Source of the DNA: Patescibacteria group bacterium
Lineage (GTDB): Bacteria > Patescibacteriota > Microgenomatia > UBA1400 > PJMF01
Direction of reading: 5' to 3'
Assembly (NCBI GenBank): GCA_049322655.1
Contig: JBMORP010000006.1
Span: 13,863-77,862, forward strand
Length of the DNA: 64,000 nt
Shown: one piece after another, positions 1 through 64,000 of the stretch
Layout of the letters: each line of letters starts with the position of its first letter
Numbering within the stretch: the stretch's first letter is position 1
Translations under genes and position numbers: made by a program
Notes under the pieces: model-generated
The model's input: the letters and a program-made list of their open reading frames with translations, nothing else
What the model was told of the DNA's origin: nothing
The model's database searches: none

Positions 1-763
1 TTTTGAGAATGGTCTTGATAACCCAGTTTATATTCCCAGAATCGAATTTGAACAAAAAATTAAAAAACCAAATGGTTTTTCTGGTTGTGAAGATCCAAGA
101 ATTACCTTTATTGATAATAAGTATTATATGTTTTACACAGCTTATAACGGTGTTAACCCACCTCAAGTAGCCGTAACAACTATTGAAGCGGAAAATTTGA
201 TTAATAGGAACTGGCTTTGGAGTGAACCAATTCTTATTTCTGACCCAACAATTGATAATAAAAATGCCTGTTTATTTCCAGAAAAAGTTGATGGTAAATA
301 TGTTCTTTTACATCGGGCCATGGGGCATGAAATAGCGATTGATTTAGTTGATGACTTAAATTTTAAGGCAGGAGAATGGTTACAAAAAGAAGGAGCAATT
401 TCTCCAAGATTAGATCATTGGGATAGTGCCAAAATTGGTATTGCTGGTCCACCGATGAAAACTGAAAAAGGTTGGTTATTGATTTATCATGGGGTTAGTC
501 AGGAAGATAAAAACTATCGGTTGGGTTATTTAGTTATGGATATTAATGATCCATTTAGAGTTATTTTCAGAAGTGAGTACCCAATTTTAGAACCAGTGCT
601 TAGTTGGGAAAAACAAGGTATTGTTGATAATGTGGTTTTTTCTTGTGGATCGGTGATAAAAGACGATAAACTATTTGTTTATTATGGGGGTGCAGATCGA
701 GTCATTGGTGTGGCCTCACTAGAGTTGAAAAAACTACTGGAGCCAGTTCCTACGATTGATTAG
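1..763 (+). CDS. GH130-family glycoside hydrolase/phosphorylase-like protein (DUF377, beta-1,4-mannooligosaccharide phosphorylase-like); 5' end truncated by window edge
   Basis: Frame of ORF 128..763 stays open back to nt 2 (FENGLDNPVYIPRIEF...), so the gene starts upstream of the window. Sequence features typical of the GH130/DUF377 beta-propeller family (GWLLIYHGV, LFVYYGGADRVIGVA). Confidence 0.6.
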   Translation, partial: FENGLDNPVYIPRIEFEQKIKKPNGFSGCEDPRITFIDNKYYMFYTAYNGVNPPQVAVTTIEAENLINRNWLWSEPILISDPTIDNKNACLFPEKVDGKYVLLHRAMGHEIAIDLVDDLNFKAGEWLQKEGAISPRLDHWDSAKIGIAGPPMKTEKGWLLIYHGVSQEDKNYRLGYLVMDINDPFRVIFRSEYPILEPVLSWEKQGIVDNVVFSCGSVIKDDKLFVYYGGADRVIGVASLELKKLLEPVPTID

Positions 764-850
764 ATACAACCACCGTTGATTCTCTTGTCTTTTTCCTCCA
801 TAATAGTTGAAGAAACTTTTCGTTTATTAGTCTTGCAAGGATTTCTAGTT

Positions 851-2629
851 ATGGCAGAAACCACTAAAAATTTTATTTATCTTCTTCCAGACGTAGCCTA
901 TATTGTCGAGTTGGTGAAAACCAAAGATGATGAGAGTTTTAAGATCAGAGACTATCTACAGGTCAATGGTAGTTTTATGGATGAGAATGAAATTCTAGAT
1001 GAAAGTATCAAAAAGCTAGCCAATAGACTTCAATCAAAAACTTATGAGTTGGTTTTACCTGATTTTTTATTTACTAATACAGTGGTTAATGTTGAAGAAG
1101 CCGGAGAAGAAAAGATTCTTGAATATGTTAAAAGCAAGATTATCCCTGATTTAGATATTTCAGATGAAACTCATGAGCTTCATACTTTTGTTTTGACAGA
1201 ATTTAAAGGTCAGGCTAAAGTTCAACTTTCAGCCTTGGAGAAAACTGTTCTCAAGCCTTTGCGCACGATTTTTACTCAAAGTGAAGATTTGAAAGTAGAT
1301 AAGATTTATCCTTTGAGTTGGGTGACTAAATCACTTATCTCTCTAGAGCCATCAATTAGTGTGGTACAGCTGGGAGCTAATCTCTACATGGCTCAGCACT
1401 ATATTGGTATTGATCAAGCAAATAATGCTGAAGTAGAAGATGTAGAAAAGATTATTGAATCAATTAAAACTCTTAAAGGGGCTGAACCAAGTATTCAGAC
1501 AGTCTATTTATTAGCTAATGCGTTAGTAGAAGATAAATTAAATAATGGGTTGAAGGGAACTTTACCTGTCCAACAGTTAGCTAAAGAATCAGAAGACTCT
1601 GAAATGCCTTCTTATGTGAAGCAAGTCATCGAAGCTGGAATTAAATCAGTTGGAATAGCAGATTACAAGGTACCAAGTTTTAGTTTTTTGGTTACAACAG
1701 ACTCAGCTGTCGTTGTTGATAAAGATCAACCTGAGGATTCAGTCGTTATTGAAAAAAAAGCAGTCAAGTTAGAAAGTCCTTTGCCTCCACCTACAGAACT
1801 CGGTACATCGGTTGAAGAATCTCAAGAACAAGTTAAAGTTTCTAAAGATGATGAAGAAAAAGTGGCTGACGAGCCTGAAAAACAAGTTGAAGAGTCTATA
1901 GAAGATAAAGCAGAGTCAAAAGTAGAAGAAGTTGAAGAGCAGCCAGTTGAAACAACCACTAAAGAAAAAACTGTAGAGAAAGAAGATAGGCTTGAAGAAA
2001 AAACCGATAGCTCTGTTGAACAAGTGGATTTACGTCAATTTATGAGTGAGGATTCTGAAGATAAAGAAACTAAAACACCCTCACCAGAGAAAACAGAAGC
2101 TAAGCCGGAAGAAACCCCGATGGCTAAAAAAGTGATCAAAAATGATACTGGGGTGAATAGCATGGTCAAGATGGTTTTTGTTGCCCTGGTAAGTTTCTTT
2201 ATTACTGTCGGCATTGGTTTGGGCATTGGTTTGGGTTTTTTGACTTTTACCAACAAACAACAGACAGCTAATGAGTCGATGGTAACTCCTGTTGCTGAAC
2301 TCTCCCCTACTTTGGAACCAACAACTACACCAACTTTAGAGCCAATTGATAGGGCTAGTTATACTGTCCTGGTGGTTAATGCTACGACCAAAGCTGGTTA
2401 CGCTGGAGAAATAGCTACTGTTTTGGAAAAAGCTGGTTTTACTGATGTGCAAGCAGCTAATGCCAAGGGAGATTACGAGACAGGCAACTTTATTTTGGCC
2501 AAGGAAGATAATAACAATCTGATTAAAACTCTAGAGGAAGATATGGCTTTAACTTTGGAGTTTTCAGAGGAAAAAGAGCTTGAAGATGCGACCGATAAAT
2601 ATGATTTTGTAATTGTTCTGGCCGAGTAA
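851..2629 (+). CDS. Membrane protein with C-terminal LytR_C (LytR/CpsA/Psr C-terminal) domain; unknown N-terminal cytoplasmic domain and a long acidic E/K-rich low-complexity linker
   Basis: ATG at 851 (MAETTK...) preferred over the TTG at 776. About 130-aa E/K/D-rich linker, one TM helix (VFVALVSFFITVGIGLGIGLGFL), then YTVLVVNATTKAGYAGEIATVLEKAGFTDV, typical of the LytR_C domain. Confidence 0.55.
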   Translation: MAETTKNFIYLLPDVAYIVELVKTKDDESFKIRDYLQVNGSFMDENEILDESIKKLANRLQSKTYELVLPDFLFTNTVVNVEEAGEEKILEYVKSKIIPDLDISDETHELHTFVLTEFKGQAKVQLSALEKTVLKPLRTIFTQSEDLKVDKIYPLSWVTKSLISLEPSISVVQLGANLYMAQHYIGIDQANNAEVEDVEKIIESIKTLKGAEPSIQTVYLLANALVEDKLNNGLKGTLPVQQLAKESEDSEMPSYVKQVIEAGIKSVGIADYKVPSFSFLVTTDSAVVVDKDQPEDSVVIEKKAVKLESPLPPPTELGTSVEESQEQVKVSKDDEEKVADEPEKQVEESIEDKAESKVEEVEEQPVETTTKEKTVEKEDRLEEKTDSSVEQVDLRQFMSEDSEDKETKTPSPEKTEAKPEETPMAKKVIKNDTGVNSMVKMVFVALVSFFITVGIGLGIGLGFLTFTNKQQTANESMVTPVAELSPTLEPTTTPTLEPIDRASYTVLVVNATTKAGYAGEIATVLEKAGFTDVQAANAKGDYETGNFILAKEDNNNLIKTLEEDMALTLEFSEEKELEDATDKYDFVIVLAE

Positions 2630-2644
2630 TTTTGAAAATTGCTC

Positions 2645-2672
2645 TTGTCTGAATAAAAACAATATGTATAAT
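2645..2672 (+). promoter_or_regulatory. Putative sigma70 promoter of the atp operon (TTGTCT-16nt-TGTATAAT, extended -10)
   Basis: Hexamers read directly from the sequence, about 58 nt upstream of the atpB start. Confidence 0.4.
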
Positions 2673-2729
2673 CGGGGTCGTGTTTTTGTTTTTGTTTGAT
2701 ATAAATTATTAATTATCTGGAAAGACACA

Positions 2730-3635
2730 ATGGCAGCAAATCTGCATATTTCTATTTCAGCCGAAACTATTACTAAGTTCGGATCTCTCAACTACTCAAA
2801 CTCACTTCTTACCAGTACGATTGTCACCCTTCTAATGGTGACTTTTTTTGTTTTGGTGAATCGAAGTTTGGGCAATAAAAAGAAGCTAGGTGGCTTGCAA
2901 AACTTGGCTGAGTTCATTATTGAAGGACTCTATAACATGGTCCAAGGAGTAACGGGCGATCATAACAAGACCCGTTTTTTTATGCCTTTTTTCATGTCTT
3001 TTTTCTTTTTTGTATTATTTAATAATTGGTTTGGCTTGCTTCCTGGAGTTGGGACTATTGGTTTCAAAGAAACCAAGACAGGGACTGAGCATGCTGTTTT
3101 ATTAGACAGCAAAGTTAAAGTTCCTGTTAGTCAAGTTCAAGCCTCAGAACCAGTTGATACAGTTGAAGAAACAGTGACTGAAGTGGTTGGAGCTAGTGCT
3201 GAAGAGTCTGCAGAGATTTCTGCAGAAAAGAACGAGGTGTTTGTGCCCTACCTCAGAGCTGGGACAGCTGATTTGAACACTACTTTGGCTTTGGGATTAT
3301 TTTCTCAAGTAATGGCTCAAATTGTAGGTGTTAAGTACCTTGGCTTTTCTTATTTTAAGAAGTTCTTTAACTTCAAAGACCCAATTATGTTTTTTGTTGG
3401 AATTTTAGAGTTAGTCTCAGAATTTTCTAAGGTTTTGTCTTATGCTTTCCGTTTATTTGGAAATATTTTTGCAGGTGAAGTTTTGTTAATAGTGATTGGA
3501 GCTTTAATTCCAGTGTTGGTACCAATGCCGTTTTATGGTTTAGAGATTTTTGTTGGTTTCATTCAGGCTCTAGTATTTGCCCTTTTATCATTGGTTTTCT
3601 TTAATGTTGCAACTCTTCATGGAGAAGATCACTAA
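2730..3635 (+). CDS. atpB: F0F1 ATP synthase subunit a
   Basis: C-terminal helices with the conserved R/E motif region (FRLFGNIFAGEVLL..., FVGFIQALVFALLSLVFF). First gene of the atpBEFHAGDC order. Contains an unusual acidic insert in a loop. Confidence 0.85.
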   Translation: MAANLHISISAETITKFGSLNYSNSLLTSTIVTLLMVTFFVLVNRSLGNKKKLGGLQNLAEFIIEGLYNMVQGVTGDHNKTRFFMPFFMSFFFFVLFNNWFGLLPGVGTIGFKETKTGTEHAVLLDSKVKVPVSQVQASEPVDTVEETVTEVVGASAEESAEISAEKNEVFVPYLRAGTADLNTTLALGLFSQVMAQIVGVKYLGFSYFKKFFNFKDPIMFFVGILELVSEFSKVLSYAFRLFGNIFAGEVLLIVIGALIPVLVPMPFYGLEIFVGFIQALVFALLSLVFFNVATLHGEDH

Positions 3636-3668
3636 ATTAGTAATAAAAAAGTAAAAAAAGTACATTAG

Positions 3669-3908
<240 letters not shown>

Positions 3909-3921
3909 ATAAGGAGAAAAA

Positions 3922-4407
3922 ATGGACATTCAATTACCACAGATTATTTATCAGCTGGTTAACTTTGGTGTTGTTTTTGGCGCAGTAACCTATCTTCTTT
4001 ATAAACCAGTACAAAAGATTTTAGACGATCGAGCTAAAAGAATTACCGATAGTTTAACTGAAGTTGAAAAAATTGAGGCTGAAAAAGAAAGAATGGCTAC
4101 GCTGAAAAGTAAAGCTAAAAGAGAAGCTGACAAAGAAGCTACTGAAATTTTGGAAGCCGCTCAAAAAACAGCTGAAAAAAACAAGAAAGAGTTAGTAAAT
4201 AAAACCAAGGAAGCTCTTCAAGAAGAAATGAAAAAGGCTCAAGCCTCTTGGCAAGAAGAGAAGAAAAAACTACTAGCTGATTCCAAGAAGCAGATGGTTG
4301 ATGCTGTGATCGAAGTTAGCTCTTTGGTTCTAGGTAAGAAACTTGACGTTAAAACAGATAACAAGTTTATTGCCGATAATTTAGAAAAAATCCTTAAGGA
4401 TATTTAA
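3922..4407 (+). CDS. atpF: F0F1 ATP synthase subunit b
   Basis: N-terminal TM helix followed by a long charged coiled-coil; position in the operon. Confidence 0.8.
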   Translation: MDIQLPQIIYQLVNFGVVFGAVTYLLYKPVQKILDDRAKRITDSLTEVEKIEAEKERMATLKSKAKREADKEATEILEAAQKTAEKNKKELVNKTKEALQEEMKKAQASWQEEKKKLLADSKKQMVDAVIEVSSLVLGKKLDVKTDNKFIADNLEKILKDI

Positions 4408-4414
4408 TTTAGTT

Positions 4415-4639
4415 ATGAAAAAAGTCACTGTGATTACTGCCAACGAACTTTCCAAAGCTAATCTGGAAACCTTGCAGAAAGCTTTAGTTAAAAAATATGG
4501 TCGAGATCTTGAATACGAGTTTAAATTAGATCAATCAGTAGTTGGTGGAATTAAGCTAATAATTGGTTCAAAAGCAGTTGATATGACTATCAAAGCTAAA
4601 CTTTCCCAAATTGGGAAACAAGTAGTGGACAAGATCTAA
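4415..4639 (+). CDS. atpH: F0F1 ATP synthase subunit delta (OSCP), unusually short (74 aa, C-terminal domain only)
   Basis: Operon position between atpF and atpA. C-terminal OSCP-like sequence (LDQSVVGGIKLIIGSKAVDMTIKAKL). No room for an N-terminal domain between the atpF stop (4407) and this start. Confidence 0.65.
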   Translation: MKKVTVITANELSKANLETLQKALVKKYGRDLEYEFKLDQSVVGGIKLIIGSKAVDMTIKAKLSQIGKQVVDKI

Positions 4640-4657
4640 GCCTAAAGAAAATAAAAT

Positions 4658-6211
4658 ATGCCAATTAATAAAACCTCTTCTAAAAAAACCGTTAATCAAG
4701 CCTTTGATTTGAAAGAATTATTTAAGGATGTTACCCCTACTTTGACCGTTGATTCGGTTGGAGAAGTAATCTCTTATTCTGATGGGGTGGTTAAGGCTTC
4801 AGGGTTGGATGAAGTCCAGGCTGGAGAAATTGTGCAAATTGCTGATAGCAAGTTTGGTTTGGCTCTTAACCTTAACAGGGATGATGTCGGAATTGTGGTA
4901 ATGGGTGATGCAATGGGCATTGGAGTTGGAGATACAGTTGCTAGAACTGGCAGAATTCTTTCTGTTGGGGTGAGTGATGCTATGTTGGGCAGAGTAATTA
5001 ATAGTTTGGGTGAAGCTATTGATGGTAAAGGGGCAATTAATCCAAGTAAGTTTATGCCTTTAGAAAAAGTTGCTCCAGGAGTGATGAGTCGTAAATCTGT
5101 TTCTGTACCTTTGCAAACAGGAATTAAGGCAGTTGACGCCATGATTCCAGTTGGTCGAGGTCAAAGAGAGTTGATTATTGGCGATCGTTCTACTGGTAAA
5201 ACTGCGGTGGCTTTAGGCACAATCATTAATCAAAAAGAAGAAGATGTAATTTGTGTCTATGTGGTTACTGGTCAGAAAAGAGCAGCTGTGGCTCAAACCA
5301 TGCAGATTTTGGAAGAACATGGAGCGATGGCTTACACCATTATTGTTTCGGCTACTGCTTCTGATAGTGCCGCTGAACAATTTTTGTCACCATACACAGG
5401 TTTAGCTGTGGCTGAATATTTTCTAGATCAAGGTAAAGATGTGTTAATTGTTTATGATGATTTATCTAAGCATGCTCAGGCTTATCGTGAAATTTCTTTA
5501 TTACTTAGAAGACCAAGTGGTCGTGAGGCATATCCTGGAGATGTTTTTTACCTCCATTCAAGACTTTTAGAGAGAGCTTGTCGTCTCAATGATAATTATG
5601 GTGGTGGTTCTATTACTGCTTTGCCAATTATCGAGACCCAAGCTAACGACGTTTCAGCATATATTCCAACTAACGTCATTTCTATTACAGATGGTCAGAT
5701 TTATTTGGAGGCTGATTTGTTTAACTCAGGGATGAAACCAGCTATTAATGTTGGTTTATCAGTATCTCGTGTGGGAAGTGCTGCTCAGCTAAAAGCAATG
5801 AAACAGGTGGCTGGTACCATGAAGTTAGATTTAGCTCAGTTCAGAGAACTCCAGGCATTTGCTCAATTCAGTTCAGACCTTGATGAACGTACCAAAAAAA
5901 CTTTAGATCGGGGTTTAAGAGTCAATGCTGTTCTAAAACAGGGTTGGGATAAACCACTCAACGTAGCTGAACAAGTGGCGGTAATTTTTGCTGCTGTAAA
6001 TGGCTATTTGGATGAAGTTAAAGAAGAATTAATTCGAGACTGGGAATTATCTTATTTAGACTACCTTCATACGGTGCACCAAGCTTTATTAAATGAGATT
6101 ATGAAGGAAAAGAAACTTTCTGATGATTTAATTGCAAAGTTAAAAGAGATTGTTTCTACTTTTAATAGTCTGCACAAAGAGTTGATGATTGTAAAAGAAG
6201 AGACTAAGTAA
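4658..6211 (+). CDS. atpA: F0F1 ATP synthase subunit alpha
   Basis: Walker A GDRSTGKT; alpha-subunit-wide similarity. Confidence 0.95.
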
Positions 6212-6216
6212 CGCTT

Positions 6217-7092
6217 ATGGCCAACCAAAGACAGGTTAAACGCCGCATTGGCACTGCTCAAAATATCTCCAAGATTACTAAGGCTATGGAGATGGTTGCT
6301 GCTAGCAAAATGAAAAAAGCCCAAGATCAGGCTTTAGCTGCTAGACCCTATTCTCAAGCTCTATACGACTCAATTACTACGATCTCTCAGGCATCCAAAA
6401 TCACTGAACATCCTCTTCTTTCAAGTCATGATGAGGGTATTTCTGTGGTGGTGATGGTTGGCACTGACAAAGGTTTGTGTGGAGCTTTAAATGGTAATTT
6501 ATTGAAAGTGTTAGCTAGTTGGAAAAAGAATCACCCAACAGGAGAAGTAATTGCGATTGGTAAAAAAGCTGTTTTAGCAGCTAGGTCATTGGGGATGATT
6601 ATTCATGCTCAATTTACTAATTTACCAGAGTATATTACGGTTGTTGATGTGATTCCGGTGACGACTTTAATTTTGAATGGTTTTACTAGTCATCAGTTCA
6701 AATCTGTTGATATTTTGTATACAGATTTTATTAATACTTTATCTCAAAAGCCAAAACAGGCTCCATTATTACCGATTTCAAGATCTTTCAAACCAGATGT
6801 AGTTGAGAAGAAAATCGAAGAAAAGATGCAAATCAAAGAATATATCTTTGAGCCAAACCCTAAGAAGATTTTAGATAGTTTATTACCATTTTTTTTGGAA
6901 AATACGATTTACCATTCTTTTTTAGAGGCTAAAGCTAGTGAGCACTCTGCTCGGATGGTAGCGATGAAGAATGCTAGTGAAAATGCTGGTGAACTAGTAG
7001 AAGAATTAAAACTAGTTTATAACAAGACTCGTCAGCAAGGGATTACCACTGAGTTATTAGATATTATTTCTGCCACGATGGCATTAAGTTAG
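6217..7092 (+). CDS. atpG: F0F1 ATP synthase subunit gamma
   Basis: N-terminal MANQRQVKRRIGTAQNISKITKAMEMVAASKMKKAQ and C-terminal ITTELLDIISATMAL are hallmarks of the gamma subunit. Confidence 0.9.
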   Translation: MANQRQVKRRIGTAQNISKITKAMEMVAASKMKKAQDQALAARPYSQALYDSITTISQASKITEHPLLSSHDEGISVVVMVGTDKGLCGALNGNLLKVLASWKKNHPTGEVIAIGKKAVLAARSLGMIIHAQFTNLPEYITVVDVIPVTTLILNGFTSHQFKSVDILYTDFINTLSQKPKQAPLLPISRSFKPDVVEKKIEEKMQIKEYIFEPNPKKILDSLLPFFLENTIYHSFLEAKASEHSARMVAMKNASENAGELVEELKLVYNKTRQQGITTELLDIISATMALS

Positions 7093-8508
<1,416 letters not shown>

Positions 8509-8511
8509 TTT

Positions 8512-8931
8512 ATGAAAAAGTTTTCGCTGAAAATTGTTTCTCAAGAAAAAGAACTCCTCTCTTCAGAGGTTGAGTCTGTTTCTTTACCAACAGTTGAAGG
8601 AGAAATTACGGTGCTTTATAAACATATTCCATTATTTGCTCATCTGAAAACTGGTCAGTTGATCTATAGGGTTGATGGTGAAGAAAGAATTGTGGTTGTC
8701 TCTGATGGTTTTGTTAATGTTTCTCCAAGTAGTGAAGTTACAGTGATGGTAGACAGTGGTATTTTGGCTAGAGATATTAGCCTTGAGAAAGCTGAACAAG
8801 CTGTAAGAGAAGCTCATGAGACGATGGAAAAAACTCAAGATCAACGAGAATTACTAATGGCAGAAGCCTCTTTGAGGCAAGCAATGATGGAAATTAGAGT
8901 TGCTCAAAAGACTAAAAAAGCCAGAAATTAA
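8512..8931 (+). CDS. atpC: F0F1 ATP synthase subunit epsilon
   Basis: Operon position and size (139 aa); N-terminal beta-sandwich plus C-terminal helical region pattern. Confidence 0.8.
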   Translation: MKKFSLKIVSQEKELLSSEVESVSLPTVEGEITVLYKHIPLFAHLKTGQLIYRVDGEERIVVVSDGFVNVSPSSEVTVMVDSGILARDISLEKAEQAVREAHETMEKTQDQRELLMAEASLRQAMMEIRVAQKTKKARN

Positions 8932-8983
8932 TCGCTAATATTCTACTTGTCACCAACAAAAAACCCACTATACTAGGCACATT

Positions 8984-9457
8984 ATGGTAAACGTTAAAAT
9001 TCAATTAACTCTCGAGGGACTTGAAGAGCTTAAAGCAGAACTCAAAGAGCTTAAGGAGGTTAAACTTCCTAAAGTAATTGCTAGGGTTGCTAGTGCTCGT
9101 GAACAAGGTGATTTATCTGAAAATGCAGATTATCATAGTGCTAAAGAAGAGCAAAATTTTGTTGAGACTAGAATTTCAGAAATTGAGGATATTATTTCTA
9201 GAGCTGAGGTGGTTAAAGACGGTAAAGATAAATCTAAGATCTCGATTGGTTCTAAAGTAGAACTTTCCATGAAGGGTAAGGTTGGCAAAACTTTTACCTA
9301 TGAAATAGTTGGAGAATTTGAGGCAGACCCAGAAGAAGGCAAAATCTCCTCTGTATCCCCATTGGGTAAGGCTCTTCTTGGTAAGAAAAAGGGAGAGTCT
9401 GTTTCAGTTACAGCTCCAGCGGGAGAGGTTGTTTATCAAATAGAAAAAGTACAGTAA
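8984..9457 (+). CDS. greA: Transcription elongation factor GreA
   Basis: LTLEGLEELKAELKEL... coiled-coil N-terminus with the DLSENADYHSAKEEQ acidic tip and a C-terminal FKBP-like domain. Confidence 0.85.
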   Translation: MVNVKIQLTLEGLEELKAELKELKEVKLPKVIARVASAREQGDLSENADYHSAKEEQNFVETRISEIEDIISRAEVVKDGKDKSKISIGSKVELSMKGKVGKTFTYEIVGEFEADPEEGKISSVSPLGKALLGKKKGESVSVTAPAGEVVYQIEKVQ

Positions 9458-9478
9458 ATAATTAAAGAATAAACAAGA

Positions 9479-9507
9479 ATCCCCCGCCAAGACGGGGGAT
9501 TTTCGTT
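9479..9507 (+). terminator. Rho-independent terminator after greA
   Basis: ATCCCCCG-CCAAGA-CGGGGGAT stem-loop followed by TTTCGTT. Confidence 0.7.
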
Positions 9508-9544
9508 ATACAATAGTCAAGTCAGGACAAGGAGAATTAAAAAC

Positions 9545-11203
9545 ATGTCACAACAACAATCAATTCATTGGTTAGACAAACTAGCTGCTGGTATTTTACG
9601 TTGGCAAGAAAAAACAGGGGCTAGTTTACATGTCGATGATATGAAAACTCCATCAGGCAGAGTTCATACTGGCTCTTTACGAGGGGTTTTACTTCATGAT
9701 GCTATAGCAAAAGTGGTAGCTGAGAAAACAGATAAGCAAGTAGTTAGTACTTATGTGTTTAATGATATGGATCCAATGGATGGTTTACCAGGTTATTTGT
9801 CTGCAGAAGAATATGCCCAACATATGGGTAAACCAATGTTTAAGATTCCAGCCCCAAAGTTAGCTGAATCTGGTTTGGATGTGAGTAAGGTCTCGGCTGA
9901 AGAAAAAGCTCGATTTGAGCAAGCTCAAAGTTTTGGTGAGTTTTATGCCATGGATTTTATTGATGCTTTTAGAAAACTGGGTTGTACTCAAGAGATTGTT
10001 TGGAGTCACCAGCTTTATCAGTCTGGTCAAATGGATGTGATGATTAAGATTGCTTTAGATCATGTTGCTGAAATTAAAAAAATCTATAAAGAGGTGGCTG
10101 ATTATGATTTACCTACCAATTGGTATCCTTTTCAAGTGATTTGCCCTCAGTGTGGCAAAGTAGGGACCACCTTAACTACTGATTGGGACGGTCAAGAAGT
10201 TAGTTTTGAATGTCAGCCAAACAAAGTTAGTTGGGCCAAAGGTTGTGGTTATGCTGGTAAAATCAGTCCTTTTGGTGGAACTGGTAAATTACTATGGAAA
10301 GTTGATTGGCCTGCCCATTGGACGGCTTTGGATATAACGATTGAAGGAGCAGGCAAAGATCATACCTCAGCTGGTGGATCAAGAGACATGGCAGATGAGT
10401 TGATGGACAGAGTTTTTAAAACCCACACTCCTTTTGATATTCCTTATGAATGGATTTTAATTCGTGGTGCCAAAATGAGCTCTAGTAAAGGTGTTGGGAC
10501 TTCAGCTAGAGAATTTGTTGAGCTCTTCCCTGCTGAAGTTGGTCGTTATTTATTTGTCAGCAAAAACTATAACCAAGTAATTGATTTTGATCCTAATACA
10601 ATGGCTATTCCAGATTTATTTGATGAATATGACCAAGCAGCTAGAATTTATTGGGGTCAAGAACAGGGAGATAATAGAATGGGGCGAGCTTTTGAGTTAT
10701 CTCAAATCTCTAATAAACAACCTCAAGCGATGTTTTTGCCTCGTTTTAGAGATATTGCTACTTGGATGCAACACCCAGAACTTGATCTTGTTGAGAAATT
10801 TACTGAAGTTAAAGGGAGTGACTTAACGACTGAAGAATTAGCAGTATTAACAGATAGAAAACACTATGCCAAAATTTGGATAGAGCGTTATGCTCCAGCT
10901 GACTATCAATTGAGTTTTAAACCAGGTTTTATTCCTGAAGCAGCTCAAGAATTAACAGCAGAACAAAAAGCTTATTTAGTCAAAGTTGATGAGCTAATTG
11001 ATAGTCAAACTTGGGAACCAATTGCTTTACAACAAGCTTTATTTGATTTAGCGAAAAACTCATTGGGAGCTAAACAAGCTTTTCAAGCTATTTACAAGGC
11101 TTTTCTAGGTAAAAACTTTGGGCCTAGGGCTGGCTATTTTTTGTTAGCTATCTCGACAGAAGATAGAAAAAAACATTTAAAAGATTTAAAAATCAAGGAT
11201 TAA
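9545..11203 (+). CDS. lysK: Lysine--tRNA ligase, class I (archaeal-type LysRS)
   Basis: N-terminal HWLDKLAAGI and TPSGRVHTGSLRG (HIGH-like). Zn-binding CPQCG...C segment, AGKDH motif, and KMSSSKG (KMSKS) all match class I LysRS. Confidence 0.8.
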   Translation: MSQQQSIHWLDKLAAGILRWQEKTGASLHVDDMKTPSGRVHTGSLRGVLLHDAIAKVVAEKTDKQVVSTYVFNDMDPMDGLPGYLSAEEYAQHMGKPMFKIPAPKLAESGLDVSKVSAEEKARFEQAQSFGEFYAMDFIDAFRKLGCTQEIVWSHQLYQSGQMDVMIKIALDHVAEIKKIYKEVADYDLPTNWYPFQVICPQCGKVGTTLTTDWDGQEVSFECQPNKVSWAKGCGYAGKISPFGGTGKLLWKVDWPAHWTALDITIEGAGKDHTSAGGSRDMADELMDRVFKTHTPFDIPYEWILIRGAKMSSSKGVGTSAREFVELFPAEVGRYLFVSKNYNQVIDFDPNTMAIPDLFDEYDQAARIYWGQEQGDNRMGRAFELSQISNKQPQAMFLPRFRDIATWMQHPELDLVEKFTEVKGSDLTTEELAVLTDRKHYAKIWIERYAPADYQLSFKPGFIPEAAQELTAEQKAYLVKVDELIDSQTWEPIALQQALFDLAKNSLGAKQAFQAIYKAFLGKNFGPRAGYFLLAISTEDRKKHLKDLKIKD

Positions 11204-11205
11204 GT

Positions 11206-11736
11206 ATGAAAACTAGACAAGAATCAGTCGAACTCTTAAAGCAATATGTTAAGACAGAGGCTTTGCGCAATCATTGTCAGATGGTGGCCAAGGCTATGGA
11301 AGCCTATGCTAAAGAGCTTGGTGAAGATCAAGAACTTTGGTACCAAGCAGGCTTACTTCATGATTTAGATTGGGAGATGTTTCCAGATGAACATCCCAAC
11401 AAAGCTGTTAATGAACTTTTGATGGACTATCCAGTAGAACTAATTGAGGCAGTTAGAACTCATGCTCCAGGAAGAACTGGTAAACAACCAGCAACCACTT
11501 TAGAAAAGTATTTGTTCGCTTGTGATGAAATTTCTGGTTTAATGAATGCAGTTTCATTAATGAGACCAAATGGTTTCACTGATATGAATCCAAAATCTGT
11601 CAAAAAGAAACTTAAAGATAAATCTTTTGCAGCTAATGTTAGCCGCGAAGATATTAAGCAAGGTTTTGAGTTAATTGGCAAAACTCCAGATGAACACATT
11701 GCTTTTTTGATAGAAGTTTTTAAAAAGGAGAATTAG
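11206..11736 (+). CDS. HD-domain phosphohydrolase family protein
   Basis: H...HD metal-binding pattern (LLHDLDWEMFPDEHPNKA), 176 aa. Confidence 0.6.
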   Translation: MKTRQESVELLKQYVKTEALRNHCQMVAKAMEAYAKELGEDQELWYQAGLLHDLDWEMFPDEHPNKAVNELLMDYPVELIEAVRTHAPGRTGKQPATTLEKYLFACDEISGLMNAVSLMRPNGFTDMNPKSVKKKLKDKSFAANVSREDIKQGFELIGKTPDEHIAFLIEVFKKEN

Positions 11737-11738
11737 TC

Positions 11739-13010
11739 ATGTTAGACATTTTTTTTATCAAAGAAAATCCTCAGGAGATTAAGAAGGCTTGTCAGGTTAA
11801 AAATCTGGATGAATCAATAGTTGATAGTTTATTGGCTGTTGACGAAAAAAGAAGGACTTTGCTTAGTCAAGTTCAAGTCTTGAGAACAGAAGTTAATAAA
11901 AACGCCGACGAAGTAAAACAACAAGTTCAACAAACTGGTAAACCAAGCCAAGAATTAATTGAAAAGGGCAAATTATTAAAAGCTCAACTCAAGGATGTAG
12001 AGCCAGAACTAAAATTAGTTGATCAAGAATTTATTGAGCTAATGTTAGAAATTCCCAATGTGCCTGCTGCAGACGTCCCTGTTGGTCTAGATGAGACTGG
12101 AAACAAGATTGAAAGACAAGAAGGGAAATTACCTGAATTTGATTTTGAGGTTAAAGATCACCAACAACTAATGGAGGATTTGGGTCTTTTGGATACTAAA
12201 AAGGCAGTTAAAATTGCCGGTTTTAGAGGTTATTTTCTCAAAGGTGATGGTTTATTGCTGGAAAGGGCTCTTTTGGATTATGCCTTAGACTTGATGATCA
12301 AGCATGGTTTTGAACCAATGAGTGCGCCAGTATTAGTCAAAAAAGAAGCCATGGTGGGAACAGGCTATTTCCCTTGGGGACAAGAAGATCATTATAAAAC
12401 TCAAGATGAGACTATTTTAGCTGGAACTTCTGAAGTTGCTTTAACGGCTTATCATCTAGGTGAAACCTTGGTTGAAAAAGATTTACCAATTAAAATGGTT
12501 GGTATCTCGCCTTGTTTTAGACGAGAGGTTGGTTCTTATGGTAAAGATACTAAAGGGATCATCCGGGTTCATCAGTTTAATAAAGTGGAACAAGTAGTTT
12601 ATACCGTAGCTGACGAAACAGAAACCAGAGATTGGCATCAGAAGATGTTGGGCTTTTCTGAGGAGCTGTTGCTTGGATTGGGTCTTCCTTATCAAGTATT
12701 GCTTATGTGTACTGGTGATATGGGTGCTGGTCAAAGAAAAAAATACGATATTGAGACTTGGTTTCCTGCTCAAAATAAATATCGTGAAACTCACTCTGCT
12801 AGTTACTTTAATGATTTTCAATCCAGGAGGCTTAATATTAGGTACCAGGCCAAAGATGGTAGCTTAAAGCATGTTTATACTTTAAATAATACTGTAGCAG
12901 CTTCTCCTCGATTATTGGCCGCTGTGGTAGAAAACTATCAACAAGCTGATGGAACTATTAAGGTTCCAGAAGTCTTACAGCCTTATCTGAAAAAGAAAGT
13001 TATTGGTTAA
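11739..13010 (+). CDS. serS: Serine--tRNA ligase
   Basis: N-terminal coiled-coil arm plus class II core (FRREVGSYGKDTKGIIRVHQFNKVE, motif 2). Confidence 0.9.
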   Translation: MLDIFFIKENPQEIKKACQVKNLDESIVDSLLAVDEKRRTLLSQVQVLRTEVNKNADEVKQQVQQTGKPSQELIEKGKLLKAQLKDVEPELKLVDQEFIELMLEIPNVPAADVPVGLDETGNKIERQEGKLPEFDFEVKDHQQLMEDLGLLDTKKAVKIAGFRGYFLKGDGLLLERALLDYALDLMIKHGFEPMSAPVLVKKEAMVGTGYFPWGQEDHYKTQDETILAGTSEVALTAYHLGETLVEKDLPIKMVGISPCFRREVGSYGKDTKGIIRVHQFNKVEQVVYTVADETETRDWHQKMLGFSEELLLGLGLPYQVLLMCTGDMGAGQRKKYDIETWFPAQNKYRETHSASYFNDFQSRRLNIRYQAKDGSLKHVYTLNNTVAASPRLLAAVVENYQQADGTIKVPEVLQPYLKKKVIG

Positions 13011-13026
13011 TTGGGGATTAGTGAGT

Positions 13027-13728
13027 ATGTCCAAGATTCTAATTTTCTCTGATTCTCATTTAACTCCTCGGTTTAATGAAGATTCTTTTCAAAAGTTAGT
13101 TGCCTTGATTAATCAAGCCGATCGAGTGGTTATTAATGGTGATTTTTGGGAAGGTTATTTTTTTAGTTTTGATGATTTTGTTAATTCTAAATGGAGTCAA
13201 CTTTTTCCTTTATTAAAAGCAAAAAATACAGTTTATATTCACGGGAATCATGATTTGGCTAAGTATTTAGATGAGCGAGTTAATCTTTTTGCTGATGTAA
13301 TTACCGATAAATTTGAGTTTTCTTCTGGAGACAAAAACTTTGTTTGTTTGCATGGTCATCAATATATTGAAAGTCCTGCTAGACAATCAGTCTTAATGAG
13401 AATGAAGTTTTTACTAGGTAGCTTATATTTGGTTTATTATTTATTAATGAAGATAATGAGGAAAAGATTTTGGAAAATTTACCAATTTGAAAACGATCGT
13501 TTAAAAAAAATTCAACAACGAGAATTTGCTAATAAATACCTAATAACTGGTCACACCCACCTCATGGAGTATGATGGTTTTTTCATTAATACTGGTTCAA
13601 TGAGCTTTGGCTACTTTGATTATACTTGGATCGAAGATGGTAAAATTAGACAGTATAATGAAACTTATAAAATTCCTCTGCTTGATCGGTTTATTGGTGT
13701 TTTTCCTCTGAAAAAAAAGTCGGTTTGA
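13027..13728 (+). CDS. Metallophosphoesterase (calcineurin-like phosphoesterase)
   Basis: Motifs DSH, GDFWEG, GNHD, HGH, GHTHL. ATG at 13027 (MSKILIFSDSHL) preferred over the alternative start at 13003, which overlaps the serS stop. Confidence 0.75.
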   Translation: MSKILIFSDSHLTPRFNEDSFQKLVALINQADRVVINGDFWEGYFFSFDDFVNSKWSQLFPLLKAKNTVYIHGNHDLAKYLDERVNLFADVITDKFEFSSGDKNFVCLHGHQYIESPARQSVLMRMKFLLGSLYLVYYLLMKIMRKRFWKIYQFENDRLKKIQQREFANKYLITGHTHLMEYDGFFINTGSMSFGYFDYTWIEDGKIRQYNETYKIPLLDRFIGVFPLKKKSV

Positions 13729-13745
13729 TCTATAATGGGTTTTCT

Positions 13746-16691
13746 ATGTTGAAGTTTTTTAAGTCACTTTTTGATGAAAATAAAAGAAGTTTAGACTCCT
13801 ATCAAAAGATTGTTGACCAGATCAACGCTTTCGAACCAGAAATCAAAAAACTATCTGATACAAAACTAGCCCAACAAACAAAAAAATTCCAAGAAATTAT
13901 TGAAGAAGTTAGAGCTAAAGTTACTCCAGGTGATGTGGCAGCTATGGCTACTGCTGAAGAGAACATTTTGGACGAACTTCTCCCAGAGGTTTTTGCGACA
14001 GTTCGGGAAGTTTCTCGACGTGTTTTAGGGATGAGGCACTATGATGTTCAGTTATTAGCTGGGATAGCTCTACATAAGAAAAACATTACCGAACAAAGAA
14101 CTGGAGAAGGTAAAACTCTTACGGTGACTGCTCCACTCTATCTCAATGCTTTGTTGGGTAAAGGGGCCCACTTAATTACAGTTAATGATTATTTGTCTGA
14201 AATTGGTGTTGGTTGGATGGGACCTATTTATCATTTCTTGGGGATGAAAGCTGCTGTAGTCGTTCATGATCATGCCAGACTTTATGACCCTAGTGTTGAT
14301 AGCGAAGAGCGTGGAGACGAAAGATTAGAACATTTTGTTGAGATTCCCAGAAAAGAAGCTTATTTGGCAGATATTACTTATGGAACTAATAATGAGTTTG
14401 GTTTTGACTATCTTAGAGACAACATGGTTCAAAGTCTTGATGGAATGGTGCAAAGACAAGATTATCCCCATCATTTTGTGATTGTTGATGAAGCTGATTC
14501 TATTTTGATTGATGAAGCTAGGACCCCGTTAATTATTTCTGCTCCAGACAGTGAACCAACCAAGAAGTACTATGATGCCGCTCACATGGTTAAGTCTTTG
14601 GTTAAAGATCAAGATTTTAATATTGATGAAAAATCTAGATCTGTCACTTTGACTGATTTGGGAGTGAAGAGAATCGAGCAAAAGCTAGGAGTTAAAAATC
14701 TTTATGAAGAGAGTTTTGATACCATTCACCATGTTGAATCAGCGCTGAAGGCTATGACTCTTTATCACCGTGATAAAGAATATATTGTTCGTGATAATCA
14801 AGTAGTAATTGTTGATGAACATACTGGTAGATTGATGTATGGTCGTCGTTATTCAGATGGTCTTCATCAAGCAATTGAGGCTAAAGAAAATGTTCCTATT
14901 CAGCAAGAGTCTAGAACACTGGCCACAATCTCTTTGCAAAACTATTTTCGTCTTTATCATAAACTGTCAGGTATGACCGGAACAGCAGCGACTGAATCTG
15001 AAGAATTCAACACGATTTATGGAGTAAATGTTCTAGTTATTCCTACTAATAAGCCGGTTGCTCGCGATGATCGATCTGATGTGGTTTACAAAACTACAGC
15101 CGCTAAATATTCAGCTATTGTAAGAGAAGTTGAAGAGCTCCACCGACAAGGTCGACCAGTTTTGATTGGTACTAGATCGATTGAACACAACCAAATTATT
15201 GCTCAATTTTTGCAAAGAAAAAAAATTCCTCATCAAGTTTTAAATGCTAAAAACAATGAGAAAGAGGCATTTATTATTGCCGATGCTGGTAAAAAAGGAG
15301 CCATTACGGTGGCTACAAATATTGCTGGTCGAGGGGTAGATATTGTCTTGGGTGGTGCTCCACCAGAGTTAAAGGAGTATCGTAAGAAAAACCTAACCAA
15401 AGGTAAAGCAAAACTCCCCAAAGAGTATCAAGACCTTCGTTTACCAACTAATATCAATCCTGCTAATTATAAATTAAAAGAATATGCTGCTGCTTTAAAA
15501 AATTGGCAAGCTGCTCACCAAGAAGTAATTGATCTGGGCGGGTTGCATATCATTGGTACTGAACGTCATGAATCTAGACGTATCGATAATCAACTTCGTG
15601 GTCGTGCTGGTAGACAAGGCGATCCTGGTTCTTCTCAGTTTTTTGTTTCTCTTGATGATGATGTGATGCGTATTTTTGGTGGTGAGCAAATTGCTAAAGT
15701 GATGGACTTCTTGAAAATTGAAGAAGATCAACCAATTGAACATTCAATGGTCAGTAAATCAATTGAGTCTGCTCAAGTGAAAGTAGAGGGTTTTTTCTTT
15801 GATCAAAGAAAAAGATTAGTTGAGTTTGATGATGTAATGAATAAACATCGGGAGATTCTCTATGGTCGACGACGAAGATTGTTGGAGTTGGCTGAAGATG
15901 AAGACCATCAATTGCTGAGAGATAAAATTATTGAATACTTGGATGAAGAAATTAACAGTTTGGTAATGACGAGAACAGCAGCTGGTTTTTCCGATGAAAT
16001 GTATGAGGCTTTGAATAAAGACTTAGTAAAATTAATTCCTTTTGATGAGACTTCACAAAATAGAATCAAGAAAGATTTAGCTCAAACAGAGAACGAACAA
16101 GAATTGATCGAGAAGTTTAGAGCAATTGTCAATAAAACCTATGATTCTAGAAAAAATGTTCTTGGAGATGATCAACTTCATAATCTAGAGAAAATTGTAG
16201 TTTTATCGACAATAGATGAAAAATGGATGGATCACTTGGATGAGGTTGATAGTTTGAGAGAGGGTATTTGGTTGAGAGGAGATAAAAAAACTGTTCTTTC
16301 TGAATACAAAAAAGAAGCCTTTGTGATGTTTGAGAAGTTGGTTGATAATATTGAAAGCACTATTGCACATCGTATTTTTAGAGTTCATCCTGTTCAAAGA
16401 CCAATTACATCAGTAGTACCTAAGAACATTGAACTGAAAAAAGAGGATATTCATGAAAGCTTAGCCAAAGAAGTTGCTGATGCTACTCCTCCATCAACTA
16501 ATAAGGCACCAACTAAAAAAACTGGTTCATTGGGAGATTTGGCTCAAGCTCTTGGTACAGCTAAGGCAGGTGCTGCCCCCAATCCAGGCTCAAAACAAGT
16601 TAAGATTGGGAGAAATGATCCCTGTCCGTGCGGAAGTGGTTTGAAATATAAGAAGTGTGGCTTGATTAATGCTCCTGAACATAAGGGGTAG
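13746..16691 (+). CDS. secA: Preprotein translocase ATPase SecA
   Basis: MLKFFKSLFDENKRSL N-terminus, DEAD-like motor (VDEADSILIDEARTPLIIS), C-terminal zinc finger CPCGSGLKYKKCG. Confidence 0.95.
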   Translation: MLKFFKSLFDENKRSLDSYQKIVDQINAFEPEIKKLSDTKLAQQTKKFQEIIEEVRAKVTPGDVAAMATAEENILDELLPEVFATVREVSRRVLGMRHYDVQLLAGIALHKKNITEQRTGEGKTLTVTAPLYLNALLGKGAHLITVNDYLSEIGVGWMGPIYHFLGMKAAVVVHDHARLYDPSVDSEERGDERLEHFVEIPRKEAYLADITYGTNNEFGFDYLRDNMVQSLDGMVQRQDYPHHFVIVDEADSILIDEARTPLIISAPDSEPTKKYYDAAHMVKSLVKDQDFNIDEKSRSVTLTDLGVKRIEQKLGVKNLYEESFDTIHHVESALKAMTLYHRDKEYIVRDNQVVIVDEHTGRLMYGRRYSDGLHQAIEAKENVPIQQESRTLATISLQNYFRLYHKLSGMTGTAATESEEFNTIYGVNVLVIPTNKPVARDDRSDVVYKTTAAKYSAIVREVEELHRQGRPVLIGTRSIEHNQIIAQFLQRKKIPHQVLNAKNNEKEAFIIADAGKKGAITVATNIAGRGVDIVLGGAPPELKEYRKKNLTKGKAKLPKEYQDLRLPTNINPANYKLKEYAAALKNWQAAHQEVIDLGGLHIIGTERHESRRIDNQLRGRAGRQGDPGSSQFFVSLDDDVMRIFGGEQIAKVMDFLKIEEDQPIEHSMVSKSIESAQVKVEGFFFDQRKRLVEFDDVMNKHREILYGRRRRLLELAEDEDHQLLRDKIIEYLDEEINSLVMTRTAAGFSDEMYEALNKDLVKLIPFDETSQNRIKKDLAQTENEQELIEKFRAIVNKTYDSRKNVLGDDQLHNLEKIVVLSTIDEKWMDHLDEVDSLREGIWLRGDKKTVLSEYKKEAFVMFEKLVDNIESTIAHRIFRVHPVQRPITSVVPKNIELKKEDIHESLAKEVADATPPSTNKAPTKKTGSLGDLAQALGTAKAGAAPNPGSKQVKIGRNDPCPCGSGLKYKKCGLINAPEHKG

Positions 16692-16695
16692 CAAT

Positions 16696-17307
16696 ATGAA
16701 ATACCTTATCATGCACGGCTCGTTTGGTTCTCCAGATGAAAACTGGTTTAGATGGTTAGAAAAAGAGCTTAAGAAAAAAAAATATCAAGTCATTCTTGAG
16801 CAATTTCCTGTAGATAACTGGAACAAATTAACCAGTTTGGGAATATATAACAGAGACAAATACAAAATTATTCAAACTGTTGCTAGTTGGGAAAAATTTT
16901 TTTTAGATAATATTTATCCAAAACTTAAAAATCAAGAATTTGTGTTTATTGGGCACTCACTTGCCCCGTTGTTCTTTTTACATTTATTAGAAAAGTATGA
17001 TTTAAAAGTAAATAAAGCTATTTTTGTTTCGCCTTTTTTTGAATTAGAAGATAAATTAGATATCTGGCAATTTTATCCAGTAAATAAGGATTTTTATAAA
17101 ACTAATTTTGATTTTCAACTTATAAAAAATAAAATTAAGCAATCTTTTGTTGTTTATGGTGATAATGATCCTTATGTTCCAATTTCTCAACCAAAAGAGT
17201 TTGCTAAAAAACTAAAAGCTAAGGAATTAGTAATTATTAATGGTGGACATTGTGGTAGTGTTTTTACTGAATTTCCAGAAATTTTAGCTATTAGTTTAGA
17301 AAGATGA
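16696..17307 (+). CDS. YdeN/RBBP9-family serine hydrolase (alpha/beta fold)
   Basis: MKYLIMHGSFGSPDENWFRWL; GHSLA nucleophile elbow; overall alignment to the B. subtilis YdeN pattern. Confidence 0.65.
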   Translation: MKYLIMHGSFGSPDENWFRWLEKELKKKKYQVILEQFPVDNWNKLTSLGIYNRDKYKIIQTVASWEKFFLDNIYPKLKNQEFVFIGHSLAPLFFLHLLEKYDLKVNKAIFVSPFFELEDKLDIWQFYPVNKDFYKTNFDFQLIKNKIKQSFVVYGDNDPYVPISQPKEFAKKLKAKELVIINGGHCGSVFTEFPEILAISLER

Positions 17308-17308
17308 T

Positions 17309-18157
17309 ATGCCTGAATTACCAGAAGTAGAAACCGTCGTTCGTCGACTCAATGAAGTTTTACCTGGTAATATAATTAAAAAAGTTAGTGTGTTACGTGA
17401 TAAAAGTTTTCAAGGTGATCCTGCTGATATTACTGGTTCAACTATTAAAAGTGTTTCTCGTCGAGCAAAAATTATTTCTATTAATTTAGATAACAATTTA
17501 AGCATTTTGGTTCACCTTAAAATGACCGGACAATTAATTTATTTATCAGCTGATGGTAAAGTTGGTGGTGGCCATCCTACTAGTGATTGGGTCAAAGAAC
17601 TGCCAAGTAAACATACTAGAATTGCAGTAAGTCTAAATGATCAACGTAAAATCTTTTTTAATGACATGAGAGTTTTTGGTTGGTGGAAAGTTGTTGATGA
17701 GCTTGGAGCTCAACAAGAATATTCAAATTATGGACCTGATGTTAATACTGATGACTTTACTCTTGAATACTTTACTGAAAAATTAAAGAGAAAAATCATG
17801 ACAATTAAACAAGCGATCATGGATAATAAGATTGTGGCTGGTGTGGGTAATATTTATGCCAGTGAAGCTTTATTTTTGGCTGGTATTCATCCAGAAAGAA
17901 AAGCTAATAGTTTAAGTAAAGATGAGACTATTAGTTTATTTAATTTCATGAAAGAAGTAATTAATGATGGCATCAATTCTGGAGGAACTACTTTTGATGG
18001 TAAATATGTAGACATTTATGGTTTTTCTGGTAGTTACCAAAATAAACTTAGAGTTTATGGCCAGGAGGGAAAGAATTGTGCTATTTGTAGTAGGTCAATT
18101 AAAAAAATAAAATTAGGAGGAAGAGGCTCTTATTTCTGTGAGTTCTGTCAAAAATAA
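17309..18157 (+). CDS. mutM: Formamidopyrimidine-DNA glycosylase
   Basis: N-terminal MPELPEVETVVRRL (catalytic Pro2/Glu3), H2TH region, C-terminal zinc finger CAICSRSIKKIKLGGRGSYFCEFCQ. Confidence 0.9.
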   Translation: MPELPEVETVVRRLNEVLPGNIIKKVSVLRDKSFQGDPADITGSTIKSVSRRAKIISINLDNNLSILVHLKMTGQLIYLSADGKVGGGHPTSDWVKELPSKHTRIAVSLNDQRKIFFNDMRVFGWWKVVDELGAQQEYSNYGPDVNTDDFTLEYFTEKLKRKIMTIKQAIMDNKIVAGVGNIYASEALFLAGIHPERKANSLSKDETISLFNFMKEVINDGINSGGTTFDGKYVDIYGFSGSYQNKLRVYGQEGKNCAICSRSIKKIKLGGRGSYFCEFCQK

Positions 18158-18651
18158 TGAGAAAAACCATTTATTCAGTCACCAATTTTTTGCATTGTGG
18201 TAATGATTATTTATTTATTCATCGCATTAATAGAAGTAACAAGGTTGATGGAGGTAGGTTAAATGGAATTGGTGGCAAGCTCGAACCAGGAGAAAATTTT
18301 TTGCAAACAGCGATTAGAGAAACAATTGAAGAAACTGGTTATCAGGTTGCAGTGAAAGATGTTAAATTGGCTGGGGTGGTAAGAATGCATGGTGGTTATA
18401 GTGATGATTGGATGATGAGTTTTTTTAAAATCGAAGTACCAACGAAAAAAATTCCTTTAGGTGATAAGAATGCTGAGGGTGAATTAATTTGGTTGCCTGC
18501 AGAGAAAGTTTTGACTAGTGGTTATGAGTTGGTGGATGATCTCAATTACTGTTTTCCAGAAATAGTGAAAAATAATATTCCATTTTTTGTTCATGCTCAA
18601 ATGACAGAAGAAGAAAAAGTTGAGACTTGGAATGTTAGTTACTTAAAGTGA
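18157..18651 (+). CDS. NUDIX hydrolase
   Basis: Nudix box GGKLEPGENFLQTAIRETIEETGY. Confidence 0.8.
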   Translation: MRKTIYSVTNFLHCGNDYLFIHRINRSNKVDGGRLNGIGGKLEPGENFLQTAIRETIEETGYQVAVKDVKLAGVVRMHGGYSDDWMMSFFKIEVPTKKIPLGDKNAEGELIWLPAEKVLTSGYELVDDLNYCFPEIVKNNIPFFVHAQMTEEEKVETWNVSYLK

Positions 18652-18813
18652 ATTTATAGTTTCTTTTAAAAAATATAACTAATATAGTGTTTAAGTTTGT
18701 CTGAGGAGATCTGTTAGTTAATTTTACAAATAGAAAATTTTATCGAAGAGATTACAAATTTAATTAACTATATTAGTTATGTGAATTATAAAAAAGTTTT
18801 ATTTATTTTAAAA

Positions 18814-19746
18814 TTATAAATAATTTTTCAAAATATTCACTGATTTTTCTAAAGATTTTTTTTCTTCCCATGAAAGCTTGATTTCAATGGTTTGTTCTAC
18901 CCCACTGCGTCCGATAACACATGGTACGCTGAGGGCAACTCCACTATGACCATAGTAGTTGTGAAGTGGAATTGAAACTGGATAAACTTTTTTACTGTTA
19001 GTTAAAATCGTTTCAACGAGTTTAGCCGCAGCTGTAGCGATGGCATAATAAGTAGCTCCTTTGGCTTTGATAATATTGTAGGCAGCATCTCTGGTTTTGT
19101 GGTAGGCGGCTAAAGCTTTTTCTTCACTCATGCCAGTTATTGATAGTAGACTTTGGCCTCCGGCTATGGCTCCAGAAATTGCTGGAAAGGAGCTATCACC
19201 GTGCTCACCAAGGATATAAGCATGAATGCTTTTGGGATTAATTTTAAGATACTCAGATAAATGGAAACGAAATCTAGAGGTATCAAGGGTGGTGCCAGAA
19301 CCAAAAATTCTTCCTTTTGGCAAGCCGGCAATTTTGTAAGCTTCATAGGTTAAGATATCTACAGGATTACTAACAATGATAATAATTGAATCCGGAGCAT
19401 ATTTTAAAATTTTGGGAATTGCATCATGAATAATAGCTTTATTTTTTTCGACTAGGTCAAGCCTTGTTTCACCTGGTTTTTGTGAATCACCAGCAGTAAA
19501 AACTACTACGTCGGTATTAACTAAATCTTCATAGTTGTCAGAAGCATGAATATTAGTATGTCTTAAAAAAGACAAGCCATGTTCTAAATCAAGTTTTTCT
19601 CCTTCGGCTTTAGCTTTTGACCGACTTAGGAGCAATAGCTCATTGACAGTTCCTTGTTGGAGTAAAGCAAAAGCGGTCGACATGCCCACCTTACCACAGC
19701 CAATAATTGCTACCTTATTATAGTTAAAATGTTTTTTTTTGATCAT
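18814..19746 (-). CDS. ldh: L-lactate dehydrogenase
   Basis: NAD-binding VAIIGCGKVG, IVSNPVDILTY, LGEHGDSS signature of LDH. Confidence 0.85.
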   Translation of the reverse strand: MIKKKHFNYNKVAIIGCGKVGMSTAFALLQQGTVNELLLLSRSKAKAEGEKLDLEHGLSFLRHTNIHASDNYEDLVNTDVVVFTAGDSQKPGETRLDLVEKNKAIIHDAIPKILKYAPDSIIIIVSNPVDILTYEAYKIAGLPKGRIFGSGTTLDTSRFRFHLSEYLKINPKSIHAYILGEHGDSSFPAISGAIAGGQSLLSITGMSEEKALAAYHKTRDAAYNIIKAKGATYYAIATAAAKLVETILTNSKKVYPVSIPLHNYYGHSGVALSVPCVIGRSGVEQTIEIKLSWEEKKSLEKSVNILKNYL

Positions 19747-20714
19747 ATTTTTTGTTTAAGCAGATTTTCTATGGTAGTTTTTATTGAATCTTGGTCTAAA
19801 CCATGTTTTTGCCATAGTTCCAATGGTTTTCCAGATTCACCAAAAGTATCATTTAGACCCAAGAATTGATGAGGTAAAGCTAGCAACTGACTTGTTACTT
19901 TATCCTTGGCTAGGGCCTCTGTGACCGCCGAAGCAACTCCACCTGTGAGTTGATGCTCTTCAATGGTAATAAAAGCTTGAGTCTTTTTTAGAGATTCAAT
20001 AATAGTAGTGGTATCGGTTGGTTTGAGAGTGTGAAGATTAATAATCTCAACTGAATAGTTGGGTAGTTTTTGTACTGCCTGCCAAGCTTCAGCCAGAATA
20101 GGCCCGGACCCAATAATAGATAAATCTTTTCCTGACTTTAAAACTTGAGCACTACCAATCTCAAATTTATCTTCTGGTCGAGTTAAATTTAAGGTTTTTT
20201 CTCTAGTTAACCTTAAATAAGCTGGTTTTTTAAGGTTGATCAAAGCATGAACTGCTTGTTTGGTTTGGTGGTAATCAACGGGACTAATAACAGTCATATT
20301 GGGTAAAACCCTCATTAGAGCTAAGTCTTCCAAACCTTGTTGAGTATAACCATCTTCGCCTACATTTAAACCAGTGTGCCCTCCCACAATAATGACTGGT
20401 AAATTTGAGTAACAGATTGAATCTCTAATTTGTTCCCAAGTTCTACCTGGGCTAAAAACAGCAAAACTAGTAGCGAAAGGAATCTTTCCTCCGATAGTCA
20501 ATCCAGCCGCAACTCCAACCATGTTTTGTTCAGCAATGCCAACTTGAATGAATCTTCCAGGAAATTTTTTAGCAAATTGGTCTAATCTAAGTGATTCTGT
20601 TAAATCAGCCGTTAAAGCTACTACTTGTTCATTGGCTGTGGCTACTTCTAACATCGCTTCACCAAAACCGTCTCTGGTGCTTTTGGGTTGCTGGGTTGTT
20701 AATGATTCATTCAT
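19743..20714 (-). CDS. Transketolase, C-terminal (pyrimidine-binding) subunit of a split enzyme
   Basis: Pyr-binding and C-terminal domains of transketolase; 4-nt overlap with the downstream gene; paired with an N-terminal TPP-binding subunit gene. Confidence 0.85.
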   Translation of the reverse strand: MNESLTTQQPKSTRDGFGEAMLEVATANEQVVALTADLTESLRLDQFAKKFPGRFIQVGIAEQNMVGVAAGLTIGGKIPFATSFAVFSPGRTWEQIRDSICYSNLPVIIVGGHTGLNVGEDGYTQQGLEDLALMRVLPNMTVISPVDYHQTKQAVHALINLKKPAYLRLTREKTLNLTRPEDKFEIGSAQVLKSGKDLSIIGSGPILAEAWQAVQKLPNYSVEIINLHTLKPTDTTTIIESLKKTQAFITIEEHQLTGGVASAVTEALAKDKVTSQLLALPHQFLGLNDTFGESGKPLELWQKHGLDQDSIKTTIENLLKQKI

Positions 20715-20718
20715 TTAG

Positions 20719-21549
20719 TTACTCCAAGATTTCTTTTAAGGCTTGTGCGGCTTCTTGTTGATTGGGAGCTTTCCCATGCCAATCTGAGTTTTTTTCCATA
20801 AAAGATACACCCTTACCAGCTACCGTATGGCAAATAATTACTGAAGGAAAATCATTAGCAAGGTCTTTCTCTATAGCTTTTTGGATTTGGTAGAAATCAT
20901 GGCCATTGACCTCAAGTACATTCCAGCCAAAACTTTTTAATTTAGCAAAAAGTGGGTTGATGGCTAACGTATCAGCAATTTTTCCAGAAATCTGAATGTC
21001 ATTAGCATCCAAAATAATTGACAAATTACCAAGTTGATATTTGGTGGCTAATAACAGTGCTTCCCAAGTTTGTCCTTCTTGATATTCTCCATCACTCATA
21101 GTGCAAAAAACATGATTCTTTTTTTGATCCATTCTCAATGCTAATGCCAAACCAACTGCTTGAGAAATTCCTTGCGCCAATGAGCCAGCCGAGATCTCAA
21201 CTCCTGGCAACAGACCTCTTTGGGGATGACCTTGAAGACGACTACCCATTTTTCTGAGAGTAGCTAACTCCTCTACTGGAAAATATCCTGCTTCAGCCAA
21301 AGTAGCATATAAGGCTGGACAGTGATGGCCGTTAGACATTAAGACATAGTCTCGACCTTCCCAATTGGGATGTTCAGGTTGATGGTTAATTTGTTGGAAA
21401 TAAAGATAAACCAAAATATCTACCATACTCAAAGAGCCTGCAGGATGACCACTGCCAGCTAAATAAAGCATACGAATAACATTAGCTCTAATATTTTTAG
21501 CAATTTCTTGAAGACGATAATGATCTTCTTTGGTGAGTTGGGCAGACAT
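20719..21549 (-). CDS. Transketolase, N-terminal (TPP-binding) subunit of a split enzyme
   Basis: GHPAGSLSMVDILVYLY and the GDG...E TPP-binding region. Confidence 0.85.
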   Translation of the reverse strand: MSAQLTKEDHYRLQEIAKNIRANVIRMLYLAGSGHPAGSLSMVDILVYLYFQQINHQPEHPNWEGRDYVLMSNGHHCPALYATLAEAGYFPVEELATLRKMGSRLQGHPQRGLLPGVEISAGSLAQGISQAVGLALALRMDQKKNHVFCTMSDGEYQEGQTWEALLLATKYQLGNLSIILDANDIQISGKIADTLAINPLFAKLKSFGWNVLEVNGHDFYQIQKAIEKDLANDFPSVIICHTVAGKGVSFMEKNSDWHGKAPNQQEAAQALKEILE

Positions 21550-21560
21550 AAGATGTTATT

Positions 21561-24500
21561 CTAGTTTAACAGAATTTTTTCGACTTCTTTGGCTAGATCT
21601 TTTGACCAGGCTACGCCATAAGGAAGCTTCATTCTTTCTGGCTTGCCTCCATTAGGAATAATGATCACGATTCCTGTTTGGCCAGGATTAGCTTTAAGTA
21701 GTTTTCCTAGTTTTTGTAAAGTATCTTTACTAGTCTTTCTAGGAATGAAAATTTCTTGAGAATTTTTATCACTTTCATAGTCAACTTCTTCTTGTTTTGG
21801 GGCAGAAACTTTTTCAACAATTAGTTTTGCTTCGTCTTCTTGAATTTCAACTTTGGCCTTAATCAGAACAACTCCATCTTGAACAATATAGCTTTTATAA
21901 GCGTCATAGGTTTTGGGAAAGAAGACAACTTCAATACTGCCACTATTGTCTTGAAGATTACCAAAAGCCATTTCTGCTGCTGTTTTTTTGGTTTTAACTA
22001 CTTTAATTCTGGTTAAAATTCCACCAAACAGAAAACTTTGATCTTTGTGTAGAAGTTGGTCAATCTCCGCAATATTTTTATTAGATCTACTTTGAACAGC
22101 CTGGAGTTGATCTGCCAGAGGGTGACTGGTTAAGTACATTCCCAGCAGTTCTTTTTCAAAAGAAAGCAGTTCTTTGGTTGGATACTCTGGGAGTTTGGCA
22201 AAACTATCTTGAATACTAGTAGTTGATTGAGAAGTTACATCAGCAAATAAATTATCTTGACCGTCAACTTCTGATTGAAATTGACTGGCAGTTTGTCTAA
22301 TTGCATCCAGATTTTCTAACATGCTAGCTCTAGTGGAAAATTGATCCATAGTGCCAACTTTGATTAAACTTTCGATTACTTTTTTATTAACTTTGCGGCC
22401 ATCTGTTTTGTAAAGAAATTCGGTAAAGGAATTAAATTTACCATCATTATTTTTCCTAGTTTCCAGGATATTATCGATAGCAGCAGTGCCAACATTTTTG
22501 ATACTAGTTAAACTGAATCTGATAGCTTTACCTTCTAGTGAATTTTTGTTTTTTTCAATGGTAAAAGTATCATTTGATTTATTAATGTCAGGAGGCAGAA
22601 CGACAATTCCCATTTCACGACAGGTCTCTACAGCTAAAGCAACTTTTTCATCACTGTTCATGGAGTGAGAGTTTGTCTCAATGGTCATTAAAGCAGCCAT
22701 ATATTCTATTGGATAGTTGGCTTTTAGGTAAGCTGTTTGGTAAGAAATCATGGCATAACTGGCAGCATGAGCTTTGTTGAAACCATAGTTAGCAAAAGCT
22801 TCGATAAAACCCCAAACTTTTTCAGCCACATCTTTTTTATAGCCTTTTTTAACTGACTCAGAGATAAATCTAGCCTTATTCTTATCAAGAATTTTTCTTT
22901 TTTTCTTACCAATTGCTCGACGCAGCATGTCTGCTTCACCCATGGTATAACCTGCCATATGGTGAACAATTTCCAAGACTTGCTCTTGGTAAACCATAAT
23001 GCCATAAGTTTCACCTAAAATTTCTTTTAAAGAGGCATCTGGATAAACCACTTTTTCTGGATTATGTTTGCCTTCAATAAACCTAGGAATCAGATCCATT
23101 GGGCCAGGCCGGTAAAGAGCTAACATAGCAGTAATATCTGAAAATTGATTGGGTTGAAGATTCTTGGCTACTCTTCTCATCCCACCTGACTCTAGTTGAA
23201 AAACACCAGAAGTTTCTCCCGATGAAAGTAGGTCGTAGGTTTTTTTATCATCTAAAGGCAAAGTATCTATATCAAGATCTTTTTGTTGGTATTTCTTGAT
23301 TAAATTAACAGCTGTTTGAATAGTAGATAAGTTTCTTAACCCCAAAAAATCAAACTTCAATAGGCCAATGGCATTATCATCGACATTGCAGTCCAAAGAA
23401 TACATATCATATTGAGTAATCATTTTTCCTGAACGACTATCTCGTTGAATTGGGGTATATTCTGGCAAGGGGGCATCAGCAATAATCACCGCTGCGGCAT
23501 GAACACTACTATGTCTAATGGTTCCTTCAACTCTTTTGGCTAAATCTAGAAGTTTTTTAAATTTGGGTTGCTTATAATATTCACCTAATTCAGGAACAGT
23601 TTTAATAGCTGTCTCTAAGCTAGTTTTTTTTCCAGGATCATTGGGGACCAATTTGGCTACTTTATCTGGATCTTCATAAGGTAGGCCTAAAACTCTCCCA
23701 ATGTCACGAATAGCTACTCTGGCTTCCATTTTTCCGAAAGTAATCACATGACCAACATGATCATGACCATATTTATCTGCTACATAACCAATTACTTCTT
23801 CACGGCGGTCATCAGCAAAATCAATATCAATATCAGGTGGAGTTGGCCGTTCTGGATTTAAAAATCTTTCAAAAGGTAGGCCATGTTCAAGAGGATCCAG
23901 GGTGGTAATGTTTAAGCAGTAAGAAACTAACGAACCAGCCGCCGAACCACGACCAGGACCAACGCCAATTCCTTGAGCTTTAGCCCAGTTGACAAAGTCT
24001 TGAGTAATTAAAAAGTAAGTTGGATAACCTTTTTCGTTAATGATTTCCATTTCATACTCTGCTCTTTTTTTTAGTTCTGGAGTAATTTGGCCAAACTTTT
24101 TTTTCATTCCTTCATAAACCATTTTTTTCAACCAAGTTTCAGCTGTTTCGCCGTTTGGTAATGGATATTTTGGGAAAATTAGTTGGCCAGTAGGAATTTC
24201 TAGGTCACAGCGGTCGGCAATTCTAACGGTATTGGCAATTGCTTCTGGATAATCAGTAAATAGATCTTTCATTGCTGCGGTAGATTTTAGATAGAAATCT
24301 GGATTGTCTTTCATTTTCATTCTTTTTTCGTCAGCTATCAATTTTCTAGTTTGGACACACAGCAGTGCATCTTGAGCTTCTACCTCATCTTGTTCAATAT
24401 AGTGAACATCATTAGTGGCCACTAATTCTAGTTTTAACTTCCTAGCAATTTTGATTAATTTTTTATTAAGTTCTTTAAGTTCTGGGATTGAAGGATGATT

Positions 24501-25025
24501 TTGTAGTTCAATATAAAACCTGTCACCAAAGATTTTTTGATATTTTTTAAATTTGGCTAAAGCTTTTTCATCCTTATTTTCTCTAAGTAATTTATTAAAT
24601 GGACTATTCATACAGCCACTTAACACAATCAAACCTTCACTGTGCTGTTCCAAGACTTCTTCATCTATCCTGGGTTTATAAGAAAATCCTTCCAAGTTGC
24701 CAATCGAGACTAACTTCATTAAGTTTTTGTAACCAGTAATATTTTGAGCTATCACTGTTAGGTGTGCTTGATCAGATCCTGGTTTTACTTGTTTATCATG
24801 ACGAGATTTTTTAGCAATATATAGTTCACAACCAATAATTGGTTTGATTTCAGCTGCTTTGCAAGCGTTATAAAAAGCGATCGTACCGTACATCCCACCA
24901 TGGTCAGTAATGGCAATGGCTTGTTGATTAAGTTCTTTGACCTTATCAATTAATTTAGGAATCTTAGATAATCCATCCAGCATGGAATATTCAGTGTGAA
25001 CATGAAGATGTACAAAATCAGACAT
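21561..25025 (-). CDS. dnaE: DNA polymerase III alpha subunit
   Basis: PHP domain N-terminus MSDFVHLHVHTEYSMLDG; polymerase core; 1154 aa. Confidence 0.95.
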   Translation of the reverse strand: MSDFVHLHVHTEYSMLDGLSKIPKLIDKVKELNQQAIAITDHGGMYGTIAFYNACKAAEIKPIIGCELYIAKKSRHDKQVKPGSDQAHLTVIAQNITGYKNLMKLVSIGNLEGFSYKPRIDEEVLEQHSEGLIVLSGCMNSPFNKLLRENKDEKALAKFKKYQKIFGDRFYIELQNHPSIPELKELNKKLIKIARKLKLELVATNDVHYIEQDEVEAQDALLCVQTRKLIADEKRMKMKDNPDFYLKSTAAMKDLFTDYPEAIANTVRIADRCDLEIPTGQLIFPKYPLPNGETAETWLKKMVYEGMKKKFGQITPELKKRAEYEMEIINEKGYPTYFLITQDFVNWAKAQGIGVGPGRGSAAGSLVSYCLNITTLDPLEHGLPFERFLNPERPTPPDIDIDFADDRREEVIGYVADKYGHDHVGHVITFGKMEARVAIRDIGRVLGLPYEDPDKVAKLVPNDPGKKTSLETAIKTVPELGEYYKQPKFKKLLDLAKRVEGTIRHSSVHAAAVIIADAPLPEYTPIQRDSRSGKMITQYDMYSLDCNVDDNAIGLLKFDFLGLRNLSTIQTAVNLIKKYQQKDLDIDTLPLDDKKTYDLLSSGETSGVFQLESGGMRRVAKNLQPNQFSDITAMLALYRPGPMDLIPRFIEGKHNPEKVVYPDASLKEILGETYGIMVYQEQVLEIVHHMAGYTMGEADMLRRAIGKKKRKILDKNKARFISESVKKGYKKDVAEKVWGFIEAFANYGFNKAHAASYAMISYQTAYLKANYPIEYMAALMTIETNSHSMNSDEKVALAVETCREMGIVVLPPDINKSNDTFTIEKNKNSLEGKAIRFSLTSIKNVGTAAIDNILETRKNNDGKFNSFTEFLYKTDGRKVNKKVIESLIKVGTMDQFSTRASMLENLDAIRQTASQFQSEVDGQDNLFADVTSQSTTSIQDSFAKLPEYPTKELLSFEKELLGMYLTSHPLADQLQAVQSRSNKNIAEIDQLLHKDQSFLFGGILTRIKVVKTKKTAAEMAFGNLQDNSGSIEVVFFPKTYDAYKSYIVQDGVVLIKAKVEIQEDEAKLIVEKVSAPKQEEVDYESDKNSQEIFIPRKTSKDTLQKLGKLLKANPGQTGIVIIIPNGGKPERMKLPYGVAWSKDLAKEVEKILLN

Positions 25026-25051
25026 TTAGCTCGACTATCCCACAGAAAAAA

Positions 25052-26395
25052 CTAGCTTTCAAGAGCGGTTTGAATAGTCTGCCTGATGGTTTGAGGATCA
25101 ACCTTTTTGCCAAGTGACTTCAGCACCTGCCCCATCAAGAAACCGATGACTTGTTTTTGACCACTTTTATATTTGGTCACAGCATCATTATTTTCCATGA
25201 ATACTTTTTCAACTACTTTACTTAGCTCTTGTTCGGTGATAGTTTCAGTTTGGTGAAGTTGCTCAAAGCGATGAATAACTTCATCAGGATTAGCCAAAGT
25301 TTCGACTTTAATTTTTTTATTTAGGTAGTCATTGATAAATAAAACCAAATCAAGTTTTTTAGTTTGGAGTTTTTCCAAAATCTCAGCTAACCAAGAAATT
25401 TCTGAAGTACTTTCGACATTGGTTAATGCTTGAACTTTTTCAATTGGTAATGCAAATTTATGGGCCCAGTCAGCAGCAATTTTATCTGGTAAAATCGGTA
25501 CCGTTTGGTTGATTTTTTCTAGATATTCAGCCGTAAAGTGAAGTGGAGGTAAATCTGGATCAGGAAAATAACGATAGTCTTCTGCTTCTTCTTTAGTTCT
25601 TTGAGAAAAAGTTTGATTTTTGTCAGCATTCCAACCTCTCGTTTCTTGAGTTGGAGTTTGACCTGTTTCTAGGATTTCGGCTTGTCTATTTAGTTCATAG
25701 TCAATCGCTGCTTCTAAGAACCTAAAAGAATTAATGTTTTTGACCTCAACTTTGTAATTTGGTAGCTGGGTTACTCCAATTTTTCTTAAAGAAATATTGG
25801 CTTCTAATCTCATGCCACCTTGTTCCATATCACAGTCAGCTACATCAAGAAATCTCAAAACTTGGCGCAGTTTTTTGCCGTATTCTTTGGCTTGAGCACC
25901 ATTTTTAATATCTGGTTCAGTTACGACTTCAACCAAAGGTACTCCACCACGGTTGAAGTCGATTAAACTAACCTTTTTACCATTGATAGTAGTATGCATT
26001 AACTTACCAGTATCTTCTTCTAAGTGGATTCTAGTTAGTCCAACTCTACCTTGTGATGTTTCCAGATAGCCTTGATAACAAAATGGCAAATCATATTGAC
26101 TGATTTGATAACCTTTAGCCAGATCTGGGTAAAAATAATGTTTGCGATCAAATTTAGAGAAGTTATTGATTTTACAATTAGTAGCAAGACCAATTTTAAT
26201 CGTCCATTCAATCGCTTTTTTGTTAGCTACAGGTAAACCACCAGGCATACCCAAACAGACTGGACAAGTATAAATATTGGGTTTTGCTGCACCAAATGGA
26301 TCGTTTTTACAACCACAAAACATTTTTGAAGTAGTTTTTAATTCAGCATGAACTTCCAAGCCAATTACTGCTTCATATTTCTTTTGCCAGTTCAT
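25052..26395 (-). CDS. gatB: Asp/Glu-tRNA amidotransferase subunit B
   Basis: YEAVIGLEVHAEL...KMFCGC N-terminus typical of GatB. Confidence 0.9.
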   Translation of the reverse strand: MNWQKKYEAVIGLEVHAELKTTSKMFCGCKNDPFGAAKPNIYTCPVCLGMPGGLPVANKKAIEWTIKIGLATNCKINNFSKFDRKHYFYPDLAKGYQISQYDLPFCYQGYLETSQGRVGLTRIHLEEDTGKLMHTTINGKKVSLIDFNRGGVPLVEVVTEPDIKNGAQAKEYGKKLRQVLRFLDVADCDMEQGGMRLEANISLRKIGVTQLPNYKVEVKNINSFRFLEAAIDYELNRQAEILETGQTPTQETRGWNADKNQTFSQRTKEEAEDYRYFPDPDLPPLHFTAEYLEKINQTVPILPDKIAADWAHKFALPIEKVQALTNVESTSEISWLAEILEKLQTKKLDLVLFINDYLNKKIKVETLANPDEVIHRFEQLHQTETITEQELSKVVEKVFMENNDAVTKYKSGQKQVIGFLMGQVLKSLGKKVDPQTIRQTIQTALES

Positions 26396-27774
26396 GATTG
26401 TTGCCTCCAGGTATTCCAGTTAGTGTTTTTTTCAAAAGCATCAGCGGCTTGAATGAGTAAATCCTCACGCCACATTGGAGCCATGATATTCATCCCCAAG
26501 AAAAGGTTGGTTTTTTCATCACGATAATAAGGGATATTGATTCCTGGTAGTCCAGCAATTGAGCTAGCTTCAACCAGCATATCTTCTAGCTCGCCAAACA
26601 TAGCTTGACCTTCGGTTACGCCGATTTTTTTGGCAAATCCAGGTGAGGTTGGAGCTATTAGCAAATCATATTTATCAAAGAGTTTGCTGAGATCATTAAT
26701 AAATAAAGTTCTAACTTTTTGAGCTAGTTCGTAATATTTTTCAGCATAACCTTTACTCAAAGTATAAGTGCCCAACATTTGTCTTCTTTTGGCTTCAGCA
26801 CCGAAAAAAGAACGATCATTTTTATAGCGAACACCACTGTAACGAGCTAGATTACTGCTCACTTCTCCACGCTGAACAACGGTGTAAACACCGATCGCAT
26901 AATGTGGATCCATAGCTTGAGCTTTTTCAACAGTCACCCCCAAAGACTCAAGCACGGCAAGTTGCTCTAATAATTTTTCATTAGCAAACTCAACGCCTTT
27001 GATGTCTTGATAGATCACACCTATTTTCAAACCTTTAACAGAAGTGTTAAGCGATTGAGTTAAGTCTTGAGGTGTTTGAGCAGAAGAGGTGCCATCAAGA
27101 GGATCATGACCAGCTATTAGATTGAACATAAGAGCAGCATCTTCAACTGTTTTAGTAATTGGTCCGGGACTGTCAGTAGAAGAGGCCATGGCAGCTACTC
27201 CATAACGACTAACTCGACCATAAGTTGGTTTCAGACCGACTGTACCACACCAGGCTGAAGGTTGTCTGATCGAACCAGCTGTTTCACTCCCAATCGAGGC
27301 AATAGCTAGATCTGCAGCAATTGCCGCGGCGCTACCACCAGATGAGCCACCTGGTAAGTGAGCAGTGTTTCTGGGATTAAGGGTTCTACCAAAATCACTG
27401 GTTTCAGTCGAAGAACCATGAGCCCAAGCATCAAGATTGGTTTTACCGATGATTACTCCCCCACCATCTTTAATTTTTTTGGTAACTGTTGATTCAAATT
27501 GAGGAATAAAGTTTTCTAGAACTTTAGATGAAGCAGTCGTTCTAAAATCTTTAGTGCAAAAATTGTCTTTAATTGCAATTGGGACGCCAGCTAGCGGGGT
27601 GTTTAAGAGCTTTTCTGCTTTATTTAAAGCTTGGTCATCTAGATTAAGGTAAATATTTAGTTGCTTATTTTGTTCATCAATAGCTTGTTGAATATCCTGA
27701 TAAAGTTCTCGATGAGAGAATTTTTTATTTTTCAAATCTCTGATAGTTTGGGCCAAAGTTAGCTTGTTCAACAT
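26392..27774 (-). CDS. gatA: Asp/Glu-tRNA amidotransferase subunit A
   Basis: Amidase signature GGSSGGSAAAIAA. Confidence 0.9.
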   Translation of the reverse strand: MLNKLTLAQTIRDLKNKKFSHRELYQDIQQAIDEQNKQLNIYLNLDDQALNKAEKLLNTPLAGVPIAIKDNFCTKDFRTTASSKVLENFIPQFESTVTKKIKDGGGVIIGKTNLDAWAHGSSTETSDFGRTLNPRNTAHLPGGSSGGSAAAIAADLAIASIGSETAGSIRQPSAWCGTVGLKPTYGRVSRYGVAAMASSTDSPGPITKTVEDAALMFNLIAGHDPLDGTSSAQTPQDLTQSLNTSVKGLKIGVIYQDIKGVEFANEKLLEQLAVLESLGVTVEKAQAMDPHYAIGVYTVVQRGEVSSNLARYSGVRYKNDRSFFGAEAKRRQMLGTYTLSKGYAEKYYELAQKVRTLFINDLSKLFDKYDLLIAPTSPGFAKKIGVTEGQAMFGELEDMLVEASSIAGLPGINIPYYRDEKTNLFLGMNIMAPMWREDLLIQAADAFEKNTNWNTWRQQS

Positions 27775-27776
27775 AT

Positions 27777-28052
27777 CTAGTCGACCATTTTTTCTGTTTT
27801 GCTTATTTCTTTGAGTTTCTTTTTATTTTTAATAAAAGAGATAAAGCTGTAAATTAAAGTAGCAAGAAATGAAAGCACATAAATCAGACCAACTGAAACG
27901 GCATATTTTTGAGAAACACCAGTCATATTCAGAAATATAAAAATGCTAAATACAATCAGTTGTAAGAGAATTGCTTCTAAAGCTGTAGCAATTCTTTCCT
28001 TTCTTAGTTGGTCAATTAAGAATTTTTTATCTTCAATAGATAGTTTAGGCAT
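27777..28052 (-). CDS. Small two-TM membrane protein of unknown function, inserted between gatC and gatA
   Basis: 91-aa ORF with two hydrophobic helices; overlaps the gatC stop by 8 nt and abuts the gatA start. Confidence 0.5.
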   Translation of the reverse strand: MPKLSIEDKKFLIDQLRKERIATALEAILLQLIVFSIFIFLNMTGVSQKYAVSVGLIYVLSFLATLIYSFISFIKNKKKLKEISKTEKMVD

Positions 28053-28359
28053 CTTTTTCCTCCAAAATTCTGGGTACTACAAAATATCCGTTATGAGTTT
28101 GCTGAGCATTAGCTAAAGCTTCTTGCTGAGTAAATGTGGTTTGTTGGTTGATTTCATCTTCACGCCAAACATTCTCTAAACCAGTGACTTGATGAGTGGT
28201 TGGCACATTTTTAACATCCAAAGTTGCTAGTTCATCAACAACAACCAAAGTTTCCTCAAAGGCTTTGGCCAAGGCTGTTTCTTCTTGTTCAGAAATTGGA
28301 ATATTAGCTAATTGAGCAATATGAGCAACAGTTTGAGTTTTAATAACAGTTTTTTTCAC
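28045..28359 (-). CDS. gatC: Asp/Glu-tRNA amidotransferase subunit C
   Basis: Aligns to GatC (IAQLANIPISEQEETAL...TGLENVWREDE). Confidence 0.85.
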   Translation of the reverse strand: MKKTVIKTQTVAHIAQLANIPISEQEETALAKAFEETLVVVDELATLDVKNVPTTHQVTGLENVWREDEINQQTTFTQQEALANAQQTHNGYFVVPRILEEKDA

Positions 28360-28407
28360 ATCTGGAAGTATAACAGAATGGAGATTTTTTTTCAGATTTA
28401 AAAACCC

Positions 28408-29322
28408 TTAGTGAGTAATGTTTTTAAGAGCAGTAATTCTTTCTGATAAGGGTGGATGAGTAGCAAACAATTTAGCAAACATCCCCACCCCTCCATGAAG
28501 ATTTTTTAGTGGATTCGTAATGTACAGATGAGCAGTGGCTTTATTGGCTGCCTCTAGTGGTTCTCTATCACTACCCAATTTTTCTAGAGCACTGATCATT
28601 CCAGCAGGGTTTCTGGTCATGGCCACTGCTGAAGCATCAGCTAAAAACTCTCTTTTTCTTGAAATGGCTAACTGAATCAACTTAGCAATTAAAGGTGAAA
28701 GTAAGGCTAACACCATTCCTACCACAAATAAAATTAGTTGGATCTGACCATCCCCTTCTCTATTTTCTCTTTTTCTACTTCCTCCCCAATAAGTCATTCT
28801 TAAGGCCCAATCTGCCAATAAGGAAATAAAACCGACTAAAACCGTAACGAGAGACATCAAACGAATATCATAGTTTTTAATGTGAGCTAATTCATGAGCG
28901 ATTACGCCCTCTACTTCACGACGGTTCATTCTAGAGAGCAAACCAGTGGTGGCGCAAATAACTGCATGTTGAGGATCTCGACCAGTCGCAAAAGCATTCA
29001 TTGCCGAGTCATCAATCACATAAAGTTTTGGTAAAGGTAGTTTTTGGCTATGGCTTAAATTTTCAGCTACTGTATAAAAATCAAAAAACTCACTTCTGGT
29101 TGCCTCTCTGGCTCCAGATAAAGTCAAGATGATTTTATCTGAAAAATAATAACTGCCAAAACTAGTTAGTCCAGCCAAGATTAATGCCATTCCAACTAAA
29201 TCTAGTCCATAACCCAATCCTTCAACCATTAAATGAGCGGCTGCCACAACAAAAACAATGAAGCCTAGGATAACAAACAAAGATTTAGCTTTATTACTAG
29301 TAACAAGCTGGTAATGTGTCAT
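28408..29322 (-). CDS. htpX: Zinc metalloprotease HtpX (M48)
   Basis: HELAHIKNYD HExxH motif with flanking TM helices. Confidence 0.85.
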   Translation of the reverse strand: MTHYQLVTSNKAKSLFVILGFIVFVVAAAHLMVEGLGYGLDLVGMALILAGLTSFGSYYFSDKIILTLSGAREATRSEFFDFYTVAENLSHSQKLPLPKLYVIDDSAMNAFATGRDPQHAVICATTGLLSRMNRREVEGVIAHELAHIKNYDIRLMSLVTVLVGFISLLADWALRMTYWGGSRKRENREGDGQIQLILFVVGMVLALLSPLIAKLIQLAISRKREFLADASAVAMTRNPAGMISALEKLGSDREPLEAANKATAHLYITNPLKNLHGGVGMFAKLFATHPPLSERITALKNITH

Positions 29323-29326
29323 AGCT

Positions 29327-29908
29327 TTAATCTAAAGAAACTTTATGATCTTTGGTTTCTGTATCACTCACAGCCAAATGAGAGCCTGAAGTGGCTGTTT
29401 CTAAACCTTTTTCTGACTTGAAACCGAATAAACCAGCAACGACATTAGATGGGAAAACCACTAGTTTCTGGTTAAAAGTTTGTGTTAAATCGATGACTGT
29501 TCTTCTAGCATAAGTAAGTTTATCAGCAGTATCAGTTAATTCATCCATAAACTTACTAACAGTGCCATCAGCTTTTATTTCTGGATTATCTTCAACAGCA
29601 ACCTGAATCTTTGGGATTAATGCTTGAACTGAAGCTAAAGCTTTTTCTAAATCGGCCGCTTTGCCAGTTTTGTCGGCTGTTTCAGCAGCTTTTCTGGCAT
29701 CAGTTAACATTTGAAAAATACCTTTTTCATGTTTTAAATAGCCTTTAACCGCTGTTTCTAGATTGGGAATCAAGTTAGCTTGTCTTTTCAATTGATTACC
29801 AATTTCTTGAATACTGGCATGAATTTGAGTTTTCAAGGTTTGCAGAGAATTGTAAACACCAATAATGTAGAAGATTACTACACCAGCTATAACGATAAAA
29901 ATTAACAT
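29327..29908 (-). CDS. lemA: LemA family protein
   Basis: N-terminal TM plus YNSLQTLKTQI...NLIPNLETAVKGY typical of LemA. Confidence 0.8.
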   Translation of the reverse strand: MLIFIVIAGVVIFYIIGVYNSLQTLKTQIHASIQEIGNQLKRQANLIPNLETAVKGYLKHEKGIFQMLTDARKAAETADKTGKAADLEKALASVQALIPKIQVAVEDNPEIKADGTVSKFMDELTDTADKLTYARRTVIDLTQTFNQKLVVFPSNVVAGLFGFKSEKGLETATSGSHLAVSDTETKDHKVSLD

Positions 29909-29982
29909 ATCAGTCCTTTGGTCAAATAACTACTGGGGATAGTATAGCAAATTAGTTAATTTTTGTTGGAACTTGAATTTAC

Positions 29983-30010
29983 TTACAAAATTAGAATTAT
30001 TTGCTATAAT
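29983..30010 (+). promoter_or_regulatory. Putative promoter for tRNA-Asp (TTACAA-16nt-TGCTATAAT)
   Basis: Hexamers read from the sequence, about 33 nt upstream of the tRNA 5' end. Confidence 0.4.
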
Positions 30011-30042
30011 TACGGTTCTGTTCTTTTAACATCAAGTCAAGT

Positions 30043-30115
30043 GGGCCCGTGGTGTAGTGGTTAACATGCTTCCCTGTCACGGAAGAGATCGCCAGTTCGA
30101 TCCTGGTCGGGCTCG
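30043..30115 (+). tRNA. tRNA-Asp (anticodon GTC)
   Basis: Manual cloverleaf: acceptor GGGCCCG/CGGGCTC (one G-U), anticodon stem CTTCC/GGAAG, loop CTGTCAC, T-loop TTCGATC. 73 nt; CCA not encoded. Confidence 0.9.
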
Positions 30116-30123
30116 CAGGTATG

Positions 30124-30152
30124 AAAAAATCTCCATTCTGGAGATTTTTTTG
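30124..30152 (+). terminator. Rho-independent terminator after tRNA-Asp
   Basis: AAAATCTCCA-TTC-TGGAGATTTTTTT. Confidence 0.7.
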
Positions 30153-30232
30153 TAGCTACAGCTCATAATAAAGGCAACCTTGGTGGGTTGGTTAATCTTC
30201 ATATTTTATTGCTAAAATTAGACCTATAATAT

Positions 30233-30261
30233 TTGACAAATAAGTTATATTCAATTATAAT
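30233..30261 (+). promoter_or_regulatory. Perfect sigma70 consensus promoter TTGACA-17nt-TATAAT
   Basis: Exact consensus hexamers with a 17-nt spacer read directly from the sequence; about 160 nt upstream of the small peptide ORF. Confidence 0.6.
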
Positions 30262-30422
30262 TGTTGGTATATAAAACTTAGTGTACTGCACACTGCTGTT
30301 TTAAAATAAAAGGTAAGCAATTTATTTGCTTTCTTTCTTGAGTAAGGGCATTCATTTTAGGTATTGGTCAAGCTGATACTTAAATTGAATGCCATTATCA
30401 TTCTGAAAGGAGGTGAAATGTA

Positions 30423-30548
30423 ATGGCTACTTGTCAGCATTCTTGGTATACCAAGTCATATTTTCCGCACAGATTTTTGTTCTGGCGGTACATTTGGCAA
30501 AAGTGTACTAAATGCAATGCTTGGAGAATCAAACGATACTCTAAGTAA
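30423..30548 (+). CDS. Small ORF (41 aa) encoding a highly cationic Trp/Cys-rich peptide, MATCQHSWYTKSYFPHRFLFWRYIWQKCTKCNAWRIKRYSK; candidate leaderless-bacteriocin-like peptide
   Basis: Not in the ORF track (under 60 aa). Preceded by AAAGGAGGTG, the strongest Shine-Dalgarno site in the window, then ATG-TAA-(A)TG. Net charge +9 with no Asp/Glu. Followed by an intrinsic terminator and an ABC-2 exporter. Confidence 0.45.
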   Translation: MATCQHSWYTKSYFPHRFLFWRYIWQKCTKCNAWRIKRYSK

Positions 30549-30552
30549 AAAA

Positions 30553-30581
30553 AGAGCCGTCTCGGAAGGGACGGCTTTTCT
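30553..30581 (+). terminator. Stem-loop with short U-tract (candidate partial terminator/attenuator) between the small ORF and the ABC ATPase gene
   Basis: AGCCGTC-TCGGAAGG-GACGGCT followed by TTTC. Lies 15 nt before the ABC ATPase ATG and overlaps a TGGTATACT extended -10-like element. Confidence 0.5.
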
Positions 30582-30595
30582 GGTATACTTACCAG

Positions 30596-31534
30596 ATGAA
30601 AACTGTGCTGAAAGTAGCTGATCTCACCAAGATCTATCCACCAGAAAAAAAAGGTGGCAAGTCTTTTACTGCTTTGGACGGTGTATCTTTTGAGTTAAAA
30701 GCAGGAGAAATCTTAGGTTTATTAGGTCCCAATGGGGCTGGTAAATCTACTACTATCTCGATTTTACTGGGTAACTTATCGGCAAATTCTGGAACAGTTG
30801 AGTATTTTGGTAAAGAATTTAACCAACATCGTAGTGAGATTTTGGATCAAGTCACTTTTGCTAGCACCTATATCAAAATGCCATGGAGACTTTCGGTCAT
30901 GGAAAACCTTCGGGTCTACTCTCTTTTATACGGTGTGGAGAAAAAGGTTTTCTTGGAGAGAGCAGAAAAATTTTTAAAGTTTTTTGAGGTTTGGTCACAA
31001 AGAGACAAAACCATGAATAATTTATCTGCTGGTCAGATTACCAGAATTATGTTGGCTAAAGCCTTTATTCCCCATCCTAAAATAGTGTTATTGGATGAGC
31101 CAACTGCTTCTTTGGATCCAGATATTGCCCATCAAGTCAGAGACTTTATTAAGCAACAACAGGGCAAGTTTAATACCAGTATTTTATATACCTCTCACAA
31201 TATGGACGAAGTAGCTGATGTCTGTGATCAAGTAATGTTTCTTAAAAATGGCAAGATTATTGCTCACGACAAGCCAGAGAACTTAGCTCAATCAGTCTCG
31301 GTGGCCAAAATGACCTTGAGGATTAAAGATGGATTAAAAAGGGTGAATCGATTCTCCAAAGAGCAAAACTTGAAAATAGAAGTAGTTGATCGAGATGCCA
31401 TGATCGAAATAGATGAACAAGAAGTAGCTGGTTTTTTGGCTTTATTGGCTAGTGAGGATATTACTTACTCACAAATCAGTATCGATAAACCCACTTTAGA
31501 AGACTATTTTTTGACCATTGGTGGTAAGAAATAA
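30596..31534 (+). CDS. ABC transporter ATP-binding protein (ABC-2 exporter type)
   Basis: Walker A GPNGAGKST, signature LSAGQ, Walker B ILLDEPT, 80-aa C-terminal extension. No SD; possibly leaderless. Confidence 0.85.
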   Translation: MKTVLKVADLTKIYPPEKKGGKSFTALDGVSFELKAGEILGLLGPNGAGKSTTISILLGNLSANSGTVEYFGKEFNQHRSEILDQVTFASTYIKMPWRLSVMENLRVYSLLYGVEKKVFLERAEKFLKFFEVWSQRDKTMNNLSAGQITRIMLAKAFIPHPKIVLLDEPTASLDPDIAHQVRDFIKQQQGKFNTSILYTSHNMDEVADVCDQVMFLKNGKIIAHDKPENLAQSVSVAKMTLRIKDGLKRVNRFSKEQNLKIEVVDRDAMIEIDEQEVAGFLALLASEDITYSQISIDKPTLEDYFLTIGGKK

Positions 31535-31537
31535 AAG

Positions 31538-32332
31538 ATGAAAATACATAGAATCGAAGCCCTATTTTTAAGACACCTCTACCCACTCAGACGTGATTTT
31601 GATTTGTTGTCAGATATGATTTATTGGCCATTGATTGATACGCTAATCTGGGGAATCACGGGGCAATGGCTCAGCAAAGCTGGCAATGATGCTGGAGGCG
31701 TGGGAGCGTTATTGATCTCATTATTAATGGGTTTGGTTTTATGGAATGTGATTTGGCGTGCCCAAGCAGAAATTGCTCGCAACCTGATGGATGAGATTTG
31801 GAATAATAATCTGATCAATTTATTCTCTACTCCATTGAGAATGGATGAATGGGTTATTTCTGTCTTGCTGTTGTCGATTGTTAAAACCGGTGTAACGATG
31901 CTGATGTTATTACCAGCTATTTTCTTGTTGTACTCAGTTAACGTTTTTGAGTTGGGCTGGTGGTTACCAGTCTTCTTTTTAAGCACCACGATGACTGGGT
32001 GGTGGATGGGCTTTGTTTCTGCTGGGATTGTTCTGCGTTATGGTCCCAAGTCACAAACGGTAATCTGGACTTTGCCAGGAATTTTACTGCCTTTTAGTGC
32101 TATTTATTTCCCCTTAGCTCAATTACCCAGTTGGATTCAACCGATCAGTAGAGTCATTCCAACCACGTATATTTTTGAATCAATGAGATCATTAATCAAT
32201 GGAGGTGAGGTTGACTTATCATTAATCTTTTTAAGTTTTGGCTTAAATTTTATCTTTTTAGGTTTTGCTTTTTGGCATTTTATTAAAAGCTTTAAATATA
32301 GTGTTGAGTTGGGCTTAGGCAGATTTAACTAA
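31538..32332 (+). CDS. ABC-2 type transporter permease
   Basis: Six predicted TM helices; 3-nt gap from the ATPase gene. Confidence 0.75.
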   Translation: MKIHRIEALFLRHLYPLRRDFDLLSDMIYWPLIDTLIWGITGQWLSKAGNDAGGVGALLISLLMGLVLWNVIWRAQAEIARNLMDEIWNNNLINLFSTPLRMDEWVISVLLLSIVKTGVTMLMLLPAIFLLYSVNVFELGWWLPVFFLSTTMTGWWMGFVSAGIVLRYGPKSQTVIWTLPGILLPFSAIYFPLAQLPSWIQPISRVIPTTYIFESMRSLINGGEVDLSLIFLSFGLNFIFLGFAFWHFIKSFKYSVELGLGRFN

Positions 32333-32333
32333 G

Positions 32334-32996
32334 TTATTTTTCTATTTTTTGAATGCCAAATGTTTCTTGGATCACAAAAGTGTCATTATTTTTTTCTAGT
32401 TTGATATAAGCAGTGTTATCAATACTGCCATGTGGTAGTTCTGCGTATTCTGCCCACTCAAGGTAGATCAAAAAAGTTCTCATAGCTGCACCATGGGTGA
32501 CAATCAGATTATTCTTTTCTTTGGTTAAATCGGCTGTTTTATTAAAGAAGGTTAAAAATCTGTTAATAATTGATTGATCTGTTTCTATATCCAAGACTTG
32601 ATGTTTAAACCGTTCTTCTTTTGGTAGGTTATCTCTTGCTTCAAGTAAGTCCTTAAGTTCTTGTTGAAAATCAGCAATTTTTCTACCCTCATAACTACCT
32701 AAATACATTTCTCGTAACAATTCATCTGTTTTCACTTCCAGAATATTTCTCTCTTCGGCAATTAATTGAGCTGTCTTATGAGCTCTTTTTAGATCGGAAG
32801 CAAAAACATTATCAAATTTCACGTCTTTTAGTTTTTTACTTAATTTTTTTGCTTGCTGGATGCCATTATCATTGAGTTCGATATCAATATGACCTTGAAT
32901 AAGCTTTTGAGCATTATAGGGAGTTTCTCCATGTCTAATAATATAAAAGGTAGTTGGTTTCAGCATAGCAGGTTTTGATTCTACCATTTTTCCCAT
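32334..32996 (-). CDS. Histidine phosphatase family protein (phosphoglycerate mutase-like)
   Basis: RHGETPYN catalytic RHG motif; a second His later in the sequence (VTHGAAMR). Confidence 0.75.
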   Translation of the reverse strand: MGKMVESKPAMLKPTTFYIIRHGETPYNAQKLIQGHIDIELNDNGIQQAKKLSKKLKDVKFDNVFASDLKRAHKTAQLIAEERNILEVKTDELLREMYLGSYEGRKIADFQQELKDLLEARDNLPKEERFKHQVLDIETDQSIINRFLTFFNKTADLTKEKNNLIVTHGAAMRTFLIYLEWAEYAELPHGSIDNTAYIKLEKNNDTFVIQETFGIQKIEK

Positions 32997-33060
32997 TGAT
33001 TCTTATATCTGGATATTGGTATAACAAACTCTCTGAGTAGTAACAGAAAGGAATTATTAA

Positions 33061-33534
33061 ATGTCAGACGATCAGATTAAAACGGCTGAAGATTTGGCCA
33101 AAGAGGCTTTGGCTGAAGCAGATGCAGAAGTAGAAAACTCCAACAAAGTGGCTGAGACACTAGGTACTTTGCAAAATCTAATTGAACGTCATGCTCTCAA
33201 TTTAGAAGAAATTCGCAAACAAATTAAAGAAGCCGGTGAAAGTTTACGCAGTGTTTTTGAAAATGACACAACTTTGACAAATGCTGAAGCTGAGGCTCAA
33301 GCTTTTACCAGTAAGGTAAAGGAACGGAAGAGTCAGTTGCAATCTGATCCTCAAGTTACGTCTTTAAAGATTAAGATTGGAGAACTTAAAGAGCAACAGA
33401 AAGAGTTAGAAGAAACACTTAGTAACCACTTGATTAACTATCATTCTCTAACTAATTCAAGAAGTTTTGATACTAGCGATGGTGATCAATGGGATTTTTC
33501 CATTAAAGCCAAGATTAGACCTCGTAAAAAATAA
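33061..33534 (+). CDS. Hypothetical coiled-coil protein
   Basis: 157-aa acidic/lysine-rich heptad-like sequence with no recognisable catalytic motif; strong terminator downstream. Confidence 0.45.
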   Translation: MSDDQIKTAEDLAKEALAEADAEVENSNKVAETLGTLQNLIERHALNLEEIRKQIKEAGESLRSVFENDTTLTNAEAEAQAFTSKVKERKSQLQSDPQVTSLKIKIGELKEQQKELEETLSNHLINYHSLTNSRSFDTSDGDQWDFSIKAKIRPRKK

Positions 33535-33556
33535 TTTTTTATTTAGAGATAAGCAA

Positions 33557-33598
33557 AAACCCCTCCATAGCTTTAGCGAAGGAGGGGTTTATTTTTTT
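33557..33598. terminator. Bidirectional rho-independent terminator between the convergent genes 33061..33534 (+) and rpsU (-)
   Basis: AAACCCCTCC-14nt loop-GGAGGGGTTT followed by ATTTTTTT. Confidence 0.7.
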
Positions 33599-33614
33599 GA
33601 TTTTCCAAAATTAT

Positions 33615-33869
33615 TTATGTTTTTCCTAATTTTTGGTTAATTCTAGCCAAAGCCTGTGGAGAAATATTTTTCATTTTCTTTAAGGAACGGGCTCTTCTTT
33701 TTAAACGATTATCAGTCGCTGTTTTTTCGGATTTGATTTTGGAAGGTTTTTTAAAGTAACGACGATCTTTAACAATTTGCACTACACCAGTAGCAGCAAC
33801 CGCCTTTTTAAACTTGCGGATTAAGTCATTGGTCGAATCACTTTTTTTGGACTTAATTACGATAGCCAT
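33615..33869 (-). CDS. rpsU: 30S ribosomal protein S21
   Basis: Basic 84-aa protein with S21-like pattern (FKKAVAATGVVQIVKDRRYFKKPS...RLKRRA). ATG at 33869 preceded by GGGAGGTGA; the track's longer start (33878) is a GTG lying inside that SD. Confidence 0.6.
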   Translation of the reverse strand: MAIVIKSKKSDSTNDLIRKFKKAVAATGVVQIVKDRRYFKKPSKIKSEKTATDNRLKRRARSLKKMKNISPQALARINQKLGKT

Positions 33870-34000
33870 CTCTCTCACCTCCCTTCCAAATTAACTACTT
33901 ATTAAGGTAAGAACCTGAATTATACACTAACTTACCAGATATTGCAGGAATTCTTTTTTTTCTTTTTCACTAACATTTTTTGTTATTATTTTTTATTAAA

Positions 34001-34477
34001 CTAAACTTTTTGATGGTTTTCTTTAATATCATTGGCTAATTTTGCCAATTCTTGATCATTAGCTCTTGCTGAGTCATTTGAAGATAAATAACCAGGATAT
34101 TGGTCAAAGTAGGTGTGAATAGTTTTACTTTCAATTGGGGCCCAGTTAGCCAGATCGCCAGTGCCGTGCATCGGATAGAGCTTACTATGAAGGTGATCTA
34201 CACCAAAGCCTTCAAAAAACATGCCACATCTAGAGACATCGGCAAAGTAACTATCCAAAATATTGGCAACTTTTTTGGTGGCTACGATTAGTTCTTGCAA
34301 AACTTCATCAGTTTGGGCAAAAGCATAACTACCATAATGTTCTTTGGGAATGACGACAGAGAAACCTTTGGTATTAGGGAAAATCGATAAGAAGGCTAAG
34401 TGTTTGTCATCCTCCCAAATTTTATGACAAGGCATTTTTTTTGCAACTATCTGACAAAAAATACAATCATCAACCAT
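34001..34477 (-). CDS. HIT-family (histidine triad-like) hydrolase
   Basis: N-terminal CIFCQIV and VDHLHSKLYPMHG triad region; the third His of the canonical HxHxHxx motif is replaced. Confidence 0.6.
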   Translation of the reverse strand: MVDDCIFCQIVAKKMPCHKIWEDDKHLAFLSIFPNTKGFSVVIPKEHYGSYAFAQTDEVLQELIVATKKVANILDSYFADVSRCGMFFEGFGVDHLHSKLYPMHGTGDLANWAPIESKTIHTYFDQYPGYLSSNDSARANDQELAKLANDIKENHQKV

Positions 34478-35348
34478 AAAGCTCCTTTAAAATGATTGTT
34501 AATTGATCACTATTTAGTGGACTGGGTTTTTGATTGTGATTTTTTTGTGAGCCGTTGAGCAACATTTTGCCACTGCCATGGAAAAACCAAGTGCCTTCTT
34601 TATCTAGTTCTTGAATTTTTTCATAAAGGTCATGCAAGGTGATTGCTGAATCTGGTCTGGCTTTGATTCTGATGTGGCCAAGTTTGGGGTCTTTTCTTAC
34701 CACTAAAATGTAGCCCATTTTCTGAGCGATTTTAATGGTGTCATCGTTTCTAGTATTAAGGATCAGGGCTTTACCTATGTTTAAGTTAAGCTCTTTGCCT
34801 TTTCTTTGAATGATCTCTTTGGCTTTATGATATTGAGTTAAAGTAGCATAGACATTATCTAAACATTGAAAACCAAAATGCATTTGGGAGTCATCATTAT
34901 GAGGATCAGTAAACTCATGTCCTCTAATTAATTCGTGAATCATAAATAAGTATCGTTCTGTTTCTGGCTCTGGCCACATCACCTCTTCGAAATGATCAAT
35001 TTGGTTTACCATCTCGACAATACTTTGTAAGGCTAGATCTTCTTTTTTATCAGGATAAACTTCGGTTAAGTAATCAAAAACTAGTGAAGCAGCACAGACT
35101 CTTTGGGTGGCTCTCGCTGGTTGGTGATGGTCAAACTCACCAAAGCCAGTATCAACGTAAGTAATTTCATGAAGTTGGCAACCTAGTTTTTCTGCTTCTT
35201 CCAATGAAATTTTTTCACCAGGACTAACAAAACCAATGTGAGCCTCTGCAAATTTTTGAGCGTGAAATCTTTTTAACAGCCAAGTAGCAGTAATTGCATC
35301 TAAATCAGGAGCATGGTGAGTAACAATTAGTGGTCTGGAATTGGACAT
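34470..35348 (-). CDS. DHH-family phosphoesterase (NrnA-like oligoribonuclease/pAp phosphatase)
   Basis: Motif I HHAPDLDAI, motif III GEFDHHQ. ATG at 35348 (MSNSRPL...) preferred because the longer 35414 start would run through an upstream terminator hairpin. A TATAAT sits about 10 nt upstream, suggesting a leaderless or short-leader transcript. Confidence 0.7.
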   Translation of the reverse strand: MSNSRPLIVTHHAPDLDAITATWLLKRFHAQKFAEAHIGFVSPGEKISLEEAEKLGCQLHEITYVDTGFGEFDHHQPARATQRVCAASLVFDYLTEVYPDKKEDLALQSIVEMVNQIDHFEEVMWPEPETERYLFMIHELIRGHEFTDPHNDDSQMHFGFQCLDNVYATLTQYHKAKEIIQRKGKELNLNIGKALILNTRNDDTIKIAQKMGYILVVRKDPKLGHIRIKARPDSAITLHDLYEKIQELDKEGTWFFHGSGKMLLNGSQKNHNQKPSPLNSDQLTIILKELYG

Positions 35349-35390
35349 AGTAACTTCATTATACAGATCTAGTGCAAGCAAGTAAGTCAG

Positions 35391-35442
35391 AAATAAAAAA
35401 ACTCCCCACCGCAAAAATTTTTTAAAGATTTTTGCCGTGGGG
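35391..35442 (-). terminator. Rho-independent terminator (minus strand) downstream of gene 35601..35933
   Basis: On the minus strand: CCCCACGGCAAAAAT-loop-ATTTTTGCGGTGGGG followed by AGTTTTTTTATTTT. Confidence 0.65.
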
Positions 35443-35600
35443 TCCTCACCGGGATGTATTCAGTAATATATTAAATGATCTATAAAAATCATATAGACAA
35501 AAAGGATTGATCTATCTTCCTATAATTTCTTCTAATCTGTAACAACATTTTCATTATAGGTTAGTATATTCCAGCAATATTTGCATCAAAAAGTATCAAA

Positions 35601-35933
35601 CTATTTTTTAGCAAAAACTTGAATAACTGTTTTTAAGGTCCACCATAAGATTTTAAATGGTAAAGTAAGCAGCAACCAAATTATAGATTGTTGATCTTCT
35701 TCACCTCTCACCCAAGTAGAAATAATTAGGAATTTATTATTTTCAATCGGGGTGGCTACTACGTGGATCTTTCGACCATTAATAATTCTAATGAACTTAA
35801 AATTATCTTGGTTGTGATAAGTCTTATCTGGTAAAGAAACTACTTGATAAATAAGGTCTTTACTAAGTGATCGATCTTTTGCTCTTGTCCAAGCATGTTT
35901 AGTGAAGACTAGGTTTTTATAAGTTTCACTCAT
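35601..35933 (-). CDS. Hypothetical protein, DUF4258-like N-terminus (toxin-like fold) with a C-terminal hydrophobic helix
   Basis: FTKHAWTRAKDRSLSKDLIYQVV resembles the DUF4258 start; C-terminal WLLLTLPFKILWWTLKTVIQVF TM-like tail; own terminator. Confidence 0.4.
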   Translation of the reverse strand: MSETYKNLVFTKHAWTRAKDRSLSKDLIYQVVSLPDKTYHNQDNFKFIRIINGRKIHVVATPIENNKFLIISTWVRGEEDQQSIIWLLLTLPFKILWWTLKTVIQVFAKK

Positions 35934-35951
35934 TATGTTTTATTAGCTAGC

Positions 35952-37184
35952 TTAAAGTTGTGATAATCTCATCAAAACTGTATCGTAGTCTAGCAATTCT
36001 GTGTTGGTTTCTTTTCTACTTTTCCATTCAATCTTATCACCATTTCTCTCGGAGAGAACTAGTCTAACAGGAATACCCATCAGATCTGCTGCTGCAAATT
36101 TACTGCCTGGAGACTCAGGTCGGTCATCCCAAATAACCTCAACTTTATGCTCTTTGAGATCACGATAAAGTTGTTGGGCTTTTTCTTCTGTTCCTTTTAA
36201 CGAGGTAATAATTACTTCGTAAGGAGCAATTGATAATGGCCAGATAATGCCTTTTTCATCTGATGATTTTTCTACGATTACTCCCATGGTCCTAGTTGTT
36301 CCCCAACCATAACAGCCCATAATAGGATATTTGTTTTGGCCTTCAATATCAGCATAGGTAAGTTCGAAATCTTTGGTATATTTTTGACCAAGGTCAAAGA
36401 CATTGCCTACTTCTGAAGCTTTGGCTGCTTGGAGTTCAGCCTGACCACATTTGGGGCATTTATCACCAGCTTGTTGTTGGGCTATTTCACTATTCACACA
36501 AAATTCACAATTTGGACAATAGTAGATATCATCTTCTCCAGCATTAGTGAGGACCATAAATTCATAAGAAACTTTGTCAGTGAAGTTGCCACCTGAAGCT
36601 TCGGTAACTTTGGCGACTAAATCAACTTTACGGTAAGCTTTGATATAAGCCTCTTTGACTTGTTGGTAAAATTGGTCAAAATCTGCTTGAGTTTCATGAA
36701 AACTATACATGTCTTTCATCTCAAACTCTCTGCCACGCAAGATTCCTGATTTAGCTCTCAATTCATCTCTAAATTTCCAGTGAATTTGATAGAGTGCCAA
36801 AGGTAAATCTTTATAACTATTGATCATGTCTTTGGCCAACGGGGTAACGATTTCTTCATGACTCTGACCAAGGGCATATTCTTTACCAGTTCTACTTTGG
36901 AGATGAAATAAGACATCAATGTTATCCCAGCCACCAGTTGTTAGCCAGTTTTTTTTGGGATGGAGTGATGGCATCAAGATTTCTTGGCCACCAATGGCAT
37001 CCATTTCTTGGCGAATAATATTACGAATTTTATTGAGAACTTTTAATCCCATCGGAGTATAGCTATAGACTCCAGCCATTAATTGACGAACAAAACCAGC
37101 TTGAACCAAGAGTTTGTGATTAATAGTATCAGCATTAGCTGGAGGGTTTTTTAAAGGCTTGAAAGCCATTTTGGACATTTTCAT
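35952..37184 (-). CDS. proS: Proline--tRNA ligase, short form lacking the INS editing domain, with a Cys4 zinc-ribbon insertion
   Basis: YSYTPMG (motif 1 region), FRDELRAKSGILRGREFEMKDMYSF (motif 2), CPNCEFC...CPKCG, C-terminal anticodon-binding domain; 410 aa. Confidence 0.8.
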   Translation of the reverse strand: MKMSKMAFKPLKNPPANADTINHKLLVQAGFVRQLMAGVYSYTPMGLKVLNKIRNIIRQEMDAIGGQEILMPSLHPKKNWLTTGGWDNIDVLFHLQSRTGKEYALGQSHEEIVTPLAKDMINSYKDLPLALYQIHWKFRDELRAKSGILRGREFEMKDMYSFHETQADFDQFYQQVKEAYIKAYRKVDLVAKVTEASGGNFTDKVSYEFMVLTNAGEDDIYYCPNCEFCVNSEIAQQQAGDKCPKCGQAELQAAKASEVGNVFDLGQKYTKDFELTYADIEGQNKYPIMGCYGWGTTRTMGVIVEKSSDEKGIIWPLSIAPYEVIITSLKGTEEKAQQLYRDLKEHKVEVIWDDRPESPGSKFAAADLMGIPVRLVLSERNGDKIEWKSRKETNTELLDYDTVLMRLSQL

Positions 37185-37213
37185 ATAGCCTTATTGTATA
37201 CGAAACCAGGCTA

Positions 37214-39040
37214 TTATCCAGCCAATTTTTTATTATCTTCCAAGTTTCTAAGTCTTAAACTTTGAGGAGTTACCTCTAGAACTTCATTTTTACCAATTAA
37301 GGTGAGAAATTGTTCTAAAGATGGTTTCCAGGCTGGTGCTAAAACTACGGTGGCATCAGCGGAGGAAGCTCTCATGTTAGTTAATTTTTTGCCTTTAACC
37401 ACATTCATCACCATGTTTTCTGAACGTTTATTAAAACCAACTACTTGGCCAGCATAAACTTTATCACCTGGGTTTACTAACATTTTGCCTCGTTGTTGAG
37501 CTTTTTCTAAAGAATAAGCAGTCACGGTTCCAGTTTCATGAGCAATCATCGCTCCACCACGATAAACCGGAGCCCTTTCAGATAGGGGTCGATATTCTAA
37601 AAAAGTATTGTGAATTATTCCTTCACCAGAAGTATTGGTGAGCAACTCGCTCCTATAACCGATTAAGTTAGCAGTGGAGATTTCATACTCAAATCTTACA
37701 CCGGTTTTAGTTTGGTGCATATTTTTCATTTGCCCTTTTCTTTGAGCCATATTGGTAGTAATGGTACCGGTGTAACTTTCAGAAACATCAATTGTGACAT
37801 ATTCCCAAGGTTCTAGAGTTTGGCCATGTTCTTCTTTCAAAACCACTTGAGGTCTTGACAAGGCAAATTCATAACCTTCTCGACGCATAGTTTCGATCAA
37901 AATAGCTAAATGTAGTTCTCCTCGACCGACAATAATGACATTCTCACCAGTTGTGCCTGGTAAAACTCTCAAACCAACATTAGTTTCAAGTTCTTTTTTG
38001 AGTCTAGCTTGAAGTTGTCTAGATGTAGAAAACTCGGCTTCTTGTCCGGCGAAAGGAGAAGTGTTAACCAATAGCTGCATCTTAACAGTTGGTTCAGTAA
38101 TACTCATTTGAGGCAAAGCTTCTGGTCGGTGAGTATCAGCAATAGTGTCACCAATACCAGGTTCAGGCATACCAGCGATAGCTACAATTTCTCCAGCACT
38201 AGCTTCTTCAACTTCTTTTCTTTCCAAACCAAAGTGATTGAATAGATAAACTATTGAAGCAGCTTCGATCTTGCCATTAGTCCTGAGTAATTTAACTGGT
38301 TGGTTTCTTTTGACCGTACCACGAAAAATACGACCAATCGCGATTCTTCCTTTGTGTTGATCCCAATCTAATGAGTTAACTTGAATCTGTAATGGTTGAG
38401 AAGCATCATCCTGAGGAGCTGGAATTTTCTCGATAATTGTTTCGAACAATGGAGTTAAATCTGAACTGTCAGTAATTTGGAGAGAATAATCTGAGTTTTC
38501 TTTGACTTTTTTACCAACAATACCTTCAATACCTCTGCCATAAAGCAAAGGATAATCTAGTTGTGAGTCTTGAGTAGCTAGCTCTAAAAATAAATCTTCA
38601 ATTTCTTGTTCTACTTCATAAATACGTTGATCTTTACGGTCAACTTTATTAATTAAAACGATTGGAGCTAAGCCAAGTTCTAAAGCTAGTTTAAGAACAA
38701 ATCTAGTTTGAGATAAAACTCCTTCAGCTGCATCAACCAACAAAATACAACCATCAGCCATGTTGAGCACTCGCTCTACCTCTCCAGAAAAATCAGCATG
38801 GCCAGGAGTATCAAGAATATTGATTTTATACTCTTGCCAAAAAACTGCTGTGTTTTTAGCTAAAATAGTAACCCCTTTTTCTCTTTCCAAATCATTAGAA
38901 TCAAGAATTGTGGTAGCTTGGTTTTCCTTTTGGTGGACGGCAAAAGTTTTTGTTTGTTTGAGCATAGCATCCACTAAGGTAGTTTTACCGTGGTCCACGT
39001 GAGCGATAATCGCAATATTGCGTAATTGTTTTTGTAACAT
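37214..39040 (-). CDS. typA: Translational GTPase TypA/BipA
   Basis: LRNIAIIAHVDHGKTTLVD, DTPGHADF, NKVDR; 608 aa matches the BipA architecture. Confidence 0.85.
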   Translation of the reverse strand: MLQKQLRNIAIIAHVDHGKTTLVDAMLKQTKTFAVHQKENQATTILDSNDLEREKGVTILAKNTAVFWQEYKINILDTPGHADFSGEVERVLNMADGCILLVDAAEGVLSQTRFVLKLALELGLAPIVLINKVDRKDQRIYEVEQEIEDLFLELATQDSQLDYPLLYGRGIEGIVGKKVKENSDYSLQITDSSDLTPLFETIIEKIPAPQDDASQPLQIQVNSLDWDQHKGRIAIGRIFRGTVKRNQPVKLLRTNGKIEAASIVYLFNHFGLERKEVEEASAGEIVAIAGMPEPGIGDTIADTHRPEALPQMSITEPTVKMQLLVNTSPFAGQEAEFSTSRQLQARLKKELETNVGLRVLPGTTGENVIIVGRGELHLAILIETMRREGYEFALSRPQVVLKEEHGQTLEPWEYVTIDVSESYTGTITTNMAQRKGQMKNMHQTKTGVRFEYEISTANLIGYRSELLTNTSGEGIIHNTFLEYRPLSERAPVYRGGAMIAHETGTVTAYSLEKAQQRGKMLVNPGDKVYAGQVVGFNKRSENMVMNVVKGKKLTNMRASSADATVVLAPAWKPSLEQFLTLIGKNEVLEVTPQSLRLRNLEDNKKLAG

Positions 39041-39076
39041 ATTTTCCTATTTCAAGAGAAAAGAGGGATTATAGTC

Positions 39077-39970
39077 TTATCCTTGTAAATTATCTACTAG
39101 GATTTTTGAAATATCGATTACAGTAATTTTTTGGTATTGTTCTGGTCTTTCAATTGAGTTAGTGATTGTGACACTATCAACCATTGAGTCTTCTAACTCT
39201 GTTAAAGCTTTACCGGTAAAAACGCCGTGAGTGGCCAAAAAGTGGATCTCTTTAGCTCCATTTTCTTTGAGTAGTTTGGCGACTTCAACCACTGTTTGTC
39301 CTGATAAAATAGCGTCATCAAAGATAAAGACAGTTTTGTCTTTAACTTCACCATCTAGTTTAGTTGTTGTGACTTGACCAGTTTTTAGGTCTCTTCTTTT
39401 TTCGACACTGGCCATGTCCAGATGAAGCTGATTAGCAAATAACCTAGCCCTTTTGATGCCGCCAAAATCCGGGCTGACAACAATCGCTTTGCTCAAGTCA
39501 AAGTGTTCTTCAATGTGTTTAACAAATTCATCCATTGCAGAAATATGATAGGTAGGTACAGAGAAGAAGCCAGGAATACTAATATTATGGAGGTCTAAAA
39601 GGTAAACCTTTTTAATACAAGTACTTTCAATTATCTTGGCAATGACTTTGGCAGATAATGGTTCTCCAGGTAAAAAGACTTTATCTTGAAAAGAGTAGCC
39701 AAACCAAGGAATGAACAAACTAATTTCTTTTGCTCCTAATCTTTCTAACGCATCTGTGATTAAAGCTGTTTCAATGATTCTCTCATCTACTGGTTTATAA
39801 AAAGATTGAACCAATAAGACTTCTTCGTTTTTAACCTCATTAGCTACTCTAATTTTTTTTTCACCGTTAGCAAAATTATTAATTTCGCAATTAACTAGAG
39901 TGACATTCAATTGTAGGGCAATGTTTTGGGCTAATTTGAGGCTAGCAGAACCAGCAATGACTTTCATCAA
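39077..39970 (-). CDS. prs: Ribose-phosphate pyrophosphokinase
   Basis: N-terminal KVIAGSASLKLAQNIA pattern plus the PRPP-binding loop (VFIFDDAILSGQT). Confidence 0.85.
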   Translation of the reverse strand: MMKVIAGSASLKLAQNIALQLNVTLVNCEINNFANGEKKIRVANEVKNEEVLLVQSFYKPVDERIIETALITDALERLGAKEISLFIPWFGYSFQDKVFLPGEPLSAKVIAKIIESTCIKKVYLLDLHNISIPGFFSVPTYHISAMDEFVKHIEEHFDLSKAIVVSPDFGGIKRARLFANQLHLDMASVEKRRDLKTGQVTTTKLDGEVKDKTVFIFDDAILSGQTVVEVAKLLKENGAKEIHFLATHGVFTGKALTELEDSMVDSVTITNSIERPEQYQKITVIDISKILVDNLQG

Positions 39971-39998
39971 TGCTTATTTTAAAACTAAATTAGTAAAA

Positions 39999-40961
39999 TT
40001 AATAGGCTTCGAGAGTTATCTCACCAAGCAAGACTTGTTCTATTAGCTTGGGTAAGTCACTCTCATCTTGCCAGCCTGGAACATAATCTTTGTTTCTATC
40101 CAGTTTTAAAGCTTGTTGAAAGATGACGCCAAACATTTGCAAGACATACCAGTAAACACTATCAGTATCGGTTTCTTCAGTAGCTTGTTTTTGTGTTTCT
40201 CGATACTCTTTTTTTAGAACCTTTAATCTATTTTCTAAAGCAATATTATTCAATAAGTCCCCTAGTCTAAGAACTTTAGTGAAGATTTTATTGTAGTTTA
40301 TGTCTTCTTTGCCTTGATAGGCTTCAGCTATAAGGCTCTCAATCAATTCATTTTCCAAATTAAAATTATTTTTTCCTCCATTTTTAAACATTCTGGTATG
40401 GTATTTAGCGACTAACATTTTAATGATCATAAAAAGATCAAGCTCTAAAGCTTTAGCTAAATGATTAACCCATTCACTGTACCAAGCTGATTTTTCAGCA
40501 TCAGTGATTTGTAAGTGCAGAAGATTATAAAAGAGATCAACAACTTCAGAAAAAACCACTGCTTCTGTAACATCTGGGTTTTTACCTTCCATGTAAACAG
40601 AGGCTACGCCAACTAATTCATGAAGTTCTGGCGCTTTCCAGTGATCTTCTTGGGCTTTGGTGCGAACTCTATTACCGGCAAAATCAGTGGTACAACCAAG
40701 ATCAGAAAACTGTAGCCCGCCAATGGTAAAAATAATTTTTGTTTCTGGTCTAACACCGGCTCCGCCACGATATTTTTCACATTCTTGTTGGTATAAAACT
40801 TCACGCGCGTAGTAGGTTGCTTCTTCAGGATTTTTATCTAACCAGATCAATAACTCTCCAATGCTCATTTGGCCAAAAAACTCAAGATCATTTTGACCCT
40901 TTTTCCATTCGATTGGTAAAGAAAGTTGTTCAGTCATAAAAAGTGAATTGTACCAGATCAA
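39999..40961 (-). CDS. Hypothetical protein (320 aa), no recognisable domain
   Basis: Long ORF in an AT-rich genome; no motif I could assign. Confidence 0.4.
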   Translation of the reverse strand: MIWYNSLFMTEQLSLPIEWKKGQNDLEFFGQMSIGELLIWLDKNPEEATYYAREVLYQQECEKYRGGAGVRPETKIIFTIGGLQFSDLGCTTDFAGNRVRTKAQEDHWKAPELHELVGVASVYMEGKNPDVTEAVVFSEVVDLFYNLLHLQITDAEKSAWYSEWVNHLAKALELDLFMIIKMLVAKYHTRMFKNGGKNNFNLENELIESLIAEAYQGKEDINYNKIFTKVLRLGDLLNNIALENRLKVLKKEYRETQKQATEETDTDSVYWYVLQMFGVIFQQALKLDRNKDYVPGWQDESDLPKLIEQVLLGEITLEAY

Positions 40962-40982
40962 ATTATTTTTTTAAATCTTGAT

Positions 40983-41453
40983 TCAAGTTGGGTTTTTTGC
41001 TTGTTGAAACCTATTAATAGCTAAATTAGTAGCTATTGTTGCTATAGCTACCCCTAAAATGTCCATACTGGTATCACCAATTAACTCATTATTGCCTGGA
41101 AATGATTCAATTAAGGCATTCAGCGTGAGAATCGAGCTAAGGCTTAAAGTGTAGCCAAGTTTAGTAATTTTTTTAGCTATTTCGGAGTGAAATACTTGGT
41201 CGAATAGGTTTTTGGCAAAAACAGTGGTAATAGCTAGAGAAGCAGAGATACCAAAATTTCCCAGATGATTGGTGATTGAGCCGATTAAGTTTTCTAAAGC
41301 TTGTCTTCTTTCTAGATCAGCAAGTCCAGCATGAGGGTGAGAATAAAGGTCAAGTAAAGTAATCGCCACGGTTAAAATTACCAAGGGAACAGTAATATCA
41401 AGTGATTTCTTTTGTTTTTCTTTTGCTAGTAACAGTGTTTTTTCTTTTTCCAC
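40983..41453 (-). CDS. Hypothetical membrane protein (156 aa)
   Basis: N-terminal charged stretch then about 3 hydrophobic helices; no family assigned. Confidence 0.4.
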   Translation of the reverse strand: MEKEKTLLLAKEKQKKSLDITVPLVILTVAITLLDLYSHPHAGLADLERRQALENLIGSITNHLGNFGISASLAITTVFAKNLFDQVFHSEIAKKITKLGYTLSLSSILTLNALIESFPGNNELIGDTSMDILGVAIATIATNLAINRFQQAKNPT

Positions 41454-41553
41454 AAGAAATGAATTATAACTGAAGATTGTTCTGTTTGATGTTAATCTGG
41501 GTTGAAATTTGTTATAGTAATATTAATTACTAAATTTGAATTAAGGAACGTTT

Positions 41554-42072
41554 ATGTCTACTCTCCCCAGAGTTCATGTTGTTAATGATGAAGAAGCCAA
41601 GGGTGAGGTCAAAGCACTTTTTGAAAAAATGATTGAACAAAAAGGCGGAGTGCCTAAATGGATGGGCGTGATGGCTAATTGTGGTGATGTGTTAATGGGT
41701 TTTTTTGCTTTATTTAAAGCAACCATGGATGATTCTCCGCTTAGTGCTGAATTAAAGTGGCGGATTGCTTATCATATTTCTGAACTCAATAAGTGTGAGT
41801 TTTGTGTCAGTGTGTCAGAAATGCAGTTAGAGCAATTTGGACTGAGCAAAGAGGAAATGAAGTTGATTAGACAAGCAGCTACAGGAAGAGATGCTTTGGC
41901 TATGGAGTATGCTGAGGCAGTTAATGATCATGCTTATAAAATCGATCCAGCTTTGTTGGAAAAAGTAAAACTAGCTTTTTCTGATGAAGAGTTGGTTGAG
42001 TTAACTAGTGTGGTTGGTTTGTTCAACTTTATTAACAGATTTAACGACGCTTTGGGGGTTTTACCAGATTAG
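41554..42072 (+). CDS. Carboxymuconolactone decarboxylase (CMD)/AhpD-like family protein
   Basis: LNKCEFCVSVSE-type CxxC core in an all-helical 172-aa protein. Confidence 0.5.
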   Translation: MSTLPRVHVVNDEEAKGEVKALFEKMIEQKGGVPKWMGVMANCGDVLMGFFALFKATMDDSPLSAELKWRIAYHISELNKCEFCVSVSEMQLEQFGLSKEEMKLIRQAATGRDALAMEYAEAVNDHAYKIDPALLEKVKLAFSDEELVELTSVVGLFNFINRFNDALGVLPD

Positions 42073-42095
42073 AAAAATAACTTTATCCGAGTTTT

Positions 42096-42125
42096 GCAAA
42101 AACCAGCCTAGTGGCTGGTTTTTGG
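42096..42125. terminator. Bidirectional rho-independent terminator between the CMD-like gene (+) and tRNA-Lys (-)
   Basis: AAAAACCAGCC-TAGT-GGCTGGTTTTT. Confidence 0.7.
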
Positions 42126-42159
42126 TGTTTTTGTGTTTAGGACTAGTTAGGTCCCTTAG

Positions 42160-42233
42160 TGAGTCAGGTGGGACTCGAACCCACGACATTCTGCTTAAGA
42201 GGCAGACGCTCTAACCGACTGAGCTACTGACCC
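42160..42233 (-). tRNA. tRNA-Lys (anticodon CTT)
   Basis: Reverse-complement cloverleaf: acceptor GGGTCAG/CTGACTC, D-arm GCTC-AGTCGGTTA-GAGC, anticodon stem TCTGC/GCAGA, loop CTCTTAA, T-loop TTCGAGT. Confidence 0.9.
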
Positions 42234-42327
42234 AGAGCTCAATGGCTCGTATTCTACTGTCTTTTACTAAAAATTTCCAGAGTTTATCCTTAGCGCTCTT
42301 AGATTTTTTAATCTATAATTTTATTTA

Positions 42328-43233
42328 ATGTTGGAATCACAAGAACCAGTTGACCAAGCTTCGATTGTCTTAGAAAAAGAAGTAAAAGAAAACCCAGCCC
42401 TTCCTCCTGATGATGAATTGCTCAAGACTGTTTTACTTGGTTTAGCAGAGAGAATGCATAAGATTGGTTTGGTTGAAGATTTAAACTACTTAATTGAAGC
42501 CTTGATTGAAGCGGAAACTACCTATCTTCACCATTCAGCTGATTCTGGAGAGTCTTTTTATGATGTTTTTTATAAAAGTTTTTTTGGCAAAGTAAAAGGA
42601 AAAACTACTGATCAGAAGATAATTAACTTGTTAAGACTTTCCTTAGAGGACGCTTTGGAAATTTTTAATCAATTTAGAGGTAAAAACAAAGATTTTTTAA
42701 CTCAATTACCCAATAGACAAGCTCTTGAGGGAGATTATCAAGATTTTATTCAAAGAAGAAGATCTGAAGACAATAACCAAGAATTTTCTTTAATAGTAGT
42801 TGATATTGACGATTTTAAGAAAGTAAATGATGAACATGGTCATTTGGCTGGTGATATGGTCCTGAAGTTTGTTGCTGATTCTTTACAAAAATTATGTCGA
42901 AGAACTGATGGTGTTTACCGATATGGTGGTGAAGAGTTTGTGATTATTGCTCATGGTAATGAGGAAGAAATAGAAAAATTAATGGTTAGAATTTTGGAAT
43001 TTTTTAGAACAACAGAGATAGACCTTGAAGAATTAAGTCATGGTCAGGGTAAAAGATTTAAAAATTTAAAATTAAGAAAAACAGTCAGTTTGGGTGCTAT
43101 TTCTAGTAAGAGAGTTAGTAACTTAAATTTTGCCAATCACTTCGATTTAGCAGATGTTGCTCTTTATTCAGCTAAAGAAGGTGGTCGCAATCAATATATC
43201 CAAAATTTAGTAGGGGCAATCTTTAATAGTTAA
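42328..43233 (+). CDS. GGDEF-domain diguanylate cyclase with unknown N-terminal sensor region
   Basis: RYGGEEFVIIAHG (GGEEF active site), DDFKKVNDEHGHLAGD. Confidence 0.75.
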   Translation: MLESQEPVDQASIVLEKEVKENPALPPDDELLKTVLLGLAERMHKIGLVEDLNYLIEALIEAETTYLHHSADSGESFYDVFYKSFFGKVKGKTTDQKIINLLRLSLEDALEIFNQFRGKNKDFLTQLPNRQALEGDYQDFIQRRRSEDNNQEFSLIVVDIDDFKKVNDEHGHLAGDMVLKFVADSLQKLCRRTDGVYRYGGEEFVIIAHGNEEEIEKLMVRILEFFRTTEIDLEELSHGQGKRFKNLKLRKTVSLGAISSKRVSNLNFANHFDLADVALYSAKEGGRNQYIQNLVGAIFNS

Positions 43234-43236
43234 AAG

Positions 43237-43310
43237 TGCCCCAGGAGGGATTCGAACCCCCGACGCCAGGTTCCGAAGACCTGCGCTCTAATCCACTGAG
43301 CTACTGAGGC
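43237..43310 (-). tRNA. tRNA-Arg (anticodon TCG)
   Basis: Reverse-complement cloverleaf: acceptor GCCTCAG/CTGGGGC, anticodon stem CAGGT/ACCTG, loop CTTCGGA, T-loop TTCGAAT. 3' end 3 nt after the GGDEF gene stop. Confidence 0.85.
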
Positions 43311-43440
43311 AGTAGTTGGAGTTATTGTAACACTTGTTAGGTTTTTTGCTAAGAAATTTTATTTCAGTTAATTAGTCAAAAACTAAACCCAAATAAAAGC
43401 TTAAAAAAAACTGAAAAGTAGTTTATACTCACACAGTAGT

Positions 43441-44154
43441 ATGGCTATAAACTACTACCCCCTCATTAATAAAATAATTTCCACTTTGGGCATCAAAGAT
43501 CGTTTACTTCAAGAAATCCCTGAAGATCATTTTTTTGCTCGACCGTTTATTACTATTGCTCGAGAACCAGGCAGTGGTGGTTTACCAATTGCCAAAGAGC
43601 TAGGAAAAAGGTTAGGCTTTGAAGTTCATGATGAAATGATTATTGATAAGGTTGCTGAATCAACCCAAAAGCGTCGAGCAATTATTCGTAAAATCGATGA
43701 AAAAAGTAGAACTTATTTGGAAGATTTAATTCATTCTGCGTTAAATCCCAATTATGTTGATGAGAACACCTACATTAAAGAGTTGAGCAAAGTGATTATG
43801 TTATTAGCTCATGAGGGCAATAACATAATTGTTGGTAGAGGAGCTAATTTTGTTACGCCTTTTTCTAAGGGTTTACACGTTAATATTGTGGCTCCTTACA
43901 AATTAAGAGTATTAAGAGCGATGAAGCATGAAGATTACACTGAAGAAAAAGCCAAACGAGTAATTGCCCACTACGAAAAAGAGCGTCGTGATTTTGTGAA
44001 GAAATATTTTCGCCAGGATTTAAACAGTCGTAATGCTTATGACTTAACGCTCAATACAACCCACTACACGATTGAGGAAGCTGCCAAAGTGATTGAAGTT
44101 GCCTTCAGAAGAAAATTCCCAGCTTGGCAAAGAATTAAATCTTCGCTGTTTTAA
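43441..44154 (+). CDS. Cytidylate kinase-like family protein (P-loop NTPase fold, Cytidylate_kin2-like)
   Basis: ITIAREPGSGGLPIAKELGKRLGFEVHD N-terminal P-loop-like segment typical of this family. Confidence 0.55.
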   Translation: MAINYYPLINKIISTLGIKDRLLQEIPEDHFFARPFITIAREPGSGGLPIAKELGKRLGFEVHDEMIIDKVAESTQKRRAIIRKIDEKSRTYLEDLIHSALNPNYVDENTYIKELSKVIMLLAHEGNNIIVGRGANFVTPFSKGLHVNIVAPYKLRVLRAMKHEDYTEEKAKRVIAHYEKERRDFVKKYFRQDLNSRNAYDLTLNTTHYTIEEAAKVIEVAFRRKFPAWQRIKSSLF

Positions 44155-44179
44155 ATTTAGTTTATAATAGCTAAATATT

Positions 44180-44263
44180 GCCAGAGTGCTGGAATTGGTA
44201 GACAGGCTAGTATCAGGAACTAGTGCTCTTTCGAGTGTGAGGGTTCAAGTCCCTCCTCTGGCA
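44180..44263 (+). tRNA. tRNA-Leu (anticodon CAG), type II with long variable arm
   Basis: Acceptor GCCAGAG/CTCTGGC, anticodon stem CTAGT/ACTAG, loop ATCAGGA, 15-nt variable arm, T-stem GAGGG/CCCTC; 84 nt. Confidence 0.85.
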
Positions 44264-44361
44264 CTAGCACATTTAAATATAAAAACTCGGTTTTTCACTT
44301 TGACCAAGTTGTTATATAATGTCAGTCTTGTGAGTGATCACGTCCTTTAAAACTAAACAAT

Positions 44362-44435
44362 GCGAGAATAGCTCAGTTGGCTAGAGCGTCTCCTTGCCAA
44401 GGAGAAGGTCGCGGGTTCGAGTCCCGTTTCTCGCT
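44362..44435 (+). tRNA. tRNA-Gly (anticodon GCC)
   Basis: Acceptor GCGAGAA/TTCTCGC, anticodon stem TCTCC/GGAGA, loop TTGCCAA. Confidence 0.9.
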
Positions 44436-44452
44436 CAGCGTGTGCAAAATAA

Positions 44453-44537
44453 GCCCAGGTGGCGGAACTGGTAGACGCGCAGTCTTGAGGTGGCTGTGGA
44501 GCAATCCGTGGAGGTTCAAGTCCTCTCCTGGGCACCA
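44453..44537 (+). tRNA. tRNA-Leu (anticodon GAG), type II; 3' CCA encoded
   Basis: Acceptor GCCCAGG/CCTGGGC, anticodon loop TTGAGGT, 13-nt variable arm, terminal ACCA. Confidence 0.85.
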
Positions 44538-44546
44538 CCATCCTTT

Positions 44547-44620
44547 GGACTCGTAGCTCAGTTGGTTAGAGCGTTCGGTTTACATCCGAAAGGTCAGAGG
44601 TTCGAGCCCTCTCGGGTCCA
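44547..44620 (+). tRNA. tRNA-Val (anticodon TAC)
   Basis: Acceptor GGACTCG/CGGGTCC, anticodon stem TTCGG/CCGAA, loop TTTACAT. Confidence 0.9.
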
Positions 44621-44638
44621 CTTCTTTTGTGCAAACAC

Positions 44639-44711
44639 GCCAAGCTAGCCAAGTTGGTCACGGCACATGTCTGAAAAACATGGGATTGAGGTTCGATTCC
44701 TCAGCTTGGCA
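44639..44711 (+). tRNA. tRNA-Phe (anticodon GAA)
   Basis: Acceptor GCCAAGC/GCTTGGC, anticodon stem CATGT/ACATG, loop CTGAAAA, 4-nt variable region. Confidence 0.85.
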
Positions 44712-44943
44712 CTAAAACCCTTTACTCGTTTGTAGTATGGGGTTTTTTTATGGCTTTTAATTATCTAATTGCTTGCTTGGAACTCTACCTATTTTTTACC
44801 AACTAAAGAGGCAAATATTTCTCTAATAAAATCAATCACAAACTTGAAAGTATAGGCACCAATCCTGACTACATAAGTCATGGTGGCTTCCAAACCTTGG
44901 GCAAAAATCTTATTACGTTGTAAGCGACTTGATTCTGACATAA

Positions 44944-45972
44944 TTATTCATTATTTTTATATAAAATTTTATTTCTCCACAGTGAATAAGTAGCTCTAAT
45001 AATGATATAGACTGGGATTGCTAACAAACCTCCTACCACTCCTCCTAGTTGGAAACCGACCAAGACACAAAGCATCGAGACCAAGGGATTAACTTTAGCA
45101 TTAGCACTCATGATTTTGGGGACTAATAGATTATTCTCTAGTTGTTGAATTAGGACATAAACTAAAACAGTGGCTCCGGCCATAGGAAAGCCATAAGCTA
45201 CGTACGCCAAAACTACTCCTGGGACAGCAGAAATAAATGGTCCCAAATTCGGCAAAATTTCCAAAAAGCCAGCGAGAATAGCCAGAGGTAGAGCAAATGG
45301 AACTTTTAACATCATTAGACCAAAGTAGGTTGCAATAGCAATGACCACCATAAGAATTAACTGTCCTCTAACCCAGCCTCCAAGTTGTTTTTCAAGATCA
45401 TCAATAAATTCTTTAGCAGTTACCAAATGTTCATTTTTATTAGTAAACCAAGCTACTTTTTTATGTAAATTTGGTCTGTCTAACAACATATAAAAAGACA
45501 TAATTAGTAAAGTGACAAAAGTAAAAATACCTGTAAAGGTACCAGTAACTGCGCTAATTAAGAAGTTAACTGAGGAACTAAATTGATTGGCTAAGTTACC
45601 AATCTCTGAGAAGGAAAACTCCATTTTAGAGAACTGTTCTTGAAGATAAGGCAGGTTAATGGTTTTCAAAAAATGGATAATTTCAGTAATCAACGGTGGT
45701 AAGACCAAGGCTGTAGCAGAAACAATCACGATGATAAACAAAACATAGACTAAAATCATACTAATAGCTCTAGGCATTTTGAAGTATTTTTGGAAACGAG
45801 TTACGGCTGGGTTTAAAGCTACCATTAAAATAAAAGATAATAGTAATAACAGGAGAATGTTATTAATCGAGGCCATAAACTTTAAAGCCCCTATGACAGC
45901 TAGGGTAAAAATCACGATTGAGGGGCTAATTGATATTTGGGTTTTGTTTTTTGCGGTAGGCCAATCAAACAT
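44944..45972 (-). CDS. AI-2E family transporter (PerM/UPF0118)
   Basis: Eight or so TM helices with the family-typical C-terminal LLAIPVYIIIRATY motif. Confidence 0.6.
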   Translation of the reverse strand: MFDWPTAKNKTQISISPSIVIFTLAVIGALKFMASINNILLLLLLSFILMVALNPAVTRFQKYFKMPRAISMILVYVLFIIVIVSATALVLPPLITEIIHFLKTINLPYLQEQFSKMEFSFSEIGNLANQFSSSVNFLISAVTGTFTGIFTFVTLLIMSFYMLLDRPNLHKKVAWFTNKNEHLVTAKEFIDDLEKQLGGWVRGQLILMVVIAIATYFGLMMLKVPFALPLAILAGFLEILPNLGPFISAVPGVVLAYVAYGFPMAGATVLVYVLIQQLENNLLVPKIMSANAKVNPLVSMLCVLVGFQLGGVVGGLLAIPVYIIIRATYSLWRNKILYKNNE

Positions 45973-46014
45973 AGTAAAATGTAGTATAGAATATCAGCCT
46001 AGGAGTGGGAAGAG

Positions 46015-46566
46015 TTAAAGATTTTTAATTAAAGTTCTTAGAAATTCTGATTTAGAGGTTTTGTTGTTATCTGCTAATTTTTTAAGTTTTTCATCTATTT
46101 TTTCTGAAATTAAGAAGTTAAATCTTTTTAGTTTTTCTATTTTAGTGCTATTAATTAATTTGGGCAGTTCTTTTTTTAATTCTTCTGTTTTTTTATAAGG
46201 GAAAAAGGTAAACTTTCGAAAGTTTTCTAAAAAAACCGAGATATTAGGAGTAGCATCTGACCTAGATACGGCAATGACTGGTTTATTTAAAGTTAAAGCC
46301 TCATGAATTAAATAGCCAACACTAATACTTTCATGAGTTGCTTCAGAAAGGACCAGGTCTGTTTTTCTAATTTTTTTAATAATATTTTTATGAAATTTAA
46401 TATTTTTTTCTAGAGACTGAGAAAGAGATTCTGGGCTTTCTTTTAAGATATGTTCGTAAAATACTTCATGACCCAGATCTTTTAGTAGTCCAATAATAGA
46501 TAGATAAAAGAATTTTTGTTTGGCTTTACCGTTAATTGATGCGACCAAAATTATCTTCACTGCCAA
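46015..46566 (-). CDS. Fusion protein: N-terminal nucleoside 2-deoxyribosyltransferase/Rcl(DNPH1)-like fold plus C-terminal ribbon-helix-helix (CopG/Arc/MetJ-like) DNA-binding domain
   Basis: LVLSEATHESISVGYLIHEALTLNKPVIAV aligns with the Rcl/NDT core (VVAEVTQPSLGVGYELGRAVALGKPIL). C-terminal KLKRFNFLISEKIDEKLKKLADNNKTSKSEFLRTLIKNL has the RHH beta-strand plus two-helix pattern. Overlaps the upstream helicase-nuclease gene by 10 nt. Confidence 0.55.
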   Translation of the reverse strand: MAVKIILVASINGKAKQKFFYLSIIGLLKDLGHEVFYEHILKESPESLSQSLEKNIKFHKNIIKKIRKTDLVLSEATHESISVGYLIHEALTLNKPVIAVSRSDATPNISVFLENFRKFTFFPYKKTEELKKELPKLINSTKIEKLKRFNFLISEKIDEKLKKLADNNKTSKSEFLRTLIKNL

Positions 46567-49500
46567 GCTTCCCTCAACTCTTTCACTACATCTTTAATTA
46601 GTTTTTCCAAAGCCTTTACATCTTCATTCAACAACTCAAAATTTCTAGTCACAATTTTGCTAGAGTTATTTGGTTCTAAGAACTCAAATTCACCACTGAC
46701 CACTTCATACGGAAAAGATTTATCTAGTTTGGTTAATAGTTTGTAGAATAATAGTTGGCGTTTATATGGACCACGAATATTTTCTGGTAATGTTCTTTCT
46801 CGTTCAGATAGTTTGGCATTAGCAGTTTTGCCTTCAATTTCATTAGCACTTTTGACTTTACCAGTTTTGTAGTCGATTACTTTGACTTGTTTTTGTTCGA
46901 TACTATGCCAGTCAATTCGGTCAATTCTTCCAGTCAAAGCAATATCATCAATTATGACTTTTTGTTTACCACTGCCGAAGAACCGTTCGATAAATAATGG
47001 ATTTGGATTTTTATTTGCTAACTCTAAGTAGTAGCGGTCTAACACTTCATAGCCATATTTAAGACGATTAAATTGTTCTGATGGTTCTAAAATTTCTTTT
47101 TCTAAGGCTAACTCAAACTGCTTTTTTAGATCATTCAAAGTTGGATATTGGCCTGTTTGTTGGAAAGTTTTGTAAAGAAACTCCATGGTGTTATGCATGG
47201 CAGTTCCAAAAGCCAACTGAGGAATCTTGGCTCTGGGAATTCTAAGAAGAGTATTATGTAAAAATTCTTCTGGATTACGTAGATAAGTATTCAAAGCAGT
47301 GACTGACCAGCGGAAGTTAGTTAGCAACCAGTTGAGGTAAAGTTTTTCTTTTTCACCAGTAATGAGAACATCTGGGGTGGGATTTGGTTTGAGGATTTTG
47401 GTTAGGTATTGGGCTGAGTTTTCTTCATTTAACTCACTCGCTAATTTTTGCCAGGTTTGTTGGTTATTAGTTTCTTGGACTTCTATCAGAAACATGCTAG
47501 GGACTACATCACGGCTATGTCCTTCCGTAATAACTGTATCTGGGTGAGAAATGACTATTTGGTTTTTAGCTCGAGTTAGAGCTACATAGAATAAACGGCG
47601 TTCATCTTCATTGCGTTCTTTAGTATCAAGATTAGTGTTTTTTAAGATTTCTACAGGTAGTTTAATAAGTTCTCTTTTTCGGTTATTACCCCACTTTTTA
47701 TCAAGACATTGGTATAAAAAAACATTTTCCCATTCTCTGCCTTTAGCTTTATGAACAGTTGATAAATGGACAGCTTGTTTGCGGACATTGAGATCTTCGA
47801 TGGTAATTTGTAGGTTATGTTCTTCAATCAAAGCGAGAGTTTTTAGTAAATCAACTAGTTTAAATTGGTGATTATGATTAACCAATTTTTTAATTTCACT
47901 AAACAAAGAGTTTAAAACGGTAATGCCATAAATTTTTCCTGGTTGGTTAATAATCCATGGTAGTAAACCAGATTCTTGAATAACTTGTTCAAAAAAAGCA
48001 GGAAAAGTTTTATTCGCATCAGCACTGTCCCAGTTTTTAAGGTTATTAAGATAGTTTTTAAGGGGGATTAATTCTAAAGGAGTAATTTCATGGCCTGGGT
48101 GAAGTTTGTTAATTGCTGTTAAATCTTGTTCGATTAGATCTAAGAGTGGTAGTTTAGTTTTACCGGCTGCTCTTGCTAGTTTTAGAACCACATCTTTTTC
48201 CCAAGCAAAAGTATTTTTTAACCAATCATATTGTAGAGTTTCATAAAGTAGTTCAGTTTCTTCACCAGTTCTAATCGCGACGATTACTCTGAATAAAGTA
48301 ATCAGTTGGCGAACAATTTCTTCTTTAAGGGCATCTCCTCCACCTTCAACTTCATAAGGAATCTGCCAATTGTCAAATACCTCAACCAAAGTATGTCTGT
48401 CAGCATTGTGACGATATAGAACCGAGATTTCATGAGCTGGGACAGCTTGGTCCAAAAGTTGTTTGATTTGCTCGGCAATTTGAACAGCTTCTAATACTTG
48501 TGATGAAGCTGTTATTAAATTAATTTTATTGCCTTTGCCATGAGGACTTTTAAGATTATTAACTAAGGAGATTTTTTTATTACTAAGTTCAATTGCTAGC
48601 TTGTTATGACTAATAACAGCTGTGGCGGTATCGTAGATATTTTGTGGACAACGGTAGCCAGTTTCCAAAGTTATTACTGTTGCTTGTGGATACTTATGCA
48701 CAAACTCCAACATGTTTTCTACTGAAGCTCCTTGAAAACGATAAATGGCTTGATTAGGATCTCCTACTACGAAAATATTAGCAGCTTCTTGCCAGTAACT
48801 AGCCAACAAATCAACAACAGTATTTTGCGCAGAGTTAGTATCTTGGTATTCATCAACCAAAAAATAATGAAGGTTTTCTTGATATTCACGTAGTAACAAT
48901 TCATTTTTTTGAAAAGCTTCAACCACTAATACAATCATGTCATCAAAGTCATAGCGCTTACCAGCTCTTAATTTTTGTTGGTAGGTTTTATAAACCTCCA
49001 ACAACTCTTTATTTTTGGCTAACTGTTTTTGATCTTTTTCCCAATCAGTTCTACTCAGTTCTCCAGGTTTTTTACGAGTCCTTTTGCCTGGTTTTGCTGG
49101 TGATGGCTCAGTTGCGATTAAACGTTGTTCCCATTGGTTTAATAGCTCTTGATACTGATAGGGGTTAATGCCTTCTCTTTTAAGATCAGAGATGCCTTTA
49201 ATGGCATCTTTGATGTAAAAAAATGGTGTATTGAGAGGTTTGATTTCTTTTAAATTTAAATTATGAAAAATATCTTCAAAGAATTCATAACGTTCTAAGT
49301 CTGATAAAGGAGTACTATCTCTTTCAATGGGAAAAGCTTCTGGATGATTATCGATTACTTCTTTACAAAAGGCATGGAAAGTAGCAATTTGCACATAATA
49401 ACCAGTTTTACCAATCATTTTGACTAATCTTTCACGCATATTTTTGGCAGCGCTTTCAGTAAAGGTCAAAGCCAAAATACTAGTAGGATTGGTGTCGGTT

Positions 49501-49658
49501 TTTTGCAGAATTTGGGCAATTCTAGCGGTTAAAACTTGGGTTTTACCTGTACCAGGGCCAGCAATCACCATTACTGGACCGTCAATGGTTTCAACTGCTT
49601 TTTTTTGAGCTGGGTTAAGTGCTTGATAGATGCGACTAAAATTTTGATCTTGTGACAT
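46557..49658 (-). CDS. UvrD/PcrA-family SF1 helicase with C-terminal RecB-type PD-(D/E)xK nuclease domain (AddA-like)
   Basis: Walker A AGPGTGKT and UvrD motifs through LFYVALTRAKNQIVIS. C-terminal nuclease motifs GRIDRID, VIDYKTGK (ExK), RQLLFYKLL (QxxxY); 1033 aa. Confidence 0.8.
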   Translation of the reverse strand: MSQDQNFSRIYQALNPAQKKAVETIDGPVMVIAGPGTGKTQVLTARIAQILQKTDTNPTSILALTFTESAAKNMRERLVKMIGKTGYYVQIATFHAFCKEVIDNHPEAFPIERDSTPLSDLERYEFFEDIFHNLNLKEIKPLNTPFFYIKDAIKGISDLKREGINPYQYQELLNQWEQRLIATEPSPAKPGKRTRKKPGELSRTDWEKDQKQLAKNKELLEVYKTYQQKLRAGKRYDFDDMIVLVVEAFQKNELLLREYQENLHYFLVDEYQDTNSAQNTVVDLLASYWQEAANIFVVGDPNQAIYRFQGASVENMLEFVHKYPQATVITLETGYRCPQNIYDTATAVISHNKLAIELSNKKISLVNNLKSPHGKGNKINLITASSQVLEAVQIAEQIKQLLDQAVPAHEISVLYRHNADRHTLVEVFDNWQIPYEVEGGGDALKEEIVRQLITLFRVIVAIRTGEETELLYETLQYDWLKNTFAWEKDVVLKLARAAGKTKLPLLDLIEQDLTAINKLHPGHEITPLELIPLKNYLNNLKNWDSADANKTFPAFFEQVIQESGLLPWIINQPGKIYGITVLNSLFSEIKKLVNHNHQFKLVDLLKTLALIEEHNLQITIEDLNVRKQAVHLSTVHKAKGREWENVFLYQCLDKKWGNNRKRELIKLPVEILKNTNLDTKERNEDERRLFYVALTRAKNQIVISHPDTVITEGHSRDVVPSMFLIEVQETNNQQTWQKLASELNEENSAQYLTKILKPNPTPDVLITGEKEKLYLNWLLTNFRWSVTALNTYLRNPEEFLHNTLLRIPRAKIPQLAFGTAMHNTMEFLYKTFQQTGQYPTLNDLKKQFELALEKEILEPSEQFNRLKYGYEVLDRYYLELANKNPNPLFIERFFGSGKQKVIIDDIALTGRIDRIDWHSIEQKQVKVIDYKTGKVKSANEIEGKTANAKLSERERTLPENIRGPYKRQLLFYKLLTKLDKSFPYEVVSGEFEFLEPNNSSKIVTRNFELLNEDVKALEKLIKDVVKELREAWQ

Positions 49659-49703
49659 CAGTGGTCATTATAGCTGATGGGAAAGTTGGGAACAGGTGAA
49701 AAA

Positions 49704-50213
49704 CTAGGCTTTTTTATTGCGAGTTTTTTTATCAGGAAAATACCAAGCTTGGTCTTTTTGGGCTTGTTGAGTATTTCTAATGGCCACAGCACTCATTGCT
49801 CGGTCAAAGATAGTTACCCAATAGGGTTGTCGTTGGTTAAGTTTAATGTTTCTGGTTTTAATTGCCTCAGGAATATTAGCTGTTTCAACGGAAGTATCAG
49901 TGTAAATAAGTTTTTGAGCATTACGGCAAATGGTTAAACCATTCTCAGCAAAATCAGGATTAATATTGAATTTTTTGGCATACTTTGGGGGAATAATTTG
50001 ATGAATAATTATTTTTCCTCCACAGTTATGTTCGCCAGGAAATTGACAAGAATGTTGATCTCGTTCTTTGATCGCTGTTTTTTGTTTTTCAGAATATGCA
50101 CCCAAACTAACCAGAGTAGCAATAGCTAATAAACCCAAAGGACCAATGAGTTTTCCCCAGTCAAATCTTTCTACCAAGTTTTCTGGATTTTTGGCCATAG
50201 CGATATTATACAA
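49704..50213 (-). CDS. Membrane-anchored HNH-endonuclease-like protein (partly degenerate zinc/His motif)
   Basis: TM helix LIGPLGLLAIATLVSLGAY, then RDQHSCQFPGEHNCGGK...IHQIIP...ENGLTICRNAQK, which follows the HNH pattern (RDxxxCxxCG...DHIIP...ENLxxxCRxCNxxK) but with the second Cys pair and terminal His/Asn substituted. Overlaps the dus stop by 8 nt. Confidence 0.45.
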   Translation of the reverse strand: MYNIAMAKNPENLVERFDWGKLIGPLGLLAIATLVSLGAYSEKQKTAIKERDQHSCQFPGEHNCGGKIIIHQIIPPKYAKKFNINPDFAENGLTICRNAQKLIYTDTSVETANIPEAIKTRNIKLNQRQPYWVTIFDRAMSAVAIRNTQQAQKDQAWYFPDKKTRNKKA

Positions 50214-51285
50214 CCAAGAGTTGATGTTTTTGTAAAATTTCTTTGACTTGTTCGCTATTTTCTGTTTTTACTAATTCAATCCTAATATCACTGGCGTTGG
50301 GAAAGTTTTTAATGTACCAAGTTAGGTGTTTGCGCATTGGTAAAAACCGATAGCGTTCATCTTGTTGGTAGGTTTGCTCATAGAGCAAGCTATGTTCCAA
50401 AGCTAGAGCTGCTCGTTGTTGAATAGTAACTTCTGATTTATTTTTTAAGAACAACCAAGGATTACCAAAGCTGGCTCGACCGACTAAGATCCCATCAACT
50501 TGATATTGATTGATTTTTTCCAAAGCTTCTTCGGCCGAGTGGATATCACCATTGCCCAGAAAAGTAATATCTGAGTTATTTTGTTTGATTAGTTGGGTAG
50601 CTTTACCAATTTCCTCCCAACTAGCAAAACCAGTGTAAGCTTGGCGTAAAGTTCTACCGTGAAGAGCAATTGCAGCTGGTTCTACTTCTAATAAATATCT
50701 TAGCCAATCTTCAGTAATCACCTGGTCATAACCAACTCTAGTTTTAACACTAATAGGAATTATCCGGTTATGAGCTTGATATTGTTTGGGAAGTTGTTGG
50801 TGGCGTTGTTCAATAATTTCACAAATACTATTAGTTAAATCAGGACAGTCACGAACTGTTTGGCCACTCTGCCAATCAGCCACTCCTTGCTTGGCAGCTT
50901 TAACAATTTCTTGAGCAAGCTTTGGGGTTTTAATCAAGCCAGCTCCAGCCCCACTTTGGGAAACACTTTTGGCAGGACAACCCATATTAATATCAACACC
51001 ATCAAAACCTAATTGGCATAAAGCGATTGTTGTTTGACGAAAATATTCTGGAGTAGTGCCATAAATTTGAGCCACAATAGGTCGTTGAGTTTCATCATAA
51101 AGAAAATCGACCAGTGGTTTTTCTACTCCACGACAAAAACCTTCAACAGTGGCGAACTCAGTATAAATTACATCAGGTTGACCATGTTTTTTGGTTAAAT
51201 GACGAAAAGGATGATCTGTCACTCCGTCCATCGGTGACAAACCAATAATTGGTTTAGCTAATTTGCGCCAAAATCCAGATTCCAT
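50206..51285 (-). CDS. tRNA-dihydrouridine synthase
   Basis: Dus family TIM-barrel with PMDGVTDHPFRHL and the catalytic-Cys region (NMGCPAK). Confidence 0.8.
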   Translation of the reverse strand: MESGFWRKLAKPIIGLSPMDGVTDHPFRHLTKKHGQPDVIYTEFATVEGFCRGVEKPLVDFLYDETQRPIVAQIYGTTPEYFRQTTIALCQLGFDGVDINMGCPAKSVSQSGAGAGLIKTPKLAQEIVKAAKQGVADWQSGQTVRDCPDLTNSICEIIEQRHQQLPKQYQAHNRIIPISVKTRVGYDQVITEDWLRYLLEVEPAAIALHGRTLRQAYTGFASWEEIGKATQLIKQNNSDITFLGNGDIHSAEEALEKINQYQVDGILVGRASFGNPWLFLKNKSEVTIQQRAALALEHSLLYEQTYQQDERYRFLPMRKHLTWYIKNFPNASDIRIELVKTENSEQVKEILQKHQLLVV

Positions 51286-51334
51286 ATCAGGTATTATACT
51301 TGAAAGCTTGCGTTATAATGTGGTTATTAAATTT

Positions 51335-51406
51335 GCGGGTGTAGTACAGTGGTAGTATGTCTGCTTCCCAAGCAGAAGATCGCGAGTTCGAGCCTCGTCA
51401 CCCGCT
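51335..51406 (+). tRNA. tRNA-Gly (anticodon CCC)
   Basis: Acceptor GCGGGTG/CACCCGC, anticodon stem TCTGC/GCAGA, loop TTCCCAA, T-loop TTCGAGC. Confidence 0.85.
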
Positions 51407-51414
51407 CAGCAATG

Positions 51415-51440
51415 AAAAAGCTCCATACGGAGCTTTTTTA
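51415..51440. terminator. Bidirectional rho-independent terminator after tRNA-Gly(CCC) and after gene 51438..51749 (-)
   Basis: AAAAAGCTCC-ATAC-GGAGCTTTTTT. Confidence 0.7.
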
Positions 51441-51749
51441 ACTTTTATTTTCTTTTTTAATAGTTTTCCAATGATAAAAATAAACTGGTCCACCAACCAG
51501 CATCATGGCTAGGCTATTGCTAAATTGTCTTTTTCTTTGATTGGCTTGTTCTTCTTCATACATTTTTTTGTTTTGTTCTCTGATGGCAGGAGACTCTGTT
51601 TCGGCATAGTAGTAACCATAATCATTAACTTTAAACACATAAGTTTTTAGGGTAAGATCCACGATTTGGATGCTACCAATAATTAAAATTAGTAAGCCGA
51701 CAAAAGAAAAAAGATACAAGTAAAGCAAACGTAAGTTGAGTTTCATCAT
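51438..51749 (-). CDS. Small membrane protein (103 aa, two TM helices), unknown function
   Basis: Hydrophobic helices LLYLYLFSFVGLLILIIGSI and LAMMLVGGPVYFY; inside the tRNA-bounded island. Confidence 0.45.
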   Translation of the reverse strand: MMKLNLRLLYLYLFSFVGLLILIIGSIQIVDLTLKTYVFKVNDYGYYYAETESPAIREQNKKMYEEEQANQRKRQFSNSLAMMLVGGPVYFYHWKTIKKENKS

Positions 51750-51776
51750 TAGCCTTTCAACTATCAGTTTACCATT

Positions 51777-51803
51777 ATAAAAAAAGCTCCGTATATAGGA
51801 GCT
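51777..51803 (-). terminator. Rho-independent terminator (minus strand) downstream of gene 51890..52195
   Basis: On the minus strand: AGCTCC-TATATAC-GGAGCT followed by TTTTTT. Confidence 0.6.
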
Positions 51804-51889
51804 CAGATAAATGTTTTTGTTAAAGCCACACTGATTTTTAGTTTTTCAATGGAAGAGGAGGCGCACATGAGTTGTGCACCTCCTCTTTT

Positions 51890-52195
51890 CTAAGGGTACA
51901 AAACCTCATCCACATGGTCTTTCCAGTCATCAGGAATCGGGAAAATTGGTGAGTAAGCATAAATCAGGTGCTGCACCAACGATCCGATAGCTATTGACAG
52001 GATAATCCAAAGTCCAGGTTTTACGTGGATGGAAATCACGAAAAAAGCAATCATTGCAAGAACCATCACATTGTGGTGATAGTTATACTTCAGCGTTTTC
52101 GTAATTTTCCAAAGGAGGAAGGTCAGTACGTTTCCGGCTACTGCCTGGGCTAACGCCCAAAGTACAATCCAGATAATCCAAAGATGTGTGTTCAT
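51890..52195 (-). CDS. Small membrane protein (101 aa, about 3 TM helices), GC-enriched relative to surroundings
   Basis: RBS GAGAGG 7 nt before the ATG. Hydrophobic helices. A 150-nt stretch that I counted is about 44% GC, against about 35% background. Confidence 0.5.
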   Translation of the reverse strand: MNTHLWIIWIVLWALAQAVAGNVLTFLLWKITKTLKYNYHHNVMVLAMIAFFVISIHVKPGLWIILSIAIGSLVQHLIYAYSPIFPIPDDWKDHVDEVLYP

Positions 52196-52241
52196 AGTTT
52201 ACCTCTCGTTTTTTTACTCTCTCCTGTTTTACCAGGAGAGG

Positions 52242-52288
52242 CTTGGGGAAAATAAAACTTATTATAAATAAGCTTTATTTTCCCCAAG
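52242..52288. repeat. 21-bp near-perfect inverted repeat (CTTGGGGAAAATAAAACTTAT / ATAAGCTTTATTTTCCCCAAG) with 5-nt spacer, adjacent to a second hairpin (52219..52240, CTCTCCTG-TTTTAC-CAGGAGAG)
   Basis: Read directly from the sequence; one mismatch in 21 bp; no flanking U-tract on either strand, so it is not a canonical terminator. Confidence 0.7.
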
Positions 52289-52435
52289 TACATAGAGGTA
52301 GCTAAAATCAGTGTGGCAGTATTCTGCTAATAATAAAGATTAGTTTGAAAGCAATTTTCATTTAAACTTTATTATTAATTTTAAAGAACCTGTCCATTAT
52401 ATCTTACATCCTATAATTTGTCAATATAAGACTAT

Positions 52436-53344
52436 TTAATGAATAGTACTCCAGTGAGTTTCATCATTAGATCCTTTAAAACCGTAAATTTTCATCCAGC
52501 TGTTATTTCCGGCTGAATCAACTTGAGATTGCCACTCACTAAATTCTAGGCCAAACTCAGCAAAAGCTTTAAGTTTTCTTTTTAAGGCTGATTGTGAATC
52601 ACTCATTAAATAACGAAGGCTTTCCAAAAAAGAATAGATTGTTCTGAGATGCTTGGCTGAAAGTTTATTGGCTAAATCAATTTCTATTTTTTGGTAATTA
52701 GCGGCTGAGAATTGATACTCAATTTCTTGTTGGTCAAAATTGTAGTTGGCACCAATCACAATGGTTACAGCTTCAAAATTACTTATTTTGATAATGATCA
52801 TGTCAGCAGGAGAGGTGTCTGCTTCTAGGCTACGCAGTTGAAAAGTATCGAGTCTCATCTCAATGTAACAACCGCTAAATTCTTTTTGAGTCCGATCTCC
52901 CATTTTAAAAACAAAAAACTCATTACTTCTTTCTTTATTACCTAGATCTGGAGGGTTATTCATCACAATCAATTCGGTAATTCCAGGCATTTTTAACCAA
53001 TCAAGGTATTCATGAGTTAAAAAGTTTTCAATATCAGCCACAGTTTTAATACCCATAACCCAAGGAGAATTGTTTGGCTGTGGAGAAAAACAAGTTCTAA
53101 CACCAACATTACAACCTCTTTTTACACCATTGAGTAATTCTTCAATTAACTGTTCTCGGTTGTTAACAGGAATAATTTCTCTAGAAATAATGGTTTTTTT
53201 AGGAAGTAAATTACAGTTAGAAGTGAAAAATCCTTCAGTCTGGGCTTTTTTACTTTTCCAAATATGACTAACAGTATTACTAAATTGTTCTAAGATTTGT
53301 CTATAATTAAGAATTTGATGATTAGTTTCCTGATAATTAGTCAT
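52436..53344 (-). CDS. Hypothetical protein (302 aa), no recognisable domain; orphan inside the tRNA-bounded island
   Basis: Long uninterrupted ORF in AT-rich DNA; no motif I could assign. Confidence 0.4.
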   Translation of the reverse strand: MTNYQETNHQILNYRQILEQFSNTVSHIWKSKKAQTEGFFTSNCNLLPKKTIISREIIPVNNREQLIEELLNGVKRGCNVGVRTCFSPQPNNSPWVMGIKTVADIENFLTHEYLDWLKMPGITELIVMNNPPDLGNKERSNEFFVFKMGDRTQKEFSGCYIEMRLDTFQLRSLEADTSPADMIIIKISNFEAVTIVIGANYNFDQQEIEYQFSAANYQKIEIDLANKLSAKHLRTIYSFLESLRYLMSDSQSALKRKLKAFAEFGLEFSEWQSQVDSAGNNSWMKIYGFKGSNDETHWSTIH

Positions 53345-53456
53345 AATTAGGGAAAAAAGAACAACTTTATTATTCTCCCTAAAAAGCTAGTATACCATTT
53401 TTTTGCTTGATCTGGCTTTTAGTGGTACCAGGTTGTAAAATTTAGCCTACAACCAA

Positions 53457-53529
53457 GCCAGAATAGCTCAGTTGGTAGAGCGACGGTATCGTAAACCGTA
53501 GGTCAAGGGTTCGATCCCCTTTTCTGGCT
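53457..53529 (+). tRNA. tRNA-Thr (anticodon CGT)
   Basis: Acceptor GCCAGAA/TTCTGGC, anticodon stem ACGGT/ACCGT, loop ATCGTAA, T-loop TTCGATC. The next CDS starts 4 nt after its 3' end. Confidence 0.9.
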
Positions 53530-53533
53530 CATC

Positions 53534-54163
53534 ATGAGAAAAGTTGATACTGTTATTTTTGATTTTGATGGTACGATTGCTGATACTCTTGAGGCTATGG
53601 TCGATTTATTCAATCAAGTTTCAGTTAAATATCAGTTACCCCAAATTGCTCAAGCTGATCGAGAAAAAATCAGAAACTTAAGTGCTAGGGAGTTGATTGA
53701 AGAATTTAAGATTTCTCGATTAAAGTTTATTCGTTTAACCAAAGAAATTTTACCTAAATTAAAAAATAATCTTCAGCAGTTGAACTTAATTTCAGGATTA
53801 GAAGAATTACTAATTGATTTAAAAGAAAAAGGTTTTCAAATCGGGATTGTTAGTTCTAATTCTAAGGAAAATATTGAGCTTTTTTTAAATTATCATCAAA
53901 TAAAAGGAATAGATTTTATTTATGCTGAAAAAAGCTTATTTGGTAAAGCTAAAGTTTTGAGCAATGTTTTGAAAAAACATCACTTAACTGCCGCTAAAGT
54001 AATTTATGTTGGTGATGAAGTGAGGGATATAGAAGCATCTCACCAGGCTGGTTTGCCGATTATTGCTGTGACTTGGGGCCTTAATTCTAAGGCAAGACTG
54101 CAAAAAGCTAAACCTGACTATATAATTGATCAACCGAAGGAACTTTTAACAAAATTAACTTAA
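53534..54163 (+). CDS. HAD-superfamily hydrolase (phosphoglycolate phosphatase-like)
   Basis: Motif I VIFDFDGTIADT, motif III/IV region (VIYVGDEVRDIEASHQAG). Confidence 0.8.
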   Translation: MRKVDTVIFDFDGTIADTLEAMVDLFNQVSVKYQLPQIAQADREKIRNLSARELIEEFKISRLKFIRLTKEILPKLKNNLQQLNLISGLEELLIDLKEKGFQIGIVSSNSKENIELFLNYHQIKGIDFIYAEKSLFGKAKVLSNVLKKHHLTAAKVIYVGDEVRDIEASHQAGLPIIAVTWGLNSKARLQKAKPDYIIDQPKELLTKLT

Positions 54164-54188
54164 AAATTAAATTGGTTATAATAAGCCT

Positions 54189-54905
54189 ATGCTAAGAACT
54201 GCTAATTCACGTTTAACTAGAACTCAAGGTAAAAAAATTGCTCGTCAATCAGTGGCGATGATTGTTTTCTCTATTGTTGCTGTTTTAGTTTTCTTTTTGG
54301 TGATAATGCCTAGATTAATTAATTTATTTTTTAACTTTTTAGGTACAGGTGATATTAGTTTTAAAGAAAAAGATGAGGTTCCACCTCAGGTACCAATTAT
54401 CTTACCTTTTCCGGACTCAATTAAAGATGCTGTTTTGACCATTGAGGGTTTTGCTGAGGCCAAAAGTAAAGTAGTGGTAGTCAAAAATGGTGAACGGGCC
54501 GAGGAGATTGTTGTTAACGATGAGGGCTCTTTTGAGTATCAACTGACTTTGACAGAAGGTGAGAATAAGTTGAGTTTTTATGGTGTAGATGAGGCTGGCA
54601 ATGAGTCAAATACAACCAATGATATGTTCATTAATTTGGATAATGAAGCACCGATATTGGAATTAGAAAACCTTACTGATGGTCAAGAAATTTTGGCTAA
54701 AGAAAACCAAAACTATGCTATCAAAGGTAAAACCGAGCCCCATTCCAAATTACATATTAATGAGCGTTCCGTTTATGTAGACAGTGAAGGTAACTTTAAG
54801 GTTGCTTATTATCTTGAAGAGGGAGACAACGAACTTAAATTTAAAATTGAAGATCGTGCAGGAAATGTGACAGAGCAAACCCTAAGGATAAAGTTTAGAC
54901 TTTAG
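54189..54905 (+). CDS. Membrane-anchored protein with Ig-like (Big-like) beta-sandwich repeats
   Basis: N-terminal TM (IVFSIVAVLVFFLVI), then two repeats of the GxxExKxxxxDxAGNxS-type pattern (DEAGNESN, DRAGNVTE). Confidence 0.45.
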   Translation: MLRTANSRLTRTQGKKIARQSVAMIVFSIVAVLVFFLVIMPRLINLFFNFLGTGDISFKEKDEVPPQVPIILPFPDSIKDAVLTIEGFAEAKSKVVVVKNGERAEEIVVNDEGSFEYQLTLTEGENKLSFYGVDEAGNESNTTNDMFINLDNEAPILELENLTDGQEILAKENQNYAIKGKTEPHSKLHINERSVYVDSEGNFKVAYYLEEGDNELKFKIEDRAGNVTEQTLRIKFRL

Positions 54906-54915
54906 TTTGTTTAAG

Positions 54916-56073
54916 CTAATCATTACTTATTTTTTTACTACTGAATAAATTCAAAAAAACAAAAGGTTGGAGCAAAGTATTATTGAATAGGCTGTGAATC
55001 AAAACAGTAATTAATAATATGCCCCACAATTTATCTTGTTTGTAAAATATTTTTATCCATTTGAAAGTTAGTAGGCCAAATAAAGTTAAACCAATTACTC
55101 CGGTGCCATTAATCACTAAAATTAACAGATTATCTGGTAATTGGGCGTGGTTGTTAGTGTAACTAGTTTTTTGAGCATCATTATTAAATAATCCTCTACC
55201 CCATAGCCATTGAGAGCCTTCTAAAGTAATCAAGTTTTCTTGAATATTTTCTGACCTAGCTTCAAGGGTACTTGTTCTAGCTAGATTAACACCTTCTCCT
55301 CCTGGTTTTGGTAATAGAATAATGGTTAGTAAAAAAACTATACCCAAAAAACTCCATTTAATTTTTTGGTTAGTAGTCAGCCACTGATGGGTGGTTAGCA
55401 GACCTAAGGCTAAGTAACTGGCCCTGGAAAAAGTGGCAGCAATCGCCAGAATGAGGATTGTTTGAGTTAGCCAACCGCTTTGTTGGTAGGCTGGTTTTTG
55501 ATTAATAAGTCTTTGCCATAGGCCAACGGTTAAGACCAGAATTATGCCAGTGAAAGCTGGATCAAAAATAGTACTGATTAATCGATAGTAATGATTGTCC
55601 CAGCCGAAAATATTAAGAAATCTTACATCTGGTATGGCTATATATTGACCCAATCCCCAAACTCCAATCAGTGTCCCAGCAATTAGTAGACCTAGATATG
55701 GTTGATAAGTTAACTTAACTTTTTGTAGAGCATAAACAAATAAACCATAGTCAACTAGCCGCAAGAGGTAAAGCCAACTTTTGGGAGTAATTCTTCCTTC
55801 CCACGAACCAAGCAGCATGCCAACCATAACTAAAGCTAATAAACTTAATTCTAGCCTGAACTTTGGCCAGGAAATTTTTTTGTAGTTAAAAAAATTGTTT
55901 TTGTTTTGCCATAAAAACCCAACTACAAAAATAGTAATAATAATGTCGTGAAGATAAAAAGCGATATCACCTTGAAGTTGAATTCTTTGTAATTGGCCCA
56001 AAGAAAAAACCATCCAAAATAATGTAAAAGTCAAAGTGAAAAAATTAGTGGTAATGGTTTTAATGATTTTCAT
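54916..56073 (-). CDS. O-antigen ligase/polymerase (Wzy/WaaL)-like multi-pass membrane protein
   Basis: About 10 TM helices with a large periplasmic loop; genomic context with GT2 and flippase genes. Confidence 0.5.
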   Translation of the reverse strand: MKIIKTITTNFFTLTFTLFWMVFSLGQLQRIQLQGDIAFYLHDIIITIFVVGFLWQNKNNFFNYKKISWPKFRLELSLLALVMVGMLLGSWEGRITPKSWLYLLRLVDYGLFVYALQKVKLTYQPYLGLLIAGTLIGVWGLGQYIAIPDVRFLNIFGWDNHYYRLISTIFDPAFTGIILVLTVGLWQRLINQKPAYQQSGWLTQTILILAIAATFSRASYLALGLLTTHQWLTTNQKIKWSFLGIVFLLTIILLPKPGGEGVNLARTSTLEARSENIQENLITLEGSQWLWGRGLFNNDAQKTSYTNNHAQLPDNLLILVINGTGVIGLTLFGLLTFKWIKIFYKQDKLWGILLITVLIHSLFNNTLLQPFVFLNLFSSKKISND

Positions 56074-56842
56074 AAGAAAACACTCTAACCATGATGGAGT
56101 GCAAACTCATGATTGTAGCGTAAACTAAGCCTCGCCAACCATCTAAAAAACCCAGCTTAAAAAGATAATTTACTAAGAACTTACTTTTTGGGTAAATGAT
56201 GGTTTTTAAACCCAAAACTGCGGGACTGAGTAAATCATCAGTTTGGTATTCTGCTTCTAGCTCAGCATAATGAGTGACATCTTGAATAAACTCAGAAATA
56301 TTTTGGTGGGAGTAATGAATGATCTGAATTTTACTGTATTCAGTGGTACCTTGAACGATAGCTTGTTCATGAACAGGTCTTAAATATTGAGCTTTATCTT
56401 TGCGGATAAGTCTTAAAAATTTATTGCCACCAGTTTCTCCAAATTTAAGGGCTCGGTCATAAAAAATATCAGTTCGCTCAACCAGATAACCATCAACTCC
56501 ACTATCATTAGTGACTAGAGCTGTGATCTCTGGCCAACTTGTAGGGATAATTTCTTCATCACTGTCCAAAAAGAAAATCCATTCAGAGTTGCTTTCTTTT
56601 AGAGCCAAGTTCCTTTCTTGAGAAAAATTCTCGATTAAGCCAGTTCTTTTAATTAGTTTGAAGTGATATTTTTTGGCTAGTTCTTGCCAGTTATTACCAC
56701 TTTGGTAATCAATCACTAAGACTTCAGCGGCTAGTTGGGCTGATTGTAAAGCTTTAATAAAGCGTTGATCTTGACGATGAGTTAGGATAATGACACTAAG
56801 TGGTACTTTATTTTTTATCATGAGCTCTGTGTAGTATACCAA
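56060..56842 (-). CDS. Glycosyltransferase family 2
   Basis: GT-A fold N-terminus (LSVIILTHRQDQRFIK) and DxD-type FLDSDEEI. Confidence 0.75.
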   Translation of the reverse strand: MVYYTELMIKNKVPLSVIILTHRQDQRFIKALQSAQLAAEVLVIDYQSGNNWQELAKKYHFKLIKRTGLIENFSQERNLALKESNSEWIFFLDSDEEIIPTSWPEITALVTNDSGVDGYLVERTDIFYDRALKFGETGGNKFLRLIRKDKAQYLRPVHEQAIVQGTTEYSKIQIIHYSHQNISEFIQDVTHYAELEAEYQTDDLLSPAVLGLKTIIYPKSKFLVNYLFKLGFLDGWRGLVYATIMSLHSIMVRVFSYENH

Positions 56843-58034
56843 CTAGAATAAGAGGTAAAGCAATTAATCTAGATACCAAAATACCATAGACAGCGCCAAG
56901 TAGTTGGTAACTACTTCCCCACCAAAGCAGTAAAATTATCATCAAAACCAATGAACTAAGTAGATGTAGGTTAAGAATCTTATATTGTTTTCTGGCTAAG
57001 AATAAGGCATAGCTTTGATTACTAATACTTTGGGCAATGCCAGCAAAAATTAAAGGTCTTACCAAAGGAATAACTTCTAGCCATTGTTGGCCTAGAATTA
57101 ATTTAACAAAGAATCCTGGAAAAATAATTAAGGGTAGTGAAGCAAAGCTAATCAAAGCAATTAAAGCTAACATTGAACGATAAAAAGCTCTTTGTAATCT
57201 CAGGGGTGAATCAGTTAGCATGGTAAAAGCAGGTAAGGTACTGTGATGAACAGATTTAGAAAAATCATAATTAGCCTTGTGACTTAGAGCATAACTGTTG
57301 TGGTAGATGCCCAGAGCATGAGTGCCAAATATCTTGCCTAAAATGAAATCATCGACATTTTCATTAAGATAATTAAAAACAGTTGAAAGACTGAGCCACT
57401 TGGCATTATTTAAGATTGTTTTGCCTTTTGAAGGTAGATAGTTAAATTTTGGTTTAAGTTTGAAAAAAATAAAAGAAATAATTACTTCGTAAATAGCACC
57501 AATAATTAGGGCAAAAACTAAAGACCAAACCGAGTGAGTTAAAAAACCAAGAATAACTGCAGCTAGGCTTTCAACTAAAATTAAAGAAAATCGATAAAGA
57601 CTATCTTGGAAAAATCTCATCTCTTTATGCAAAATGACAATATAAGGATTAATAAAACCTTTAATAATCGGCACTAGGGCTGCAACAGCAATCAGCATTA
57701 ATAATTGTGGCTCTTGGTAGAAGTTTTGCATGAACAGACCCATGAGCAACATGATGATGCCAATGACAAAGCCTCTAATAATGGCGACAACCCAAGCAGT
57801 ATCAATAAAGCTTTTTACAGATTGTTTTGATTGAAGAATCGTGACGTTAATTCCTGTTTGAGTCAGACTTTCGGTGATGCCCAAAGTAATAGCAGTTAAA
57901 GAAAATAGACCAAAAGCTTGAGGGTCTAAAAGCCGAGCCAAAAAGTACATTTTAATCATGGCAATCCCTACCAAGATTGCCTTGTAAATGGTTTGCCAAC
58001 TAAAACCAACTAGAGTTTTTTGTGTATAACTCAT
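56808..58034 (-). CDS. Polysaccharide biosynthesis flippase (Wzx-like, MOP/PST family)
   Basis: Twelve or so TM helices with the PST-family N-terminus (LVGFSWQTIYKAILVGIAMIKMYFLARLLDPQAFGLFSL). Confidence 0.65.
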   Translation of the reverse strand: MSYTQKTLVGFSWQTIYKAILVGIAMIKMYFLARLLDPQAFGLFSLTAITLGITESLTQTGINVTILQSKQSVKSFIDTAWVVAIIRGFVIGIIMLLMGLFMQNFYQEPQLLMLIAVAALVPIIKGFINPYIVILHKEMRFFQDSLYRFSLILVESLAAVILGFLTHSVWSLVFALIIGAIYEVIISFIFFKLKPKFNYLPSKGKTILNNAKWLSLSTVFNYLNENVDDFILGKIFGTHALGIYHNSYALSHKANYDFSKSVHHSTLPAFTMLTDSPLRLQRAFYRSMLALIALISFASLPLIIFPGFFVKLILGQQWLEVIPLVRPLIFAGIAQSISNQSYALFLARKQYKILNLHLLSSLVLMIILLLWWGSSYQLLGAVYGILVSRLIALPLILVGILHRAHDKK

Positions 58035-58110
58035 CTGAATAATTATAGGTGAATTTTATTAGGGCTGATAGTAGCTCTCATTAACAAAAAGTGGCATAAT
58101 TGTTTTCGTT

Positions 58111-58692
58111 ATGTCAAATGCTACTAAAAAAATTGGTTCCTTTTTTACTGACCTAATGGAAACAATTGTTATTTCTGCTTCTATTTTTTTGATTGTTTAT
58201 TTATTTTTTGTTCAGCCACATCAAGTTAATGGTCAATCGATGGTGCCCAATTTTCAAAGTGGTGAATATGTTTTAACTGACAAAGTTAGTTACAAAATGG
58301 GCAACCCTAAAAGAGGTGATGTGATTGTTTTTCATGCTCCAGAAGCCGCACACTGTGCAGAAGGAACGGGGTGTGATTTTATTAAGCGAGTTTTAGCAGT
58401 GCCTGGTGATACGGTTGAAGTAAAAAATAATGCTATTTATGTGAATGGCCAGCAATTACCAGAGCCATATATTCCGGCTGATTTTAAAGTTTTGCCAGGT
58501 GCTTATACAAAAAATGGTCCAGTTTTGATGGGTAGTAATGAATATTTTGTCAGTGGTGATAACAGGCCTTATTCTAGTGATTCAAGAACTTGGGGGCCTA
58601 TTACAAAGCAAGACATTGTGGGGAAGGCTTTCTTCAGGTACTGGCCCCCAGCTGTTGTTGGTCCAATCTATAGTGCTACTTATCCATTTTAA
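58111..58692 (+). CDS. lepB: Signal peptidase I
   Basis: GQSMVP (catalytic Ser), KRVLAVPGD (catalytic Lys region), GDNRPYSSDSRTWGPI. Confidence 0.85.
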   Translation: MSNATKKIGSFFTDLMETIVISASIFLIVYLFFVQPHQVNGQSMVPNFQSGEYVLTDKVSYKMGNPKRGDVIVFHAPEAAHCAEGTGCDFIKRVLAVPGDTVEVKNNAIYVNGQQLPEPYIPADFKVLPGAYTKNGPVLMGSNEYFVSGDNRPYSSDSRTWGPITKQDIVGKAFFRYWPPAVVGPIYSATYPF

Positions 58693-58734
58693 AAATGCTT
58701 AAAATTTTACTTTTCGGTTTATTGGTCAAAGGCA

Positions 58735-59493
58735 TTAGTTTCTTGGTGAGGTGGCTAAAAACTGTTCGCCAAAAGAAAAAGTTTTAGGATCAAAAATCTG
58801 CTGAGCCTGAGTGACATCATAATTATTAATTTTGGTTCTTCTTAATTCAGTCACACAAGCTCCCACTCCCAAATCCTGACCAATATCATGAATTAGCGAT
58901 CTAATATAGGTTCCAGAACTTACTGTGGTTTCGATTGAAAAATAAACCTCTTTAGTCAAAATATCTTTTTTTAGTTGGGTTAAGACTAGAGAATAAAGTT
59001 CTACGTTTCTAGTGGGCAAATCTTGTTGGTTAAGAGTTTCTCCAAGAGCTTTGTCATAAAGTTTTTGGCCAGCAATCTTAACGGCAGAAAAAGCTGGGAC
59101 AGTTTGGGTGATTTTACCTCTGAACTTAGTCAATGTTTTTTCCATAAGCGTGGAGTCAAGATATTTTAATTTTTCCCAGCTAGTTTGGTTTGTTTTTTGA
59201 CCAGTAATATCATAAGTATTAGTAGTTAAGCCAAGTTTGGCGGTACAAGAATAGGTTTTGTCCAGCTTCAAAAAAGCTGATTGGAGTTTGGTGTAGTTTC
59301 TGCCAACTAAAACAATGAGCAAGCCAGAAGCCAACGGATCTAAGGTACCAGAATGGCCTACTCTTTTAATACCAGTGATTTTTCTCATTCTATTAACTAC
59401 TCCATGACTACTAATTCCACTTGGTTTATCAATCAAAAAGATCCCTTCTGTTCCTTTAGTGGGTGGTTTCGATTGAGTCTTAGCTAGAGTCAT
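58735..59493 (-). CDS. truB: tRNA pseudouridine(55) synthase
   Basis: GHSGTLDPLASGLLIVLVGR catalytic Asp motif. Confidence 0.85.
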   Translation of the reverse strand: MTLAKTQSKPPTKGTEGIFLIDKPSGISSHGVVNRMRKITGIKRVGHSGTLDPLASGLLIVLVGRNYTKLQSAFLKLDKTYSCTAKLGLTTNTYDITGQKTNQTSWEKLKYLDSTLMEKTLTKFRGKITQTVPAFSAVKIAGQKLYDKALGETLNQQDLPTRNVELYSLVLTQLKKDILTKEVYFSIETTVSSGTYIRSLIHDIGQDLGVGACVTELRRTKINNYDVTQAQQIFDPKTFSFGEQFLATSPRN

Positions 59494-59546
59494 GAGAGAA
59501 TTATCTCTAGATATTCAGCAGAAAGCAAATTTTTGCGTTTTAAATC

Positions 59547-60503
59547 ATGACAAAACTACAAGCACAACTAGCTCGTGAATTTCCTGATTACTTATTTCAG
59601 TTTGATTTACCAATGGCTCAAAAAACCTATTTTAAAATTGGTGGTCCGGCTGAGATTTATATTGAATTAAGTGACAAAAAGCGAATTTCTGCTTTGGTTA
59701 ATTGGGCCAAACAAAATCAAGTTAAATTTAAATTATTTGGTGGTGGCAGCAACGTCATTGTGGCCGATACAGGGATTAAAGGTTTGGTGATCAAGGTTGT
59801 TTATGACCGAATTAACTTTAGTAAAGTTGGAGAACAAGGTAAGTTTTTAGTTGGAGCTGGAGTTAAAACGGCTTTGGCAGTGAGAAAAACAGTTGATTTT
59901 GGTTATACAGGTTTGGAGTACTTTTTGGGTGTGCCTGGGACAATTGGTGGAGCTGTTTACAATAATGCTCATTACTTGGAAGATTTGATCGGGCAGCACA
60001 TCACCCGGGTGGAAATTTTGAATGACGCCGGAGAGTTTGTTTGGTTAGATCAGCAGAGTTGTGATTTTGGTTATGATAGTTCAAGATTCCAAAAGACCAA
60101 AGAAATTATTTATCAAGTTGAGTTTTTATTAAATCAAGGGAATAAGGATGAATCACTAGCTTTAATTAAAAAAGCAACTGAATACCGAGCCAAAACTCAA
60201 CCACTTGGTTTGCCGAGTTCAGGTTGTATTTTCCAAAATGTGCCCAATAATCCATCATTAAAACAACAGTTTCCTCAGTTTGCTGACAGGCAACATGTAC
60301 CAGGCGGTTTTCTCATTGATCAAGCAGGTTTAAAAGGTGTTAATGAAGGTGATATTGAAGTCAGTGAAAAGCATGCAGCCTTTTTTGTTAATCATGGTAG
60401 TGGCACAGCTGAACAAGTAAAAAAATTAATAGCTAAAGTAAAATCCGTAGTTGAGGAAAAATTTTCAGTTGAGCTAAAAGAAGAAGTCTTTTGGCTAGAA
60501 TAG
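59547..60503 (+). CDS. murB: UDP-N-acetylenolpyruvoylglucosamine reductase
   Basis: FAD-binding N-terminus (FKIGGPAEIYIEL...FGGGSNVIVAD) and C-terminal substrate domain. Confidence 0.85.
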   Translation: MTKLQAQLAREFPDYLFQFDLPMAQKTYFKIGGPAEIYIELSDKKRISALVNWAKQNQVKFKLFGGGSNVIVADTGIKGLVIKVVYDRINFSKVGEQGKFLVGAGVKTALAVRKTVDFGYTGLEYFLGVPGTIGGAVYNNAHYLEDLIGQHITRVEILNDAGEFVWLDQQSCDFGYDSSRFQKTKEIIYQVEFLLNQGNKDESLALIKKATEYRAKTQPLGLPSSGCIFQNVPNNPSLKQQFPQFADRQHVPGGFLIDQAGLKGVNEGDIEVSEKHAAFFVNHGSGTAEQVKKLIAKVKSVVEEKFSVELKEEVFWLE

Positions 60504-60513
60504 AAAGAAAATT

Positions 60514-61851
60514 ATGACAAAAGGCAAAACATCTTTTGTAATTACTGGTGGCACTCCTCTAAGAGGTAGTGTCAGAGTGAGTGGCGCTAAAAATGCCTCA
60601 TATAAACTGATGGTGGCAGCTTTGCTTGGTGATGAAGAATCTAGAATTTTAAACTTACCAGCTATCTCCGATGTGGCGATGGTGGGTGAAGTAATTTCTT
60701 CTCTCGGCGCCGAAGCAAAGCCAGCTGGAGAAGGTACTTATTTAATTAATCCACAAGGTTTAAACACTTTTTCTCTTGGTAAACAATATGGTGAAGTCTC
60801 ACGTGCTTCAACTATTTTCATTGCTCCTTTACTGATTAAATTTGGTGAAGCTAGAGTGCCTATGCCAGGAGGTGACAAGATTGGCAAAAGACCTTTAGAT
60901 CGTCATTTTGATGGGCTAAAAAAAATGGGTGCTACTTTTGAACAAGAAGCTGGCATGTTAATTGTTAAGGCAGATAAATTAGTTGGTACTAGGTATAAGT
61001 TTGCTAAGAATACTCATACTGGAACCGAAACCCTAATCATGGCAGCTGTTAGAGCTGAAGGTATTACTTATTTAGAAAATGCAGCCTTGGAACCAGAAAT
61101 TGATGATTTAATTGATTTTTTAAATGGTATGGGTGCCAAGATTAGAAGAACTGCTCACAAAACTATTGAAATTCAGGGTGTTGATAAATTGGGTGGCACG
61201 ATTCATCGTGTTATGCCAGATCGTAATGAAGCAGTCAGTTATGCTTGTGCAGCCATTGCTTCAAAAGGCGATATTATTGTAGAGAATGCTCGTGAAAAAG
61301 ATTTATTAGCTTTCTTATCTAAACTGGATGACATTGGTGCTGGTTATGAAGTTGGAGATTATGGTATTCGCTTCTTTTACAAAGGTGAGTTAAAAGCTAC
61401 CGATTTAGTAACAGAAATTCATCCTGGGTTTATGACAGATTGGCAGCCACTTTGGGCAACCTTGGTTTGTCATGCACACGGTACTAGTACTATTCATGAA
61501 ACCGTGATGCAAAATCGTTTCCAATATGTTGATGTTTTAAAACAGATGGGAGCTAGAATCGAAGAATATACTCCAGAAGTTAAGACTGATCCAGATGAGT
61601 TCTATAATTTTAATTGGCAGGATCGCAAGACTAGTGATATTAGAGCTATCAAGATTATTGGTCCAACTAAGTTCCAAGGTGGTGAGTTTGAGGTTCATGA
61701 CCTTAGAGCTGGGGCTACTGTGATGTTGGCCGCAATTAGTGGTGAAGGTGAAACTATTTTGCATAATGTTGAACAAATTGAGCGAGGTTATTCCAAGATT
61801 GATCAAAAACTAACTTCAATGGGGGCAAAAATCAAACGGGTCGAAGAGTAA
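60514..61851 (+). CDS. murA: UDP-N-acetylglucosamine 1-carboxyvinyltransferase; active-site Cys replaced by Asp (PGGDKIGKRP)
   Basis: SVRVSGAKNASYKLMVAALL and MPGGDKIGKRPLDRH align with E. coli LPGGCAIGARPVDLH. GAC codon at 60874..60876. Confidence 0.9.
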   Translation: MTKGKTSFVITGGTPLRGSVRVSGAKNASYKLMVAALLGDEESRILNLPAISDVAMVGEVISSLGAEAKPAGEGTYLINPQGLNTFSLGKQYGEVSRASTIFIAPLLIKFGEARVPMPGGDKIGKRPLDRHFDGLKKMGATFEQEAGMLIVKADKLVGTRYKFAKNTHTGTETLIMAAVRAEGITYLENAALEPEIDDLIDFLNGMGAKIRRTAHKTIEIQGVDKLGGTIHRVMPDRNEAVSYACAAIASKGDIIVENAREKDLLAFLSKLDDIGAGYEVGDYGIRFFYKGELKATDLVTEIHPGFMTDWQPLWATLVCHAHGTSTIHETVMQNRFQYVDVLKQMGARIEEYTPEVKTDPDEFYNFNWQDRKTSDIRAIKIIGPTKFQGGEFEVHDLRAGATVMLAAISGEGETILHNVEQIERGYSKIDQKLTSMGAKIKRVEE

Positions 61852-61876
61852 AAAATGGGTTACAATTTAGGTAGTT

Positions 61877-62920
61877 ATGGGTTCATTAGCATTATTTTTA
61901 GGTTTATTAATTTTTTCGTTTATTAGCACCAGTATTGTGATTGTGCCTTTTATTGATTTGTTGTATCACTTGAAATTTCAAAGAGCCAAACAAGAGACAA
62001 GAGATGTTTTCGGTAAGTTAACGCCAATTTTCGATAAGTTTCATGGTAAAAAAGCCGGTGTTCCAGTTGGAGGTGGTTTATTAGTTATTTTGGTAGTGTC
62101 TATTTTGTTTGCTTTATTTTTACCAATGATGAGTTGGTTTGGGATAGATGTCACTAGTGTTTATGCTAATACCCCAGCTGAAGTTAATATTATCTTTTTC
62201 ACCTTTTTATCATTTGGTATTTTAGGACTCTATGATGATATTAAAAAGTTTTTTGGTTTTGAAAAAGAGAAATTTTTCGGTTTGAAAGCTCCTTTTAAAC
62301 TTTTTTTACAATTAACTCTGGCTACAATTATTGCTTTGATGATTTATTTTCAACTAGGGATCTCGTTTTTATACATTCCATTTATTGGTACCTTTAGTCT
62401 TGGGCTTTGGTATATTCCTTTCGCTGTTTTTGTGATTGTTTCGTTTGCTAATGCAGTTAATATTACTGATGGTTTGGATGGCTTGGCCTCTGGAGTATTA
62501 ATGATCTCTCTGTTTGGCTTATGGTTTTTATCAGCCTCTATTTTGGATGTGCCGCTTTCATTGTTTTTATCTTTATGGATAGGTTCATTAGTTTCTTTTC
62601 TTTACTTTAATGTTTATCCAGCCAGAATGTTTATGGGTGATGTTGGAGCACTAGCTTTTGGTGCTACCTTGGGAGTAGTTGGTTTGTTGTTAGGTAAAGT
62701 AGTGGCTTTGGGGATTATTGGTTTTGTGTTTGTTTTTGAAGTGGCAACATCATTGTTGCAAATCATTGCTAGGAAATTCTGGAAAAGAAAACTATTGCCG
62801 GCGGCTCCTTTCCATCTCACTCTTCAATCACATGGCTGGGAAGAGCCCAAGATTGTGCAACGGGTGTGGTTAATGCAAATCATGCTCACTTTATTTGGAG
62901 TTTGGCTAGCTGTAATTTAA
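61877..62920 (+). CDS. mraY: Phospho-N-acetylmuramoyl-pentapeptide transferase
   Basis: GVPVGGGLLVIL, NAVNITDGLDGLASG; 10 TM topology. Confidence 0.85.
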   Translation: MGSLALFLGLLIFSFISTSIVIVPFIDLLYHLKFQRAKQETRDVFGKLTPIFDKFHGKKAGVPVGGGLLVILVVSILFALFLPMMSWFGIDVTSVYANTPAEVNIIFFTFLSFGILGLYDDIKKFFGFEKEKFFGLKAPFKLFLQLTLATIIALMIYFQLGISFLYIPFIGTFSLGLWYIPFAVFVIVSFANAVNITDGLDGLASGVLMISLFGLWFLSASILDVPLSLFLSLWIGSLVSFLYFNVYPARMFMGDVGALAFGATLGVVGLLLGKVVALGIIGFVFVFEVATSLLQIIARKFWKRKLLPAAPFHLTLQSHGWEEPKIVQRVWLMQIMLTLFGVWLAVI

Positions 62921-62925
62921 GTTTT

Positions 62926-64000
62926 ATGCAACTAAGGTCATTGCCTAAATCTAAAGATAAAACTAGTTTTTCTTTGGAAAAAATTCTTTTTCCATTGAGT
63001 ATTTTTTTGGCTTTATTGGGTTTGTTTTTTGTGTTTGAAGCATCAACTACTGAAAGCTATAACTTAGTTGGTCATCAATATCATTTTTTAAAACAACAAT
63101 CAATTGCTTTATTTCTTGGTTTGACTGTCGCTGTGATTATCAGATTTTGGTCGTGGAAGTTTTGGCAACAAACATCCTTAATTTGGTTTTTAGTCGGTCT
63201 TTTATTGCTACTATTAGTGCTCATTCCAGGATTTGGAGTAGAGTTGAATGGTGCTAGAAGATGGTTCGCTGTGGGAGGACGAGTTTTTCAGCCAGTGGAG
63301 TTTTTTAAGTTTGCTTTAATTTTATTTTCTGCTCACTGGATGGCAAAAAACCCCAAGCCTCAAACTTTTATGTTTTTTACTGCTATATTTTCTCTATTGT
63401 TACTCCTTCAACCAGACATGGGATCATTATTAATTTTATTAGTGATTAGTTTTGGGATGTTTTTTTTGGCTGGTGGAAACTTGAGATTTTTAGTAGGAAT
63501 TAGTTCATTCGGAATTGCGCTTTTAACTATTGCTATCTTGTTGTCTCCATACCGCTTACAAAGATTAACTACCTATTTAGATCCAAGTAAAGATCCTCTT
63601 GGTGCTGGTTTTCATATTAGGCAAATTACGTTGGCCTTGGGTCATGGTGGCTGGTTTGGAGTAGGAATTGGCAATTCTCAGCAAAAGCATGCTTATATTC
63701 CTGAAGCTAGTAGTGATTCTATTTTTGCGATCGTCTCTGAGGAGGTTGGTTTTATTGGTTCTAGTCTAATTCTATTATTAATGATTTTTTATTTATTGAT
63801 TATTTATCGATTAGCTAGTTCTTTTCCAGAAAAAAGCTTTGAACAACTATTAATTTTTGGTATTTTTCTTTGGTTTGGAGGACAGATCCTACTTAATATT
63901 TCTGCTGTGGTGGCTCTGGTTCCTTTAACTGGTTTACCACTACCTTTTTTTTCTTACGGAGGGACCTCAATCTTGATGACCTTTATTGCAGTTGGTTTAA
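62926..64000 (+). CDS. ftsW: SEDS-family peptidoglycan glycosyltransferase FtsW/RodA (likely FtsW by mur-cluster context); 3' end truncated by window edge
   Basis: Frame translated by hand with no stop to nt 64000: GARRWF, QPVEFFKFALI, SDSIFAIVSEEVGFIGS, PLTGLPLPFFSYGGTS. Not in the ORF track because it has no stop inside the window. Confidence 0.75.
   Translation, partial: MQLRSLPKSKDKTSFSLEKILFPLSIFLALLGLFFVFEASTTESYNLVGHQYHFLKQQSIALFLGLTVAVIIRFWSWKFWQQTSLIWFLVGLLLLLLVLIPGFGVELNGARRWFAVGGRVFQPVEFFKFALILFSAHWMAKNPKPQTFMFFTAIFSLLLLLQPDMGSLLILLVISFGMFFLAGGNLRFLVGISSFGIALLTIAILLSPYRLQRLTTYLDPSKDPLGAGFHIRQITLALGHGGWFGVGIGNSQQKHAYIPEASSDSIFAIVSEEVGFIGSSLILLLMIFYLLIIYRLASSFPEKSFEQLLIFGIFLWFGGQILLNISAVVALVPLTGLPLPFFSYGGTSILMTFIAVGL

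Follow-up and report, generated by a model that had tools for sequence, protein, structure and literature searches.

The 74-residue δ subunit encoded between the genes of subunits b and α in the ATP synthase operon of a small-genome Patescibacteria group bacterium (GCA_049322655.1) is real and under selection, and consists of the C-terminal domain of F-ATP synthase δ as a free-standing protein (atpH-short; positions 4415–4639, forward strand). The window analysed here is a stretch of 64,000 nt of contig JBMORP010000006.1, which is about 652 kb long. The gene itself is already known (NCBI labels the protein F0F1 ATP synthase subunit delta) and is, as gene annotation, nothing out of the ordinary. 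The meaning of a missing δ N-terminal domain (N-domain) has been changed by two 2025 studies: its removal can double the H+/ATP ratio (PMC12229609). On the sequences compared, a whole clade of Patescibacteria encodes the unfused equivalent of the engineered fragment, and sister lineages encode tandem copies of it.

Identity and extent of the short delta gene

Pfam OSCP (PF00213) matches the open reading frame (ORF) with an E-value of 3.7e-15 and 56.9 bits (cutoff 22.3), and aligns its residues 3–69 with profile positions 104–171/172, i.e. with the C-terminal domain (C-domain) only. Sequence matches in the PDB fall in the same region, the protein aligning with residues 119–184 of 190 in bovine OSCP, 108–177 of 178 in Bacillus PS3 δ, 108–172 of 177 in E. 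coli δ and 90–152 of 157 in Chloroflexus δ. Each of the NCBIfam δ models aligns via its last ~70 positions and scores below its curated full-length equivalog cutoff (57.5 bits for TIGR01145 and 95–328 bits for the NF models): TIGR01145 reaches 37.7 bits, and the best score is the 47.1 bits of NF009967, for a cutoff of 200. Annotation that relies on such full-length cutoffs can overlook the atpH of these genomes. The AlphaFold2 monomer model, calculated from an alignment of 55 diverse homologues, is of moderate confidence (pLDDT 68.9) and displays the β-α-β-β-β-α topology of the δ C-domain (a four-stranded sheet and two helices). The best matches of Foldseek against the PDB are all δ/OSCP C-domains (43 of 43, with TMq values of 0.64–0.78). 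The profile and PDB alignments thus bear out the original prediction of a δ subunit of about 74 residues that resembles the C-terminal part only.

The gene is part of a complete F-type operon (2730–8931, forward strand) with the classical order atpBEFHAGDC, in which all eight genes are intact. The others, all on the forward strand, are atpB (subunit a, 301 residues, 2730–3635; PF00119, E = 4.9e-45), atpE (subunit c, 71 residues, 3693–3908; PF00137, E = 2.7e-16), atpF (subunit b, 161 residues, 3922–4407; PF00430, E = 2.4e-19), atpA (α, 517 residues, 4658–6211; Pfam domains), atpG (γ, 291 residues, 6217–7092; PF00231, E = 1.2e-85), atpD (β, 464 residues, 7114–8508) and atpC (ɛ, 139 residues, 8512–8931; PF02823 and PF00401). 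The Pfam scan took in seven subunits, atpD being assigned from its ORF and from the ATP-synt_ab domains carried by its orthologues in three related loci (L001, L002 and L004). The atpF product aligns over positions 1–157 of the 159 of the NCBIfam model PRK13461; it is the only b gene, which implies a b2 homodimer, and its reading frame differs from that of δ. Its stop codon is followed after 7 nt by the ATG of δ, and the TAA of δ (4637–4639) is followed after 18 nt by the ATG of atpA. The in-frame stop-to-stop ORF opens at position 4385, leaving room for at most 10 extra residues upstream of the 74, and the upstream DNA is occupied by atpF. The correct operon position, the normal and unfused subunit b and the lack of spare coding space had all been read from the DNA beforehand, and all three readings hold.

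Short ‘δ’ entries can arise by frameshift, truncated gene calling or operon decay, as for the 72-residue proteins P0176 and P0226 in proteobacterial MAGs. It is nevertheless scarcely credible that the 74-residue protein is such an artefact or a pseudogene. No N-domain fragment adjoins the gene, the space upstream being filled by atpF, and the other subunits are all intact. A word-indexed protein search returned seven protein clusters with 76–100% identity, every one of exactly 74 residues, and the same operon slot is found in independent assemblies from NCBI, JGI, ENA and Logan (L001, L002 and L004). The slot is kept where δ is 34–39% identical (L005, L006 and a JGI contig, with a δ of 76–77 residues and a b of 160–161 residues), and a δ of 67–77 residues recurs in it across independent assemblies from different samples, down to 25–38% identity. 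Codon comparison with L001, L004 and L008 gave dN/dS values of 0.10–0.20 (dS 0.4–2.4), a sign that the short frame is under purifying selection. No frameshift concealing a longer atpH was found. The 72-residue ‘δ’ of Burkholderiaceae-like MAGs, considered as examples outside the CPR, was rejected as a product of frameshifts (L088, 3687–4219, and L089, 4001–5800): one adjoins a 116-residue OSCP fragment and the other a truncated α and γ. Nothing comparable is seen at the δ of the window. Because these two 72-residue ‘δ’ are frameshift artefacts, counts of short δ subunits taken from protein databases only are inflated.

Some other features of the window and of the related operons should be noted. 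Subunit a (residues 27–291 aligned with profile positions 2–216 of PF00119) carries an insertion of about 50 residues relative to the Pfam model (window 3060–3260), an acidic low-complexity stretch with many Glu, Val, Ser and Thr residues; relatives differ in the length of this insertion, with a subunit a of 277–314 residues. Directly upstream of atpB lies the gene of a membrane protein in which a weak LytR_C domain accompanies a long low-complexity region of acidic character (776–2629, forward strand). At this position, the window and four of the five related loci with called genes, including one with a δ only ~39% identical, encode a membrane protein of 610–740 residues; the corresponding genes are at 2400–4235 in L001, 2378–4210 in L004, 1381–3240 in L005 and 1341–3185 in L090, and the products in L005 and L090 (614–619 residues) have no Pfam match. 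GreA follows atpC in most of the loci that share this gene. Five tRNA genes are clustered within ~530 nt (44180–44711, forward strand); the Rfam scan of the window gave ten tRNAs and no other match, and composition is even across the window.

Distribution of delta architectures and partner surfaces

Searched exhaustively with HMMER, 1.84 billion cluster representatives yielded 1623 matches. Lengths were broken down for 157 proteins, namely 150 of the 1623 matches, those listed, together with the seven proteins of 74 residues. Among these, 61 of the 157 are 70–79 residues long, about 20 are 141–157 residues long with two C-domains in tandem, and a few combine an N-domain with two or three C-domains. 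All of the proteins of at most 82 residues examined among these 157 start with a methionine at or near the domain boundary. A profile-based word-indexed search returned mostly contig-end fragments of ordinary δ subunits and was left out of the distribution.

A second sample, which was not conditioned on δ, comprised the 80 species-representative genomes with the α subunit most similar to that of the window; each was classified by the gene upstream of α, and the sample is biased towards relatives of the window's genome. None of the 14 nearest genomes (α at least 64% identical) has a full-length δ: ten have a single C-domain (L008, L009, L010, L014–L019 and L021) and the other four have two in tandem (L011, L012, L013 and L020). 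They are titled Paceibacterota, Pacebacteria, Woesebacteria, Patescibacteria BroJett032, one TM6 complete genome, one ‘uncultured bacterium’ and one ‘bacterium isolate’, some of them seemingly mislabelled. A δ of 67–77 residues between a b of 159–165 residues and α is found in L001, L002, L004, L005, L006, L008–L010, L014–L019 and L021. In six further Patescibacteria-like loci the N-terminal region is cut to 37–71 residues, and in 53 of the remaining loci the C-domain of δ starts at residues 94–189 (287 in L028); five loci fall outside these classes, either at a contig end (L025 and L034) or with no C-domain match (L032, L051 and L057). In this sample of 80 genomes, biased as it is towards relatives, full-length δ occurs in none of the 20 Patescibacteria-like operons. 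Comparison of atpH lengths with related CPR genomes, suggested as a check of the original prediction, returns either 67–77 residues or tandem C-domains. As judged from these genes, the N-domain is lost across a whole clade of Patescibacteria, the limits of which are approximate since record titles disagree with operons. In the literature searched, we found no description of a C-domain-only δ architecture or of its distribution in Patescibacteria.

The disagreement of titles is clearest for L011, L013, L016, L018, L043, L046, L053 and L066, which are titled ‘uncultured Pseudomonadales’ or ‘Gammaproteobacteria’ (binchicken and SRP co-assemblies) and have Patescibacteria-like atp operons; their α is 56–71% identical to that of the window, and the titles look like placeholders or errors. 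Intermediate δ subunits of about 107–141 residues (stop to stop), with 37–71 residues before the C-domain, are encoded in L026, L027, L043, L046, L053 and L066. Their N-terminal regions are shorter than the 85-residue N-domain of Chloroflexus, and the N-termini of their α subunits look closer to canonical ones.

Tandem δ subunits of about 141–157 residues without an N-domain (P0009–P0012, P0014, P0015 and others) are encoded at the atpH position in Patescibacteria-like operons and in the TM6 complete genome, at L007, L011 (908–1348), L012 (2233–2679), L013 (4528–4968) and L020 (4566–4955). In the AlphaFold2 model of the tandem protein, two well folded C-domains (pLDDT 83) are connected through about 14 linker residues of low confidence; with a pTM of 0.47 the domain orientation is undefined, and the terminal helix is missing from the first repeat. 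On this model, the first repeat could provide a second b2 site or, equally, only a second α anchor that replaces the N-domain. The TM6 locus (L020; CP011212.1, candidate division TM6 GW2011_GWF2_28_16, Dependentiae, 173147–184586) has an α 65% identical to that of the window, with an N-terminus nearly identical to those of the Pacebacteria loci L017 and L021. This resemblance suggests either that the entire operon has passed between lineages or that the taxon is mis-assigned.

Other proteins combine an N-domain with three C-domains (360–412 residues) or two (253–299 residues), such as P0054, P0044 and P0025, and also P0047, P0048, P0089, P0125 and P0135. P0054 (L091/L092, 5001–6095; 44 index blocks, 23 contigs read) lies at the atpH position in an atp operon that is ordinary in other respects. 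The presence of three C-domains for three α subunits suggests another possible route to multiple stalks. A candidate natural fusion of the δ C-domain to α was also considered: in P0070 (L090, 5001–6661), from a Patescibacteria-like operon, the C-domain is joined to the α barrel and the N-terminal tail of α is deleted. It was set aside, as the α gene is itself split by a frameshift into two ORFs of 227 and 326 residues; a sequencing error or a pseudogene is possible.

Canonical α subunits open with an amphipathic helix, EEISxxIKxQIxxF, that is bound by δ. This motif is absent from the clade with single or tandem C-domains, as seen in an alignment of 18 N-termini; instead, a variable tail of about 8–30 residues rich in Lys, Ser and Thr precedes a short hydrophobic motif (SFDLKGLF, AFQLRDLF, TLADLV or QLAELI in relatives), which lies about 10–15 residues ahead of the β-barrel. 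Residues 1–33 of the α of the window (4658–4756) comprise such a tail and motif. Conservation of the α N-terminal helix had been proposed as a test; the canonical form is not kept, in line with the changed α–stalk contact that had been envisaged. The C-terminal part of subunit b is conserved in the clade (consensus VLGxKLDxKxDxKLIxxxLxxxLK).

Attachment and number of peripheral stalks

We searched for the missing N-domain in six frames with filters off, using a hidden Markov model built from 51 canonical δ subunits of the fetched loci, which recovers 55 canonical matches at E < 1e-5. It finds no N-domain in the whole 64-kb window, in the single-C-domain loci or in the 5 kb on either side of the operons of 18 related loci; among the loci searched, L026 (δ of about 130 residues) alone shows a faint N-domain remnant. 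The window contains no second copy of the δ C-domain, and the 74-residue ORF is its only δ-like gene. As b is of 159–165 residues in 18 of 18 related loci and α is of normal length, the N-domain is not fused to a neighbour. A fusion to atpF or atpA, the other outcome that would have told against the original prediction, was thus sought and is absent. The role of the N-domain might still be filled in trans, by an atpH whose N-domain is encoded separately or by another, unrelated protein acting as a cap, elsewhere in the genome: the search covered 64 kb of the ~652-kb contig, and small unannotated ORFs adjoin some related operons (for example a 90-residue ORF after atpC). We consider this improbable, given the lack of an N-domain signal in the window and around the related operons, the divergence of the very α helix that the N-domain normally binds, and the fact that relatives have doubled the C-domain instead of keeping the N-domain.

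A stalk of the N-ATPase type, in which b and the δ C-domain would be made as one polypeptide through a frameshift or readthrough, can also be considered. In N-ATPases, AtpF is a b subunit fused to δ's C-terminal region, the operon has the order atpDCQRBEFAG and the enzyme is always a second ATPase (Dibrova et al. 2010, PMC2881411). The δ of the window gives a weak match to the C-terminus of TIGR03321 (positions 178–245 of 246, E = 2.1e-5), and b and δ together (161 and 74 residues) come close to the length of the N-ATPase b (PMC2881411). This score is, however, 24.5 bits for a cutoff of 224.7, and the best NCBIfam matches are to ordinary δ models. The order is atpBEFHAGDC, without atpQ, atpR or extra membrane genes. 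The distance from b to δ ranges from −4 to 90 nt among relatives, in all three frame relations; with gaps and frames that vary in this way, there is no conserved recoding site for a b–δ fusion. We reject an N-ATPase identity on the gene order and the separate ORFs, and regard a fused product as highly improbable.

The reading favoured here is a minimal δ shared by the lineage. In the Chloroflexus F1Fo, the β-sheet of the δ C-domain is hydrogen-bonded to the N-terminal barrel of α, and its two helices grip the kinked C-terminus of b (PMC12002316). In PS3, the C-terminal region of δ is bound by one α N-terminus, and the N-domain, located on the pseudo-threefold axis, by the other two (PMC12229609). 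The earlier statement that the C-domain binds b is correct for the b contact and incomplete, since this domain also contacts the α crown and one α N-terminus (PMC12002316, PMC12229609); loss of the N-domain alone need not leave the stalk unattached. By homology, the helices of the minimal δ would grip the b dimer at its C-terminal ends, and its β-sheet would rest on the barrel and tail of α. The N-terminal bundle, which normally caps the axis of the crown and binds the other two α N-terminal helices, has been lost in the clade, and the canonical helix motif of α along with it. On this homology, the minimal δ probably still clamps the b2 stalk to the α barrel and tail of the F1 crown. The remodelled stalk, altered α–stalk contact or lineage-specific minimal δ proposed at the outset is supported, and neither a frameshift nor, within the 64-kb window, a displaced N-domain speaks against it.

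How many stalks are clamped in this way is a further matter. The N-domain of δ has been described as what holds F-ATP synthases to a single peripheral stalk (PMC12229609). Ueno et al. (2025) deleted residues 2–104 of PS3 δ and fused residues 105–178 to α, for fear that a free C-domain would not bind stably; cryo-EM showed canonical binding of b2, with up to three stalks, about 2.2 times the amount of a and about 1.8 times that of b, and an H+/ATP ratio of 5.8 versus 3.0 (PMC12229609). The Chloroflexus enzyme, with its shortened N-domain, has two stalks (δ2 b4 a2; PMC12002316). Whether nature has multi-stalk enzymes other than these few is a question raised in both 2025 papers (PMC12229609, PMC12002316). 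By alignment, the window protein is the natural, unfused counterpart of the 74-residue PS3 fragment. We infer that nothing in its 74 residues would confine it to one α. Lacking the N-domain that limits the enzyme to one stalk, the ATP synthases of this clade are candidates for enzymes that are naturally multi-stalk.

In such an enzyme, a free δ on each α, with no N-domain to break the threefold symmetry of the crown, would recruit two or three b2 stalks and possibly two or three a subunits, and the H+/ATP ratio would be doubled or tripled. This would be a special case of the minimal δ described above, with no contradiction between the two. The engineered PS3 enzyme and the Chloroflexus enzyme lend themselves to this reading, as do the sister lineages with two C-domains per chain and the Firmicute-like δ with an N-domain and three C-domains, which suggest that natural complexes can tolerate more than one C-domain. 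Stoichiometry, however, is not given by sequence; binding of a free domain may be weak, and the assembled enzyme may still have one stalk. The first repeat of the tandem δ lacks the terminal helix and may be an α anchor rather than a second b2 site, and A/V-type enzymes have two or three stalks with a single a subunit. On balance, we hold a naturally multi-stalk F1Fo in this clade to be a tentative possibility, somewhat less probable than a conventional stoichiometry.

If it were so, the higher H+/ATP ratio would allow ATP synthesis at a low proton-motive force, or ATP-driven pumping at a lower pressure. The minimal δ also bears on the role of ATP synthase in CPR bacteria, which have no respiratory chain. 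On the multi-stalk reading, fermentative, respiration-less episymbionts could sustain ATP synthesis on a very small proton-motive force, and the tandem and triple C-domain δ subunits of other lineages could be covalent versions of the same solution. In either case, the clade offers a natural test case for the role of the N-domain in setting the number of stalks and the H+/ATP ratio.

Comparison with known systems

Canonical δ/OSCP (PF00213, TIGR01145) and the δ of the window share a homologous C-domain and the slot between atpF and atpA, which is conserved in relatives. The window protein differs in lacking the N-terminal helical bundle (~100 residues), in scoring below every full-length cutoff and in having a partner α in which the N-terminal helix motif has diverged. 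AtpF of the N-ATPases (TIGR03321) likewise belongs to an F-type enzyme that keeps only the C-terminal region of δ, without an N-domain; there, the δ region is fused to b, whereas b and δ are separate in the window and the gene order is classical.

The tandem δ of sister Patescibacteria and TM6 (P0009–P0012; L011–L013 and L020) is found in the same α-similarity clade and in the same slot, also without an N-domain, with two C-domains per chain and a flexible linker of ~14 residues where the window has a single domain. The two-stalk F1Fo of Chloroflexus aurantiacus (Zhang et al. 2025, PMC12002316; PDB entry 9ITJ) also has a reduced δ (157 residues), the C-domain of which, aligned with the window protein over residues 90–152, touches the α barrel and the b C-terminus. 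Its four-helix N-domain dimerises and links the two stalks, and has no equivalent in the δ of the window. Another counterpart is the PS3 δ-ΔN-α construct (PMC12229609; PDB entry 9JC1), which has no N-domain and retains fragment 105–178, with which the window protein aligns over residues 108–177. In this construct and in the natural δ–α fusion of Acidaminococcus fermentans noted by Ueno et al. 2025 (PMC12229609), δ and α form one chain, whereas in the window a stop codon and an 18-nt gap separate them, so that attachment to α must be non-covalent and the copy number of δ is not fixed at three.

Follow-up and report, generated by a model that had tools for sequence, protein, structure and literature searches.

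The 64,000-nt stretch of a Patescibacteria group bacterium analysed here (contig JBMORP010000006.1, positions 13,863-77,862 of the forward strand; hereafter the window) contains what we consider, at a probability of about 60%, to be a monocistronic small-protein gene missed by annotation pipelines, with a translationally masked mRNA, a product that probably binds zinc and an accessory position beside a tRNA-Asp gene, the ABC-2 transporter genes downstream of it being a separate unit. CPR bacteria (Patescibacteria) have tiny genomes whose small-protein content is essentially uncharted, and no promoter or ribosome-binding site in 64 kb is stronger than those of this small open reading frame (sORF), yet it is found in no annotation. 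It provides a concrete, testable case in CPR of a conserved mini-protein controlled at the RNA level, and its analysis disposes of an attractive but unsupported ‘bacteriocin locus’ annotation that an earlier note on this DNA had proposed. Coordinates of all features are collected in Table 1.

Table 1. Features of the sORF locus and its neighbours, in window coordinates
Feature	Position	Strand	Remarks
tRNA-Asp	30043-30116	+	ARAGORN and Rfam; own terminator hairpin at about 30124-30150
sORF sigma-70 promoter, TTGACA-17-TATAAT	30233-30261	+	12/12 consensus match
Structured 5' leader	30268-30422	+	about 155 nt
Leader 5' hairpin	30272-30303	+	
122-nt hairpin	30311-30432	+	-44.5 kcal/mol; 5' arm and apex in leader
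CU-rich anti-SD tract	30328-30337	+	pairs with SD inside the 122-nt hairpin
Shine-Dalgarno (SD), AAAGGAGGTG	30406-30415	+	7 nt before ATG at 30423
ATG-TAA start-stop	30418-30423	+	last base is first base of the real ATG (30423)
sORF, 41-aa peptide MATCQHSWYTKSYFPHRFLFWRYIWQKCTKCNAWRIKRYSK	30423-30548	+	conserved in L034-L037
Two hairpins within coding region	30437-30515, 30518-30547	+	minimum-free-energy folds
Intrinsic terminator hairpin of sORF transcript	30552-30579	+	G+C-rich, -19.1 kcal/mol
ABC operon extended -10 box, TGGTATACT	30581-30589	+	6 nt before ATG
DrrA-like ABC ATPase	30596-31534	+	Pfam, NCBIfam
ABC-2 permease	31538-32332	+	Pfam, NCBIfam

Comparative evidence for a conserved small-protein gene

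The sORF translates exactly as the earlier note gave it, and a tblastn search with its product recovered a frame-preserving homologue, MWCSHQWYTKSYFPEKFLWFTFVWEKCTKCGRWRMKFL, in the relatives L034-L037 (E 1e-16, 62% identical over 34 residues). There the unit again lies directly after tRNA-Asp and comprises a promoter close to the consensus, a long leader, an SD, an ORF of 38 codons and a matching terminator. Between the window and L034, residues are identical at 21 of 34 codons, with synonymous changes at 11 of these 21, and differences at the three codon positions number 8, 9 and 18. The resulting pN of 0.25 vs pS of 0.85 describes, like the covariation presented below, a single pair, because there are only two distinct homologous sequences (the window type and the L034-L037 type). 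In 100,000 neutral simulations the count of identical residues never reached 21, and gap columns number 0 in the ORF core and 40 in the leader. The earlier note had regarded a frame broken by indels or stops in relatives as evidence against the ORF; the frame in L034-L037 is intact, contains neither and has changed mostly synonymously, and the sORF therefore survives this comparison. The earlier note had also suggested looking for conserved copies of the ORF next to ABC-2 pairs; the homologue has no such pair beside it. Overall, the pattern of substitution indicates that the sORF is a real, conserved small-protein gene that has gone unannotated.

Genes of this kind escape both gene callers and composition-based coding scores. 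Codon and amino-acid usage of the sORF resembles that of this genome's spurious ORFs (log-likelihood ratio, LLR, -0.23 per codon vs 0.39 +/- 0.14 for real genes), a ‘spurious ORF’ verdict that the comparative data overrule. No annotation pipeline called the gene, and as it was never called, a search of about 15 billion predicted proteins (phmmer, word-index search) found no homologue of its peptide; phmmer against 1.84 billion representatives likewise returned no relative except a chance-level repeat protein. Searches with the peptide against Pfam, NCBIfam and PDB, and by tblastn against phages and plasmids, were negative or at chance level. Back-translated 8-mer scans of IMG/VR and JGI metagenomes also gave no homologue, a weak negative, since every 8-mer of the L034 type carries at least one substitution and that type, which is present in JGI samples, was missed as well.

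Signals for transcription and translation

The exact promoter of the sORF is matched at the homologous position of L034 by TTGACA-17-TACAAT (11/12). It had been described as the sole perfect consensus promoter of the window, which holds for the plus strand only, as a second exact TTGACA-17-TATAAT occupies 52424..52396 on the minus strand. The 10-nt SD is as strong as claimed: the exact 10-mer has a single copy in the window, both strands (128 kb) taken together. In L034, GAAAGGAG precedes the ATG by about 10 nt, so that the spacing from SD to ATG is similar in both homologues. The ATG-TAA-ATG arrangement noticed earlier is also present, and the start-stop is probably incidental because it is absent from the only known homologue. 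Downstream of the ORF, the terminator-like hairpin proposed earlier exists and is kept in L034, its sense-strand tail there being rich in T; the reservation is that a terminator scan rates the window hairpin better on the minus strand (T7 tail), the tail on the plus strand being TTTTCTGG. Transcription from the consensus sigma-70 promoter to this intrinsic terminator would yield an RNA of about 310 nt.

A folded mRNA with a buried Shine-Dalgarno sequence

No 300-nt stretch of the 64 kb is more structured than the sORF mRNA, which stands out most among 425 scanned segments (z -13.8); its folding z is -11 for 30266-30600, and transcript-level values are -9.5 in the window and -8.8 in L034. The RNA would be folded nearly end to end. 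The fold is strand-specific (-113.7 kcal/mol on the plus strand vs -77 on the minus strand), and 18 of its 113 pairs on the plus strand are G-U. Comparison with L034 indicates that the structure has been maintained through compensatory changes: nine pairs differ on both sides, vs 0-2 in slid controls, and none of the 17 pairs of the apical helix is broken, although 4 differ in both bases and 3 in a single base. The coding-region hairpins persist as well: L034 retains consensus helices 6 and 7, in which one pair differs in both bases and two pairs in a single base.

In both homologues the predicted structure buries the SD. Within the 122-nt hairpin, GCUUUCUUUC pairs with GAAAGGAGGU, G-U pairs included, and L034 follows the same design with a CCUUCUUCUUU tract that pairs with its own SD; the predicted probability of an unpaired SD is 0.06 for the window and 0.14 for L034. 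Because the CU-rich tract pairs with this perfect SD, the transcript, although presumably abundant, would be translationally masked until the base of the hairpin opens, with temperature, RNA processing or the binding of some factor as candidate triggers; translation from the ATG at 30423 would then give a 41-aa basic, aromatic-rich peptide. The arrangement resembles SD-masking RNA thermometers and riboregulatory leaders in that weak A-U and G-U pairs join the SD to a tract rich in U and C. The whole hairpin, at -44.5 kcal/mol, seems too stable for a simple thermometer and would not melt, so that only its base could open. A search of 29500-31200 against Rfam 15 at gathering and permissive thresholds brought only the tRNA-Asp to threshold, the remaining matches being at chance level.

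A variable region beside tRNA-Asp

The sORF gene lies in a variable region adjoining a recurrent tRNA-Asp integration site. The left anchor is kept, with tRNA-Asp preceding the unit in both lineages that carry it, and an att-like duplication of the tRNA-Asp 3' end is found in the sORF-less relatives L020/L021/L024 and L038. In the sister genome L020 the block 30185-32334, which contains both the sORF and the ABC-2 pair, is missing, and what is left of the sORF unit in L020/L021 is the terminator hairpin alone (89% over 38 nt). As several close lineages have lost the gene or carry other DNA in its place, we regard it as accessory. The window holds no second copy of the element of the repeat or MITE kind, and blastn against phages and plasmids was negative or at chance level. 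A phage origin was also considered and rejected: the tRNA att 20-mer and 18-23-mers of the element gave a single chance 19-nt match in IMG/VR and otherwise no hits.

The neighbouring ABC-2 pair

Pfam families confirm the ATPase/permease pair that the earlier note had called apparently leaderless. The first gene starts 48 nt downstream of the sORF, has no SD and follows its own -10 box so closely that its transcript would begin at or near the start codon. This layout, TATACT-N6-8-start, recurs upstream of the ABC orthologues in L001, L002, L003 and L017, and within the window a leaderless -10 layout precedes 16 of 54 ORFs, vs 0-4 at control offsets. ABC homologues are numerous in CPR genomes (3485 at E <= 1e-60), and the pair occurs without the sORF in six loci (L001-L003, L016-L018); upstream of ATPase relatives with 67-81% identity the DNA is unalignable and the sORF absent. 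Conversely, no ABC gene lies within 6 kb of the sORF in L034-L037, where the gene after it is a 173-aa macro-like gene. The comparison indicates that the ABC-2 pair is an independent leaderless transcription unit, a neighbour of the sORF unit rather than a member of it, and because the transporter is a separate gene unit, the region does not constitute a bacteriocin-plus-exporter locus.

A basic, aromatic-rich peptide with candidate zinc ligands

The 41-aa peptide contains four Trp residues (W8, W21, W25, W34), one fewer than the earlier note had counted. Conservation begins at residue 4, and the whole product is 38-41 aa long, without an N-terminal leader or signal peptide; leaderless synthesis as such is a feature not specific to bacteriocins. 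Cys4, His6, Cys28, Cys31 and ten aromatic positions are kept between the window and L034, giving the conserved motif C-x-H-x-WYTKSYFP-x2-FL-x5-W-x-KCTKC-x2-WR-x-K. The peptide is hydrophilic (GRAVY -0.86), with no stretch long enough for a transmembrane helix, and its helical hydrophobic moment over residues 17-39 (0.18, below 69% of shuffles) indicates that it is not amphipathic, a judgement based on sequence measures because the AlphaFold model, run on the single sequence without an alignment, is a low-confidence helix (pLDDT 65). An hhalign comparison to P0121 repeats (CxHxW...CTKC) gave 80% probability with a target picked post hoc, and since each repeat contributes only about 24 bits, we treat this likeness as a hint.

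Two candidate metal-ligand pairs, C4-x-H6 and C28-x2-C31, are invariant in the 2 sequences, although C-x-H is not a canonical knuckle. Solely from these four invariant residues, we infer that the peptide is probably a zinc-binding mini-protein, in which Cys-x-His ... Cys-x-x-Cys would most likely coordinate a single zinc ion within a small fold resembling a zinc ribbon or knuckle; the metal-binding Cys peptide that the earlier note had mentioned as an alternative is thus the best-fitting reading. Its site of action is most likely intracellular, with nucleic acid or the ribosome as conceivable targets. A close parallel is with the C(P)XCG zinc-finger mu-proteins of Haloferax volcanii, which likewise stay below 70 aa, carry one conserved metal-ligand pair at each chain end (candidate ligands in our case), contain no enzymatic domain and are often unannotated (PMC11241148, PMC10716476). 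The sORF peptide differs in its first ligand pair, which is C-x-H rather than C(P)XCG, and is a 38-41-aa product, about 30% aromatic, of a CPR bacterial host; searches of Pfam, NCBIfam and PDB found no sequence homology to small zinc-finger proteins.

Alternative readings

The earlier note had proposed a leaderless class IId-like bacteriocin or host-directed peptide, exported or immunised against via the adjacent ABC-2 pair, which we now consider very unlikely. The peptide is real and, like class IId members such as aureocin A53, lacticin Q and enterocin L50 (PMC6131525, PMC6072434), short, cationic, Trp-containing (here also Tyr-rich) and leaderless; an ABC transporter is adjacent in this one genome, and the two are missing together from the sister genome. 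Against this, the sORF and the ABC-2 genes do not travel together, each occurring without the other in the relatives described above, and the ABC operon is transcribed separately, from a conserved leaderless promoter of its own. Leaderless bacteriocins are helical, amphipathic and saposin-like with a hydrophobic core (PMC6072434), whereas the sORF peptide, by sequence measures, is neither amphipathic nor helical, has conserved Cys at three positions as well as a conserved His and gives no HMM match (Pfam E <= 10; NCBIfam E <= 1). Immunity and accessory genes are absent, and a masked SD on the mRNA would be unexpected for a constitutively exported product. In another reading the element is regulatory, a cis-acting leader or attenuator that contains an upstream ORF and would govern the ABC operon through read-through at the terminator. 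The terminator does directly precede the ABC start, and sORF positions 30459-30476 are complementary to the ABC 5' end at 30599-30616, but the p value of this complementarity, about 0.04, is post hoc, the ABC orthologues lack the element and the element in L034 lacks the ABC pair. Lacking an SD and lying 6 nt behind its own -10 box, the ABC gene would be poorly translated from a read-through transcript, and we give this reading hardly any credence.

The masked SD is in line with a cis-locked toxic peptide of the type I toxin kind, in which the folded mRNA would block a harmful cationic peptide encoded by a selfish or stress element beside the tRNA; we regard this as unlikely, if the least so of the rivals. 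In aapA1/IsoA1 of Helicobacter pylori, an upstream anti-SD locks the SD and the primary transcript is translationally inert (PMC5416894, PMC6733600), and the sORF shares with aapA1-type toxin mRNAs a small ORF on a highly structured mRNA, a long leader that locks the SD from upstream and an accessory, patchy distribution, here among close lineages and next to a tRNA integration site. The promoter of the sORF is also strong. It differs in that its product is a hydrophilic Cys/His peptide rather than a membrane helix, with no transmembrane stretch, and in that no antisense RNA gene is detectable at either homologue: a simple consensus scan, which could miss an unusual promoter, found no promoter-like site on the opposite strand in L034 and only weak -10-like hexamers there in the window. 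The upstream region shows no significant complementarity and no partner RNA, and a search for a divergent or antisense antitoxin RNA gave nothing significant at either homologue. A 32-aa hydrophobic ORF in an alternative frame (GTG 30413) was rejected as a type I toxin, having no usable SD and no conservation in L034. A bolder reading makes the gene a cis-locked weapon, or an effector of host interaction, that an episymbiotic CPR bacterium deploys: a Trp-rich mini-protein stabilised by zinc, kept in store as a translationally locked mRNA, released on a cue (contact, temperature or stress) and exported in this strain by the ABC-2 pair. We think this quite improbable; if true, it would add a novel class of antimicrobial or toxin genes, locked in cis and without an antisense antitoxin.

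That the transcript is a non-coding structured sRNA with a fortuitous ORF has in its favour the extreme, strand-specific structure, the spurious-ORF-like codon usage and the lack of any pipeline gene call. The saturated synonymous against low non-synonymous change, the outcome of the neutral simulations, the absence of ORF indels and the perfect SD and ATG at conserved spacing in both homologues leave it with almost no probability, and coding conservation together with the simulations appears to have largely refuted it. A masked small-protein mRNA, our preferred reading, may nonetheless have a dual function as RNA plus peptide. SR1/SR1P of Bacillus subtilis is a dual-function sRNA of about 200-300 nt that encodes a small Cys-rich peptide. 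The sORF has no homology to it, and a target or base-pairing function of the sORF RNA would be hypothetical; what the two have in common is a structured RNA with its own promoter and terminator that encodes a peptide of about 40 aa.

Layout of the unit and identification of a homologue

Every feature that the earlier note listed around the 41-codon sORF (promoter, Shine-Dalgarno (SD) sequence, ATG-TAA, ORF, hairpin and ABC pair) was found in the sequence, although its peptide holds four tryptophans rather than five, and the promoter, said to be the only perfect consensus match, has an exact counterpart on the minus strand. A 3.9-kb stretch identical to the window is present in the Logan assembly of run SRR32167788, which carries no gene calls between LemA and the ABC ATPase. 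Assignment of this DNA to CPR bacteria is reasonable because homologues of the flanking proteins carry the names Patescibacteria, Pacebacteria or Microgenomates.

Features of the sORF unit, the ABC pair, the minus-strand unit and the tRNA-Asp duplications
Feature	Position	Strand	Remark
sORF promoter	30233-30261	+	exact TTGACA-17-TATAAT, consensus match
SD AAAGGAGGTG, 10 nt	30406-30415	+	sole copy in window, both strands
ATG-TAA start-stop	30418-30423	+	last base shared with sORF ATG at 30423
sORF, 41 codons	30423-30548	+	
G+C-rich hairpin (terminator)	30552-30579	+	3′ of sORF
Extended -10 box TGGTATACT of ABC ATPase	30581-30589	+	6 nt upstream of ATG
ABC ATPase	30596-31534	+	
ABC-2 permease	31538-32332	+	
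Second promoter	52424..52396	-	exact TTGACA-17-TATAAT
101-aa membrane-like ORF	52195..51890	-	no Pfam match
DUF5671 ORF	51749..51438	-	
tRNA-Asp 3′-end duplication	L020 3602-3810; L038 2602-2791		

Closer genomes were reached by searching with the LemA protein, encoded on the other side of tRNA-Asp. Four contigs from ENA and JGI assemblies (L034-L037; LemA 82% identical) contain, in order, tRNA-Asp, its terminator, TTGACA-17-TACAAT, a ~185-nt leader, an SD (GAAAGGAG, 10 nt before the ATG), a 38-codon ORF (MWCSHQWYTKSYFPEKFLWFTFVWEKCTKCGRWRMKFL) and the same terminator as the window sORF. The two peptides are 62% identical over 34 residues (tblastn, E 1e-16). The 34 aligned codons differ at 35 nucleotides, 18 of them third positions, without any indel, and 11 of the 21 identical residues have synonymous changes (pS 0.85, saturated; pN 0.25). 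When 35 substitutions were placed at random, none of 100,000 simulations retained at least 21 identical residues, and only 9% of outcomes were stop-free. Identity is 66% in the ORF core, where the alignment has no gap columns, and 56% in the leader, where it has 40. Together, the indel-free frame, the excess of pS over pN and the simulations show that the frame is under purifying selection as a protein, so the ORF proposed from sequence is borne out as a real, previously unannotated gene. Neither the ATG-TAA start-stop nor a hydrophobic ORF in another frame is conserved in the homologue. Before the homologue was found, a non-coding RNA had seemed as likely as a gene; purifying selection on the frame displaced that candidate.

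Standard searches and scores hid this gene. Rfam returned only tRNA-Asp, and no relative of the peptide was detectable in Pfam, NCBIfam, PDB, phages, plasmids or IMG/VR, or with a word-index search. Two scans of JGI metagenomes with back-translated 8-residue patterns also detected none; the first returned 600 stretches, possibly swamped by a padding tail added to the pattern. These scans missed the true 62%-identical homologue present in JGI samples because each 8-mer has a substitution, and such negatives are weak for peptides below 50 aa. The codon log-likelihood of the sORF (-0.23 per codon, vs 0.39 ± 0.14 in real genes) ranks it with spurious ORFs, a composition-based score that is misleading here given the comparative data.

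The peptide

Invariant in both homologues are M1, C4, H6, W8-P15 (WYTKSYFP), F18, L19, W25, K27-C31 (KCTKC), W34, R35 and K37, and aromatic character is kept at ten positions. The peptide is basic (~+9 in the window, ~+5 in L034) and hydrophilic (GRAVY -0.86), and is not amphipathic as a helix. The four ligand-type residues of the C-x-H and C-x-x-C motifs, which lie 21 residues apart, are invariant and suggest a small fold of the zinc-ribbon or knuckle-like type around one metal ion; an alignment-free AlphaFold model gave no useful information. Among 1.84 billion representative proteins, the sole match was P0121, a secreted-looking 444-aa protein with six repeats of CxHxW-x18-CTKC(N/G)xW and the same ligand spacing. 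Its repeats (~24 bits each in BLAST; hhalign probability 80%, for a target picked post hoc) may share the fold or may match by chance.

A structured mRNA

The sORF region is the top outlier among 425 300-nt windows (z -13.8; z = -11 for 30266-30600), folding at -113.7 kcal/mol on the plus strand and -77 on the minus strand, with G-U making up 18 of 113 pairs. The L034 transcript (-116.5 kcal/mol, z -8.8) has the same plan of a 5′ hairpin, a long hairpin, in-ORF hairpins and the terminator, and in both the SD is paired with a CU-rich tract at the base of the long hairpin (unpaired probability of the SD 0.06 in the window, 0.14 in L034). When the two sequences are aligned, both partners have changed in 9 of 60 consensus pairs; sliding the partners by 1-3 columns gives 0-2 such pairs. 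The 17-pair apical helix has four pairs changed on both sides, three on one side and none broken. This comparison of two sequences is supportive of a conserved structure, not conclusive. The low sequence identity of the leader argues against a ligand-binding riboswitch core, and a masking or stability element would fit better.

The minus-strand unit (52424..51438) shares this design of consensus promoter, masked SD and small protein: downstream of its promoter lies a ~200-nt leader (z -8.5) which base-pairs with the unit's SD, GAGAGG. Other structural outliers in the 300-nt scan, 60451-60750 (z -7.8) and 41851-42150 (z -6.2), have no Rfam match.

The ABC pair and the bacteriocin interpretation

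The ABC ATPase has no SD upstream of its start and instead a -10 box of its own. In 16 of 54 window ORFs of at least 120 aa, a TATAAT/TATACT-like box lies 5-9 nt before the start (0-4 at control offsets); leaderless genes are thus common across the window, and the ATPase start is typical of this genome. An SD-like motif occurs in only about a quarter of these ORFs. TATACT-N6-8-start also precedes the ABC orthologues in four relatives (L001, L002, L003, L017). Members of the ATPase family are widespread, numbering 3485 at E ≤ 1e-60, and neither the sORF nor its leader has a homologue in the readable ABC-bearing relatives (L001-L003, L016-L018). The ABC pair is a unit separate from the sORF.

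The earlier note read the two together as a leaderless bacteriocin with its exporter. The peptide's lack of a leader agrees with this, as a non-specific feature, but the three further features that were tested speak against it: there is no match to a bacteriocin family HMM, no amphipathic helical character and no co-inherited transporter. Both the function and the partner assigned to the sORF in that reading look wrong. What small probability the proposal retains comes from the adjacency of the units, in the window genome alone, and from the absence of the block 30185-32334 as a whole from the sister genome L020. The best-supported reading is instead a monocistronic, strongly transcribed, translationally masked accessory gene for a probably zinc-binding mini-protein, in a variable region adjoining tRNA-Asp. 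In aapA1-type toxin mRNAs the SD is sequestered by an upstream anti-SD sequence (PMC5416894, PMC6733600), and the sORF RNA masks its SD likewise; unlike type I toxins, however, its peptide lacks a membrane helix, and an antisense promoter was found in neither homologue. The protein layer resembles small zinc-finger μ-proteins (PMC11241148) but lacks their C(P)XCG pair. By the defining features tested, the sORF belongs to neither class; it represents a new small-protein family in CPR bacteria, whose mRNA is conserved and unusually structured.

Codons 13-18 of the sORF (30459-30476) are complementary to 30599-30616 (16 of 18 pairs including G-U), within the opening 21 nt of the leaderless ABC mRNA (post hoc p ~0.04); no ABC gene adjoins the L034 homologue.

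A variable region beside tRNA-Asp

Both flanks of L020 (GCA_964433225.1) match the window at 90-94% identity, but L020 has 276 nt in place of window 30185-32334. The sole remnant of the sORF unit there is the terminator (38 nt, 89%), which is preceded by an additional tRNA-Asp 3′ end, GATCCTGGTCGGGCTCGCAG; a similar att-like duplication occurs in L038. The last 20 nt of tRNA-Asp (window 30099-30118) recur 170-190 nt downstream in four relatives (L020, L021, L024, L038). These duplications are an att-like signature of integration at tRNA-Asp. Each lineage examined has different cargo between tRNA-Asp and the His_Phos_1 gene, which marks this as a variable region adjoining an integration site. 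Despite its broad conservation in the clade, the ABC-2 pair is missing at this site in L020; this absence, and the lack of any ATPase between 81% and 100% identity in the protein collection, indicate that the pair is itself variable cargo.

Directly before His_Phos_1, L034 carries a second uncalled sORF, MLIKMIIVRGFICPLCGEFHVTSIEVVEMIAL (4171-4266, minus strand; also in L035-L037), with a near-perfect SD (GAAGGAGGTGA), a ~200-nt leader and a terminator, which may encode another small CxxC protein.

Follow-up and report, generated by a model that had tools for sequence, protein, structure and literature searches.

Within a window of 64,000 nucleotides (the whole stretch of DNA that was analysed), one gene encodes a protein in which an N-terminal domain of the DNPH1/Rcl type is joined to a C-terminal ribbon-helix-helix (RHH) domain. 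Proteins of this build form a large, undescribed family of ultra-small Microgenomates bacteria, with members mostly in Microgenomates/Patescibacteria. The focal DNPH1-like domain has the fold of DNPH1 and lacks its catalytic residues, and judging from these residues we treat it as a pseudo-enzyme. The explanation that we put first, at roughly an even chance, is that the protein regulates genes as an RHH dimer and uses its pseudo-enzyme domain to sense a nucleoside monophosphate-like ligand. The features of the locus are collected in Table 1.

Table 1. Features of the focal gene and its surroundings, in window coordinates
Feature	Position	Strand	Basis or remark
GGDEF diguanylate-cyclase-domain protein	42328..43233	plus	
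Cytidylate_kin2-family protein	43441..44154	plus	
Five tRNA genes (Leu-CAG, Gly-GCC, Leu-GAG, Val-TAC, Phe-GAA)	44180..44712	plus	
Conserved block upstream of the transporter gene	45973..46014	minus	
Promoter-like element TTCCCA-17-TATACT of the AI-2E-family transporter gene	45983..46011	minus	Pattern scan
DNPH1-like + RHH gene	46015..46566	minus	ORF list; 183 aa counted from TTG 46566; stop 46015-46017
C-terminal ribbon-helix-helix domain, aa 146-183	46018..46131	minus	Pfam RHH_1, family profile, AF2
DNPH1/Rcl-like domain (nucleoside 2-deoxyribosyltransferase superfamily), aa 4-140	46147..46557	minus	
Degenerate active-site motif S80-I-S-V-G-Y-L86-I-H-E89	46300..46329	minus	Alignments; residue roles from PMC10483697
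UvrD-type helicase + PD-(D/E)XK nuclease, 1033 aa	46557..49658	minus	Pfam UvrD-helicase, UvrD_C, PDDEXK_1
Conserved -10 box TATAAT, then GAC	49667..49672	minus	Upstream of the helicase ATG
169-aa protein between Dus and the helicase	49704..50213	minus	No Pfam match

The N-terminal domain

An earlier note on this DNA had assigned the N-terminal part of the protein to the nucleoside 2-deoxyribosyltransferase (NDT)/Rcl fold, and this assignment holds. The best PDB sequence matches found by phmmer are rat Rcl (2klh, E=2.5e-7, residues 6-113) and then human DNPH1, together over query residues 6-115, and SEATHESISVGYLIHEALTLNKPVIAV of the focal protein is aligned to AEVTQPSLGVGYELGRAVALGKPIL of rat Rcl, just as the note had claimed for the segment that it quoted. 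A profile of 60 family members matches human DNPH1 in hhalign with a probability of 99.4% (E=3.6e-21). When the AlphaFold2 (AF2) model of the focal protein (pLDDT 81.9) was compared with the PDB by Foldseek, the top 37 matches were all DNPH1/Rcl, with TM up to 0.82, followed by NDT and BcmB. Pfam Nuc_deoxyrib_tr (PF05014) covers aa 15-104 of the focal protein at 18.0 bits, under its gathering cut-off of 28.8, and the same cut-off is passed by the relatives P0026, P0035, P0038 and P0040. The domain is thereby a homologue of DNPH1/Rcl with the Rossmann-like fold of the NDT superfamily. It is not an NDT by its residues: NDT has an Asp at the 5'-OH position where DNPH1 has a Ser (the Asp92-to-Ser rule), and the focal protein has Ser there, with Leu in place of the Glu nucleophile.

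The active site

In human DNPH1 the catalytic residues are Tyr24, Asp80 and Glu104; Glu104 is the essential nucleophile, Tyr24 pairs with it, and Asp80 is the proposed general acid (PMC10483697). The nucleophile (human Glu104, rat Glu93) is indispensable for catalysis in both species, the active site is built from both subunits, and the 5'-phosphate is held by Ser98, by Ser128' of the partner subunit and by backbone NH groups (PMC10483697). We mapped these residues onto the focal protein by two independent alignments (phmmer and hhalign). Tyr24, Arg30, Asp80 and Glu104 fall on Ile6, Asn12, Ile62 and Leu86, respectively, and all four are lost, the nucleophile and both of its catalytic companions among them. 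Ser98 is kept as Ser80, and Gly102-Tyr103 as Gly84-Tyr85; Ser128' falls on Ser110 in phmmer or on Pro107 in hhalign, and neither placement is reliable. The 5'-phosphate site, with its serine and glycine-rich loops, is represented by Ser80, Gly13, Gly84 and Ser10. Of the "hallmark core" that had been read into this region, the fold and the phosphate-loop motif therefore stand, whereas the three catalytic residues are absent.

Conservation around the pocket is strong among near relatives. The stretch SVGYLIHEAL is unchanged in all 13 close homologues, so that Leu86 and His88-Glu89 are invariant there, and H78-E79-S80 is invariant or near-invariant within the clade of the focal protein. Across the whole family, position 62 is hydrophobic throughout, and Ser80 is present in 124/150 members.

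The ribbon-helix-helix tail

The tail was also correctly recognised from the letters as an RHH domain. Pfam RHH_1 matches aa 149-182 at 22.1 bits, above its curated cut-off of 20.5, and the cut-offs of RHH_3 or RHH_1 are passed in relatives as well. A profile of 28 family C-termini matches the CopG-family regulator 7by2 (E=3.5e-3) and CopG itself (1b01/2cpg, E=5e-3), and it reaches NikR at E=0.07. AF2 places helices at 155-167 and 172-182, with an extended stretch before the first.

The RHH strand is predicted as K147-R-F-N-F-L-I153. In the AF2 monomer, segment 146-154 is extended and of low confidence, with pLDDT <50 at residues 146-150; an RHH strand finds its partner only in the dimer, and such a result is to be expected of a monomer model. 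The C-terminal profile alignment puts Arg148 and Asn150 opposite Arg4 and Thr6 of CopG, two strand residues with which CopG reads DNA. Both are well kept among the 150 representatives: position 148 is R/K in 148/150 and position 150 is N/T in 141/150.

Gene start, operon, and promoters

The third codon of the open reading frame is GTG (46560-46558), and it overlaps the TGA of the preceding helicase gene as GTGA. The majority of homologues start at the position of this GTG, with M/V-K-I/V. From the overlap and these N-termini, GTG 46560 is probably the true start, which would give a product of 181 aa, and translational coupling to the upstream helicase gene is likely. A word-index search gave 12 close homologues at 58-92% identity, all of ~181 aa, one of them labelled Candidatus Pacebacteria.

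Gene order was compared in the window, in L001, L004, L006, L088 and L089, and on the P0002 contig (the upstream sequence of L090 is too short for this). It runs from Dus through a small hypothetical gene, the UvrD/PD-(D/E)XK helicase-nuclease gene and the focal gene to an AI-2E-family transporter gene. The pairing of helicase and focal gene is kept in every orthologous locus with an identifiable upstream gene. Their 4-nt overlap is found in the window, L006, L088, L089 and the P0002 contig, and they are separated by 1 nt in L004 and by 11 nt in L001. As the helicase stop codon overlaps the focal start, a two-gene operon is probable.

The promoters point the same way. The -10 box of the helicase gene is conserved in the six orthologous loci compared, as TATAATGAC in five and as TATAATGAG in L001, and is likely the promoter of the helicase/DNPH1-RHH pair. 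It lies 8 nt before the helicase ATG, which suggests a leaderless or near-leaderless mRNA. Downstream, the transporter gene is preceded by a separate, non-palindromic block of CTCTTCCCAC, ~17 nt and TATACT that is conserved in 5/6 aligned orthologous loci. The block may serve as an unusual -35 region or as the site of a regulator, and we regard the promoter-like element as a candidate regulated target. Since the helicase gene has its own -10 box and the transporter gene its own promoter-like block, we place the focal gene second in an operon of two genes.

Several observations concern the neighbouring genes in their own right. The helicase-nuclease is an AddA-like single chain with the nuclease at its C-terminus, and no AddB partner was seen in the vicinity. 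Its synteny with Dus extends from the focal clade to several other loci. PADLOC gives it strong scores with the GajB/DRT helicase models, which we attribute to the shared UvrD core. Most relatives have the 169-aa protein encoded between Dus and the helicase, at 58-61% identity; it is missing in L004 and L089, and it has a Cys/His-rich stretch (CQFPGEHNCGG...IIHQ). On the other side, the tRNA cluster lies between the cytidylate-kinase-like gene and the transporter operon, and the GGDEF and Cytidylate_kin2 genes are syntenic in the relatives L001 and L004. Genes of c-di-GMP signalling in so reduced a genome are possibly worth attention.

Searches for an operator

The earlier note presupposed palindromic DNA upstream of the gene. 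Owing to the overlap with the helicase gene, no intergenic DNA precedes the focal gene. Nor was a convincing repeat found: inverted and direct repeats were sought at the focal gene and the gene junction, at the helicase promoter and upstream of Dus, and gave short AT-rich matches only, which we judged insignificant. A scan for promoter and terminator patterns gave counts at or below the shuffled expectation and was thus uninformative.

We also compared k-mers in 96 regions upstream of family genes or their preceding genes with those in 403 other intergenic regions. Only the extended -10 box (TGATATAAT) was enriched in the 96 regions, and no other motif was common to them; TGATATAA occurs in 11/96 of the family-related regions versus 8/403 of the others (p ~1.5e-4). 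Two family genes have a palindrome, TTGAT(N)ATCAA, upstream of them; across all loci it is not enriched near family genes, and we dropped it as a candidate. No operator was thus found, and DNA binding, the ligand and the targets are inferred only, as are dimerisation and the regulon.

In passing, -10 boxes, often of the extended form, stand only ~7-12 nt before start codons in the window (49659-49672), in L022, L039, L059 and L084, and in others. This spacing implies leaderless or near-leaderless mRNAs.

A large family with two residue classes

An exhaustive HMM search, with cluster representatives at 50% identity as targets, gave 1213 representatives at E<=1e-3 and 327 at E<=1e-10. Among the 150 representatives listed, nearly all are 170-216 aa long (~190 aa) and aligned end to end, with both domains. 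The RHH-strand peptide D[VTI]RFNFF[IV][SP] was found in at least 195 species-level genomes; the informative titles among them name Microgenomates lineages (Shapiro-, Collier-, Woese-, Beckwith- and Chisholmbacteria), and many further titles are uninformative or apparently misassigned. The fusion, described at the outset as unusual, is by these counts common. An assembly or annotation artefact was ruled out as its origin; the architecture is common to hundreds of full-length homologues. The accompanying remark that no described family has this architecture agrees with what we found: no Pfam, NCBIfam or PADLOC model spans the whole protein, and the literature searched for the DNPH1-like/RHH domain pair gave no description of the family. 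In their source records the members are annotated as "hypothetical" or "predicted DNA-binding protein."

The family falls into two classes at the position of the nucleophile. Position 86 is Glu in 68 of the 150 representatives and another residue in 82 (Leu in 48). Among 131 ORFs from the fetched loci, Tyr6 and Glu86 occur together in 63, and where residue 86 is Leu, residue 6 is mostly Phe, Val, Thr, Leu or Ile; loss of one catalytic residue thus goes with loss of the other. About half of the listed members have the Tyr/Glu pair and, by this token, may be real enzymes.

The non-Glu class retains Ser80 in 72/82, Ser10 in 69/82 and Gly84 in 82/82, and neither here nor at Asp70 and Glu75 does it fall behind the Glu class. 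The two differ little in overall column entropy (2.55 vs 2.42 bits, non-Glu vs Glu), and we conclude from this conservation that selection still acts on the DNPH1-like domain of the non-Glu class. A rough NJ tree, with at least seven state changes, gathers the non-Glu forms into a few large clades. On the evidence of this tree they are old, long-lived pseudo-enzyme lineages rather than cases of sporadic decay, a history that fits retained ligand binding, although a purely structural role is conceivable.

Neighbourhoods in other genomes

Two to four family genes are present in 32 of 83 non-redundant loci, and some of these loci, such as L029, L064 and L014, are tandem arrays in which members of both residue classes, Glu and non-Glu, are mixed. 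Arrays of 2-4 paralogues in other Microgenomates genomes include L029:5069-7388, L064:526-2858, L014:6001-8535, L063:1991-3734 and L018:2927-6573, with Tyr/Glu (catalytic-looking) and Leu/Val (dead) forms side by side. The RHH strand differs between array copies (RFNFFISP, RFTFFVTP, RFTMLL..), which suggests that each paralogue may have a distinct DNA target.

For 125 family genes we tallied the gene immediately upstream. It is a SAM methyltransferase in 27/125 (from at least six unrelated clusters), another family member in 24/125 and a radical-SAM gene in 24/125, and then a PfkB kinase (6/125), a CMP/dCMP deaminase (4/125), RecR (4/125), the helicase-nuclease (3/125), a TK-like kinase (2/125) or a P-loop kinase (2/125). 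NUDIX genes are also found near family genes. The islets that hold the family genes are flanked by housekeeping anchors: YbaB-RecR ... CysRS, Dus-helicase ... RmlC-M29-M24, S9 hydrolase ... Mur ligase, and ... PilX-PilM. A link of the family to enzymes that handle SAM and nucleosides or nucleotides is suggestive, weakened as it is by the shared ancestry of the loci, and such neighbours are absent in the focal protein's own clade. For the radical-SAM, methyltransferase and PfkB neighbours, every NCBIfam match was far below its cut-off, so that none of them could be given a specific function.

Some contigs labelled Bathyarchaeia, Methanoperedens, Methylococcaceae or Pseudomonadales carry neighbourhoods of the Microgenomates type (RecR-radical SAM-family gene-CysRS, and others). 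Examples are L012, L041, L067 and many loci titled "uncultured Pseudomonadales," and the labels suggest mis-binning or mislabelling in public records.

A proposed mechanism and its alternatives

We propose that the focal protein would act as a one-component transcription regulator. The DNPH1-like domain would hold two subunits together, as the fold does in DNPH1 and NDT enzymes, and this pairing would unite two C-terminal RHH halves into a single DNA-reading beta-ribbon. With Tyr, Asp and Glu gone, and with the 5'-phosphate-binding serine and the glycine-rich loops retained, the pseudo-enzyme domain would most likely bind a nucleoside 5'-monophosphate-like ligand in the pocket at the dimer interface and leave it uncleaved. 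Occupancy by the ligand would alter operator binding, and the likely targets would be the promoter of the protein's own helicase operon, neighbouring promoters, or both. Against this proposal count the operator and shared upstream motif that were sought in vain, the low-confidence RHH strand of the monomer model, the unreliable placement of Ser128' and the change of Arg30 to Asn12. The suggestion of a sensor rather than an enzyme, made when only the letters had been read, fits the focal copy, given which residues it has lost and that the phosphate-binding Ser is kept.

The same residues may be read otherwise. If the DNPH1-like domain were a mere scaffold for dimerisation or oligomerisation, the protein would be an RHH regulator independent of any ligand. 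This we consider unlikely, although it would suit the loss of all three catalytic residues and of Arg30, and it would also suit residues 88-89 and other pocket-side positions, which differ widely between the non-Glu subfamilies. A scaffold hardly calls for Ser80, Ser10 and Gly84 at 84-100% in the non-Glu class, equal to or above the Glu class, and the invariance of SVGYLIHEAL and H78-E79-S80 in the focal clade exceeds scaffold needs; conservation of the pocket could nevertheless reflect structure or dimerisation instead of ligand binding. The loss of nucleophile, Tyr and Asp to aliphatic residues weighs against a bifunctional, PutA-like enzyme-repressor that would bind DNA and hydrolyse a (modified) nucleotide through other residues, such as His88/Glu89. 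That pair lies one helical turn past the lost Glu and is invariant in the 13 close homologues, and about half of the wider family retains the Tyr/Glu pair and may be active. However, His88/Glu89 is not conserved in other non-Glu subfamilies, and the Glu is essential in rat and human DNPH1 (PMC10483697), so that we hold such a double function in the focal copy to be very improbable.

Two further explanations take the protein out of metabolite sensing. It might be an accessory subunit or DNA-targeting partner of the UvrD/PD-(D/E)XK helicase-nuclease, at work in DNA repair or processing and not in the control of transcription. The GTGA overlap, the conserved promoter that the pair has for itself and the persistence of the pairing in orthologous loci all agree with this, as does the position of family genes in other lineages, close to RecR/YbaB or, at a distance of 1-3 genes, downstream of that helicase. 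Yet direct adjacency is confined to the focal clade (3/125 family genes), the closest relatives outside it (L042, L051) do not adjoin the helicase, and most family genes have a -10 box of their own and follow unrelated enzyme genes. Proximity to RecR/YbaB may be mere position, because ybaB-recR is a widely conserved housekeeping pair. Taken together, we find a helicase partner distinctly unlikely.

Least probable is a component of anti-phage defence, or something antitoxin-like, in which an RHH antitoxin is fused to a TIR/NDT-like effector; the earlier note had entertained a defence regulator. RHH domains are frequent in antitoxins, NCBIfam gives weak matches of the focal protein to RelB-like antitoxin (E=0.12), and PADLOC finds weak ThsB TIR-like matches in 4/60 family members (best E=2.3e-4). 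Those are the only PADLOC matches among the 60 members, and none is meaningful; the focal protein itself has no match. There is no toxin-like neighbour or toxin partner, the flanks are housekeeping genes (the helicase-nuclease and the transporter), and the catalytic residues of an effector are absent. The defence idea thus finds no footing in this locus, and we return to the ligand-sensing regulator as our preferred reading.

Extended to the whole family, that reading becomes more tentative. A possible, though doubtful, extension is that this is a major lineage-specific regulator family of the Microgenomates (CPR), in which Tyr/Glu paralogues destroy their ligand and repress and Leu86 paralogues are pure sensors, coupling the nucleotide pool or SAM by-products to gene expression. 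If this were true, the Tyr/Glu paralogues would, like PutA, combine two tasks, the repression of genes and the destruction of a (modified) nucleotide or SAM-derived nucleoside. The expression of SAM-dependent, nucleotide-salvage and DNA-processing genes would then be tied to scavenged nucleotides or SAM by-products, in organisms unable to make their own nucleotides.

Comparison with known systems

DNPH1/Rcl and the CMP N-glycosidases MilB/BcmB have the same fold, with sequence homology over ~135 residues of the focal protein. The Ser at the 5'-phosphate position that separates DNPH1 from NDT is shared (Ser80 = Ser98), and G-x-G-Y is kept. Ile, Ile and Leu, however, replace Tyr24, Asp80 and the nucleophile Glu104, so the focal protein is not an enzyme of the DNPH1/MilB type. 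Its C-terminal RHH is absent from every characterised DNPH1, MilB or NDT.

On the side of the RHH domain, the best sequence matches for the C-terminal 45 aa are plasmid and antitoxin repressors of the CopG/Arc type, which likewise have Arg and Asn/Thr on alternate strand positions. Those proteins are of ~45-90 aa and stand alone or carry toxin-binding tails, whereas the focal RHH follows a globular domain of 140 aa, and its gene lies on the chromosome among housekeeping genes. The regulator proposed here would be of the same kind as NikR (RHH with an ACT-like ligand domain) and MetJ (RHH with S-adenosylmethionine as co-repressor), in which RHH binding is set by a small ligand. In NikR the RHH is N-terminal and the sensor ACT-like; in the focal protein the RHH is C-terminal and the putative sensor has an N-glycosidase/NDT fold.

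Enzyme folds of nucleotide and other metabolism have been reused elsewhere as the sensing half of a transcription factor. PutA joins an RHH domain to a proline catabolic enzyme, NrtR a Nudix fold to a winged HTH, and Bacillus subtilis PurR a PRT-fold pseudo-enzyme to a winged HTH. NrtR and PurR often have a catalytically inactive enzyme fold, a property that the focal protein shares. By analogy, a dual function like that of PutA is possible for the paralogues that keep Tyr and Glu. These systems use other enzyme folds and share no ancestry with the family, and NrtR and PurR differ in their DNA-binding domain as well. An enzyme-fold sensor fused to RHH is thus known as a general kind, and the DNPH1-like + RHH architecture is undescribed in the literature and models searched.

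CPR/Patescibacteria have tiny genomes and are thought to have few recognisable regulators and to rely on scavenged nucleotides. With an N-glycosidase fold joined to RHH, and with 2-4 tandem paralogues in many genomes, the family is a concrete and testable candidate for the sensing of nucleotide-related metabolites in these bacteria. It would add a new sensor domain to the few ligand-controlled RHH regulators (NikR, MetJ and PutA). Its catalytic-looking and dead versions, side by side, are a natural series for the transition from enzyme fold to sensor.

Two relatives depart from the usual build. P0022 (401 aa) has two DNPH1-like domains around a stretch that HTH_31 matches weakly (E=0.0038, under the cut-off), and P0107 (312 aa) has the Nuc_deoxyrib_tr domain twice in tandem. 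The DNPH1-like fold may, on these sequences, have been joined to DNA-binding modules more than once.

What the first reader, a model, noticed from the sequence alone, without database searches (positions are those of the whole stretch)
52219..52288. Tandem hairpins in the 5' region of the GC-rich membrane gene, including a 21-bp near-perfect palindrome
CTTGGGGAAAATAAAACTTAT-tataa-ATAAGCTTTATTTTCCCCAAG has one mismatch in 21 bp. It lies immediately next to CTCTCCTG-ttttac-CAGGAGAG. Neither is followed by a U-tract on either strand, so they are unlikely to be intrinsic terminators. A 21-bp palindrome is long for an operator. Alternatives are a recombination/attachment site of the putative island, a replication or partition-related element, or an RNA structure in the 5' UTR of gene 51890..52195.
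Basis: seen in the sequence. Interest (0 to 1): 0.5.

Follow-up and report, generated by a model that had tools for sequence, protein, structure and literature searches.

The report
RBS-masking leader hairpins, orphan membrane gene
The two hairpins are real and most likely are RNA stems in the long leader of a lineage-specific small membrane-protein mRNA in a Patescibacteria genome, holding the ribosome-binding site shut; this is a known kind of control, here in an unusually tightly folded mRNA.

Summary
A 22-bp hairpin (52242-52288) and an 8-bp hairpin (52219-52240) lie 7-93 nt upstream of the ATG of the minus-strand gene 51890..52195.

They are not terminators, not a repeat family and not in Rfam. 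They sit about 100-170 nt downstream of a perfect TTGACA-17-TATAAT promoter, so they should be transcribed as part of a ~190-nt leader.

On the minus strand they fold as two arms of a three-way junction. Its closing helix pairs UACCUCU (52300-52294) with the Shine-Dalgarno AGAGGUA (52206-52200). Modelled SD accessibility is 0.005. This is the most stable 110-nt fold in the 64-kb window.

A 14-nt 5'-3' UTR pairing and a 15-bp 3' hairpin make the whole 614-nt mRNA extremely compact (z = -13.9).

The gene is truly coding but an orphan, with GC3 of 0.51 against about 0.25 in neighbours. The hairpins occur in all 8 loci that carry the gene and in none of 6 relatives without it.

The stems evolve more slowly than 4-fold sites. 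Formal covariation across the four haplotypes is not significant.

Best reading: a cis-acting translational lock and mRNA stabiliser, possibly opened by RNase III. It resembles a type I toxin mRNA but is not a member of that class. Interest is moderate to low.

The parts
52396..52424 (-). Sigma-70-type promoter: -35 TTGACA (52424-52419), 17-nt spacer, -10 TATAAT (52401-52396). The inferred transcription start is about 52389.
   Evidence: It matches the consensus at 12 of 12 positions. Both hexamers are invariant in all four haplotypes, while the spacer (52407, 52403) and positions 52395-52391 vary.
52328..52377 (-). AT-rich leader hairpin A, a 14+5 bp composite stem at the 5' end of the leader.
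   Evidence: It is in the MFE structure and was found as inverted repeat I9. The A-to-G change at 52376 in the L004 group keeps a G.U pair. The L003 change at 52336 breaks one pair.
52304..52317 (-). 5' arm of the 14-nt long-distance 5'-3' UTR pairing (GCCACACUGAUUUU).
   Evidence: It is a perfect 14-nt inverted repeat with 51825-51838 (I7). Pair probabilities are 0.3-1.0, and about 1.0 for the 10 GC-containing pairs, in the fold of the whole mRNA. It is invariant in all haplotypes.
52290..52300 (-). P1 5' strand, including the anti-SD UACCUCU (52300-52294) plus UGU.
   Evidence: It pairs with 52200-52209 in the MFE and the centroid, with pair probabilities 0.64-1.0.
52242..52288 (-). P2: the 22-bp hairpin with a 3-nt loop, which is the palindrome of the finding.
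   Evidence: -27.8 kcal/mol on the minus strand against -23.5 on the plus strand. It is present in 8 of 8 gene-bearing loci. Between haplotype groups there is only an apical A-to-G change (a U.G pair) and a 1-nt loop insertion.
52219..52240 (-). P3: the 8-bp hairpin CUCUCCUG/CAGGAGAG with a 6-nt loop. Its 5' arm contains a second anti-SD-like CCUCUC.
   Evidence: -13.6 kcal/mol. The A-to-G change at 52225 in the L004 and L013 groups keeps a U.G pair.
52210..52218 (-). J3/1: an unpaired A-rich junction (AGUAAAAAA) between P3 and the SD strand.
   Evidence: It is unpaired in the MFE and the centroid.
52200..52209 (-). P1 3' strand, including the Shine-Dalgarno AGAGGU, 5 nt before the ATG at 52195.
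   Evidence: The mean unpaired probability of the SD is 0.005 at 37 C. The RBS region is the second least accessible of 56 genes in the window (0.08 against a median of 0.44).
51890..52195 (-). ORF of 101 aa: three predicted transmembrane helices plus a C-terminal helix. It is an orphan.
   Evidence: Window against L004 shows 25 substitutions, 16 in third positions, with 16 synonymous and 7 non-synonymous codon changes. The only homologues are its own cluster at >=93% identity. There are no Pfam or NCBIfam hits at E<=0.1, and PHROG and PADLOC give only weak hits (best E 0.018). The helices come from a low-confidence model with pTM 0.33.
51853..51887 (-). 3' UTR hairpin of 15 bp without a U-tract on the minus strand.
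   Evidence: -26.4 kcal/mol on the minus strand against -23.8 on the plus strand. Its one mismatch is again a G.U pair on the minus strand. In L004 one A-U pair becomes G-C and the U.G becomes U-A, while the outer pairs are lost.
51825..51838 (-). 3' arm of the long-distance pairing (AAAAUCAGUGUGGC).
   Evidence: (I7). It is invariant, whereas the neighbouring 3' UTR positions 51840-51856 vary and carry indels.
51784..51804 (-). Canonical intrinsic terminator of the unit: GAGCUCC...GGAGCUU followed by UUUUUUU.

Best explanation
The two hairpins are RNA elements, here called P2 and P3, of a three-way junction in the ~190-nt 5' leader of the mRNA for an orphan 101-aa membrane protein.

**How it is proposed to work**
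- Transcription starts at a consensus promoter, near 52389.
- As the leader is made, the 22-bp and 8-bp hairpins fold locally. This brings the upstream anti-SD (UACCUCU, 52300-52294) next to the Shine-Dalgarno (AGAGGUA, 52206-52200).
- The closing helix P1 then forms and keeps the ribosome-binding site occluded. This is cis-repression of translation.
- Together with a 14-nt 5'-3' UTR pairing and a 3' hairpin, the whole mRNA becomes compact and nuclease-resistant but translationally locked.
- Expression would need an event that separates the anti-SD strand from the SD strand. The most likely candidate is endonucleolytic cleavage in the 22-bp duplex, which has the minimal length of an RNase III substrate.

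**Shown here:** the sequence elements, their thermodynamic exceptionality, their conservation, their strict co-occurrence with the gene, and the promoter and SD context.

**Inferred:** that the leader is transcribed from this promoter, that P1 forms in vivo, and the nature of the trigger.
For: **Promoter.** It matches consensus at 12/12 positions, 108 nt upstream of P2. Its hexamers are conserved while the spacer varies.

**Fold.** The three-way junction is both MFE and centroid, at -52.9 kcal/mol with z = -10.0. It is the most stable of 12,778 110-nt windows.

**SD occlusion.** The modelled unpaired probability of the SD is 0.005. It rises to 0.22-0.32 when the anti-SD strand is removed or P2 is cut, and stays at 0.005 when only the 3' end is trimmed. 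The RBS accessibility is second lowest of 56 genes.

**Strand of function.** Every imperfect stem position is a G.U pair on the minus strand and A.C on the plus strand, both in the window and in the L004 and L013 lineages (5 of 5, one-sided binomial p = 0.03). All four structures tested on both strands (P2, P3, the 3' hairpin and the junction) are 1.5-4.3 kcal/mol more stable on the minus strand.

**Compensatory changes.** The P1 pair G52291-C52208 is A-U in L004 and L005, with the A.C intermediate in L013 and L014. In the 3' hairpin one A-U pair becomes G-C.

**Purifying selection.** The hairpins show 2 substitutions in 70 nt and the leader 6 in 195 nt, against 46 of 262 at 4-fold degenerate sites of flanking genes (Fisher p = 9e-4 and 4e-7).

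**Co-occurrence.** The palindrome is present in 8 of 8 loci with the gene and 0 of 6 related loci without it.

**Whole mRNA.** MFE is -216.6 kcal/mol with z = -13.9, and the long-distance pairing has probability about 1.

**Precedent.** RBS occlusion relieved by RNase III cleavage is established for adhE and lambda cIII, and 22 nt is quoted as the minimal target size (PMC5371410).
Against: - There are no expression data, so the transcription start is inferred from a consensus match only.
- Only four closely related haplotypes exist. The formal covariation test is not significant: 242 of 500 shuffles reach the observed score.
- Haplotype L003 carries three pair-breaking changes, including U52294C in P1. 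With L003 included, the strand-asymmetry count is 5 of 7 (p = 0.23).
- With four haplotypes RNAalifold drops the three inner P1 pairs.
- Against the slowest flanking gene alone (Dus), the hairpin conservation is only marginal (p = 0.06).
- No RNase III gene is visible in the 64-kb window, and no cleavage evidence exists.
- Conservation of a palindrome is equally expected for a DNA site.
Confidence: 0.55

Rival explanations
1. The unit is a type I toxin-antitoxin-like module. The 101-aa membrane protein is toxic, and its mRNA is kept inert by SD/anti-SD pairing and a 5'-3' long-distance interaction, as in hok or aapA mRNAs. An antisense RNA that has not been detected would neutralise the activated form. 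The hairpins would be the folding scaffold, the antisense target, or both.
For: The determinants that T1TAdb uses to recognise toxin mRNAs are all predicted here. These are SD/anti-SD pairing, 5' stem-loops, a 3' terminator and a 5'-3' long-distance interaction (PMC8594479; PMC6733600). The product is a small hydrophobic membrane protein that is an orphan and lineage-specific, with foreign codon usage and its own strong promoter and terminator. The whole-mRNA z-score is -13.9.
Against: The protein has 101 aa and three predicted TM helices, against 20-60 aa for type I toxins. The predicted mRNA is about 610 nt, against 150-400 nt. No antisense promoter scoring at least 9 of 12 lies opposite the ORF or the hairpins; the two + strand candidates at that score (52390-52417, 52418-52447) lie upstream of the hairpins and point away from them. 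There is no plus-strand terminator there. Removing the 3' arm of the long-distance pairing does not free the SD in the model, unlike hok or aapA activation. Toxicity has not been tested.
Confidence: 0.15
2. The hairpins are constitutive mRNA-stability elements, giving 5' and 3' protection from RNases or Rho. They may be relics carried in with a horizontally acquired gene, without a switchable regulatory role. On this view the anti-SD pairing only tunes translation down.
For: Stable 5' and 3' hairpins and 5'/3' UTR pairing are known to control RNase access, as in hbs mRNA (PMC5737220). A second strongly structured leader behind a 12/12 promoter exists in the same window at 30233-30600, so long leader hairpins may be a habit of this genome. 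No alternative SD-open conformer is evident in the model without cleavage.
Against: An SD accessibility of 0.005 is extreme for mere tuning. A consensus promoter combined with a near-complete translational block suggests a gated system.
Confidence: 0.15
3. The three-way junction is a sensor, either a new riboswitch or a protein-binding leader. Binding of a ligand or protein would open or stabilise P1.
For: The architecture, with P1 closing a three-way junction and containing the SD, is that of many translational riboswitches. The leader is under purifying selection.
Against: There is no Rfam match; the best is 26.6 bits for RsaF on the opposite strand, against a gathering score of 60. The junction is minimal, with 1 + 1 + 9 unpaired nt. 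P2 is a perfect 22-bp rod without internal loops, unlike known aptamers. The element is confined to one species-level lineage upstream of an orphan gene.
Confidence: 0.07
4. The palindrome acts as DNA. It could be an operator or roadblock site for a dimeric regulator, a recombinase or Xer-type site, or a remnant of a mobile cassette bounded by the 14-nt inverted repeats (51825-51838 and 52304-52317) and the 16-nt direct repeats (51737-51752 and 52455-52470).
For: The palindrome is near-perfect and conserved. The unit is bracketed by a perfect 16-nt direct repeat and contains 14-nt inverted repeats. The gene has foreign codon usage and lies between two tRNA genes. Related genomes have different gene content at this position.
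Against: The centre is about +124 from the inferred start, and 22-nt arms are too long for a usual operator. The palindrome is internal rather than at a junction, and no recombinase, transposase or regulator gene is adjacent. It is single-copy everywhere searched. The mismatches are G.U on the sense strand. The enclosing P1 helix makes sense only for a single strand. Both copies of the direct repeat are native coding sequence. No target-site duplication flanks the inverted repeats.
Confidence: 0.08

Closest known systems
RNase III-gated RBS occlusion (E. coli adhE leader, phage lambda cIII) (PMC5371410)
   Same: The RBS is buried in an intramolecular leader structure, and a long perfect duplex of minimal RNase III size (22 bp) lies between the occluding strand and the SD. 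In the model, cutting there raises SD accessibility about 50-fold.
   Different: There is no sequence relationship. Cleavage has not been shown, and no RNase III gene is visible in the 64 kb available. The gene is an orphan membrane protein in Patescibacteria.
Type I toxin mRNAs with 5'-3' long-distance interaction (hok/Sok, aapA/IsoA) (PMC8594479, PMC6733600)
   Same: Both have a strong promoter and a compactly folded mRNA. The SD is sequestered by an anti-SD. There are 5' stem-loops, a 14-nt 5'-3' end pairing and a small hydrophobic membrane product.
   Different: The product has 101 aa and three predicted TM helices, not 20-60 aa. The mRNA is about 610 nt. No antisense RNA gene was found. 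The long-distance pairing does not itself contain the anti-SD, and 3' trimming does not open the SD in the model.
icaR (S. aureus) and hbs (B. subtilis) 5'/3' UTR interactions (PMC3868564, PMC5737220)
   Same: Base pairing between the 5' and 3' UTR of one mRNA affects translation, RNase access or both.
   Different: In icaR the 3' UTR carries the anti-SD. Here the anti-SD is in the 5' leader, and the 3' arm pairs just upstream of it.
Intrinsic (Rho-independent) terminators
   Same: Both are stable GC-clamped hairpins in an intergenic region.
   Different: There is no U-tract on either strand. This genome's own terminators do have U-tracts. A promoter lies between the upstream gene and the hairpins.

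Membership tests
Intrinsic terminator | GC-rich hairpin followed directly by a U-tract on the transcribed strand | tested here: not met
   Neither hairpin is listed by the terminator scan, while canonical terminators at 51413-51440 (+) and 51804-51784 (-) are. The sequence shows an A-run after P3 on the minus strand.
Any Rfam family (riboswitches, leaders, sRNAs) | Covariance-model score at or above the family's gathering threshold | tested here: not met
   Only tRNAs pass in the window. At E<=10 in 51700-52600 the best match is RsaF at 26.6 bits against a threshold of 60, on the opposite strand; the rest are miRNA-type hairpin matches.
Type I toxin-antitoxin system (T1TAdb definition) | Toxin of 20-60 aa encoded on an mRNA of 150-400 nt | tested here: not met
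   The ORF is 101 aa. The promoter-to-terminator transcript is about 610 nt. The definition is from PMC8594479.
Type I toxin-antitoxin system (T1TAdb definition) | Antisense RNA antitoxin (60-200 nt) base-pairing with the toxin mRNA | tested here: inconclusive
   No plus-strand promoter scoring at least 9 of 12 lies opposite the ORF or the hairpins. The two + strand candidates at that score (52390-52417, 52418-52447) lie upstream of the hairpins and point away from them. No plus-strand terminator is present there. A consensus scan cannot exclude a weak or non-canonical promoter.
Type I toxin-antitoxin system (T1TAdb definition) | SD sequestered by an anti-SD, 5' stem-loops and a 5'-3' long-distance interaction in the toxin mRNA | tested here: met
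   This is predicted only. The P1 anti-SD/SD pairs have probability 0.9-1.0, and the 14-nt long-distance pairing has probability about 1.
REP / MITE-like dispersed palindromic repeat | Many copies dispersed in the genome | tested here: not met
   There is a single copy in the 64-kb window at up to 3 mismatches. The only match in 185,579 species-representative genomes is the same locus. There are none in JGI metagenomes or IMG/VR. Caveat: the rest of this organism's own genome (~650 kb) could not be scanned.
Attachment / site-specific recombination site | Located at the junction of inserted DNA, duplicated at both ends, with a recombinase gene nearby | tested here: not met
   The palindrome is internal to the unit. 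The flanking ORFs are a 302-aa protein of unknown function, DUF5671, Dus and HAD. The repeats that do bracket the unit are a different 16-mer.
RNA thermometer | SD pairing melts over a physiological temperature rise | tested here: not met
   The modelled unpaired probability of the SD is 0.001 at 10 C, 0.005 at 37 C and only 0.036 at 65 C.
RNase III substrate | Uninterrupted dsRNA of about 22 bp or more (criterion as quoted in PMC5371410) | tested here: met
   P2 has 22 consecutive pairs in all four haplotypes. Actual cleavage is not testable with these tools.
Transcription-factor operator | Short dyad overlapping or adjacent to the promoter | tested here: not met
   The dyad centre at 52265 is about 124 nt downstream of the inferred start, and the arms are 22 nt long.

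The most novel reading that the evidence does not exclude
A previously undescribed, toxin-like, self-locked gene module in Patescibacteria. An orphan membrane protein with three predicted TM helices would be transcribed from a consensus promoter. Its hok-like closed mRNA would be translationally inert until RNase III, or another trigger, cuts the 22-bp hairpin. This would extend type-I-TA-style RNA logic to a much larger protein and to the candidate phyla radiation. The held literature pairs neither term: 0 papers contain both 'Patescibacteria' and 'type I toxin-antitoxin'.
Probability: 0.12. Interest if true: 0.65.

Novelty: new member of a known kind. Interest (0 to 1): 0.35.

Why it matters
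If the model is right, this is a clean, compact example of translational locking by an anti-SD helix clamped over two hairpins. It occurs in an ultra-small Patescibacteria genome, where post-transcriptional regulation is almost unstudied, and it is attached to a lineage-specific orphan membrane gene with foreign codon usage. It would make a convenient test case for how such organisms silence newly acquired or potentially harmful membrane proteins, and for RNase III-gated expression outside model bacteria. If it is only a stabilising leader, it is ordinary biology. Either way, the att-site, origin and operator ideas can be set aside.

Tried and rejected
**RNA families.** Rfam at gathering thresholds and at E<=10 gave nothing relevant.

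**Terminator reading.** Rejected, because there is no U-tract while the genome uses canonical terminators.

**Repeat family or att site.**
- The 21-mer was searched with up to 3 mismatches in the window.
- A 14+14-nt arm pattern was searched in genome contigs, metagenome contigs and viral contigs.
- The inverted-repeat pair pattern was searched in viral contigs.
- Only the same locus was found.

**Homologues of the 101-aa protein.**
- The word-indexed search of 5.8e9 proteins and the exhaustive HMMER search of 1.8e9 representatives found only its own cluster.
- Pfam and NCBIfam gave nothing at E<=0.1. PHROGs and PADLOC gave only weak hits, best E 0.018.
- The viral protein scan found nothing.
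- The AlphaFold single-sequence model has pTM 0.33, so no fold search was run.

**Empty-site comparison.** The closest cassette-free relative (L006, DUF5671 87% identical) is too diverged. The local alignment score of 21 is below the shuffle mean of 23.7.

**Antisense RNA.** No plus-strand promoter scoring at least 9 of 12 lies opposite the ORF or the hairpins.

**RNA thermometer.** Rejected by modelling.

**hok-like activation by 3' trimming.** Removing the 3' arm of the long-distance pairing leaves the SD closed in the model.

**Covariation statistics.** Not significant with four haplotypes.

**Leader peptide.** A 17-codon uORF (52361..52308, MKIAFKLIFIISRILPH) has a stop inside the long-distance arm. 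Its IFII-S resembles, from memory, the ErmCL IFVI-S stalling motif. However, the expected number of such ORFs by chance in this AT-rich leader is about 1. The SD is weak. The only changes in it (L003) are non-synonymous. It is not pursued as an explanation.

**RNase III gene.** A signature-motif scan of the window found none, which is uninformative for a 64-kb sample.

**Paralogy with DUF5671.** The idea that the 101-aa gene is a diverged paralogue of the neighbouring DUF5671 gene was rejected by inspection: the topologies differ and there is no similarity.
Full report
**Observation**

- An 8-bp perfect hairpin: CTCTCCTG/CAGGAGAG with a 6-nt loop, at 52219-52240.
- Directly adjacent, a long palindrome whose arms are really 22 nt (52242-52263 and 52267-52288), with one mismatch and a 3-nt loop.
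- The 21-mer has no other copy in the 64-kb window at up to three mismatches, with 0.00 matches expected by chance.
- As RNA, the hairpins fold with z-scores of -10.1 and -5.7.
- A scan of all 110-nt windows on both strands of the 64 kb (12,778 folds; mean -17.9, sd 5.9 kcal/mol) puts 52191-52300 on the minus strand first, at -52.7 kcal/mol. That is ahead of every tRNA gene, although the segment is only 34% GC.
- Neither hairpin is followed by a T-run on either strand. The terminator scan does not report them, while it reports ordinary hairpin-plus-T-tract terminators 400-800 bp away.

**Context**

All nearby genes are on the minus strand: a 302-aa ORF (53344..52436), the 101-aa ORF (52195..51890) and a DUF5671 membrane protein (51749..51438). 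They lie between tRNA-Thr and tRNA-Gly.

Just after the stop of the 302-aa gene there is a perfect sigma-70 consensus promoter on the minus strand: TTGACA, 17 nt, TATAAT, at 52424-52396. In four haplotypes of this locus both hexamers are invariant, while the spacer and the five bases after the -10 box vary. That is the pattern expected of a working promoter.

The hairpins therefore lie about 100-170 nt inside a ~190-nt untranslated leader that ends in a good Shine-Dalgarno (AGAGGU) 5 nt before the ATG.

The organism is a Patescibacteria MAG of the Microgenomates/Pacebacteria type. The gene carries the NCBI tag ACOZAK_01835.

**Structure**

The leader folds the same way as MFE and as centroid, for each assumed start tried (52392, 52389, 52386) and with or without the rest of the mRNA. 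The elements are:
- an AT-rich 5' hairpin (52377-52328);
- a three-way junction in which the 22-bp hairpin (P2) and the 8-bp hairpin (P3) are enclosed by a helix P1;
- P1 pairs UACCUCU (52300-52294) with AGAGGUA (52206-52200), which is the SD, and UGU with ACG;
- a 9-nt A-rich strand lies between P3 and the SD.

The junction alone is worth -52.9 kcal/mol (z = -10.0). It is 4.3 kcal/mol more stable on the minus strand than on the plus strand.

The modelled probability that the SD is unpaired is 0.005 at 37 C. The RBS region ranks second least accessible of 56 genes in the window, at 0.08 against a median of 0.44. The block does not melt with temperature (0.036 at 65 C), so an RNA thermometer is unlikely.

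**Beyond the finding's coordinates**

A perfect 14-nt inverted repeat pairs the leader with the 3' UTR: GCCACACUGAUUUU at 52317-52304 with 51838-51825. It forms with probability about 1 in the fold of the whole 614-nt transcript.

A 15-bp hairpin sits right after the stop codon (51887-51853). A canonical terminator follows at 51804-51784.

The complete mRNA has an MFE of -216.6 kcal/mol, against -130 for shuffles (z = -13.9). The coding part alone has z = -3.5.

**RNA or DNA?**

Several points favour RNA on the sense strand.
- The single mismatch of the palindrome, and that of the 3' hairpin, are G.U pairs on the minus strand but A.C on the plus strand.
- In the L004/L005/L010 and L013/L014 haplotypes, the three substitutions in stems (52376, 52262, 52225) are all A-to-G changes that create U.G pairs on the minus strand.
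- That makes five of five imperfect positions in favour of the minus strand (p = 0.03).
- P1 is not a local palindrome, so it can only matter in a single strand. Its pair G52291-C52208 is A-U in L004 and L005, with the A.C intermediate in L013 and L014.
- In the 3' hairpin an A-U pair has become G-C.

The evidence is thin, and this must be stated plainly.
- Only four close haplotypes exist.
- The formal covariation test is not significant: 242 of 500 shuffles reach the observed value.
- Haplotype L003, a 1.6-kb contig, carries three pair-breaking changes, one of them in P1. With these included, the strand-asymmetry count falls to 5 of 7 (p = 0.23).

Conservation is firmer.
- Between the window and the L004 lineage, the 70-nt hairpin segment has 2 substitutions and the 195-nt leader has 6.
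- Four-fold degenerate sites in the flanking and cassette genes have 46 of 262 (Fisher p = 9e-4 and 4e-7).
- Against the slowest gene alone (Dus), the hairpin figure is marginal (p = 0.06).

**The gene**

The 101-aa ORF is truly coding. Window against L004 shows 25 substitutions, 16 of them in third codon positions, with 16 synonymous and 7 non-synonymous codon changes.

It is an orphan. A search of 5.8 billion clustered proteins and an exhaustive HMMER pass over 1.84 billion representatives find only its own cluster of four sequences at >=93% identity. Pfam and NCBIfam give nothing, and PHROGs and PADLOC give only weak hits, best E 0.018.

A low-confidence model (pTM 0.33) shows three long hydrophobic helices and a short C-terminal helix.

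Its GC3 is 0.51, against 0.24-0.30 in the neighbours. This suggests foreign origin or selection for mRNA structure.

**Distribution**

The palindrome is present in all eight other contigs that carry the gene. These come from independent sequencing runs and include one contig mis-binned into a 'Pseudomonadales' MAG. It is absent from the six related loci that lack the gene.

Relatives with homologues of the 302-aa or DUF5671 genes have other genes at this position.

No further copy of the arm pattern exists in 185,579 species-representative genomes, in JGI metagenomes or in IMG/VR. The element therefore belongs to the gene's own promoter-to-terminator unit. It is not a dispersed repeat.

**Mechanism**

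The best-supported reading is a cis-acting translational lock.
- P2 and P3 fold locally as the leader is made.
- They shorten the effective distance between the anti-SD and the SD to a three-way junction.
- P1 then closes over the ribosome-binding site.
- The 5'-3' pairing and the 3' hairpin add a compact, probably nuclease-resistant, closed form.

In the model, trimming the 3' end does not open the SD (0.005). Any event that separates the anti-SD strand from the SD strand raises accessibility to 0.22-0.32, close to the genomic norm; a cut within P2 is one such event.

P2 has exactly the 22 bp quoted as the minimal RNase III target. RBS occlusion relieved by RNase III cleavage is established for adhE and lambda cIII (PMC5371410). 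I therefore propose RNase III, or an equivalent endonuclease, as the trigger. This step is inference only, and no rnc gene is visible in the 64 kb at hand.

**Comparison with known systems**

The overall design matches the determinants used to recognise type I toxin mRNAs: a strong promoter, 5' stem-loops, SD/anti-SD pairing, a 5'-3' long-distance interaction and a small hydrophobic product (PMC8594479, PMC6733600).

Membership fails on three defining features:
- the product is 101 aa, not 20-60 aa;
- the mRNA is about 610 nt, not 150-400 nt;
- no antisense RNA gene was found.

The element works like such an mRNA but should not be filed as one. Interactions between 5' and 3' UTRs as in icaR and hbs (PMC3868564, PMC5737220) are further analogues.

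The other classifications do not hold.
- Riboswitch is unlikely: there is no Rfam hit, the junction is minimal, P2 is a perfect rod, and the element is confined to one lineage.
- Operator, att-site, origin and partition readings lack their defining features, as set out in the membership table.

**Verdict**

This is a real, exceptional and conserved RNA structure in the leader of an orphan membrane-protein gene. It most probably occludes the ribosome-binding site.

It is a new instance of a known kind of control rather than a new kind. Interest is moderate to low (0.35). There is roughly a 12% chance that it represents a new toxin-like, RNase-gated module in Patescibacteria, which would deserve more attention.

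Noticed in passing
window 30233-30600 (+): A second unit has the same design. It has a 12/12 consensus promoter (30233-30261) and a ~150-nt leader with a long hairpin (30347-30394). That hairpin is enclosed by a CUUUCUUUC / GAAAGGAGG anti-SD/SD helix. A 41-codon Cys-rich ORF follows (ATG 30424, MATCQHSWYTKSYF...), then a hairpin at 30555-30576 just before an ABC-transporter ATPase gene (30596..31534). The region has z = -10.2 to -10.6, with no Rfam or Pfam hit for the leader or the small ORF. It could be a leader-peptide attenuator of the ABC transporter.
   Followed up: partly
window 51737-51752 and 52455-52470: A perfect 16-nt direct repeat (TGAGTTTCATCATTAG on the plus strand) brackets the 718-bp promoter-to-terminator unit of the 101-aa gene. 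One copy encodes the conserved C-terminal NDETH of the 302-aa protein. The other is the start (MMKL) of the DUF5671 gene. In L004 the two copies differ at 2 positions. It could be a trace of how the unit was inserted, or a coincidence.
   Followed up: partly
window 51825-51838 and 52304-52317: A perfect 14-nt inverted repeat flanks the ORF and its hairpins. I read it as 5'-3' UTR pairing of the mRNA. As DNA it could also be the terminal inverted repeats of a 493-bp cassette, but no target-site duplication or transposase is present.
   Followed up: yes
window 52308-52361 (-): A 17-codon upstream ORF in the leader (MKIAFKLIFIISRILPH) has a stop codon inside the long-distance-pairing arm, 8 nt before the anti-SD. 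Its IFII-S resembles, from memory, the ErmCL IFVI-S stalling motif. It is compatible with chance, has a weak SD, and has no synonymous variation to test.
   Followed up: partly
window 51413-51440 and 51780-51804: The two terminators on either side of the DUF5671 gene share a 15-nt identical core in inverted orientation (ATACGGAGCTTTTTT). This suggests local duplication of a terminator module (I4 and D10).
   Followed up: no
window 51890-52195: The 101-aa gene is an orphan at the scale of 5.8 billion proteins, yet it is under purifying selection. Its GC3 is twice that of its neighbours (0.51 against about 0.25). Its coding region is itself more structured than shuffles (z = -3.5).
   Followed up: yes
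L010 (contig CAYSQA010000006.1), 1-240: A 44.5-kb contig filed under an 'uncultured Pseudomonadales' MAG carries this Patescibacteria locus (L004 haplotype) and starts inside the 8-bp hairpin. It is probably a mis-binned contig, with an assembly break at the hairpins.
   Followed up: partly
window 52436-53344 (-): The 302-aa protein upstream has no Pfam family and only five homologue clusters (47-94% identity), all apparently in related Patescibacteria. It has a strongly conserved C-terminal WMKIYG.KGS.D.T.W motif, and its genomic neighbourhood differs in every relative.
   Followed up: partly
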